A DNA stretch of 64,000 nt from Iphione sp. A-MEVVRFRX5. Its lineage: Eukaryota. The notes beneath the pieces were generated by a model. It had not been told where the DNA came from, did no database searches, and was given only the letters and a program-made list of their open reading frames with translations. Shown here one piece after another: positions 1 to 64,000 of this stretch (positions within the stretch are counted from its first letter, which is position 1; the number at the start of each line of letters is the position of its first letter). The position numbers were made by a program, and so were the translations under genes. The DNA lies in contig OZ320323.1 of assembly GCA_976226885.1 (NCBI GenBank), forward strand, positions 4,898,001-4,962,000, in the 5' to 3' direction.

Positions 1-186
1 GTCAACAGTTAATCATAGTTGCCATTAACTTCATTTATTCCAGCCTTGTGCTGGGATACAGTGAGCTTACTGACCTCTAGTGGGGGGTATGGTAAACAAG
101 TGTGTACCAACACTGTTGGTATGCGAAAGAAAATAGTTCCATATACCAAAAATATGTCATTTATTTAAATGTCAAGGCTAGAATAA

Positions 187-325
187 AGACAAAACCAGTA
201 CAGTGAGCTATGGATGATGCCAAATACTCGTTCAGGTAGCATTATCATACCAAACTCGGCCGGTATTCATGCTACCTGAACTTGTATTTGGCATCATCCA
301 AGCACACTGTACCAGTTTTGTCTAA
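187..325. repeat. Inverted repeat / foldback
   Basis: The arms 211-242 and 269-300 are reverse complements at 30 of 32 positions, and imperfect pairing extends to about 187-325. Confidence 0.85.
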
Positions 326-530
326 GTACTGCATGCCTTTTCCACCTAGTTTCATTAGATGGCATATGTCCAATAAAACCTGATGACGTCTACATCGCCG
401 AGCACAGTAATTAAAAGCACGAGGCAACGCAAACATGCAGATATGAGCATCTCTTCTCTTGCTTCTCTTCAGCGTCCTTATTACGTTCACTCCTCTCTCT
501 CTCGCTCTTTCTCTTTCGCTCTCTCCATCT

Positions 531-531
<1 letters not shown>

Positions 532-597
<66 letters not shown>
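532..597. repeat. (TC)n microsatellite
   Basis: Seen directly in the sequence. Confidence 0.98.
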
Positions 598-600
<3 letters not shown>

Positions 601-1053
601 ATGCATACAAATAAACCATCACAACAGTAGGCTTCCATGAAGTTCGATAGAACATGTTCAAAGAAAGGAAAAATCGGTACTTTCGGTAGAGGGGGTTTAT
701 AACATAACAGAGATGTCACTTTTACATATGCATTTACTCTCAAAGAGGACCAGCATGGAGTGTCACTAACACTAATCAGGGACATTACAACGTGGAACGA
801 GTACCTACTGCTATGTAGACCACCTGGATTACAGGTGTGCGTTTGACTAAATTCAGCAATCCCCTTTTAAAAAAATTGAAACAATAAATCCTTGAACTAT
901 TTACCAACACCCAGGGCAAAGGAGAAAAATATTGTTTGTAAAATAGACAACCCTTGGATATAATCTATAATTTTTGAACTTCTAATTAATTGATATAAAG
1001 TGCCTTACTAAAGCTATATAAAGTAGCCTCACTGAGAGTGTACTTGTGTGAGA

Positions 1054-1365
1054 TTAGGACTTTAGTGGATTGTACTTATAAGAACCACAATCGGTAAACT
1101 GACAGTGAGTGACAGAAGGAGGGGCACCGCTTCTTATGTTATGACATATATCGACAGGGCGTAGCTGACATCTATACTTACGGACTCGCTTAGGGTAGTA
1201 TGGCGTCTTCGCCGCGGCTTGCTCTTCGCTTTTAATCATCGCTTTGGTTGGTAGGTCCTTATCTGTCTCTCCTGGGGTGACAGTTGCCTTGCTTGCATCT
1301 GCGGATAAGGCTGTCGCAGGAGATTTCGTCTGTAAATCCGTAGGCTGGTCTGTAGCAGTCGCCAT
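1054..1365 (-). CDS. Putative coding exon of an unidentified gene divergent from MTHFD2 (103 aa if unspliced)
   Basis: Minus-strand pyrimidine tract and acceptor (ttcttttttt...gttttgacag|, exon starts at 1400), ATG at 1365 in agtATGG context, and a candidate upstream donor GG|GTAAAA at 1790. The peptide has a low-complexity A/T/K/D N-terminus and a Cys-containing C-terminus. No family recognised. Confidence 0.45.
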   Translation of the reverse strand: MATATDQPTDLQTKSPATALSADASKATVTPGETDKDLPTKAMIKSEEQAAAKTPYYPKRVRKYRCQLRPVDICHNIRSGAPPSVTHCQFTDCGSYKYNPLKS

Positions 1366-2068
1366 ACTTGGAGGTGTGTGATGATAAGAGAGACGCGCGA
1401 CTGTCAAAACACGATCGTAACGAGAGAAACAAAAAAAGAAATACTGCACATCCACTTCTGCTTATTTATTGAAAACATCTTAAATATTTACTATTTCTTA
1501 ACTGCTTCGTAAATAAATTACAGCTCAACAATATTATTGTTTGGGATATTTGTGTATGGCACGCCGATGATTCCGTGACGACGATAAGGTCTCCTCAGAG
1601 AGTAAACGTTAGTATCGTCAGAAAAATAATGTCCGGATTCAGATAACCAAGAACTGATTGAAATTATTTGAAATTACAATGCAATCACTTCTTTAAAAAT
1701 CTAATTTGAAGTAAATACTGCGCATGCTTGAATTCATGATTTAACACATTTTTTTCAGTTTCCAAATCAAATATTTTGATATGTTTTACCCCATGCCGAC
1801 AGAACAACGGAGCGGATATATTACCGCTGTAGATCTGTTCTGTGTATGGAAGAAACTAGTCAATAAAGAGGGCTCTATTTTTTGTGCGTTGCCTCCGAAA
1901 TAAATGCCAGAGTAAGCTGAAACTTTATGACACAGTTTACATCGCTGGCCTGTCATAATCTGGAGGCTTGTCACTAAACGAGGTCAGATCAGTAATCAAC
2001 GCCGCCACGTGGCACCCGTTACAACGGACCTATTTGGTTGGTACGAGTCGGGCGATTACGGAACGAAA

Positions 2069-2163
2069 ATGGGATCACGAGCTGCTGTCAGAGCTGTTTT
2101 GGCACTTGTCAGGCCTCTTTCCAAGTCAGCACAATCTAGGCAGCTGTCTACAACAGCAGCAAG
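2069..2163 (+). CDS. MTHFD2: MTHFD2-like, coding exon 1 (mitochondrial targeting peptide)
   Basis: ATG at 2069 reads MGSRAAVRAVLALVRPLSKSAQSRQLSTTAA(R): Arg/Ala/Ser-rich with no acidic residues, a typical presequence. It ends AG|GTAAAA in phase 2, matching the phase of the exon at 10594. Not in the ORF track. Confidence 0.8.
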
Positions 2164-2950
2164 GTAAAATGACTTAGTTTTGATAGGTGTTCCATCTTAT
2201 ATTATTCTGTTCTTGTTCCATGTCGCGGAGGGTCCGGCGAGGTCCCAACTTCGAAGTTGAGGCAGTGGGCGATGTCTTTCTCAGAAGCGCGGGATCCAGG
2301 CACTAAATATAGCTACAAGTCGGCACCTGTCTCAGATGGCCGCAGTTAAAATAATAATTTGGATGTGCGGAAAAAATGATACTTGTATGAGAGACATTTT
2401 GCATCTATGTCATTAAAGTCCCACCTTCTTGCGTTATACTTTAAACGGCAAAGAGCGTGAGTACTGTGCGTTACCCCGGCAACTCACAGGTGATAGACTT
2501 TGGTGTGTGTCACCGTATCATCTTTCCAGTCATCTCTCTCACCGATCTGTAATGAGGATGATGGTCGATTTTATACACTCCAAGTCGATTACACACAGAT
2601 CAGTTACTGCACTAATAAAAACGGTGGGGATCATAAAATGAACAGTTTACATGATACGAGAGGGCGTTAAATTTATCGTGGGTGAAAGTGAAACCGAATT
2701 TGCCATAGGTAAAGTAGACTTCTAATAGTACCCAGTTTAGAATCCTCGAAAATTAACCCTTTTTGGTGTTATATAAAGACACTCCAGGAAAAATGTCAAG
2801 TATCACCACCGAAAAAAATAATGGATCTCTTCTCCGTGATAGCCTTACCAAAGTCCAGACTTTGAATGGATAGCTATCCTCTGTTTTCACTGGTGATGAT
2901 GTGGCTGGAGACACAGTGGGTGGGTCCCAACTATCCTTCCATAAGTGGCA

Positions 2951-3780
2951 TCGAAGTCACTGTGTCAGGTGTAGCCAAGCTACTATGAGCCATAAACCCC
3001 TCCAAGGTAGGTGGTCCCAACAATGTTCTCAAGGAGCTGTATAATGAGTTAGCACCTATTTTGACCCACTTATTCAGACAGTCACTGTCCACAGGAACCC
3101 TACCCAGTGCAAGGAAGACAGCATCACCCATCTTTAAGAAAGGAGCAATATGTGCAACAGAGAACTATCACCCAGTGAGCTTGACCAGTGTACCTTGCAA
3201 AATCCCGGAACCATATTATATACTATATCCAGTGCCCATCTAGATAGATTTGGAATATTCTTCACACAGGTGTTGAACAGGATCTGTTGAATCAGAAAGT
3301 GGGCATACTTAAGTGTGCCATTGCTTGTGACAGAGTACCCCACAAATGACTGATGAACAAGCGGTGTCTCTAAGGGATTGATGGTCAGGTTGCCATGTGG
3401 ATCACATCGTACCTGAATAGTCACATACAACAGGTGAGGTTGTGGTGGATGGAGGTCACTGAGAATCAGTAGATGTAAGACGATTGAGAGGTCACGGGTT
3501 CAATCCTGGGCCTGGGACTCTTGATCTACAGATTTACTGTAGCCCCCGCCCAGAGTGGTCCACAACTCTTAAAAAGGCCTGGGTGTATAAGATAGACCCT
3601 AGAAACCTATTCAAAATAAGAGTAGGGGCCAACCCCAGATATTCTGGCCTCTCAGTTCTCAATAATAAATGGTAGTTTGCTACCCATGGAGGATATGGAA
3701 GAACCCTGTACTGATGATAGGTGAATATATTTCTGGTTAAAGATACAATGAAATGAAAAAAAAATCTAGTGTCCCCCACT
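2951..3780 (+). mobile_element. Decayed LINE reverse-transcriptase fragment in MTHFD2 intron 1
   Basis: Broken frames translate to GVAKLL*AINPSKVGGP, LKELYNELAPILTHLFRQSLSTG...PIFKKG...NYHPVSLTSVPCKI and GIDGQVAMWITSYL. There are multiple stops and frameshifts. Confidence 0.75.
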
Positions 3781-6738
3781 CCCCAGTTGCTACTTGCAAT
3801 TGAACAAACATCCCTGCGTGAAGGTTTCCACCTCACTGAAGTTCACAGCATGTAATTCGAATGGGAAGACATGTCACCTCGTTAAATATCCCATTACACA
3901 TTTATGTATAGTGTGTTTGTATTTTTGGCTTGAGATTAAGTAGAAAGGGTACGAAAATATGGCCCAAGTTAATGAAAAGTTAAATTCATTTGTGCATTTT
4001 CAGGGGCGTAAGTATAAAATTTACGTGTATGTAACTATGCCTCGGAAAAAACAGTTTCAATGTAAAGTAACTTGTAGTGAGGTAAACATCGAAGCACACT
4101 GCACCAGTCGGGTTGGATTCTTCATTTACATCTTGCTGAGAAAGATGTATCAATGGTTGCCAGCAGTATACACTCATAGACAAGCTTTCGGGTGAACTCA
4201 ACCAACCATCAGAAGACCATGCCTTTTATATCAGTGGCCGACTCCCTTGCTTGACCCAAAGACCACCATTATACTGTAGCCTCCTGATTTACTGCGGCAC
4301 ATCTTGTGCCCGCCAGTCTCACAGAGTATTACATTTCTGCACTGCTGGCTGATTAAGGGATCTGTGCCCGTTGACATTGCACCGGTATCCGATTTTTTTC
4401 CTGAGGTATCTGTATACCTATGTTGGTACACACAGAAACACATTTCAGTAGCAGCACCACTCCATAGCACGGACAGGAACAAACAGTCCATGACATGCAC
4501 ATCGGCAGGTCTGTGTGTACGGACGGAAAATACGTATGTACATGTACATATAAATGGGTATTCGGCTGTAATTACAGAGGTAGGCCAGGTCTATGTTATA
4601 CCAGGAAGCTCTGTAGACTACTTAGGCCGAGTGCCAACATTATAATGTCTCGGGCGTTTAAGTACATCTTGATAGTTCGAGCCGATCAACATTGTATGTC
4701 TATGTCGGGGCCAGTTTTTTTCCCCTTGCGGTTAGACGGGATATTCTTTCAGCACTCTCATAAAAAGATGTATTTGAACACAAGCGTTGTAATCTTTAAA
4801 AAAAGATGAGGATCCTTTATGTGGCTACACCCGTGATAAGTAGGAAGACGAATTCTGACAAGTATGTAGGACGTGACGATGTGGATTTACCCATCCTTAT
4901 GTTTCCAAACCAAAGAACAGTTTGGACGCAGTAAAGCAGTCGACAGGGAGCTCAGGTTTATTCGTCTCGAGTCAGTTATTCTCCCGTTTTATCAGTGAGA
5001 GGGATTCCCCCCAGCTCCTTTGTAATGCAGTTAAGGGGATCCCCACCTGAAGTACCTCGGAACCCATCCCCTGCCTGTAGTACTGTCAGAAGGATTCTAC
5101 ACCCAAAGTACTGATGAAACGACCCTTCATTTGTAGAACTGTCAAATGGCTACCACTGTGTTTAATTTTGCATCAAGGAAGAGCTTTATAAATTACATGA
5201 TCAGAAAGTAGAGGATAAGGGCTTATTCCTATTCTATTTATATGATGGTACCCAAAAGTAATACCAGCCATGGCGAGGAGGTCTCGTGGGTGTGAGACTC
5301 CTTTGAAACTTATACATTGTTTTCTCTTATAGGTTATGTGAATCCTTTGTATGTGAATGGTACATACCGCCATATATTTTAAGGTAGATAACAATATAAA
5401 AGAAAGCAGAGCAAAACTCTGGCACTACTTTTTCAGCTGGATGTAGTAATACAACAGTGACCTTGACCTTAAACAGAGAGAGGGAGAGAGAGGAGAGAGA
5501 GACAGAGACAGAGAGAATTTCTCTCAAATTTATACCACCAGTGCAGGTGCCGAAAGGGCTTGCTTCTATTTGTGGATGTGTACAGGTGAACAGAGAAACA
5601 CGAAGTGACCTCCCTGGACACATACTCCCCTAAGAGAGGATCTTTATAGGTGAAGCTGCCTGGATTAACCGGGTCACGACCCGTCTTTGGGGCATATGTT
5701 CCACAGGCAAACACATATTTAGACACTGCATGCGGACCCTATAAAATTCTAGAGTAAATAATAAATGAAATATTTACATGTAGACCTAGTAAAAAAAGAA
5801 AAGTCTGTATTTCTAGTAACCCAACCGACACTCCATCTTGGGCCGTTGGATTTTTTTTATGTTGTAATTGTTTTGTCCATATCTTGGTAATGACTAGTGC
5901 TACAGACTCAAATAGTACATCCTTTTTTCTTTCTTACACTATTAGCTTTCATGTGATATCATTTTCATGTAAGCAGTAGAAGTGATACTGCAATTGTAGC
6001 ACAGAGCCAACACCACAAGTCAGGTTTGATTCTGCCTTTTATTCTTCTCAGTGTCAAAACATTACAGCAAGTCCAGCAACTGAAGGTGAGTCCGACTACA
6101 GTGTCGGACCGCTAAGCTTAGATACCAAGTCGGACCGGATATGGTCATTCTTTACTTGTCACAAACACAATGAGTCGTAAAGTCTTTTAGCACCATGATG
6201 TCATTAGTGCCCGGTGTCCAGGGTTGTGTTAGAGTATCACTGATAAGACACCATGCTTTACACAAGATACATTGTGTGAACAAAGTAGGAACTATGCTGC
6301 TTTTGGCTCCTGTTACACTGATAGGAAGAACTGCAAATTTTTCATCCAGTACACATTACTTCACAGTAGGCTTACTTAAAATTCTTCTATCTATACTCTA
6401 TACATAACATGTCATATCCATACCGCTATCCCTTTAGGATTATCTTTATTATGCGGTCTATATCATATGTCATAGCACTCTAACTATCGGTGAGCTTGCT
6501 GACATCATCATCATGTTCAAAACTGTGTTACACGATATTCATTGGTTGCTTTCAGTATCAATTAATATTGGGAAAAAACGCTTACCTATCACCCTTATTT
6601 TTCCCAGCATGTTACCAGAAACCCAGATATTTTTGGGGTTCAGATGGGAGTTACGGGTGTGAGTAGGTGGGGCTTATATGTGCAAGGTTTCACATCTAGA
6701 TATGATTTTTGTAGAATCTCTCTTTCTCTCTCTCTCTT

Positions 6739-6782
<44 letters not shown>

Positions 6783-7079
6783 ACAGTGACACACACACAG
6801 TTTGGCCCCATGGCTACCGTACAGTGACTAGGCCTCCATCAGCCACACAAGCCGCCAGCAGAAGACCCACAGACGGCGCCGTTAGCTCACCCTGCATCAG
6901 CACGTAGCACAGTGCATGCATGAATGAATGCGGCAGAGTCACGCTTCATTAGCTTGCTTGTGGTTCCTGGTGCTAATTCATTTAACGGAGTTATGCGGGC
7001 GTTCAGGTTTCCCATTTGATGAATTAGTCACTTCACCGCGAATCTGTAGGCGTTTATGTGATTAATCGCACCCGTAACA

Positions 7080-7158
7080 TGCATGTATGCATGTATGTAT
7101 TGTATGTAAGTATGGATGGATGGATGTTTCTGTATGTATGGATGTATGTATGGGTGTG

Positions 7159-7203
<45 letters not shown>

Positions 7204-7220
7204 GTTTGTGTATGTATGTA
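7080..7220. repeat. (TATG)n microsatellite
   Basis: Seen directly. A (CT)n(CA)n tract also lies at about 6718-6800. Confidence 0.95.
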
Positions 7221-8404
7221 TCCGGTTCACCATTAAGACTAAAAAAGCATTTTACTGAGAACTTGCGTAGAGTGGATCTACATGAACGTGTAAATAAAAA
7301 TCTATGCCATAGATAGCATGTCTTGGTTCTCAGAAATGTCCGTCCAGCGTCGCAAGCATTCCTGTCAAAGGTTTATATGTAGAATAGAATAGATGAAAAG
7401 TGAAAACAGTTCATCCTACTGGAAGTGCTTGTATTAAGACATGCACTTATAAACAGCAGCGTGTATACAGGTCACATAGAAAACTCTGTACATGATATTG
7501 GTATTGTATAGGTATAGGTATTGTATATATATGATCATCACTAAAGCTGCTATAATGTCTCCTAGAACTGAGAGAGAATTTCTATATCTCCTGAAAATAG
7601 GACATATCGTCAGCATACGAATGAACTGGATGTTCTGTCATAGCTCCAGATAAACATATTTCCACCCTTGAGCGCAGACTCTGACTGTCGCCTGAGAAAC
7701 GTCGATCTTGGCTTCTTACTTAAGAGTGACGAGACGGTAAATTCTGCAGCTTTCATGACTGTTGAGACGCTTGCCAATAGCCATGACCTAGAAGTGACAT
7801 GGTGTTATGTGAAAGGGAATGATTAATAACCTCTTGGCGCACCGGAATTGTTGGATATATCATACAAGCGAAGAAAACTGCATAGGGGCCCTGTAACACA
7901 ACTCAAGATGACACAGGTTTCCAGTTTACTTTTATCAGTTATATCGTGAGGTGTGTGTTCCATCTGTTGATGTCTTGATACAGACTATAGAAAAGTGGGA
8001 TGGGTGTTTTTTTTTCTACTATGCGTGTGTTCATGACATTTTGGCTTCTATAGAGCGAGGTGAGTTAGTCAATTGACCCAGATTACAGAGCTCTTGAAGG
8101 CAAATAGCAGCTTAATTATGAACCAGTCTCTTGATCTATGTGGTAGCGCGGAACGGTATGTTAATGCGTCACTGAGTAAGATCTGGCCAAAAGGGAATCG
8201 GGAGTAAGGAGTGAGGGGGAAGCGGGAAGGGGGGGGGGGGGTTAGGAAGGTATTGAGTGGGAAAACAGATGAAACAGAAGTGATGCTAAGTCCAGCAGAA
8301 ATCCATCGACACAAAAAAGAAGCTATCAGTAGTAAAAAGGCTACTATAAACACTTGATTTGGTCGGATAAACCTAGTTGGGTATTGAATGCAATTTGTCT
8401 TCAG

Positions 8405-8955
8405 GGCTCTTGTAGAGTAATGTCGTCCCTGCCATGCTGTCCCTGTCATATAGAGGAGCTCCTAGAGTAATGCCATCTCTGTCATTTAGAGGAGCTCATA
8501 GAGTAATGCCGTCTCTGTCATGAAGAGGAGCTCGTAGGGAAATATTGTTCCTGTCATGTAGAGGAGATCATAGAGTAATGTCATCTCTGTCATTAGAGGA
8601 GCTCATAGAGTAATGCCGTCCCTGTCATGTAGAGGAGCTTGTAGATTAATGTTGTCCCTGTCATGTAGAGGAGTTTTTGTAGAGTCATGCCGTCCCTATC
8701 ACGTTCCTGTCATGTAGAGGAGCACATAGGGTAATGTCATCTCTGTCATGTAGAGGAGCTTGTAGATTAATGCTGTCCCTGTCATGTAGAGGAGCTTGTA
8801 GAGTCATGCCGCCCCTGTCACGTTCCTGTCATGTAGAGGAGCTCATAGGGTAATGTTGTCTCTGTCATGTAGAGAAGCTCGGAGAGTAATGTCGTCTCTG
8901 TCAAGTAGCAGAGCTTGTAAGGTAATGTGTCAATCATGTAGAGGAGCTCGTAGGG
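8405..8955. repeat. ~36-bp minisatellite in MTHFD2 intron 1
   Basis: Unit approximately CTGTCATGTAGAGGAGCTCATAGAGTAATGCCGTCC, roughly 14-15 degenerate copies. Confidence 0.9.
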
Positions 8956-10593
8956 TTTTGATGATCCCGCCTCCAGGAGAAGAGATCGTGGGATAACAGC
9001 TATCGAACTGTGGACAACTGGAAGCTACAGTGCCATGTACGTAGTCTGGTTACCCCAACAGAAAGAGTTGTTTTCACTGGATTGACGAGCCAGCTGCCGA
9101 TCGGGCACCTCACAGGTCGCCTTTCTTGTTTTTGAATCGATGAAACCAGAGGGGCAGGTTCCTTTTTCCCAGCCAGGATGCAATCAGCCATCAGTTTTTT
9201 TTCAAACAGGTCGGCTTAGTCCTACCAAACTGGCTGGCAGGCTGTTGGCTCGTTGCCAGCAAGGAACGCTAACTATTACAAGTGGGGTGGGTTTCAAGCA
9301 CGTAGTAGACAAGTGCGATGTAATCTCGAGAGGTCTCCGATCTATAGGTGATTTGCAGATATGGCCGGTGTTACGTAACACCCTGGATGAAGGCAAACGG
9401 TGACCACATCAGTAACTTAAATAATGCTTTTACATGTATTTTAATCTGTTGCATTTAAATTTGATTAGTAGCTCTGTTTCTACATAAAAACAGGAATGTT
9501 GGGGGCGTTTTTAAAAAGTTGTTTGAAAAAAAATAGTGCTAAAAATGAAGATGAGAGTCCTCCCTGCAAAATGTACCTCGTATTAATTTTTACTGTTATT
9601 TCTGATGAAGTGATAAGTTAACGTCACTGGTGATACCTCTTTCGCTGCTTCAGAGTGCATGCACTTAAAGGAAGATCTTGTATCAATCACTATTGGTACA
9701 AATAAATGAGTAATATCATTGTCAAGGACACCATTTCAGTTTTCTGATGGAATTCATTTACAACAGATTAAGAGATTTTTATCGTAACCACACCTTGACT
9801 ATTTCACTTAGAGGAAGAACTGCATATTCTGTATCTAGGGAACATTTATTGTTGTAGTTAAGAAGGTGACTGTTTACTCTAATCTGAGTGAAGCAAGTTA
9901 ATGTTTGCCCTTCCAGGCCTCACGTAGACCTGTTAACGTAACGCCTTGCCCCATCCCCCCCCCCATCCTCTTATTGCTGTCTGAAGTTCGTCTACAAGAC
10001 ATCGAGAGTTCATGAAAGGCATACCTAGTGAAGTGGCTGCTGCGTTCTTTGATTTCATTTTGTTTTGGGAAACTTTGTCATCAAGGGCACACCTGTGTCA
10101 CTGTCACCATTCCAACGTAAAAAATGTCATGGTTTCCGATTTGGTTCGTTAGTAGAGGTACACATACACGCCATAGTAACTCGCCCACCTTAAATACAAC
10201 ATGGCTTCCTTTGCTGACAAGAACGACAAACATCTTTGTAGGAAAGTAAAATTTCCCGATAAGATAAGCTAGTACTACACAGCCCCGGCTGAAAACCAGC
10301 CTCTTGGCTGATGCCGGATTCCAGTTTGTACTAAAAAAAAATTTAAGAAATAATAATAGTAATCCCGTTTAGAGCCGTAGACGTTCTGACGGTGTCAAGA
10401 CAATGTTGCGAGTTGGCTATGGCACGAACTGGTTATGGCACGAGATGGCATAAATCCCCCTGCTCCAAAAGCCTGAAACACAAAATTACACTTATGAAGA
10501 GACGGACACATCAGGAGGATTAGAAAGAAAACAGTCGACATTTCTCTGTTATCGCTGATTAGTTTTCATTATCTCTTTCATTCATCTCGTTAG

Positions 10594-10778
10594 ATGTCGC
10601 GCCCAGATCATCGACGGCAAGGCGATGGCGAACGATATCAAGAAGGAGGTGCGGGCGGAAGTGGACGCCATGATGGCTTCCGGGCGACGGCCGCCCCACC
10701 TGACGGCAGTTATCGTGGGCGAGGACCCGGCCAGCCACACCTACGTCAAGAACAAGATGTCCGCCTGCAAGTTCACCG
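10594..10778 (+). CDS. MTHFD2: MTHFD2-like, coding exon 2
   Basis: Acceptor ttcatctcgttag|, 185 nt, donor G|GTAGGT. Encodes CRAQIIDGKAMANDIKKEVRAEVDAMMASGRRPPHLTAVIVGEDPASHTYVKNKMSACKFTG, the FolD/MTHFD N-terminal region with its YxxxK motif. Confidence 0.95.
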
Positions 10779-21260: not shown

Positions 21261-24200
21261 TGAGTTTATTTGGATGGAACTGGTATAAGACAAGTCTCAT
21301 TGATCTGACTTGGGAAGAATCTGTTGGCTCTGAACCAAGACAGACCTAACAGTTTTCCAGCTGTGACGTCACTCTAACAGGTCTTTGATGATATTATGGG
21401 CATTACATATTGAAAATTACACCATACAAGGCTTTTCTTCACTGTCGTTTGCTTGGAATCTCAAAGCATGTGGAACAAGTGATGATATTATGCACAGAAT
21501 TTTTGTTAAATATTATATCCATGAGTCTTTGCATCAGATACCTTTGTCTCTTCCAGCATTACGTTTTTTTTTTTAACATGGCAACCTGTTTTATACAAAA
21601 ACAGTAAATACAGTCGAAACCCTATTTGTGACCACCCCTCCGGACCAAGCTTAACTGGTTGTATTGGCAAAGTTGGTCATAAAATGATTATTGGTAATCA
21701 TAGAAATCATTTTGTTTCCCATCTTAAATGGTCGTAAATAGGATTTAGACGTAAGTCGATGCAGTCACAAATCGGGTCTCGGTTGTAATGTTATGTTAAT
21801 TGTTCACTCTTCAGAGAAAAATGTTATGGCATTTGACTTGGGTGAGCAAAAAATAATATGCTTCTCAGAATGATGCCAGTTTAAACATAAGATTTTGCTA
21901 CATTTGTTTTGTATTATACATGTACTGTGTTTCCACCCGAAACGGTGGTTGGACCAAATGCTACAACCCTCATAGATCAGCGATTTATTACTCTCCATGT
22001 GGTGTGTTTACATGATGCGCTTAAATCGCGTAGTTTTAAGTTAATACCATTTGATTATTATTGGCTCATGACTGATTTTAAAACTTGTTTACGTCATTTG
22101 AGTCCTCTTTTACACGTTTTACCTTACGCAAGTTGCATGTTGTCACGTCAGTGCTATTTTTTTTCCTCCTGGTGTATTTACATGTATAGCTTACAGTTAT
22201 GAATCGTGTATCTCATTAATGCTACTTTGTACTCCTTACAATAGTTGTAGAAAGAATTGGTTCCACTTGACTCGTGAGTCTGTCACCTTCATAAGACGTC
22301 AGACTAAACATTCCGAGTTGTCAGGACCTAGACGTGAGAAGCGTTTTCGCCACTGATTACAGGAGTGTGTTGACGTATATGTCATACTGTGTGGTATAAT
22401 GCAGTTATCGCACGTTGAGGCAGTGTATGAATACTTGTGAGTGTTGACTTGCACACATTATCAACATGCAGCACAGGTTCCTACGGAGTATCCATATTGG
22501 TTGGTGGGAGACTTTCCTGAAACCAGGGACCTATTTATACAACGAAAAAATATCTTACAGCCGAGCCAAATATATATATGGAGATATATTTCAGTAGGTG
22601 CATGGAACATATCAATCAGCCTTCAGTTTTTGTTCCAGTTATTTTTTCCAGTTGATTTTGCTTTTGAATGTGCAAGTAAGTAAATGTCGTTTCCTGTTGA
22701 TCTAAGAATATGTAATGCTTCACCGTGACAAATAATAATGGAATGGTCGGAAAAAATGTTCTGCCAAATGCGGAATTTATAGTCATCACCAGACTTTTTT
22801 ATTCATGCTAGAGGTACATAATTGAAATTAAGAACATATATATCAGTTCCATGGTGAAGATGGGCAATATGAAGTTTTTGATGAATTATTCAATGATTTA
22901 TATAACTGAAAATCAAATTACTCTCTAAATCAGAACCGTGAAAGGTTTGTGCCAGGAGAATTTTACTTAGTTTTTGGCAGCAACACTCCTCCTGTATTAG
23001 TGACTCCTGTGTGGGTGTCCTTCTTTTGCTGTATGTTTTTCAGACCTCATTTTAAGCCCTTATTTACTCAAACGTAAACTTAGAAAAAAATAAGCTTCGA
23101 TCAAATATTTATGTATATTGATTTTTTTTCCAAATATCTGTAGTGTAAGAGGGAATGTTTTTCTTATTTAAAAAGAAATCTTATGGTGGAGAGGTGGATC
23201 ATGCACAGATCAAGAAATTTGGCCACTTTTGTACCCTGTTACTAATGACGTGGACTTGGTCTTATGAAACACTGAGAGATGCCAGTTTAAGTCAATTATT
23301 TACAGTTGGTTAAAATGAGCCAATCGCCAGTAGTTGAAGAAACAGGTACTACAGACCTAATTTTTGCTAATTGTGATGTCATAATGGGAATCGACCAATC
23401 AGATTGCTTCATTTTGAGACAATGTCACAATTAGTAAAAATTACATCTGCAGTACCCGTTTCTTCAGCCATTGGCGATCGGCTCATTGGCCCACACACGT
23501 GACCTGGAGAGAGACGGGCAGTGAAGTCTGCACTACTTTTCCTTACAGCTAAATGTGGCTTTGGTTAACCCAAACAGTAAAACAAATACTTTGTACTATT
23601 AAACCCGGGTTCAGTAGGAAATAGATAATTGAGCATTGGGTGAGCGAGCTTAACAACTGTTACATTTTGGTTTAGTACATGTACATCTAGTTGCATGTAA
23701 TTGTGAGTTTTGAATTTCAGTTTGGCGTATCAAGTCAGATGAAGAATATATGTACGTGTACTTATAATTACCCTCTGGTTTTCCTTACCGAACTGAACAT
23801 TGGAGCTCTCATTTCTCACAAAACTGCTGAAGGAAAGATTTACCAAAGTTGTGCTTGGTTAAGCACATACGCACATGTCATAGGCGTGACGTACCAAAGA
23901 TGTTCAGGAAAGAGTAGCAGACGTGATATACTAACAGAGAAATAACACAAGTGTTCGCTTTTCTGGTTTCACTTGTTACGTACGTCTTTGGTTCAGATGT
24001 ACTAGTACCAACAATGGTCCATCACACCATCCTCTTTGTCCTGTGTGGCACATTGCTGATTTTTTTTTAAGTAAACTCATTTCTCCCTGTTGCCGTTTCT
24101 TCCCTAGGCATAAACATCTTAGGTTTAAGGTACTCGACACAGTGTACTTTGTGTTGCCTTTTCGCAGAAGTAACCACTTGTCTGCCAAATACACAGTCGC

Positions 24201-25719
24201 TAGATTTCACAAAAAGCTACTTACTAGTTATTAACGGATAGGCCACGTGGTTACGGTTTGGAAATGCTGCTTTCTCTCAAAACAACGGCGACTACAATCA
24301 GTGCCACACAGCATCGCCCCCTGGAGGATGTCATGTGAACTGTAGAGGTGGTCCCTAGCTTTGGAGTCCTGTAGCTACCGATGCATCCGCTAGGTGGCAC
24401 ATAGTGTACTGTTAATGTTTTAGATTAATACTTAGGGTTATACTAAACGAACGTTTTTAGTTAGGCGTGGGAGATGTAGACGATGTATCATCTGCAGGCT
24501 CTGCGACGTTTTTATAGCTCTACGGGTAATTCAGTTAAAAGTACATGTGATATATACCACGTGGTTTTAGTTCATTTACATATGCCTGCTACAACGACCG
24601 CATCAATGAGAAACAAGTCCGTAGATTATAACATATAATAAGGATAGAGTTCAGTCAATTTCTGCGATTGGTTGAGAACAAGTGTAAGAGTGCGTTAATA
24701 TATTATTCAGTGTGGTGTTGCAGATCTGTACCTGACCAAAGGAGATTTATCATACCCGTTATTTTTTTCTGGCTACACAACCCTCAGGCAACGAATCTCC
24801 AATGTTCACATTAAAGCATTCTTTATAATATTACTGTTTTTCACCTTTTTAGGGTGTGCTGCTCAAAAGTTAAAGGTGCCCGGGTAATATTATTCTAATA
24901 AAGCATTTGTCACCACAGTTTGAAACCAGTCTTGTCTGTTTGTCATGTGTCATCTGTTAAGAGACCAAACTTTTCAGTCCTTATGATCGTCTTGTGCATA
25001 TTTTATGATTAAGACGAATAATTCGCGTACAGTTTTAAAAAACATGAAAAGGATTATGATAGAAAGTGTACCTTTTTTTCTCTCAACAAGCGCCTTTGGC
25101 GTACTACTCTCTTAGTAATTTAAAACCCTTGGTTATGCTTAACTGGACATACAGAGGGGTAGTACACAGACCAAACACAGACATAGTCATATGTAGCCTT
25201 GTATTCCTACTCAGTGTGAAGAAAGTAGGGCTACATATGCCGTATGCTTTTTAGAAATAAGCACTCTACATATACAAAAGATAAATAATCTTTTGTTTAC
25301 CTTATAATGTCCTTATGGATCAATCAGTATAAAAGATGAAATATTTCTGTAAAACTACATCACTACGAGATGACAGTCCCATGACCAGACCACTTTCAGG
25401 CAACGTTTTATATAGGTTGTGTAAATATTACTCCAACAATTCCATTAAATGTTGCCTTGATTGCTATACTGCTTTGTTTTGCTATAGCAGTTACAGCACA
25501 AATAGTACCATATCTCTTCCTGCCCCACTGAGTAGGTTAGAATAGGAGGATTATCATTTGTATTGATATCTTGGTGATAAAGTAGAAGTAAACGATTCAT
25601 CTGACCACGAATATCTAAATCAAGGGCGCATGGGAAGAAGGGATGGCTGTGGAGTTAGCTAATGAAATGCTGATGTTGCTGGTGGGGAAGGAAAGGTGAA
25701 ACTCGGGTACGGGGAGAAG

Positions 25720-26121
25720 CAGGCCCGTAGCCAAGGGGGTATCGGGGGTATCATCCGATACCCCCCATAGAACCCAGGAGTCCCACCTCTCCAGGCCTAT
25801 AGCCAGGGGTGTAACATGAGAAAGGGCGGGGAGGAGAGTGAGAGCAGGCCCATAGCCAAGGGGCTATCAGAGATAACTTCCAATACCACCCATAGAACCA
25901 AAGAGTTCCACCTCTCTAGGCCTATAGCCAAGGGTGTATCATGAGAAAGGGGGGAGAGAAAGAGAGGGTGGAGACAGAGGAAGGAAGACCTCTCTAACCT
26001 GTAGTTCCACCTCTCTAACCATGAGTTCCACCTCTCTAGCTAAGAATTCTACCTCTATAGCTAAGAGTTCCACCTCTCTAATTTGAGATACCCCCCACAA
26101 GACTTCCTGGCTACGGGCCTG
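25720..26121 (+). mobile_element. MITE family A (TIR CAGGCCCGTAGCC; hAT-like), with internal partial duplication
   Basis: Ends are CAGGCCCGTAGCCA and TGGCTACGGGCCTG. Related copies occur at 27732-27867, 49026-49326 (reverse) and 61703-61867. Target-site duplications are not consistently recoverable, so the superfamily is inferred. Confidence 0.75.
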
Positions 26122-26262
26122 AGAAGGGATGGTTGTGTTGTGATAAGAGAGCTCGTATCAGCTCACTGGTAACTGGAAGTTTGATTGAAAAAGAGGCCTC
26201 ATGACTTTATTTATACAACTATATGTACAGCCAGGCCAGATTAACTGAACCAAACAAGGTAT

Positions 26263-26446
26263 TGTGGGTGGAGCCTGTACTGGCTCCATCCTGAGCTCAG
26301 GTGAGAAGCCAGGCTCCGAGCAAGGGAAGAAGTACTATATAAGATGACGACGAAGACATATTGCTGCCATGCAGTTGATTCTTTATTGTTCAGCAATAAA
26401 CGTCTTGAAATTGAAACTGAGTACGGCTCTTCGATCGGGGCGAACA
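26263..26446 (+). mobile_element. Solo LTR (Gypsy-like, 184 bp)
   Basis: TGT...ACA termini, a 4-bp direct repeat GTAT on both flanks (26259-26262 and 26447-26450), an internal TATA-like TACTATATAAG and a downstream AATAAA. Confidence 0.7.
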
Positions 26447-27731
26447 GTATGTTTTTTTTGTAAACATTTAGTTAACTGGGGTTTCAGCTAATTTAGACAT
26501 AAAGAAAGATAACACTTTTGTATGGGGTACAATGGTGCACATAATCAATGACTTCGGTTAACGAGGGTTCGGTTTACCAAGGCAGGTGTATTTTTGTGTA
26601 TGGCCACTGCCCGACTGTTTATGGTATTACACATCCTTCTCCCGGGAATGCCTCGAGCAATAATAAGCTCGTAAAGGAATAAGGGTTTCTCCTAAAGCCA
26701 GAGAGATTCCATTTTGTCAACCGCCTCCTGCCTCCTTTACAGCCATCCCTCGTTAACCGACAAACTGATAACCGACAATACTTGCACATTCAACCATGAG
26801 AAATGCAACCAAACCCGCTCTAATATATGTATATATATATTTCTCTAATATAACGCTTTTCATAACCGACAACTCTAATATAATGACCAATATGGGGAGA
26901 AATCAAACATGTCGGTTATGGAGGGGCCACTGTATATGACCGATCGCGCGTAACATAGTCATGTTCTGTTGTTAGCCTAATAATATCATTGTTTTGGCAC
27001 CTGACTCTGACAGCTCAGTAAGCCATATTTAGATATAGTAGGCCTAATATTTACGCCATTGCTGCCAGTCTATCCCATCGTCACTACATGCGATCGGTCC
27101 GTGGATCAGAGTGTGTCACCTTGTCCATCCTTAAGTTTCCCTAACCGTTCCCAGGGGTATTATTCCTTCTGACCAGTGATTGATAGGAGAAATCAACAGA
27201 ACACTCTGAGAAGGGCTGCTGTGCCAGAAGAAATAAAAAATCAGCAATGCGGCGACCACACAATGCCTTACCCTGGACGTGTTCTTCGTTGTTTGTGTAG
27301 TGAAAGATGAGATGGATGTAGAGAGAGCTTAAATCCTTAGAAATTAAACCTAGGGGACGAGAAAATTGCAGGTATATTGCGGTACCCGGATGCCACGGGT
27401 TACTTTTTTAGCATGATGTCCTGGCTCTGTAATTACTGTAAGGCCATGGCTCTATATTCCCTGTCATACCCTGGCTCTGATTTTACTCTGATACTCTGCC
27501 AGGCTGTTAGCAGAGAGCACCCAAAAGACACCTTCGGGACACCTCCAAGTGTGAAAACAATTTATACATGTACATGTCATGCCCCGGTTTTGCTTGATGC
27601 GTGAAGGGAGTTTCCGTCATTCTGCAGGAGACTAGTTTCATAAAATCCGTGTTATTGGTTGTGCAATAAATATAAAACACCGGCACCTATTTCGGTTATT
27701 GGCTCTTCCAAATCAGGAAGAAGCGTTATTT

Positions 27732-27867
27732 CGGGCCCGCAGCCAAAGGGGGGGGGGGGGTATCGCCAATGCCTATAGGCTTTCATGGAGGTAAAAATAA
27801 ATTAGTTCCACCTGTGGGGTATTTTGGGTACACCCCCCCCCCAGGAAACTTCCTGGCTACGGGCCTG
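27732..27867. mobile_element. MITE family A copy
   Basis: CGGGCCCGCAGCC...CTGGCTACGGGCCTG termini with internal G/C runs like the other copies. Confidence 0.7.
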
Positions 27868-30800
27868 TAGGCCTGTTTAACATTTTCTGGTGATTGGAGA
27901 TCAAGAAATTGATTCTTGGTGAAATGTACGTTATCTGTTCTTTCTGTAAGCATTGTGTAAGCCTTATGAGTACACGTAATTTGAATTCTTGGCGAGGTGT
28001 TATTTGGTAGCCCCCCCCCCCCTCCCTGTTATAAAGAGGTTAACTGCCTGGATCCTCGGCCAGGATCTCATTGGGTAACTCTTATCTAATCAATTAGGCA
28101 GGTAATAATTTAAGACGCCTGTGAGGGGTTTGAAATGTGGTTGTGACCCGAAAGTAGCAGGTGACTCGGCAGCCAGCCCTTCCTCGTGGGAATGCGGTAC
28201 ACTGTGTCGCTTGCGTGCGAGCTGTGTGTCTCTGGAAGCTAACACACGTACATTCATCGCACTTCGATATGTCAAGTTCTAACTTATAGTCCCGAGCATA
28301 TATAATATAGTGTCGGCCTACGTGCGGACCAGCGCCAATCTCGAGGGAGTGAGGTCATCAACATGTACGAACAGCGCTTGTGGCTACGTGGCGAACCAGG
28401 ATGGGTTAGCTCTCGTCCATATACTATCAAACGTCTTGTATGATGAAATGACAACCCCCTCAGGCATCAGCATTAAACTTCGCCTTTGGGAGTCCGAATG
28501 CACTGGTTAACCGGTTCAGTCCCGCCACTAGTGGAGGCGACCCGAACTAACACTCCACCAAAACAAACCATCTTTTAACCGGGAAATACTTTCCTCCAAA
28601 CCACACTGACACCAGTCCACAACTAGTATGCCTTTACGATCGTTCTTATTTAATTGCTGAGGCAGTTAATGCCGTACTTTCGCATATTCACTTGTTTGTT
28701 TTCAGCCGGCTGCCGGCGTCCTTGACCCCCGTCTGACCTTTGTGTCACGCCACCCTCGGAAGACCACGTGGTGTGGCCAGTGGTGACTCCCGCTTCGAGA
28801 GAAACCGCAGGAAAAAGCACCGAGTTTGCAGCTAATATTCCCGTTCGGTCTTCCACCGCCACGTCAGGACAATCAAAAGCCCACATTTCGTGCCGATAGG
28901 AGGTAGGTGAAACATTCATAGCTAATGTGAACTTATTGTGTGTTTTATTAGAGCAATATTGCTTCAAAAAGGTGTGTTCCCCGCGGTTTCTACGGTGATA
29001 CATTATAATGATAGATGCTTGGCTGTATCTGTGTTAACGTTACTTTTGTTGTTTTCCTAATTCTTTGACCTTGTTCCAGTTCCTTTAGAAATACATGGGG
29101 AGAATACGTGCTGTTAACAGTGGCTCCGAATTATCTATCAGTCTAGCTGAAATAGTTCGAAGAGTGGTGGTGTGAATTAAAGTTAACATAATATTTCTGT
29201 CATGTGCGCGGATGTGGTCATAGGCCATTATGTTTTTTTTTATATTCATTTTCTATATTTTTTCTTAACTAGTCATCTTTTCCCGTTAATGCTCCAGTGC
29301 AATAATGTGTATACACGTGTGTAGCATACATATACATACATGTATGTATGGATAGGTTGTGTGAGAGAAAGAGAAAGACCAATAGACATAACCTGGAGAT
29401 GAGGTCCTTCGTTTGCCCTTCGAGGTGATGTTCAGACATCCAAAGGCATTCATGTCTCTAGAATCTACAACTGTTTTAGATTAATGATACTATAAGGTGG
29501 TGCCCAGGGGGTAATAGGGCCACCACCCCAGGTCAGGGATTGGTGGTATAGGTTTATACTTAAGTTTACTACATATATCCCTAAGGATTATTTCAAGATA
29601 AATTGGAATTCAAGTTTCTACCCCGGCTTCTACCATTTAATAGCAAGGGAACACATACACATTGGTTTTACTTGCACTTCTCCACTCATTCCTCAGTCCA
29701 TCCATGGACTTTGAACATGTGATGTCATCTTAGATTCATTCACTTAATTTGGTTTTATCTGCATCGAAGTTATTTAAAATGTCACACGTTTCTTGTCTGT
29801 CGTGCATTTAATCACAATTTGAAGGTTTGAATATTACATTCAAAAAGACATTTTAATATAAATGAACAAAGATAACGGTACAACTGAACAAAATTGTAGC
29901 CACGGAGGGACATACATTTTTAATAAAGGAAGAAAATTGATACACAATACATGTAAGTGCAGTTTAAATTTTACAAAATTGGAATTGTAGTCATTATGCC
30001 AGAGATATGATCTTAGCACCTGACATAAATGTAGATTTAACAACTCCCAAGTTGTATATGACAAGTATCTTCAAAGTAAAGTTGATCATCTCCAGAGTTA
30101 CACGTAATTTCCTTGTGCGCATGTTGTCTTGGTGTTCACAGTATACGCAGTACATGTAGTTTCCGACTGGGACATGTCCCAAGTCTCAGGGCTATGTCTG
30201 TTTGTTTTCACCATGATTTTTTTAAGCTACGCTTGTCTACTGGAGTGATACAAGGAAACACGGTCCTTCACCATCGTTTCCTTTCATTCACATGGCAGTA
30301 GTCTTTCACCACACTGTGACATGTGTACATGTAAATTAGGCCTTAAAAGTGGCATGATCGTAGGTATACATGTACATGTGCACAGAGTAGACTGAATCTA
30401 TGTCAACGTTAACCTTCATAGCTATCCCAAATTCTCTTGTATTTCAACTCTCAGGTCGTTTTCATGGACTTTGTGCATTTATTCACCTCAACAGTCTATA
30501 CTCTCTTGTTCCATGTACATGTATTTACACCATGTAGTCGGCAGACGCGTATAACTAGGCCTCATAGTGGGTGGGGTGAGGGCATCTTTTCTTCTGAGTT
30601 CTACTCTACAATTTCCCGGGACAGGATATCAAGCACGAAATCTATTTGATATGATGAAGACATTTCGAGCTCATATTGCATCTGGATGCGTCCGAACCCC
30701 CAAATCCCCCCTAGCTACAAACCTGGCCATTGATAAGCTCTGCAAGTCATTATCTTAATGCAATTTAATGCATTCTTTCTGCCGTTTGCCAGAGGAATTG

Positions 30801-31650
30801 AAATACGTCCTTCAGATAACATCTCATTGTTGTCAGAGCAACACAAAGGATTGTTCGGAAAACACTGTTGCAGTACAGTAAACTCTGGCGGCTTGGCTGG
30901 TTGCGTTCGGAAAGTTGCTGTCATACTGTGTGTAGTGCGTTGAACGAGATCTATAGATCTGGGGTCCTGATTAGTATGTGGGAGGCAGACAGACAGAAAG
31001 ACTGCCAGACAGAAAAAAAAATGCATAATGCGAGTGGACAATTTCAGATGATTCATATATAAACAAGAGATGGTGTTCTACGGACATTTTCCAGTTGCTT
31101 TCTGAACGTATCCATTCATTATTATCATGAAGAGAGAAAAGAAGCAAGAAAAATTGCTGCCATCTTTTATACAATGTACACATGTCGATTTACTCTCTTT
31201 GGGATATGTACTCATTTGTTGTGTGGCGGTTTCTCCTTCACTTAAACTTTTGAAAGTTCGATGTCTATAGAGAGTGGCTATAATTTGCTCCATATGTCAG
31301 TAGGCCTATTTGTTACTCTTGTACTACCCACGCTGGGACTTGTACGGTCAGAAACCACTAAATATGACTCTTGTTAGATGCTTATTCAGTATTTGTTTAT
31401 TCCTCACTAAGACTTAGAGAAAACTGCAAAGGTTTCAGTTTCGTGTACGGAAGTGCTTTGTTTGTGTAGGTTACCATAATTATAGGAAATACCCGCCCTT
31501 TACAATTGTCCGCTTCGTTGCTGCCGATTTCCCCCCCCCCCCCCCCAAAAAAAAAAAAAAAAAAAACATGATCATCAGAGATGTCCTTTTTTGCAAACTC
31601 TGACGGTACTGAAACATCAGTATTATGTTTTTTGTCATACATGTACATGT

Positions 31651-33728
31651 CAAGTCCAAAGTTCAAAGTTCAAAGTTTTTATTGAGCCATAAATGTTTTC
31701 ATCCCTCTGGGATGTTCATTCTAATCCAGCTCACGAACAACTTAAGCACTAAGCCTGTCACTTTATTTCTAGGTACTAGGAGAATATGGCACTGCGCATC
31801 GCGGATTTAAATGCTGGCAGGTCCAATTTCTTCAAATGGCTTGGATAATTATTCCATGTCCTCCCTCCTTGATACTTGAAACTCTGTTTGTACTGCTCTG
31901 AGGATGGTTTGCTTAGATCGACACGTGGAGCAGCACCGGCTCTGGTTCATCCTCCTTCCACCATTGGACAAAGCTGTAATGAGATCATGGATCTGTACAC
32001 CAATGCAGTGTGGTATTCACCCCTTTGATGATAATTCATCATCCTCACTGACTTCATCCAATCTTGAGCTTCCCTAGTACTTGTACCCCTCCCAAGAATA
32101 CAGCATTTCACAGCTTGCAATAGACATTTTTGTATGATGTCCCTTTGTGTTTTCATAGCCCCCATTTCAAACACGATTCCATTGTCCATATGCGGCATAA
32201 AATATGCATTAAATACCAAGAGACATGCTTCTCTATTTAGCAAGGGTCTTGCCCGCTGCAACAAATAGACACAACTATTCAATTTCTTCCGCTTTGCCTC
32301 TATCGACTGCTTGAAAGTCAACTTTTCATCTAACTGGTATCCTAAAAAATTATAGGATGCCACCTTTACAACTGCCTTTCCGTTCAGTCTTAGGTCAAGG
32401 TTGAATTTGTTGGCTTTACCTAATGCCATATACTTAGTTTTCCCTTCGTTTAAGAGAAAACCATTTTTCGCGCACCACTTGGAAACTTGGTCCAATGTGT
32501 ATTGTGTCTTTTTTGCTAGTGATAATGCACTTGTGCCCCATGAGTAAATCGTTACGTCATCAGCGTATAACGTCAACTTACTCGGGAACGATGCACTTAC
32601 GATATCATTAATAGCAACGAGGAACAACCAGGGCCCAAGAATTGAGCCCTGGGGAACTCCTGTGACCATTTGTTGCAGGGAAGACACTTTGCCATTGCAC
32701 CTGACTGCCTGATATCTATCGCTGAGGTATGAACCGAACCAGTCAATCACTCTCCCTGCAAACCCGAAACTTTTCAATTTTTCTTTTAGCAATGTGTGAT
32801 TCACAAGATTGAAGGCCTTTGACATGTCCAGGAAAGTGAGTGCTGCATACCTACCTATGTTCAAGTCCTCATATGCATCACTCAACAATCCTGCACATGC
32901 CAAAAGAGTCCCGCGGCCACTCCTAAAGCCAAACTGTTGTTTTGCCAACATCCCTTTTTCTTCGACATACTTCGAGACTTTATCAATTACCACCCCTTCA
33001 AGAATCTTGCCAGGGACGGGTAATAGACTTACCGGTCGATAATTCGATTTATCCTGCCTACTTCCACGCTTAAAGAGTGGCACCACAGTTGCCACCTTCC
33101 AAGCCCTCGGGACAATAGCATCCCTGAGGGAGTGGTTGATGATACCTGTGAACATGCCAAGCTTTATAAGCAGTAGATCCTTCAAACACCTCATACTGAT
33201 GTCTGGTATCCCAGATGGCTTGGAATCTTTCTGCCTCCTAATCAACTTGCTAACTTGGGATTCGTCAACTTGCCCGAAATCAACCATTTCTTCCATAAAC
33301 CTGGTCCCTAGATCCTCAGAACTAACCGTGGGTGATCCTAACGACGAGGCAACCTTTGCAATTGAGGTCACAAAATGTTCATTCAACTTTTCAGCTGTCT
33401 CTTCTGGCTCAATTTCCTGTCCTCCCTCTTTCAATCTAATTTCCCTTTCTCTATTTTGATTACCAAATACTGCCCCATTGAGATATTTCCACATGCAGCG
33501 GGGGTTCTGGCTGTTTTCCTTAAGCCCTTCCTGTACTACCTCTTTTTTGCTTTTCCTTATCTCATAGTTTGTTAGATTTCTGTAGTAGCGGTACATACGC
33601 TGGTAGTCTACAGAACCCGTCTTCAAAAACCTACGCCTAAAGTAATTGCGTTCCCTCTGTAGTTCCTTTACCCTAGCTGATAAGGCCGGTCCACGTGACT
33701 GATTTATCATTCTCTTTTCGAGTGTCAT
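31651..33728 (-). mobile_element. 5'-truncated non-LTR retrotransposon (CR1/L2/Crack-like) with reverse transcriptase
   Basis: 593-aa ORF with the RT motifs NYRPVSLL, GFRSGR, FLDMSKAF, GVPQGSILGP and LYADD. After one in-frame TGA (31947-31949) the frame continues TRAG...SFKYQGGRTWNNYP...FKSAMRSAIFS* to 31776. The 3' end has AATAAA followed by an (ACTTTGA)n tail. No endonuclease or ORF1 is present. Confidence 0.92.
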
Positions 33729-34163
33729 ATAACTCTCTCATGGGGTAGTCTATGTCCATGAGCGCAATGGAATACATCTTTTTTTTTATATCGCTTCCAG
33801 TATTAAAGTATCGTCATTGAATAATTATTTAAAATGCAAATAAACGGAGAAAAATAAATAACGTGTTTTGTATCACTTACAATGCTCAAGTATTATCATC
33901 GAATCATGATTTAAAATGCCATTAAATACAGCAAAATGATTTAGAAGTGTTTTGTAATACTTCCATTGCTTAAGTATTGCCATCTAATAGATACTTAAAA
34001 TACATATTACTGCCAGTATCCATATATTTGTCTAAGAATGAACATACCTGAAAGATCTCTGGTCGGCCCCGTCTGCACACACAATATGATATACATATGA
34101 TGCCAAATCTGTGACACTTTGCATACCGTTGCACCCTAGGCAATAGTGCCCTCATATTAATTA

Positions 34164-34440
34164 GGCCTACTAAAAGTTCTGTGTTTCCGGTAACCTGACC
34201 AACTCTTATTTTGGTCCTAATAAACATACTCTACAACAGATTGTTTCTTAGATCACTAGCTTTCGTTTGATATAAGTTTCATTAAGATCTAGGCAGTGGG
34301 AGTGACATTATTATATACATTTATTATCTTTAGGATGCTTTAACATTGAAAAAAGGGAAAATAATAACATAAACCACCTACCGACCGACCCCTCTATATT
34401 ATTAGCATGTTACCGGAAACACAAATATTTTGTTTAGGCC
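34164..34440. mobile_element. MITE family B (PIF/Harbinger-like; TIR GGC...GTGTTTCCGGTAAC)
   Basis: Imperfect TIRs; flanks TTA and TTG. It resembles the reverse complement of 62995-63313. Confidence 0.7.
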
Positions 34441-35099
34441 TTGCATTGGAAGTGTCCATAATGATTCAGATAGATCAATGGAAGCGAACGTTATGAGGAC
34501 AGATGGTTAAGACGCACGGAAATTTGGCGAGTAGGGTAAATGCATTCGTAATGTCCTTTATGTCAGGTGGCAGAATCTTCATGTCTGTGTGATGTGTGTG
34601 TGGTAGGTAAGTGGTGGTTTTCTATGATGCATGCTTGTTCCTGGCGTGTGCATTTAGCGATGTCCGAAACAAGCAATAGTTATTTCACGCAAGCATGTAC
34701 CCCTAGTAGCATATGGAAGTTAGGGTTAGGGTCAGGCTCTGGCTTAGAGTTTTAGTAATTCCCCCGCCCCTCCCCCAAATCCACTAAATTTGCACAGATT
34801 GGGGTCTGCTAACAGGGGATTGGGATGAAATATATGCGCAAACATACAGGGAGACACTGTCATTCATAGAAAGCATCCATGGTGGAGTGTGTGCGCACAA
34901 AAAGCTGTTTTCTGTAGCGTCCTGTAGAAACGCACAAAACTCGCATTCATGCATACATGGCCTAAAACTGTGGATGGACACATAACTCAACGTGTCTGCA
35001 TATCCCATTAGTCATACTCTTATGGTGAAAAAAACGGATTGTAATACTCAATATTCTTCACGTTGTGTCATGAATGATTTAAATTTTAATTACTCGGAG

Positions 35100-36050
35100 T
35101 ACTATCCCAGACACCTGCGGAAAGTCCAGTCACGTGTGCTGGTCACGTGCGTTATCATGTGTTATCCTGCCTCGACCGTCGCCCTCTCGATGCCCGACCG
35201 CTGCTTCTGCTATTGTCAAGACCGCCTCTTTCTTGCAGCAGCAGTAGCAGAAGAAGCAGCATCTGCTACAATATCAGCAGCAGCAGCAGCAGTAGCAGCT
35301 GCAGCTGTTCCTACAATTGCTGCCACTTTTCCCACACATAGGTCTGCTCAGCCTCCCTCTTACTGTTATAACTACGGCTCCGGGTGCCAGCGCTCAGAGT
35401 TTCCTTTCGATTTCTCCCCTCGGGTTCGTTTTTTTCCTCTCTTAAACCTACTGTTAAGACTGTTAAAGCCTGAGGCCCGGGGGGTCGGCTGTGGGTCTCA
35501 TTATACTCCCGCACAGCTGTTAGCAGCGGCTGCTGCTGCTGCTGCTGCTGCTGCTGCCGTTCTGGTTGGCACTCGTGCTGCCTACGCCTGTCGTGGCCAG
35601 TGCCGTTCGGGACGCCCCTCCCGCCGGCTCCTTCTGCTCCGCGCGCTCGCTCTCTCGCTCTCACTCCGTCTTCCGTCATGGCCTCCTCGTCCTCGGCGGA
35701 TGTTTCGTGTAGGATCTCCTCCTCCTCCTCCACCCTACCCAGCAGCACCAGCCCGCCAGCGCCGCCGCCGACACGGTAGGTTCCCCGGCCCCCTTTCCTT
35801 TCTCCGTCCAGCCCGAGTGTCGTCGCCGTGCGGGCCCGGGAGAGGGAGAGGGGAAGAGGGTCAGCTGAGCTGCTCGACGGCCGCCCTGAGCAGCTTGCAC
35901 TGTCACAGCCTCAGCTGTCAGCGGCCGGTGACCAACTGTCACGACTGTCACGCTGGCAGCCGTCGCCGTGACGTCGCTTACAAGCGGGGCCGGGCGGAGC
36001 GCTGAATGTTTGTCATATGACCACCGCCCCCGCCAGCCTCCCCCCTTTAG
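35100..36050. promoter_or_regulatory. CpG/GC-rich island with (CAG)n/(CTG)n tracts; probable promoter or first exon
   Basis: Much higher GC and CpG content than its flanks. It carries tandem CACGTG boxes at 35131 and 35144, a CRE-like GTGACGTC near 35967 and GC boxes near 35991 and 36025. Orientation is unresolved. Confidence 0.6.
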
Positions 36051-39000
36051 GGTAGGGTAATCGAAGCAATATACTGGCCAGATTGCAACATGCTGGAGAG
36101 ATTGTAGGCAAGACGACCACCGGTATGGCACATGCAAAACTGATCAGCTGGGAAGGTTCTGTCGAGATTTGGAGAATTGTTACAAGGGGGCATGGCTGAG
36201 AGGATGGAGTGAAGGGTGGCGGCGTTTCGGGAGGGGGGGGGGGCAGTGCTTACATAAGCTGCATTTGTATTAGGTGTAAGCACCATTCTCCTATAGGTTA
36301 TCGGTAAAAACATGCAGAGGGAAGGTAGATTCAATAAGTATTCAAGAGTCAATGGCAGCTGCAACTGCTGTTGAAAGGTCCTACTCTGAGGATGGGTGGC
36401 AATGTAGAATTCATGGTTAACAGGTTGTAGCGAATGTTTCGTCGCTAGAAATTGTCTCTGTCTGTTCGTCATGGTAGCCATCAGCCGACTTCCATACTTC
36501 CATATACATGTAGCAGGTTGCAGGTGGGATTTTAACCCTTAACATTTAAAGCTAGGAAACATCGTTTCATGTGCACACTTACATATGTAGCGTACAAAAC
36601 ATCAGATCCTTCAGTGTATGCATCTACATATCTATATCTATGAACAAACACTAGCAGGGAAACACCCACCTAATGAACTGACAAATTAAGGGAAAGAGGC
36701 TATCAGCGTGTTTAGATATTCCATCTGGACATACATGTAGTTATATTGAACACACGGAAGCTGCAGATGTGTTCAGTGCATATGCAGATGTTTTAAAAGC
36801 CTCTGCTACAAAAAGTAATTGGTTGGTTGGGGGAGTTTCGTGTTTGGAGTTGGAACAGTAACTTGAGTATGAAATATGACAGTAACTTGATTATGAAATT
36901 TGACATTGTCTTTTTGATTAACATGAAAGACACATGTCGATGCTGTGTTATACAGGTACAGGTAAATCTCAGTGACAACCCATGTAAGTGTGTCTTAATC
37001 CACAGAATATGCCACGTGGTGGATAGATGATCACCACTTTTCCAACTCGCAACATCTTGAAAGGAAGCCTGTGTATCATGTCAGTTAAATACTTGATTTC
37101 ATAACGGCAGTCCTTGTATATACAATGTATTATAGTCCAAGAGAAACGATATCATAACTACGTGTTTTTTAAAAACATCAAAAAAGCCTCGCCCACATTA
37201 GGCCTGATGAAAAAATCGGTGTTTCCGGTAACCCGACTGACTCTACCTTTTGGCCTGTTACAACCTTTTTTGCTATGTAATTGTTTTGCCCGTATCTTGG
37301 GATTGGATAATGCTACAGACGGATGGAATATACCATTGTGTGCCTTATGAGGTCAGCTTTCATCCAGGTTTGTACAGTTCTGTCTAGCTCTTTCACTGTA
37401 ACATTTGTCTGGTTAAAATTAACACCATCCTACCGACCATATATGTTGTCAACATGTTTGCTGCAAATTGGGGGGGGGCGGGGGGGGCTTATATGAAGTA
37501 TGTAGCTAGGAAGAGCAGAACAGTTAAGTCATTTCCACTGCTAACTTTAGAACCTTGTCAACTCTTATGGTCAATGGAATGACTAAAGATCATGTTTCAA
37601 TAAATATCAATATGGTAGCTATACATATGTAAATCACTGTTCAGTGCAATTCCATAAGAACCGCAAAAAGCGATGGGTTTTTTTAAGTACATATATGACA
37701 CCTTCTCAGTTGGTAAGATTTGAACTCGTCATCCTTCGAGTTGGCAGTGTCAGCTTGAATCAGCCATGTCGTTGACGGGGGGGGGATGAGTCAGCAATGA
37801 CGTAACGTTTTTGGTGGACACCATCTTGGATCCGACAATTTAGCAATCAGAGGGGCTTCGCAAATCAATTCATACAACTTTCTGCTTTGTTCTTTTTTAA
37901 GTTATGATAGTACACCTTTTTAGTGACTACCAACAGTCCTAGTAGCAGAATGATAACAGTAATAATACAGATTCATAGAGTTTGCTCGCTCAATCAGTAT
38001 TTTCATAGTTAAATCTTGTAACAGATCCCCGTCGAACACTGTAGAAGTGAATATGTAACTCTTGCAATAAACCCTGTAGGAACAAAGCTAGTCTAGAACG
38101 AAGGTGACTTTTTGAAGTTATTTTTTTGCCCGGAAACCACTTCCTCTCACATCCCTTTGAAGTGATCGACTGAAAATGAAAACCACACGCCCATTATTAA
38201 TAGCCACCTATAAAGGAGTGCTGTCTATTGCATCTTAAGGGAGGCCCAACTAAGGCAGCCCTCAGCTTGGTCATTATCTGAGGTCCTCCCCTGTAATCCT
38301 GATGATACTGGCATCCTCCAGAGTATGACTCCCTTGCACATTCTTGATCAGTTGCTGTCTTGACCTCCTGAACTCCATAACGGTTGTCTCCCTTCACCAG
38401 AATACACGGGATTGTAATTCTCAACTGCACTGCCAGACCATTCATGATAGAGTCCCCAGATCCCTAATTAGTTACACATATTGCCAATCACTGCAGCCGG
38501 CCGCACTGTATGCGCAATCCCAAGTCAGTAGACGAGGGTAGATGGGGGAAATTGATTAGTAAAATATTAGATCGTGACTTGGAATGGTTTGGTTAGCCAT
38601 AATGTAAAGTCAATCTACACATCTTGCAGGGCATTATACTCAGCATAACTGGCGTAAGTTAAGCAATCGGTACCAACGGCCTAATACAGTGAGGCAGGAT
38701 TTGGTTATCAAGTCACAATCCCTCACTGAGTGCCCTCTGACCCAGCGCTGTGCCCAGGTAGCCCTGACTGAAGCCATTGAACCGTATCAATCCTGGAATC
38801 AATACCACTACATGTGCTGGTCAGTATACCTCGGTCAGATCTGGACCTGCAGACTTCTGGACTTCAATGATGTCCGCTGTCAATATCTCGAGTTCAATAT
38901 AAGAAGGTGGAAAATAATGTTAAAGGAGTACCTATTTATTTCACGTGTGGGCGGGCTGCGACTTAAAACAAAGGTATCTAAAGCTCATGTGTATTATACT

Positions 39001-41808
39001 ATAAGCCTATGGAAATTTCCATTCAGCAGGATAATTATGGCCTTCCAAAGAATAGCAAATAGAAATACGAAAAAGAGATCATATAGATTGATGAATATAC
39101 ATTGCAGCGTTAACCACCACGTGTACGGATACCTATTTAGAAGTAGCTGACTCCTAAATGCTCTAACAATACGTGTATATATGCAGCAAGGCCAATTGTT
39201 GACATACTCCACCCAGGAGCTAATCTAGTAACAACAATGGCAGCTACAAGAATAGGTTAGAACGTTAGCCATTGGCAGGACTGAGTGAGAAGGAGCATGT
39301 GTCAGCAGACTGTAGATGGCAGCGGAGAATTTAATCCCCACCCCCTCCACACTTTCCAGTCTCGGAAGGTGATAAGACCAGTGTTGAAAATTGGGTACAG
39401 AGCTATTGAAGTTGCTACTGTTGACTGCCCAGTCAGCCAGGGGATGAGCCTCGGAGCACTCCTAACTCTAGCTTTGTAAATCCCTTTTGCTTCAATAAAT
39501 TTTTCTGGCATAAATTTAATCAGAAGACAGATGACCGAAAACTAGTTTTACATACATGTATATTAATTGGACTACATCAGGACAGTGCAGGAGATGTTTC
39601 TTTGCGTAGCATTTTTTTCACAGTGTCCTTTATGGAAATGAAACTACTGAGACTAAAGCCTCATCTCGTGCGTTCTGTTCGAGTATGAACGCTCCTTTCT
39701 TTCTGTTGTTTTGTGAGAGCAACATATTTTCATGGGTTGTTAATTTACCAGCCGTTTATGTTAAACCCACACAGTATATGTGACACGTGTGCATTCTCTA
39801 TAGGCTCATTCGATTCTTCGGTATACAGTGTATAGGAGTGAGGAGTCTCTTGGTATCGTATATATCCGGGAAAGCCGTTCTATTGTCTTGAAGTTGAAGA
39901 CACTCTCAGTGATCAGCAAAGATATTCTTTCATCATATCTGGCCCATGGTCACTAGTAAATGATTAAGTCCATTAATCCTGGCATTTGCAGGTTTGCCAA
40001 AACTCACTATTCACTAGTTATCTTTTTTCTAAAGGGAGAAGCTCCATGGGACTTACTTTAGAAATAATATTAGAACTCAGCCTAAACGATAAACTTTTGT
40101 CACTTTATTTAGCATAGCTAAAGTGTGTTCCCTTAATTAATACCTTCTTCTAAGTAAAATTCTATTCTTTGACAATAAGTATAGTAGCACTTAAGTTGTC
40201 TTCCTCGCCTCTGCTAGCCAGAACCAGAGAAAACCATTGGTAGGTCCATGGCATACAAGACAGCCTTAAAAATACTGTTCACCTTTAAAATGGCCTATTG
40301 TGAACTATCAACAAATATAAAGGAATTGTGATCGTCCTAATTATTGCTTTTATGACCAAACCCACCTCATTGCCACATAACACCTAGGTACATTAGAGAC
40401 GTTATATGCTTTGAAATATTAAGTCAATTACTCATGAATTTGTAGATCATGACGTAAATGAAAGGAAAACAAATGTCAAAATTGTCACTAAAATAAAATT
40501 TGGTAGGTACTGTAATTTAAAGTTTTCGAATACATTTTTGAAGATTAGCTTGTCCAAAAGGCTCCCCAAAACATTAGAGAATATTTTGGTTAATACTGTG
40601 GTATTGTGGTATCTAAGATATCAAATGCCTTCCTTAACTGACGATGGGTCGGTACATATGTCATCAGCAAAGGGTTATAAGGGCAAGATGTGTAGGCTTT
40701 TTCGTATCGACACCCTGATGACATGACTGTAGGCAACGTTGTCTATTCGTATTATGCTAATGAGGTCCCACGTGACCTCCTACCCCTATTGACGAAAGGG
40801 CTTACGTACACAAGCCGGTTTTAACTGGTGTGCAAATAAAGAAGAACCTAGGCATGTTAAGTTCCGGCCCTTCTCACCAGGTGAAACAATACATCTGATA
40901 GGTGCTCTGGAAGAAGAATCTCCCATTCTTCCCCCCCCCCCTCCTCCTGTCGAAAGGCAGTGAACAGACGATGTGATAAGAGGAGGAAGTAGCTTTTAAA
41001 AAAAGTGATGATAAAAAGGGGAGTGTCCAGGGAATCTGCAACTATTATAAACTCTCAAGTATTCCCTCTTTGCTCTTTGTTCTGTTCAGAAATTTTACCG
41101 ATTTATCGGAGTAAGTTGCTGTATCAAACAAACAAGTGATAACGACGGTATCATGGCCTAAAGACAGAGCTGTGATTGGCTGCAAGTGGGACACGTGATA
41201 TATGTGAGGGTTTTTTCAAGTGAGGCCATGTGAAGTTATGAGCGTCCCGTGATGCCCCTTAATTGTTATCATTATTACTGGGGTGCTGGGGACAAGGACG
41301 TAGTTATCAAAAAGAATGTGTCAAATATGATAAGATAACACTTGTTTTTGGCTGTATTGTCATCGATATTAAATATTCAGATATGCAAATGTACATCCGG
41401 TTTCCTCATGAGGCGGGCGGGGAACCAATCAGAAATGGCGCTTTTCAATCAGGAGCATTTCAAAGATTAACGTTTGTTTCGGAAAATTTGTTTATCCCGA
41501 CAGAAATTATACATGAATAGTACTTATTTGGTCAGGCTGTCCAACTCATTATCGCCAATACATGATAAAAACAAGATGACAAGATGCAGTAAGAGAAGAT
41601 ACGAGTATACGAATTTCGTGGAACAAAAGCATGAGGAGTGTCTCGTCTTCTGTAGGTAGACACTGCCTTCCATGAGACGACCACCTCGTGTGATTTAAAA
41701 TAATGGCATGTTTTCACTTCGATGTTCTGTTATTTACACCAATTAACATAATAAAGGTACATGTATTTCCTTGAACAACGATTTCTCAAGAACTCTGCAC
41801 AGTGATAA

Positions 41809-42147
41809 GGCAAAAAAATTAGGTGTGTTTCTGGTAACGATCACCCAAAAATCTAGGTAGGGAGCGGGGTATCTTTTTTTAAAAGTTTTCTTTCCACTTT
41901 CTTCCTCTGGTTTTCAATAATAAAAGATAATATGAAGAAATTTGACTGATTTGCAGTTTTTTGCTGAATTTCCATGGATTTTACTGTTTTTCTGCTGAAT
42001 TTACCCAAAACATATCCTGTGAAAACACGTATCTAAGAAAATTCAGTCTTGGAAACTCTTTGAGGCAAAAAAATTGTAGGTAGGGTAAGGTTTTACTAGG
42101 TAGGGGTTGGTTACCAGAAACACACCTATTTTTTTGGGGGGGGGGGC
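41809..42147 (+). mobile_element. MITE family B copy
   Basis: TIRs containing GGTGTGTTTCTGGTAAC and GTTACCAGAAACACACC, with TAA on both flanks (a 3-bp TWA duplication, typical of PIF/Harbinger). Confidence 0.8.
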
Positions 42148-42494
42148 TAACGTGTCGGTAGTTCTTTCCATGCTTTGTCTGCCAGCTATTCCTCAAGGGT
42201 TCCCTAGAAACACACTCCTAGGGTAGACAACCGACGACGTTGACAGAATGTCAAGATAGCTGATCGCTACAGCCTTATCTTATCGATCATGTTAATTCTT
42301 GTCACTTTCAAGAGCACACGGATTTCACTTTCTTCGTACTCATAGCCGTCTCTGTATCTCTCTCTCTCCCTTTCCCGATCTGTCTCGAACTTTCTCTCAT
42401 AATCTTGAAGAGCCCCCTCCCCCCCCCCCCCCGCCAACCTCTCCTCCTCCTTAACCTTCCCCTCCCTCTCGCACCCAGCCACACATTTGTACGG

Positions 42495-42662
42495 CATCGT
42501 CACGTAGCAAGTCACGTGATCAGAGTCATGTGACGCCTAGAGGAGGAGCGCCTGCTTGTATATGAGGTGAGAGGAAAGTGGCAGGTGGGATCATTTAGCA
42601 GTAACTACCTTGTCACCTGAGGATTCCCACCTGTTGGATCCTACGTGGAGATCCTGCAGTCC
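42495..42662 (+). promoter_or_regulatory. Candidate proximal SCD promoter and non-coding first exon
   Basis: E-box cluster (42501-42532), TATA-like TATATGA at 42559, Inr-like TCATTT at 42591 and a strong donor CC|GTGAGT after 42662. It lies 1.3 kb upstream of the 43963 acceptor. Confidence 0.45.
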
Positions 42663-42714
42663 GTGAGTACACGCTGAGAGAAAACACATGGAGGGACATG
42701 CATAGACAGAACGG

Positions 42715-42879
42715 AGACAGAGAGAGGAGAAGGGACAGAGATAGAGAGAGGGAGGGAGAAGAGAGAGTTGGGGAGAGATAGAGAGGGAGAGAGGGAGGGA
42801 GAGGGGGAGAGAAGAGAGACAGAGAGAGGGGGAGAGAAAGATATAGAGAGGGAAGAGATGGAGAGAGAGAGAGAGAGAG

Positions 42880-42940
<61 letters not shown>
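42715..42940. repeat. (GA)n / purine-rich microsatellite
   Basis: Seen directly in the sequence. Confidence 0.97.
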
Positions 42941-42941
<1 letters not shown>

Positions 42942-43999
42942 GCAGCTACAGTGAAGCATACAATTACGCTAACCCCTCGCTAACATCCCGTGCTTCCAAA
43001 CATTTATTCCTGCAAAAGACCAGGTGTTAGACGGAATCATTCATTCTGTTCCAAGAGCTTTAGTCTTGGATAGTGAAGGGGGCAGGGCAAGGGGCAAGGA
43101 TAAGGGGCTATTTTGTGTGTGGATCCGTGCAGGCTGCTGAAGTACATGGTCGCTCTGGATCTGCTCTGGATCCATACCAAGCCATGTAAATGAAAAAAAG
43201 CCCTTAACTGTACATTTATAGGCAGCAACAATGCACAATGTGGAGGAGGCCAGAGAGAGACTGTGCAGTTGTGAAAGATATATTGAAGACAGCATATTGA
43301 TCAATATGGCACACACAGTATATTAAACGTAAAACACACCCATCTACATTTCAGGTCTATATCACTCTGTCAGTGCTATGGCTAAGAACCTGGAGGTGTG
43401 CTCTTAGGAAGCAGCCATCTTAGAGCCCTCTGTAGATATGTGTAGTATAAGACTTTCGGTCCCCGCAGCCCGGCTAGTCAAGTCATCGGGAGTCCTTGTC
43501 AATCTATATTCGAATTTCTATTTTGGAGAGGTGGACTAGGTTCCTCTCTCTTTGGAATGCCACCTTGTTTTCTCTTTGAATTTCTACTGTTAATAAGTGG
43601 CCCTTGTGATATTGAAACCATATTCATGAGTTGTTCTAATAATAGTGTGTCTCACTGGTGAACACACTGACACTGGTCGATTATTCTATTTCAACGTTTG
43701 AAATTCTTTGAATAGACAGATTTTCCTTAAATAAAATTGTTTATATTGTATTGTAGCAAATCAGAATTAAGACCACAAATAGGACCAGATAATTTTCCCC
43801 TTATGTCCCAGTCACCCTGCCTGTCCTTCATACTAAGTTACCCCACGAGTTGCCCAGAGTGTCAATTGCTAATGTTATTCAAACTAACTAAAAGCTCTAT
43901 AATATATTCTTCCGTGAGTGCTTAGGAATCCTGTAATCCATCCTGTTGCTCTTTATTTACAGTGATTCTGCCCTTTCACGACCCCTTCCGACTGCAGTC

Positions 44000-44240
44000 A
44001 TGCCTCCCCGAAACATAGACGTTGATGCTCTACCACCCCCAGCTACGCCCCCCTCCTCGCCAGGGGACGCTGCTTTCAACGGTGAAGTAGCGCCGGTCGT
44101 TACCGAGGCCACGCATGCGCAGAAGAGGCCCCCCACGCAGATAGTGTGGGTGAATGTGGTGTACTATGGCATACTCCACCTGGCGGCGCTTTATGGACTC
44201 ATCCTGCTGCCGTTCCTCGACGTGAGAACTTGGCTGTGGA
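44000..44240 (+). CDS. SCD: Stearoyl-CoA (delta-9) desaturase, first coding exon
   Basis: The exon starts at 43963 (acceptor ctctttatttacag|) and the ATG at 44000 is in gtcATGC context. Encodes MPPRNIDVD...QIVWVNVVYYGILHLAALYGLILLPFLDVRTWLW (IVWxN plus first TM). Donor A|GTGAGT, phase 1. Confidence 0.88.
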
Positions 44241-44269
44241 GTGAGTATTCATCATCGCTTTTTGTGACA

Positions 44270-46530
44270 TGCCTCATAGAGGAGGGCATTAGGAATGCTG
44301 CTCGCTGGTGTCCCGACCATCCGTCCACTCTCTTGCAGGTCTTATAACTCTCAAACCCTTCACTCAAAGAACTGATTTTAATGTATGATATTTGTATACA
44401 TGGCCCCATGACACTAGGTAATTTTAGTAGTAATTCAATTATTATAAAGGTGAAATTATACCAATTTTACTCTTTTGCTAACACACCTACAAACATACAT
44501 ATCTTGTTTAGGGATTCTTAGGTCTATCAATGCATACACATGCACACACACACACACACTTACCAATACCTTCCTTCTATCAGTATCAGCTTGTAGCAGT
44601 CTGGTGCTCAGTGAGGCAGAACCGAGGGTGCTGTGCTCAGTCATGCAGAACTGAGGGTTTTTAGCAGTCTGGTGCTCAGTGAGGTAGAACCAAGGGTGCT
44701 GTCCTCAGTCACTATGATCTGAAATGTTTTTGGCTGTTGTGATAATGCGTAGAAGCAAAGTCGTAATGACCTTGAACTAGGACAGTTTGGATCGGAACAC
44801 GATACTAATGATAACCAGTCAATAAGCTGGAGTAAAATACATGTGTGTATAACTTCAGGGTAAATGAACATATAAATAAGTTCTGACCCGGATTGTGTCA
44901 ATTTACTTACAGGTATTACAGGAGAGATCAATAGAGATAAGAAAGAGAAACAGTAGCAAGAACGCAGAAAATCCCTTTGCTGGATATGGGTGACTTGTCT
45001 GTAGAACTTGTAGTGATAACGAAGCCGGAACTTGTCGTGGGATCACCTTTTTCAACCCATGTTGGCTATCTAATCAGGATTCCATCAATATCTCTCGACC
45101 CAGCACGACATGAGAACCGTTTGAATCGAAGCTTAGTGTAAACCACTCGAAGAGATTAACTCAAAACTAGCAAAGACGAGTTTGGGTCGTAGTTTTACTT
45201 ACTATCAGGGTAGCCCTCCCATATTGATGAAGGAGATGCGAATAAAGGTGGGAAGGTGGGGGGAGGCTGGTCCCGGAAAGGATCCACTAGGTATAAACAT
45301 GTAACTGTGGGTGGTCTGTCTGTGGAAGTGAGGGGACAGGTTGGACAGCATTCTCACATAGTATTAGAGAGGATAGATAAGATAAGATAAGATAAGAAGA
45401 ATTTTATTCATCCAACATTTCGCCTCTTAGATAGCGGTTGGAAAATATGGTCTCTTGCCCTCCAAACTCCTCTTATCCCTCTCTCTCCTCCTGAAAACTT
45501 TTAACCATCTCTGCCTCCAGTCCTCCCCATCCTAACTGCTCTACCACTCCTTTACCCTCTAGACTTCCTTCCTCTCTCTCCCTCTCCTAACTGCTAGTCC
45601 ACTCCATTGCCTACTAGACCTCCCTTCCTCCCCACCTCCTTATTGCTCTTCTACCCTTCTGTCAACTAAGCTTCCCTTCCCCCCTCCCCCCCTCCCTCCT
45701 AACTGCTCATCCACGCCTTTGCCCACTACACTTCCCTTCCACTCTCTTCCCTTCCTAACTGCTCTTCAACCCCTTTGTCTGCTAGACTCCCCTTCTCGTC
45801 TTCCCTCTCCCAACTGCCCTTCAGCTCTCTGCTCTTCTCAAGTATCCTTCTTCAATTTCGCCCAGGGAATGTGTTTGCCCTCTCTTGTTCTCCTTACTGC
45901 CTTTACCTCAGGCCAACTAAAACAAAATATCTGTGTTTTTTGTGACCTGACAAAACCTGTTTGATATCCTGGTGGTACTTTTTATTTTTTATCCTGCATT
46001 GCGAACATCTTAAGACTGAATAAGGATAGTGACTTATGTAATACAGCATTTCTTTCCTTATGGTCTTAGCTTTCAGATGACACCACTTTCGTTACACTTA
46101 AAACAGTAGAGGTGATAGCACCAGGCTTGACAAATACTGACAGGCTTGGTGTCCCCCGCCTCATAGAGAGGGGGACCCTAGGAATGCTGCTGGCTGACTG
46201 TCCTGACCTTCCGTCACACTCTTGTGGGTCTTATAACTCTCAAACCCTTCACTCAATTGAACTGATTTTAATATTTATTATTTGTATACATGATCTCATG
46301 GCACTGGGTAATTTTGGTAGTAATTCAAGTATTTTGCCAATTTTACTCTTTTGCTAACACATCTACAAACATAAATACCTGGTTTAGAGATTCCTAGGTC
46401 TGACAATGCACACACATGCACACATACACACTCACCAATATCTCCTTTCCATTATTATCAGCTTGCAGCAGTCTGGTGCTCAGTCAGGCAGAACCAAGGG
46501 TGATGTGCTCAATTAGGCAGAACCGAGGGT
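44270..46530. repeat. Dispersed ~370-bp direct duplication within SCD intron 1 (44270-44650 and 46158-46530)
   Basis: Shared blocks GCCTCATAGAG...GGAATGCTGCT, GGTCTTATAACTCTCAAACCCTTCACTCAA and CCAATTTTACTCTTTTGCTAACAC appear in the same order. Confidence 0.88.
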
Positions 46531-46932
46531 TGTAAACCTGAGGGACTTAAACAAGCCCATCCAACCACCCCAAAACAAGGTGCCAATCAAGGTAGTTGTG
46601 AAGAGAGAAAGTGTGTGTGTGTGTGTGGTGTCACACACACACACACACACTATCTCTCTCTCTCTCTCTCTCTCTCCCTCCCACCCACCAGGACAGTTGA
46701 TGGCAGGGGACAATAGACCTTACAGGTCCACAGTCTTGTTCACTGTGGCATTTGTATGTAAAAAAAAGAAACTAGGACCTACCGACCCTACATGTTTTCA
46801 TTTTTTTTTCTGAAAGACCAGATATATTTTTGAGGGAGCGGGCGGTCTTATTTAATAACCGCTTCTCCACCTCGAGCACTCACACTTTTCACCACCGGCG
46901 TTTACTGTCACAGGCATGTTGTTTTAGTCAGT

Positions 46933-47660
46933 AGGCCCTTGTAGTAATCACATCGCTGGTTTCTTTCAGCCCTCTCGGTGCATTCTCCCAAGGTTTAATT
47001 AGGCCCCTTGTGTAACCACATTGCCTGTTTTGTCCAACCCCCTTGGTGTATTCCCCCAAGGTTTAGTTAGGCCCCTTGTGTAACCACATTGCTGGTTTTG
47101 TCCAACCCCCTTGGTGTATTTCCCCAAGGTTTAGTTAGGCCCGCTGTGTAACCACATCACTGGTTTCTTCTCGCCCACTTGGTGCATTCTCCCAAGGTTT
47201 AATTAGGCCCCTTGTGTAACCACATTGCCTGTTTTGTCCAACCCCCTTGGTGCATTCCCCCAAGGTTTAGGTAGGCCCCTTGTGTGGCCACATCGCTGGG
47301 TTCTTCTGGCCCTCTAGGTGCATTCCCCCAAGGTTTAGGTAGGCCCCTTGTGTAGCCACATCGCTGGTTTCTTCTGGCCCTCTAGGTGCATTCTCCCAGA
47401 TTTAGGTAGGCCCCTTGTGTAGCCACATCGCTGGTTTCTTCCAGCCCTCTTGGTGCATTCCCCCAAGATTTAGTTAGGCCCCTTGTGTAGCCACATCGCT
47501 GGTTTCTTCCAGCCCTCTAGGTGCATTCTCCCAAGATTTAGGTAGGCTCCTTGTGTAGCCACATTGCTGGTTTCTTCAAGTCCTCCTGGTACATTCCCCC
47601 AAGGTTTAATAAGGCTTTTGTGTAACCACATCACTCTTTTCTTCCAGCCTTCTTGGTCTA
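46933..47660. repeat. 68-bp tandem array (11 units) ending in the SCD exon-2 acceptor
   Basis: AGGC(C/T) unit starts at 46933, 47001, 47069, 47137, 47205, 47273, 47341, 47408, 47476, 47544 and 47612. Confidence 0.95.
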
Positions 47661-47778
47661 CCTGGTGGGTGCTTTAGGCATCACAGCAGGGGCACACCGG
47701 CTCTGGGCGCATCGGTCCTACAAGGCAAAGACTCCAGCCAGGATCCTCCTGGCTATCTTCAACTGTGTCGCCTTTCAG
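47648..47778 (+). CDS. SCD: SCD, coding exon 2 (His box 1)
   Basis: Acceptor ctcttttcttccag|, 131 nt, donor CAG|GTAAGC. Encodes FLVYLVGALGITAGAHRLWAHRSYKAKTPARILLAIFNCVAFQ (HRLWAH box). Confidence 0.96.
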
Positions 47779-49025
47779 GTAAGCATATCACATTGTGAAA
47801 AAAAAGGCACATCACCCTCGAGTATGGCGCATCACATTTGTTATGTTGATTGTGGAAGCTGTCAACGTTTCTCGGGAAATCAGATACAGTAGGACCTCAG
47901 AACTTGAGGACACAACATTCTCACTGGGAACAGTGTGTCCCGAGTTTTGAGATTCTACTGTGGTGAGAATCAGAATGTCAAACTATGCACTTTATATTTG
48001 TACTGGAGGTCTTTTTTTCTTTTTTTTTCCATTCGAGAAGTAGTTACTTTGTGATGGGCATATCACATTGTGATGCAGGATAATGTGTTATTTGATTGAT
48101 AAATGAACATCATCATGTATGATGCTCAGAGAGAATCACAGACAGCGTTTTCTGCATGGAGAGTATGTACGGAATCAGACACATAATGCCTGAATTATTT
48201 CTTGGGGCGGTAGTTCACACGTCTAGTTGGGCCTCGATATTGTGCTCTCCCTTGGTATACATCAACATTGGTTATATTACGAATATGACCGTAGATCTAA
48301 AAACCCCCATAATATGACAAATTTCACACCTATTTACATTTGTCACCAAGTGGTTGCCTTTTTCTACCATTGTGCCATGGCATAGCTCCTGTGAAATGCA
48401 CCCTCACAATAAATAACTGACTAGATTTATGAGATAAACCGGGCCTTTCCTAGTAAAAGACGATAGACCGGAGGCGAAGGTGATTGCATCTCTGGTGAGA
48501 CCATAAACTTGAACATTTTGTACAGAGATACTTAGTGTAGGACGAACAATCCATCCTGTCATGATTCAGACTATATTACAGGTGGTTACCGTGCTCGTGG
48601 CCACGTGACTGGGATGCGGGTCCTTATTTCAGCATATGCAAATTAATGAAGGAAGAAGATACCATCATGTTGTACCCGGACGCCCGTACATATATGATAA
48701 GCAGATTAGATATATATATTATGTATATTATATATATGACAAGCCTTCATTCCTCTGCTACCACCACATACATACTCACTGCACCGGTAACTGACATAGA
48801 ATGACAGTCGATGCCTACCGAATGAGCTGTTCCTCTCCTCCTACCTGTACACATATAAACTGTACTAGCACATACTACAGCAGTTTTTATACACAGTGCC
48901 AGTTCCAGCTCTCCTCCGGCCCGTACACATATAAACTGTACTAGTACATGACCCAGTGCAATAGCCTTGACACACAATGTCAGCTGTCTGTCTATGGCTA
49001 CCTGTACACATATAAACTGTACCTG

Positions 49026-49326
49026 CAGGCTCGTAGACAGCAAGTTTTTTTCTTTTTTTTGGGGGGGGGGGAGGTAATCTCAAATTAGGAACTCCTAGTT
49101 AGAGAGTTGAAACCCCTGATTTAGAGAGGTGGAATTCCTGGTTAGAGAGGTCTTCCTCTCTCTCTCTCCCTGCCCTATCTCTCCCTCTCTTTTTCTCTCT
49201 GTCCTCTCTATCTCCCTCTGTCTTATGATACCCCTTGGCTACAAGCATGGAGAGGTGGAACTCCTCGCTTTTGGGGGGAGGGGGGTATCGGACGATACCC
49301 CAGATACCCCCTTGGCTACAGGCCTG
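49026..49326 (-). mobile_element. MITE family A copy (reverse orientation)
   Basis: Left end CAGGCTCGTAGACAG and right end TTGGCTACAGGCCTG. The interior resembles the reverse complement of 25720-26121. Confidence 0.7.
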
Positions 49327-50199
49327 ACCAGTACTTGACATAATACAACAGTCTACATAACCAGTGAAAGATTTATCTCTCCTTTTACCAGTGCATGCAC
49401 TCGCAATACTCGTACATGACAAACCACAACAACTGTGCTCATTCTGTCGTCCTACTAGTACATTAAGTCGGACGATACCCCAGATACCCCCTTGGCTACA
49501 GGCCTGACCAGTACTTGACATAATACAACAGTCTACATAACCAGTGAAAGATTTATCTCTCCTTCTACCAGTGCATGCACTCGCAATACTGGTACATGAC
49601 AATCCACAACAACTGTGCTCATTCCGTCGTCCTACTAGTACATTAAGTCGGACGATACCCCAGATACCCCCTTGGCTACAGGCCTGACCAGTACTTAACA
49701 TAATACAACAGTCTAGACAACCAGTGAAAGATTTCTCTCCTTCTACCAGTGCATGCACTCGCAATACTGGTACATGACAATCCACAACAACTGTGCTCAT
49801 TCCGTCGTCCTAGTACCAGTACATTAAGTCGGACGATACCCCAGATACCCCCCTTGGCTACAGGCTTGACCAGTACTTAACATAATACAACAGTCTAGAC
49901 AACCAGTGAAAGATTTATCTCTCCTTCTACCAGTGCATGCACTCGCAATACTGGTACATGACAATCCACAACAACTGTGCTCATTCCGTCGTCCTACTAG
50001 TACATTAAGTCGGACGATACCCCAGATACCCCCTTGGCTACAGACCTGACCAGTACTTGACATAATACAACAGTCTAGACAACCAGTGAAAGATTTATCT
50101 CTCCTTTTACCAGTGCATGCACACGCAATACTGGTACATGACAAACCACAACAACTACATGTGCTCATTCCGTCGTCTTAATACCAGTATATTAAGTCG
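49288..50199. repeat. 180-181-bp tandem array (5 units) containing a MITE end
   Basis: TCGGACGATACCCC starts at 49288, 49468, 49648, 49829 and 50010. Confidence 0.95.
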
Positions 50200-51379
50200 T
50201 TCTGTCAAAGAAATGGATGTACAACAAAGCAGTTTGTCCATAGTACCAGATCTACTCCTTTCAGTTTAGATTTTCTTCACGTATAATTACGTACTATGAT
50301 ACTGTGACGGTCGTCCCTTTCCATCTCCTGAGACAACAAAACACCGACTACCGCTGCAACACTGTTTCTTCGAGCGCAGGCAGTTAATTGTGTACTGAGC
50401 TGTGTTTTAATACTCCCGCAGCGATAGAAGCCCTCTGTAGTCAAGTTGCGTGGAAGGTCTCTGTAGTTTTCATTTTTAAAAAGTGTAATGTAAAAAAACC
50501 GTGACAGTATAGAAAAAAATTCTTCATTTTAATATGACTTCATTGTGAAGTTTCGACACGAACAGTCACACGATCGTCGGTTCAACGTTACCTTCGACGA
50601 TCCCCTCACACGGGGAGTAAACAGAGGACCTTTCACCGTGAAGTCAGCTACAACAATGTACCCCCACCACACGCGTACGTCCCTCTTCCTTCTAAGTGCA
50701 TGGACGCAGTACATCAGAATCGGGGGGTGGGGAAGTTTCGACTTCCTTCAGTAACTTATTATAGGAGTACGCGTGCACTACTCCGTCCCCCCTCCCCCCA
50801 CCCCCCCCCCACCCACCCACCGACTTGTTACACACAGAGGGACGGTGCGTGTGTCATCAGGACAATGTCCTTATACGGTCACCGAGTGCAAGTGTCCTTA
50901 AGACTCTCTATTGTTATCGCCCTCATTTCTTGTATCAGTTGATGTGGGTCATCGAAAACATCATCTTTGATATTATCGAATAGCTTCATTTAACTTCCCA
51001 AGCATCAGCATCGTCAGCAGCAGCAAGGAGGTGAGCATGCTACATAAACGAACATGAAAATGGCGATTCTTCCTCATCTTTACAGTAGAAAGTCACCCTT
51101 TTAGGGACACGTCTCCATTCGGGACAAGTCTCGAATGGGGCCACTTTCAAGAAGAACTGATTGTCTCTACTGTATATGAAAAGGAGTCTCTAATAGGGAT
51201 GCACCTCAGTTAGGGACAGCTTGGGAAAGGTTGTCCTTATTAGCCCAACCCCATGTATAAGGCTCCATTTTGCAGCTAATTAAAGTGTCAAAGTCACATA
51301 TGTGCATGTAACATAATTCAACCCCTACGAAATAATCACTGTGAGATGACTGAAACAGTAACAGGTTGTTCAGACATTA

Positions 51380-51713
51380 GGCCCCCAAAAATAGGTGTGT
51401 TTCTGGTAACCCACCCCTACCTAGTAAAACCTCACCCTACCTAAAACAAAATGTTTGGCCCCAAAGAGTTTCCGAGGCTGTATTTTCTTAGATATGTGTT
51501 TCCACAGCCCATGCTTTTTGGTAAATTAAGTAGAAAAACAAAATCCATGGAAATTCAGCAAAAATACTGTAAATTGGTAAAATTTCTTCATATTATCTTT
51601 ATTAATATTAAAAACTAGAGGAAAAAAGTGGAAAGAAAATTTTAAAAAGAAGATACCCCCTCCCTACCTAGGTTTTAGGGTGGTCGTTACCAGAAACACA
51701 CCCATTTTTTGCC
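51380..51713 (-). mobile_element. MITE family B copy, inverted relative to 41809-42147
   Basis: Reverse-complement similarity to 41809-42147 along its whole length; flanks TTA and TCA. Confidence 0.8.
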
Positions 51714-53276
51714 TCATGCAGGCCAGCATTATTCTTGTCTGGTCCTCAATGATTTCTCATTGGAATGAAATGACCAACTGAAAAAAAGGACAGTGTTTAA
51801 TGGTGTTTGAAGGAGCATTTGTTTGCCCCCTTGGTCTGACCTCTGTAGGTTGATAACAGCTTTTTTTATTTGGTTAGTTCACAGTCCTCGTTCTGTCGAT
51901 TCCGAGAATGACATCAGTCGGGAGTCATAGAGTGGGCTCTACCAGCGATACGTGGAGACAGTCCAGTCCCCATCATGATAACCGCAAACCTAGTTTATTA
52001 ACCCACACCCAATGTCACTTATTTGCTTTTTTAAAAATCAGATTGAAGTGAGACTTTAGTCAGATTTGAGAGTGTGACATTACGGTAAATCTACATTTTT
52101 TTTAGCGCATTGAACCTGGCAACAGTCTTTTCTTGGAAGCCGTCTGAGTTGTTCCTCAAGATTCTGTAACAAGGATCTCATAAAGTCTCTTTCGGTGTAG
52201 CTTCCGTGAAAATTACCATGTTTGACATTGGGTCAGTGATACTTGAGATTTTATTGGGGTAGTAGTAGTGTGAATATTAGTATACGTTTGGTATGTTATC
52301 ATAATTTTCAGTTGTGGTCATGATTGGTTCATTGATATTCCTGAATATTTATGTGTAGTGTGAATGTGTTGACACTGTATATTACAAATAACCATCTCCA
52401 TCAATGGTGGCCTTCAGTACAAGTGGTCGCTATGTCCTTGTGTTGACACTGTATATTAAAACAAGAGTAAACACACATAAAATTAGATTTATGAATAAAA
52501 CTCACCTTCTACAGATTAGCTGAAGCATCTTTCATATGTTTCTGCTGATACACATCCATTTCAGCCACTGACAGTCCTTAATTTGCTTTAAATCCATCTA
52601 TTTCTGCCCCTACCCCCCTTCCTACAGCCGATTTCGAAAACGGTGGTAGCTACTTGTCCTATTCTGTGAGGGACGAACAGGAGGACAGGGTACCAGTCTA
52701 CTGTTCTGCTTGACTGGACACAGAGGTGTAGTACTAGTGATACTAAATCTCGTAAATCCTCACATCTGCACGAGATTTCCCCCCTATCGGACTACTTTCG
52801 GGCAACGTTTTATATAGGTAGTGTAAATAACTATCTCAATCAAAGGCAGCCTTCAGTAAGAGTAGTTGCTATATGTCCATGTGTTGAGAGTAGCTTTATT
52901 TCTGGAATAGATGTACAGGCTGGATCATGATAGACCCTTCCTCAGGAGAATAAAAATGCATGAAATATTTGTGAAGTTTCTTTTGTTGTCCTCTCTTCAG
53001 AATAACGTGACTAAGGCATGACGGGATCAGCGCCTCCAGTACAAATAGCCAGAGACATACCCTGACCCTAAAAATGCTGACTTTGTGTTTTTTTATGGTA
53101 AAGGATATAAACCAACATAAACCTTTCTCCTTTCTTTTCTCACCACAGGGTGACGTCATTGTTTGGTCAAAGGATCATTTTCCCCACCGCTGTTTTTTTT
53201 CTACACTGCCCCTAGACCCATCAAATACGTTAACGTTTTGTTAATTATTTTCCCTCTCTTCGTTTCTCTTCGGTAG

Positions 53277-53482
53277 AATGACATCATCGAGTGGTCACGT
53301 GATCATCGCCTCCATCACAAGTATTCGGAAACAGACGCTGACCCCCACAATGCCAACCGAGGTTTCTTCTTCGCCCACATGGGGTGGTTACTCGTCCGGA
53401 AACACCCTGATGTGAAGGTCAAAGGTCGTGAACTCAACTACGATGACCTCTACCGGGATCCCGTGCTGGTCGCACAGAGAAA
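53277..53482 (+). CDS. SCD: SCD, coding exon 3 (His box 2)
   Basis: Acceptor tttctcttcggtag|, 206 nt, donor AA|GTGAGA. Encodes NDIIEWSRDHRLHHKYSETDADPHNANRGFFFAHMGWLLVRKHPDVKVKGRELNYDDLYRDPVLVAQR. Not in the ORF track. Confidence 0.96.
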
Positions 53483-53872
53483 GTGAGAACAGTTTTCAAT
53501 TGTGGACCCATTGATTGTTCAATTCATTGAATATTTCTTTTCCAACTTTTTTGCCCCTTACTGGTCAGTTTTGGGGATGAAAGCTTCTTGCCACTTATGG
53601 CTGTTAAAAAGTTTCGCTCAGTCTTTTTTGGTGAGCTACCTGCAAAGTTTGAAACTCTGCTTTACTAGAGTGCCTGCCAGCAGCACTGTTGTCCTACATA
53701 ACCTTCTGCCTGTCAGTCGTGCCAGGAAAGTCTCAACGCTTCCCCAAACGGTGCTGCAAGTCGCAGCTTTCCTGGCCTGTATCCGCACTTGACCCACCCA
53801 TGAAAATTTTAACCCTTCTCTGCATGCTTTAACTTTCCCCGCACTGTCTCTCTTGTATTTCCCCACATCTAA

Positions 53873-54917
53873 CTGGGTACCCCACCAGAACTTAACCCTT
53901 CTTTTCAGCCTATACTTGTGAGCACTGGCTCTCTCTGGTCTCTTCTTGTCTGGCTGTGTACCTGATCATTACGACTTTAACCCTTGCTCCCCTACAGACT
54001 GTACCTGCCAGCCGTGGCCCTCCTGTGTTTCGGCCTACCCACCTGGGTGCCCCACCAGAACTGTTTAAACCCTCCTCCCCAACCTATACTTGCTAACTGC
54101 AGCTTTCTTTAGTGTCTGCCTATCTGGCTGTGTACCTGATGATTACAGCCCTTGCTCCCCTACAGACTGTACCTGCCAGCCGTGGCCCTCCTGTGTTTCG
54201 GTCTTCCGACCTGGGTGCCCCACCAGAACTGTTTAAACCCTCCTCCCCAACCTATACTTGCTAACTGCAGCTTTCTTTAGTGTCTGCCTATCTGGCTGTG
54301 TACCTGATGATTACAGCCCTTGCTCCCCTACAGACTGTACCTGCCAGCCGTGGCCCTCCTGTGTTTCGGTCTTCCCACCTGGGTGCCCCACCAGAACTGT
54401 TTAAACCCTCCTCCCCAGCCTATATTTGCTAACTGCAGCTTTCTTTAGTGTCTGCCTATCTGGCTGTGTACCTGATGATTACAGCTTTAACCCTTGCTCC
54501 CCTACAGACTGTACCTGCCAGCCGTGGCCCTCCTGTGTTTCGGTCTTCCCACCTGGGTGCCCCACCAGAACTGTTTAAACCCTCCTCCCCAGCCTATATT
54601 TGCTAACTGCAGCTTTCTTTAGTGTCTGCCTATCTGGCTGTGTACCTGATGATTACAGCTTTAACCCTTGCTCCCCTACAGACTGTACCTGCCAGCTGTG
54701 GCCCTCCTGTGTTTCGGCCTACCCACCTGGGTGCCCCACCAGAACTGTTTAAACCCTCCTCCCCAACCTATACTTGCTAACTGCAGCTTTCTTTAGTGTC
54801 TGCCTATCTGGCTGTGTACCTGATGATTACAGCTTTAACCCTTGCTCCCCTACAGACTGTACCTGCCAGCCGTGGCCCTCCTGTGTTTCGGTCTTCCCAC
54901 CTGGGTGCCCCACCACT
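53873..54917. repeat. 168/174-bp tandem array that includes the SCD last-exon acceptor and exon start
   Basis: CCCCTACAG|ACTGTACCTGCCAG recurs with exon-like starts at 53998, 54166, 54334, 54508, 54682 and 54856. Confidence 0.97.
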
Positions 54918-55411
54918 ACTGGGGAGAGGACGCCTGGGCGGCCTTCTTCACGTGCGGCGTCCTTCGCTACGCACTCTCGTTGAACATCACGTGGTTGGTG
55001 AACAGCGCGGCGCACATGTGGGGCAACCGGCCGTACGACCGCCATATTAACCCGGCCGAGAACATTTTCGTCACCTTCGGGGCAGTGGGCGAGGGTTACC
55101 ATAACTACCACCACACCTTCCCCTCGGACTACTCCACCAGCGAGTACGGCTGGAAGCTAAACCTCACCACCCTCTTTATCGACTTCCTCGCCTACTTTGG
55201 CCAGGTCAGCGACCGGAAGAAGATGAGCAGGGACGCCGTCTTCCGCCGGAGCATGCGCACTGGCGATGGTTCGCGGGGATTCGGACACCTGAAGGCCAGG
55301 GTGGATAAGACGACGGAAGTGAAGACGTCACTTCCGGGAGAGGAGGACAGCAATGGCGGCCCCACGACGGAGAGGGGCGCGAATGGCGCGACTAAAGAAC
55401 ACGCTAGTTAG
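54856..55411 (+). CDS. SCD: SCD, last coding exon (His box 3)
   Basis: Acceptor ccttgctcccctacag|. Encodes LYLPAVALLCFGLPTWVPHHYWGED...WLVNSAAHMWGNRPYD...GEGYHNYHHTFPSDYSTSE...RTGDGS...*. The four exons sum to 1134 nt (377 aa plus stop). Confidence 0.95.
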
Positions 55412-55834
55412 ATATAGTCTATACACGAGTAGTTCCCGAAGTATGGGGCAGGGCGGGGAGTAAACAAGGGGGGGGGGATGCTATGTGATTTAAAGATAAT
55501 ATAGTCTTATGTTTTGTATCGATCAACTTAAAAAGTTGTACAAAAGAAGTAGCGACCAGTTGGCGAGAAAACCGTTCGAAAACACCAAAACCCAACAACG
55601 TTGTACATTTAGCTGGCTTTATTAAATTAAAATCTTCCGCTCCCGTTTCTGACCTACGGGTTCGACATCAGGGCGTAGTTCAGATGTTGTTTGATGTTTG
55701 TAAAATGTTGATATGGATATTGTGTATACATGTACATGTACTTATATGTATAGATAAAGGGAGGTTCATGGGCTTTCGCGTGGCTTACCGATAAGACTGA
55801 TTAGATTAGATTAAACTGTACCCAACAGATAACA

Positions 55835-56176
55835 GGCCTTAAAAAATGTATCTGTGTTTCCGGTAACACACTGAAGAAAATATAGGGACAATAGGTCGGT
55901 AGCACTTTAAATAGATTTTTCTTCATTGTTAAAAGCCCCTGGAAACAACAAATGTATGTGTCCAAGCCTGACAATACCACTTTCCCTGCTGAGATCTTTA
56001 TGCAACCTATATCATGAAAGCTAATGCCCCGTAAGCAACGGTAATCATTTATTGTATGAGTCTCTAGTTTTATTCTTTCTCAAGATATTCACAAAACAAT
56101 AAAAGAAAATATAGAATTGGGAGAGAAATGAGGGTGGGTCGGGTTACTTGAAACACACGTACATTGTTAACAGGCC
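55835..56176. mobile_element. MITE family B copy downstream of the SCD stop codon
   Basis: GGCCTTAAAAAATGTATCTGTGTTTCCGGTAAC at the left end and degenerate GTTACTTGAAACAC...GGCC at the right end. Confidence 0.65.
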
Positions 56177-57779
56177 CCATCTTGTATTAAGGAAGTCTAC
56201 GTATAAGGCAGGTGTCAAGGAAGTGTGCAGTACTTCAGGTTCACCACCTTAGGGCGATCACTGGTCGGGATTAGCTTGGGAAGGGATATTCAGATCACAT
56301 CTTTTCGACGCCTTGGGAGATTTAAGGTAGATTAATTCCTTCTCTTTATTTCCTTGCATTGGTTGAAGTACAGAGCTCCATCCTCCATAAAAAAACAAAA
56401 ACAATGTGAATACATGTAGTCTGTAGTTCAGAGCTGCAGCACTTAGTACCCAATAAATAAAGGGAGGGGCAATATGGGGAGACAGTGGCGTAATAATCCT
56501 TAGTCAAGACCGGCTGTATTGGTTTGACCCTCGAATCAGCAGGTTAGAGACGACATAACGAAATTAAGCCGCTTCTTCCAGCAGTTGCCCCGTCTGAATC
56601 TTACTCCCGTGTCAATCCCAGTGATTTCCAAGGTGAATGCATACCCTCAAAGATCATCAGATATAGTCCCCCCCAAAATGGTCAGAAACCAGTATTTGTA
56701 GGTTCAGTGAATTTTTCGTGATGTCTTAATGCCTCGTACGGTTACTGTCCAAGTGAAACATTGCTATTCTGGAAGTTTGCAGAACGGTATACGCTGACTG
56801 CAAGAATAAATTCTTCTCAGGAATAAAATACTCTTGCAAATGGTACTACTGTATGTTAAGTTAGGTAGGTTTTTGCCTTTGTGTCACAAAACAGCTGTAT
56901 ATACTGTCTCGAGAAACTTTTTTTTAATATTTGGTTTACGAATCGATGCTTTACCTGTCGAAAGTCCAAAAGGACAAAGTAGTATTTTTTTTAAAAGTAA
57001 GAGTAATCAAAACCACGTGTGCTTTGTATTCTCTAACGATCATATCTGCGGCGGTTGCAGAGGACTGGCCCCCTTCATGTATAAGAACTATGAGTATGCC
57101 ATCCTGCTGATTTATAAATCTATTTTTAAAAAAAGACTTATAAATCCAAAATGTATATCTCCTTACAAAACAGCCAGGATATGTGTTGATTCAACTTTTG
57201 AAGAGTTAAACAACAGTTTATGGGAACTCTATTCGTATGATTGCAGGTATCCTCCGCCTAAGTATTACGAATTTCATCTCATTATATAAACTGCTGCTTG
57301 TTTTGTATCTCATCCTTCAGGAAACTGCTTATTTTTATGGTTTACAGGGTATTCCCCTGGCGTAACACTGGCTGGAAAAGGTATGGTCAGTGCTATAAGA
57401 TTAATTACCGTATCCAGATGAGTGAATTACCAGTATGCATGTATATCTTTATAGCCTTCACTTCATTCTTGTGATCCACTCATGTGTAGGACTCATAGCT
57501 TTGCAGGTTATGAGAATATTATTTATTTCAAAATAGGTGTTTTTTTTGTGACCGTCAGAAAGTATCTTTATATGGTGTAATGCAGGTGGGGGATGTTGTA
57601 GTCAGTCAGTTTTAATTTCCTGACGTTTTTGTAATAAAGTGAAACTACTCTAATTCGTGCTATTTATAGACTGTCCCCTTCTCATCTGACACAGCTGACA
57701 TGGACAACAACTTTCTGGGCCCGTCAAATACGAGTAAAACAAGATTAAAGCAATGTTCAGAGTAAGAGATCCCGATTTA

Positions 57780-58087
57780 GGTGGTGTACACATGTATCCG
57801 TATTTTTCAAAAACGGGTACGGACCCGTAGACGTATTTCTCCCAATCTTAACAATTGTACTACGTTGTTCACATGCAACCGTAAAAAAACGGATACGGAC
57901 CCAGGTCCGTTTTCCAAACCGTCCACGACGGATTTTTTACGGACCCAGGTCCGTTTTCCATAGGGAGCAATGGTGAAGGGACATCTGGAATTACATATGG
58001 GAGAGCCTTGAACAAACACAGCAGGAGGTTGTCCACGTCTACGGACCCGTAGCCGTTTTATTTGTACGGATACATGTGTACACCGCC
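57780..58087. mobile_element. PIF/Harbinger-like MITE (separate family)
   Basis: Perfect 20-bp inverted repeat GGTGTACACATGTATCCGTA / TACGGATACATGTGTACACC inside the termini, TTA on both flanks, and internal ACGGACCC repeats. Confidence 0.8.
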
Positions 58088-59408
58088 TTACCGAATTCGT
58101 TACCAATCTCTTCAGACCTGGAGACCTACACGGAAAATGTGCATTTCTCTTCCGCCATTAGGTTATAAGAGATTAGGTATAAGTTCAAACAATCATACCT
58201 TCCTTCTCCTCTTGTTCGGATTCACTCCATTTTCGTAATAATCTACAAGAGCTCGTATAAAAATGTCGATGATTGTACCTTGAGAAATGTCATATATATA
58301 TATGTATATATATAATCAATGTCTCACAGTACATGTGTCAGTGCGTACATGGGGGGGGAGCCGTCCACGGTGTTTTTTTTATTGATATGTCGGAGAACCG
58401 TTTAGCAGGGTGCCATCAGAAACGCCATGAATATATTGTGAATATATATTACACAGTACTTCTGTCAGTGTGATACAATGAGGGCACCAGCAGAAGTGGC
58501 ATATGCAAATAATGGGGGGGGGGTAGGTATGGTATTGCCATCTGCTAAGTCGACTTGTTTCTTGAAAATGGTTTGCAAATAAGTGCTACGTTTATTTCCA
58601 GTAAACAACATGTAAAATCAACTACTGAGGAGAGAAATATAACTGATAGAACATTATTACTCTAAACCAGAAATTCACATGAAACAGACAATGTAATATT
58701 GTAGAGAAGACCTCCCCTGGCAGTGTATATTAAGCTTCTAGGTTTATATTGTTGTATTTGTATTAATTGATCCATTGAGACGCTTGGAGTTGATCCGAGC
58801 CAGAAATGCCGGTAAAATGCTTACGATGCCTGCCACAAGGGGGCAGCATGATTCCAGTAGAACTCTCCAGTAATTCGGGTCACCTCTATTATCATAATTA
58901 TTGGTATATATTTGTATATACAAGTGAAGACTGTTAGCTTTGTTGCTTTTTTTCCCGAAACTGAAGAAGATAAAATAAAACGTTCAAGATTTGCACTATT
59001 ATTTTGCTTATTCCTCCTGATAATCCTTGGCAAATGACCAAAGGGACAATTTGATCCATTATAGTACATTCGTAAGGTAGGTAATGAATAATACCAAATA
59101 TAATACGACAGTTGGTCGAAAATATGTACCATTCCCTCAGAGACAGTCCAGATGGCGCAACTGCAGACTCGGGTAAACACCAGTGTGTAATATGCTACAA
59201 AGTGAAAATCTCATTAAATTATTTTCACTGCTGATATCTTAACAAGTATTTTTTCCACCCGACACTCTACATATCCTTTACGTGTTGATGCTTCCAGTAC
59301 ATTCTGACAGCAGCTAGCTTTGTAACGGGCAATAATGTAGATGCAATCATGTGGAAAGGTAAATCCTTTGAAATTACATGGTGACATGTTACGGGGTCTT
59401 TCCATGTA

Positions 59409-59586
59409 CAGTGGAAACTTGATTTGCGACCACTCCAATTTCCAACCATTCTCACTAATACAACCACTAGAGCTGGGACCAGAAATTATCTTTTCTATAG
59501 GAATTATGATCAATGTGGGACCAAACTCACTAATACAACCACTTTTGGCTGGTCCCAAAGGGCAGTCATAAATAGGGATTCTACTG
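59409..59586. mobile_element. TA-flanked CAGT...ACTG MITE (Tc1/mariner-like)
   Basis: TA|CAGTGGAA...TTCTACTG|TA. Shorter relatives occur at 51083-51172 (TA on both sides) and 47887-47960. Confidence 0.6.
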
Positions 59587-61702
59587 TATGTGGGTTTTCA
59601 TGGACCTACACGTGGGTTTTTGATTGACCGTATACTTTAGCGGTCTGTACAGAACCATGTGCGGGTCTGTACATCCCCATGGAAACAATAGATTTTGCTG
59701 AAGTTAGTGTCCATGTAATGCTGCCTTACACTGAACTCCCAATTTACATGGCTTGGGGAAAGCAGATGAGTCCATCTGACCAGTGTAGGAATAGAGGATT
59801 ACCTTTGAAATCAGAATATTCAGAACGCTCGAAAATTTGCAAAACTATAACACAATAGAAAGCCTTTCTTCTCATACCTTCTTCTCATGGGTCAAACACT
59901 AATTATTTAATTGTTTTTATTCCTTAAGTTCCCTACATTACTGTGGAATCCCTCCATTACGGACAGCAATGGGGCAGTCCATAAAGCGGGATGTCTGGAA
60001 TACCAGGAGTATTTAATCATGGATTTGAACACTTTCTGTCCCTTGACTGTTAATGATATGAGATTGGTTAATTCCACTCTGCTTTTTCTCTGTATACACA
60101 CATTTATGTATATTATACATTTGTTTTTAGACTTAAAGCACACAATGGATATTTAACAGTCTTAGGCATCTAAAATATGTCAGATTCGTTAAAGTAAATG
60201 ATGTGGTTTCTTTGTATGACAGATTTCTCCATCATAATCAATAAAAATGAGACTCCCTTTCCTTTGTGACTAAGTATATTGATCACATGAGCTTACACTG
60301 TAGCATATTCAGATGAAATAACAACTTCTGCCTTATTGCTTAGTGTTAAAGGACAGAGTCTTGTTGTGGTGTGTGTACATGAACTGATATGTATAATTTG
60401 GTGTTTTGAAATATCTATTACAATTCAGAGTGTATGTATTTATACATGTTATACTGTAGTGTTGATACAGGTATTTTGTATATATTAGGATGCCAAGGCT
60501 TTAGTACTATTACTGGACACTAGGTGTCTTCCTGAGGGACAAGTCCAGGTGGCGCCACTGCAGATTCGGATAAACGCTAATGTGCAACTTTGGTACCAAC
60601 TCAAAGTCCCTTTCACTGGTAAGTTCATGTAATCTACTAATTCTACGGGCGCTATGACATACCAAGATAATGGGATTGTTATTGATGTCTGTACATGTTT
60701 ACTTTCTCAAACATTGTTTATCGTAGTATCTGTTGGTGTTTTTACAGATTCGCTACTGGAACTGTCACCTTGGGCTCCGGAAAAGAGTGTCCTTTTGGTG
60801 TCTTTTCTTTCAAATGAGAAAATATAACATGTTGGATCAGGTGGGGACAGCTCTTTTGCACCTATCTGGGATTCAAACATTGTGTGTATGTGTTGGAGAA
60901 AATGAGATTTATAATTCTCCCGAACGTTACCTCGTTGGGGCCTGCTATGCCAGTTAAGGGAAATTCCGTTTTAATATATCAGAATATCCAGGTACATGTT
61001 ATCATACTGTAGTTTTTATTGACAGCACTAACTTAAAAGATAGGTCATCTGAACAAAACAACATTGGGCACCTAACATATTGATTTTAAATATTCTTTCA
61101 TAACAGAATGATATTAGAGCTTTATACATGGTATATGATAGTCACCTAGTGGTGCACTAGTACCTTGCATATATTATCCTGTAATACCTAGCATAGTATA
61201 CCACCTTATGACGTTTGCTGAACTTACCATTATTTGTTGATACTATGCTTACATTTGTCTCACGATTATGGGAACAGCCATTCTGCAGATTATTAGCATT
61301 ATCATTCTATACGTTGATAGATAATAACAACTCTTTGCATGCAAAGTCACTCTGGTTAAGGCACTGACTGATCATTGTGTGATAGATTTACAAACTACAT
61401 GTACACGGCAGCATTAAGCCTTTAAATCTATAACAAAGCTACCAACGTTTCAAGGCTGGACACCCCAAGAGACCTTGTCGCTTTTTTTCGTAATGTCTGT
61501 GTCGCTAAAAACCAAAACAGATCAAGAATAAATCAGTGGGCAGGTAAAGAATTTTGTCACATCCTTGAATGTCTGTGTCGCACGTTTTTTTGCGAAACAG
61601 GACAGGTTGCCCAGCCCTGTGTTTTAGTTGGAATACAGATTCAACTACTCGCTGGACATAATGAAAGGGTTAACAACTGTCTGCATGTACAATGCAGATA
61701 AT

Positions 61703-61867
61703 CAGGCCCGTAGCCAAGGGGGTATTGGGGGTATTGTCCGATCCCCCCCCACACAAAACCTAATGCTTATAGGCCTACATAGACATATGGCCTCCAGGAG
61801 GTCCACCTCTGGGGTATTTGGGGGTATTGTCCAATAACCCCCACAACAATTCCTGGCTACGGGCCTG
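61703..61867 (+). mobile_element. MITE family A copy
   Basis: CAGGCCCGTAGCCA...TGGCTACGGGCCTG termini. The 8-bp flanks CAGATAAT and AAAATAAC match at 5 of 8 positions. Confidence 0.75.
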
Positions 61868-62994
61868 AAAATAACTCTTTGTATATTAACTTCTTCTGGA
61901 GACCCGATTTCTATTAAGGGTTAGAAAAGTATGGGTTTAAATATTGTTGATCTTTTAGTTCTTTAACAGAATAACAGTTAAGCAACGAGAAATCATTGGG
62001 ATGTTGATAGGCTTTCCATGACAAATTAATTCACCATGGCATGACTTATTTACACGATGTCTTATATTCCTGTCTGGGTACTCTTTAGAACATTTCATAG
62101 AAAGGTCCGTCAGTATTTATGATACTTTAACAATTCATACGCCTACTAATGTTAATTGTATTATTCTGAACAACCCCATCTGACCATTCCTGCACAACTG
62201 CAACAAATAGATACATTATTTCTGGCTAGAAGCACTTCAGTATTATCCTACGTGTGACTAGATAATCAACGTCACTTATGCTAGAGAGAAACCATCACTT
62301 TGCTCGTGGAATGGCTCAAAGTTAATAGCACGATTCGAAGGGGAAAAAGTTACACTCCATATAGTTCCAACATGGAAAGTTAATAGCACGATTCGAAGGG
62401 GAAAAACTTACACTCCATATTGCTCCAACATGGAATGAGAACCCAATATTGAAACCCAGTAAAATAAAATATCTCAACGAAGCATGCAGTCGCAGAGTCA
62501 CTTTAACCGGTGTGTGTTTACCTATTGGATCACCTACTACATATGTATTTCTATCACTCCTTGATTGCTAATTAAACTGCCTAACTTGTAAAAGTAGAGG
62601 AAGGCGGGCATGGACTTATCGCAGGCCAGTTGTGAGACCCCTAAATCAAAGGGCGGGGGGCTTCAATTAGAATTCAAGTAGAGCTCCCTAGTAAATTAAA
62701 TTCAGTAAAGCTGTTAGCTCATATCAATATTACCTTCTACAGCAAGTTTAGTATGCAGTATAATGGCAGCCCGCATTGCTTACAGATTTCAACTTACTAT
62801 CTTCTAGGTGGAAACAAAAGAAAACATAATAGAGCCGTAAGACTTTTCAGTTCTAAACCCCTTTAGAAATGGTCATTCGCTAACCTGTCCTTGAGATGGT
62901 TTAATTGTGCGAAGAAGCATCATATTGTAGGTTGGAGTAAAATGTATCATAGGGGAAGACTGCGCGGATGTTGTACCTGTACATCTTACACTTA

Positions 62995-63313
62995 GGCCTA
63001 AAAAATATCTGTGTTTCTGGTAACATGATGAAAAAAAGTAGGATCGGTTGGTTATTTTTTTCACCTTACAAGTTTTCCTATGAAAATGTTAGCCAGTTCT
63101 TGTGAAGCATGGTATTGTCACTTCTAATACTTGGATTTTAATGAAATATATCTCATATGAAATCTAGTGACCTAAGGAACAATTTGCTGCACATGTTTCT
63201 ATCCTTATTCCTTAAAAAGATATTCACAGAAGAAGAAAACAATAAAAGGTTACAATTGGCTCAAATGTAGGGTTGGTCAGGTTACCGGAAACAGAACTTG
63301 TTTTTGTTAGGCC
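62995..63313. mobile_element. MITE family B copy
   Basis: GGCC...GGCC termini with the GTGTTTCTGGTAAC and GTTACCGGAAACAG motifs; TTA on both flanks. Confidence 0.8.
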
Positions 63314-64000
63314 TTAGCAGACAGTCTAATTCAGTAAAACCCGCATAGTTTAAAAAGATTGCTGTATTCCTGCTATCATCTAGCATACTCTAACCCCTAA
63401 TATTTCTAAAATAAATCTTCTAGACTCATGATACCATTATAGAATCCTTAATTTACCTCAGTATTGTCATAGTCTTTTCTGCTTAAAATTCTAGTTACAT
63501 TGGAAGCAACAGCAGTCAATAAATGCGCCTTCGTATACCCTATAGTCACCCCATACCTGGGAGTCATAACATGAGAATATTGTACACTCTGTACCCTCAG
63601 GCTTTACATACAAGTATAGGGACAGGGATAGATCATAGGCATATGACCTATATACTGTGTCCTCTCATTCACCCTAAGCCCTGGTTTCCTTACCTGCGGT
63701 GCCGTCCGGGTGCGTTGCTGTCCGGTGAATTACATAATTATTGCTCTATAGGTTATCAGCGAGAGTGTTTCCTTACCTGCGGTGCTGTCCGGGTGCGTTG
63801 GGCTGCATTGGGCTGCGTTGCCCGTTTTCGAACCCTTCCCGTAAATTTACCGCACCCGGACAGCAACGCACTGCAACGCACCTGTATTTCCTTCATTTTG
63901 ACTGACTTTGACTGAATTTGACTGACTTTTGACTGATGATACCACACATTTCCGCACATTTCAGTTTTTTCCTGGTCTTTTTCCGCACATTTTGCCGTTT

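Follow-up and report, generated by a model that had tools for sequence, protein, structure and literature searches.

A minisatellite-type array of splice-acceptor copies in the last intron of a predicted stearoyl-CoA desaturase gene

The window, a stretch of 64,000 nt, corresponds to C26:4898001-4962000 of a 1.18-Gb assembly that comprises 89 contigs and shows one haplotype. Its plus strand carries a gene that, judging by homology, encodes a stearoyl-CoA (acyl-CoA delta-9) desaturase (SCD). The three His boxes follow each other in the right order (HxxxxH, HxxHH, HxxHH) and are represented by HRLWAH at 47695, HRLHH at 53304 and HNYHH at 55100. SCD homologues align to all four exons by tblastn, and the last exon matches the SCD1 structures of human and mouse in the PDB (4zyo, E 2.9e-51; 4ymk, E 4.1e-50). 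The four coding exons (Table 1), which were searched and translated singly, add up to 1134 nt, or 377 codons plus the stop. The donor proposed by the initial annotation at 53482 was recovered, in phase 2, and the reading frame stays intact only when this donor is joined to the last acceptor in front of 54856, across an intron of 1373 nt. Introns of the gene measure 3.4, 5.5 and 1.4 kb, compared with ~0.4-0.5 kb in a relative described below. The second intron also holds a 180-bp array of 4.9 copies at 49288-50199 (95%; also scored with period 362) that has no contact with an exon. Within the whole 1.18-Gb assembly, the 2.2-kb SCD locus occurs a single time.

Table 1. Coding exons of the predicted SCD gene and copies of its splice-acceptor boundaries, in window coordinates.
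Feature	Position	Strand	Description
SCD coding exon 1	44000..44240	+	ATG at 44000; donor GTGAGT from 44241; phase 1; placed by tblastn with SCD homologues and translation
Older 68-bp array	46930..47647	+	~10 copies, 85% alike (TRF); ends exactly on the exon-2 acceptor
SCD exon 2	47648..47778	+	His box 1, HRLWAH
Decayed copy A	52979..53093	+	exon-3 acceptor plus ~92 nt of exon start; score 71 vs shuffle maximum 32; tblastn E 5.7e-4
Probable decayed copy B	53127..53178	+	exon-3 acceptor plus exon start; marginal, score 35 vs shuffle maximum 31; weak tblastn matches
SCD exon 3	53277..53482	+	His box 2, HRLHH; donor AAA/GTGAGA after 53482, phase 2
Oldest recognizable copy, u-1	~53646..53820	+	~70%, 117/168 columns; score 46 vs shuffle maximum 36
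Older copy, u0	53808..53997	+	78% identical over 186 columns; own acceptor AG gone (CATG); 3' part is the intron context of acceptor 1
Decoy unit 1	53998..54165	+	168 bp; 60-nt exon piece, then intron-like sequence; TAG 54110-54112
Decoy unit 2	54166..54333	+	168 bp; acceptor in front lacks CTTTAA and its TTAAC branch-point candidate at -18; TAG 54278-80
Decoy unit 3	54334..54507	+	174 bp; preceding acceptor also lacks CTTTAA; TAG 54446-48
Decoy unit 4	54508..54681	+	174 bp; identical to unit 3; TAG 54620-22
Decoy unit 5	54682..54855	+	174 bp; TAG 54794-96
SCD last exon, coding part	54856..55411	+	His box 3, HNYHH; stop 55409-55411; first 60 nt are the sixth exon-piece copy

The 3' end of the last intron is built of tandem repeats that run across the exon boundary. 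Tandem Repeats Finder (TRF) returned one array at 53949-54915 with a period of 174, 5.6 copies, 96% matches and a score of 1731, and a repeat finder placed six copies in register at spacings of 174, 168, 168, 174 and 174. Each unit of 168 or 174 bp consists of ~106-112 nt of intron end followed by exactly 60 nt of exon, the exon piece being composed of A, 19 codons and CA. A 17-mer acceptor motif occurs exactly six times, identical throughout, with ends at 53997, 54165, 54333, 54507, 54681 and 54855. The corresponding exon-like starts lie at 53998, 54166, 54334, 54508, 54682 and 54856 (spacing 168, 168, 174, 174, 174). The authentic acceptor therefore lies within the array, as its last, and the first base that separates the real exon from the five upstream decoys is 54916; CACCA at the end of the piece continues as CTACTGG in the real exon and as GAACTG in the decoys. 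Its head-to-tail organization and its unit length, within the range of tens to hundreds of bases, make the array one of minisatellite type. The six acceptors with exon-like starts listed by the initial annotation were thus confirmed by both the 17-mer count and the TRF array, as was its claim that only the last of them leads to full-length SCD, the 377-codon frame being kept there alone.

Splicing to a decoy would have a uniform outcome. All five decoys read LYLPAVALLCFGLPTWVPH, then 18 more codons (...QNCLNPPPQPI(L/F)ANCSFL) and a TAG. Translation agreed with the earlier statement that the first decoy runs into the stop at 54110-54112 and would yield a protein of about 230 aa without His box 3; the added exon lengths give 230 aa. 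Under the junction rule of nonsense-mediated decay (NMD), a stop in the last exon makes no obvious target. Since the decoy stop falls in what would be the last exon, a decoy-spliced message would not be an obvious NMD target and a truncated protein could be produced. From the need for a working SCD, we infer that the last acceptor is the one used for productive mRNA. No donor-like site was found inside the unit, where the best candidates reach 5/9 consensus matches vs 7-8/9 for the two real donors scored in register and no GT combines a piece kept in frame with a plausible donor, and for that reason the exon pieces cannot be cassette exons. Cassette or mutually exclusive tandem exons were accordingly rejected, every copy moreover ending in a stop.

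The units have diverged from each other in an ordered manner. Young units are 94-100% alike, units 3 and 4 being identical. Two of them measure 168 bp and three 174 bp, and six SNPs are seen, of which four fall within exon pieces and two within intron parts. All four combinations of the 6-bp indel with exon-piece site 36 are present among the units, a pattern that needs exchange between them. These structured variants argue against a fresh mutation and likewise against an assembly artefact, in which the true locus would hold fewer copies, or just one, and the remainder would have been added by the assembler. Tandem arrays are a known weak point of assembly, but this one is shorter than 1 kb, well inside long-read length, in an assembly that needs only 89 contigs for 1.18 Gb. 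An expansion error would also not create a consistent SNP pattern and a 6-bp indel among the copies, and older, diverged copies flank the array. We consider an artefact highly improbable; the array is genuine in the assembly and was generated locally, in several rounds. The array unit had no match outside its own locus in the 1.18-Gb assembly, which excludes a transposon or dispersed satellite. Origin from a transposon, dispersed repeat or satellite was rejected both for this unit and for a 68-bp array elsewhere in the gene, each of which matches its own locus only.

Upstream of the young units, the intron retains traces of earlier duplications. The copy u0 directly precedes the first acceptor and was also recovered in the genome-wide search with the unit (76%, E 7e-16; p ~0.003 for the acceptor and exon part). 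Further upstream stands u-1, in which TAG/A at 53666-53669 occupies the place of the former acceptor. Since u0 and the still older u-1 both stand upstream, the boundary has been duplicated repeatedly, and by these alignments ~1.2 kb of the 1373-nt last intron stems from repeated copying of its own 3' boundary. The array had been attributed earlier to slippage between an intronic 15-mer near 53873 and its counterpart in the exon. The 15-mer, CTGGGTACCCCACCA, is indeed present at 53873-53887, but it lies inside u0, as the end of that older copy. It is hence a relic of an older full unit rather than a chance microhomology, and the notion of an independent microhomology does not stand. The 15-mer may nonetheless have served as the anchor for re-expansion.

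We asked how many genes of this type the assembly contains. A six-frame search of the 1.18-Gb assembly with the last exon matched the SCD locus and its own decoy pieces only, and no second SCD-type gene was found by this search or by a Pfam FA_desaturase search of the assembly. His boxes in the other FA_desaturase genes are those of sphingolipid or methyl-end desaturases, and these genes lack similarity to the SCD exons. By these searches, SCD in the window is the only SCD-type gene detectable in the assembly. Elsewhere in the assembly, seven open frames of 300-445 aa with an uninterrupted match to the fatty-acid desaturase domain have His boxes unlike those of SCD. They include C17:65455990-65456778, C10:85295653-85296432, C11:74989015-74989794 and C13:66010264-66010986, and one such frame, with HDCGH / HRWHH / HQVHH, is methyl-end desaturase-like.

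The closest relative that we could reach was an ENA contig whose protein is 80% identical. Its last intron has the same position and phase and spans 385 nt, its introns being ~470, ~470 and 385 nt long, and no tandem repeat and no boundary copy were found in SCD on this contig. As a relative with the same intron has no array, the array is lineage-specific. Word searches with the last exon gave best identities of 62-69%, and 80% over part of the exon for one match; no transcript or protein of the same species was present in the size range covered. The exon piece had no exact match in a pattern scan of metagenome contigs.

According to the initial annotation, no local feature favors the last site over the others, and comparison of the six acceptors supports this. 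Acceptors 4, 5 and 6 share every base from approximately -89 to +60, that is over ~150 nt, and have equal predicted RNA accessibility (0.7-0.8 for acceptors 1, 4, 5 and 6; ~0.5 for 2 and 3). Acceptors 2 and 3 lack CTTTAA and hence the branch candidate TTAAC at -18. Acceptor 1 has the original intron context, with TTAAC at -18 and no nearby upstream AG. Because acceptors 4-6 are identical, a preference for the last site must come from the exon beyond +60 or from its position. Inverted repeats of >=12 nt were absent from 53440-55100, and selection of one acceptor by RNA pairing, as in a Dscam-type selector and docking arrangement, was rejected on these grounds.

If splicing went mainly to the first acceptors, little working SCD would be made. 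The allele would then be defective or strongly hypomorphic, as the initial annotation had considered, and the animal would rely on its other haplotype or on dietary monounsaturated fat. In the duplicated-site experiments of Reed and Maniatis in 1986, the site nearest the donor was reportedly favored among equal sites. The donor-proximal site here is also the one with the original context, TTAAC at -18 and no nearby upstream AG, and the assembly shows one haplotype only. Such an allele is nevertheless hard to reconcile with the sole SCD-type gene of the assembly, particularly as the rest of the gene is intact. The array has accumulated substitutions, an indel and inter-unit exchange, and it was diversified and recombined on top of two older rounds of duplication, so that array-bearing alleles have persisted for long. 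We therefore disfavor a defective allele and regard it as very unlikely.

The exon pieces vary among each other at positions 16, 37, 40 and 43. The codon pairs are GCC/GCT, GGC/GGT, CTA/CTT and CCC/CCG, and each difference is a synonymous third-position change. Under neutrality, with changes falling at random, the probability of 4/4 is ~0.006-0.011, from a small sample. A model of dead decoys alone does not predict this pattern; it would have to be supplemented by an influx of synonymous alleles from the functional exon or by some selection acting on the pieces. Most simply, the variants are synonymous alleles of the functional exon that conversion or unequal exchange has spread through the array. 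Selection acting on the decoy products, if translated, is also a conceivable cause.

Copies of the boundary were not confined to the last intron. When the boundaries were tested by local alignment against shuffled sequence, the three SCD acceptors scored 55, 44 and 182 (shuffle maxima 29, 25 and 31) and the three SCD donors 20, 32 and 15 (shuffle maxima 30, 31 and 22). Upstream copies are thus present at 3/3 SCD acceptors, and copies at 0/3 SCD donors. The unit of the older array in front of exon 2 consists of the exon-2 acceptor and ~11-13 nt of exon and is found in the genome at this locus alone. Here the CAG segment ranks 1/65 for variability (10 mismatches vs a mean of 3.1), and the AG is gone in 6-7/10 decoys via at least four different changes. 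Since the AG has preferentially disappeared from the older 68-bp array, decoys appear to bear a cost and not to be a designed regulator. At the exon-3 acceptor, two old copies were detected (Table 1). Copy A keeps its pyrimidine tract and AG and contains in-frame stops, and both old exon-3 copies retain good acceptors. It follows that decoy AGs are not always purged. The strong acceptor of copy A is followed by ATG/GTAAAG near 53096, and a stop-containing cassette exon would be possible there in principle.

To place these copies in context, we considered the background of duplication in the window. When the window was tiled in 150-nt segments, ~10% of these had a copy no more than 1.5 kb away, and TRF reported ten separate arrays. 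In MTHFD2, another gene of the window, the acceptor of the last coding exon (TTTGCCAG/GTGTTGT) together with ~15 nt of exon has a tandem copy ~120 nt upstream, at ~17890-17975, the real acceptor lying at 18056/18057. A masked run of N (17671-17810) directly precedes this copy. On the donor side of the same gene, positions 15830-15876 repeat the 3' end of an exon that terminates near 15687 (score 46 vs shuffle maximum 23). Elsewhere on the same contig, at C26:49673280-49673600 on the minus strand, inspection by eye showed an acceptor (TTCTTCTTTTCCAG/CCAGGAGCATGTGTG) to be preceded by two decayed copies of it and of its exon start; TRF reported no array at this second locus. Boundary copies are thus recurrent here.

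Whether acceptors are preferred targets is a separate matter. Upstream copies were found at 4/8 acceptor sides (three in SCD and one in MTHFD2) compared with the ~10% background (binomial P ~0.005, or ~0.03 without the flagged array), in a small sample from a window that was chosen for its array and in which constrained exon sequence stays recognizable for longer. The difference between acceptor sides (4/8) and donor sides (1/8) is not significant. We take the enrichment as suggestive and make no claim of it, given the biased window and the lack of a significant acceptor-to-donor difference. It is a possible, though doubtful, generalization that new copies of the 3' splice-site boundary, added in tandem one after another, make the introns of this genome grow, with an acceptor bias and genome-wide. 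The spliceosome would then reach the last acceptor via exon information more than 60 nt downstream, and selection would strip the AGs of older decoys. If true, serial boundary duplication would represent a little-described route of intron expansion and would supply many natural experiments on 3' splice-site choice.

The decoys could also have a role. The array might act as a splice-acceptor VNTR that sets the dosage of SCD, in which the decoys are used, or bind splicing factors without giving a product, so that copy number lowers the amount of productive SCD mRNA, varies between individuals and is under selection, for example in membrane-lipid adaptation. Some use of the decoys is likely, since over ~150 nt they cannot be told from the real site and their predicted accessibility equals its own, and units have exchanged sequence with each other as in variable arrays. 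The exon pieces differ at synonymous sites only. On the donor side, the VNTR in intron 18 of human ABCA7 sets a precedent (PMC5954066), and decoy splice sites can keep introns unspliced (PMC6097662, PMC7373989). On the other hand, the array is absent from the relative, and the boundary copies at the other SCD acceptors and in MTHFD2 are more easily understood as a mutational by-product than as an SCD-specific device. The preferential loss of AGs from the older array is moreover the opposite of maintenance. On balance we find a dosage-setting role unlikely.

The most likely reading, and in our view probably the correct one, is a minisatellite tolerated at a mild cost, with the last acceptor serving productive splicing. 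The array would have arisen in three or more rounds of unequal exchange or slippage at the 3' end of the last intron, as suggested by the three levels of similarity (70%, 78% and 94-100% alike), with later exchange of sequence among units. These rounds would have lengthened the intron from a few hundred bases to 1373. For functional mRNA, the donor at 53482 would be spliced to the acceptor farthest downstream, at 54856, and no other junction keeps the frame. The five upstream acceptors would be non-productive competitors, any use of which would create a terminal exon with a stop after 18 extra codons. Preference for the last acceptor would be conferred by exon sequence past +60, through terminal-exon definition or exonic enhancers, or by position. 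As a counterpoint, the sequence offers no cause for preferring the last of three identical sites. The array itself would be a side effect of the very frequent short-range tandem duplication that this genome undergoes, tolerated at a cost whose size we infer to be mild, and its decoys would be expected to lose their AG with time, as most of those in the older array of the same gene have done.

Most work on how the spliceosome picks one of several equivalent 3' splice sites has used artificial duplications. The SCD array is a natural set of six acceptors, of which the last three do not differ over ~150 nt, and it lies in a gene that is present once and whose product the animal is expected to need. 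From the copies of different age at each of the three SCD acceptors one obtains, in addition, a datable record of introns lengthening, with decoy AGs lost afterwards, and of selection against spurious splice sites. The value of the locus would lie in this natural experiment on acceptor choice and in the evidence for intron growth by boundary duplication. Beyond the initial annotation, the age layers of the intron, the copies at the other two acceptors, the variability of CAG in the 68-bp array and the synonymous-only differences between exon pieces are new.

Our literature phrase searches on duplicated 3' splice sites returned almost nothing useful, and we compared the array with four better-known situations. 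NAGNAG acceptors lie 3 nt apart and keep the frame. The SCD array resembles them in offering several acceptors to one donor, but its sites are 168-174 nt apart and all except the last lead to a stop. Tandem duplication of a boundary has been linked to intron gain and sliding (the Rogers model; Hellsten 2011; Lehmann 2010), where splice signals are duplicated, the redundant copy is spliced out and the protein is unchanged (PMC3265369, PMC2891723). In contrast to these single duplications that create or shift an intron, the SCD intron would have been lengthened in repeated rounds, with five young and two old copies, and boundary duplication is seen at all three SCD acceptors. Decoy exons in SF3B1 and OGT promote intron retention, their non-productive intronic sites competing with productive pairing (PMC6097662, PMC7373989). 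The SCD decoys are similar in being non-productive intronic splice sites and putative competitors; however, the SF3B1 and OGT decoy exons have both 3' and 5' splice sites and are conserved regulators, whereas the SCD units are young, are missing from the relative and contain no donor that could be used.

The closest parallel is found in human ABCA7, where the VNTR in intron 18 starts at the exon-18 donor, its units are cryptic donors and its length affects splicing (PMC5954066). In both genes the array adjoins an exon and contains the authentic site, each unit repeats the splice motif and cryptic use leads to a premature stop. The ABCA7 array is on the donor side, with a 25-bp unit and no exon sequence, while that of SCD is on the acceptor side with a unit of 168/174 bp that includes 60 nt of coding exon besides branch-point candidates, a pyrimidine tract and an AG. 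Splicing has been shown to depend on array length in ABCA7, and such a dependence is a candidate effect for SCD. If copy number varies and changes SCD output, the array would be an acceptor-side counterpart of the ABCA7 VNTR, in a gene central to membrane-lipid adaptation.
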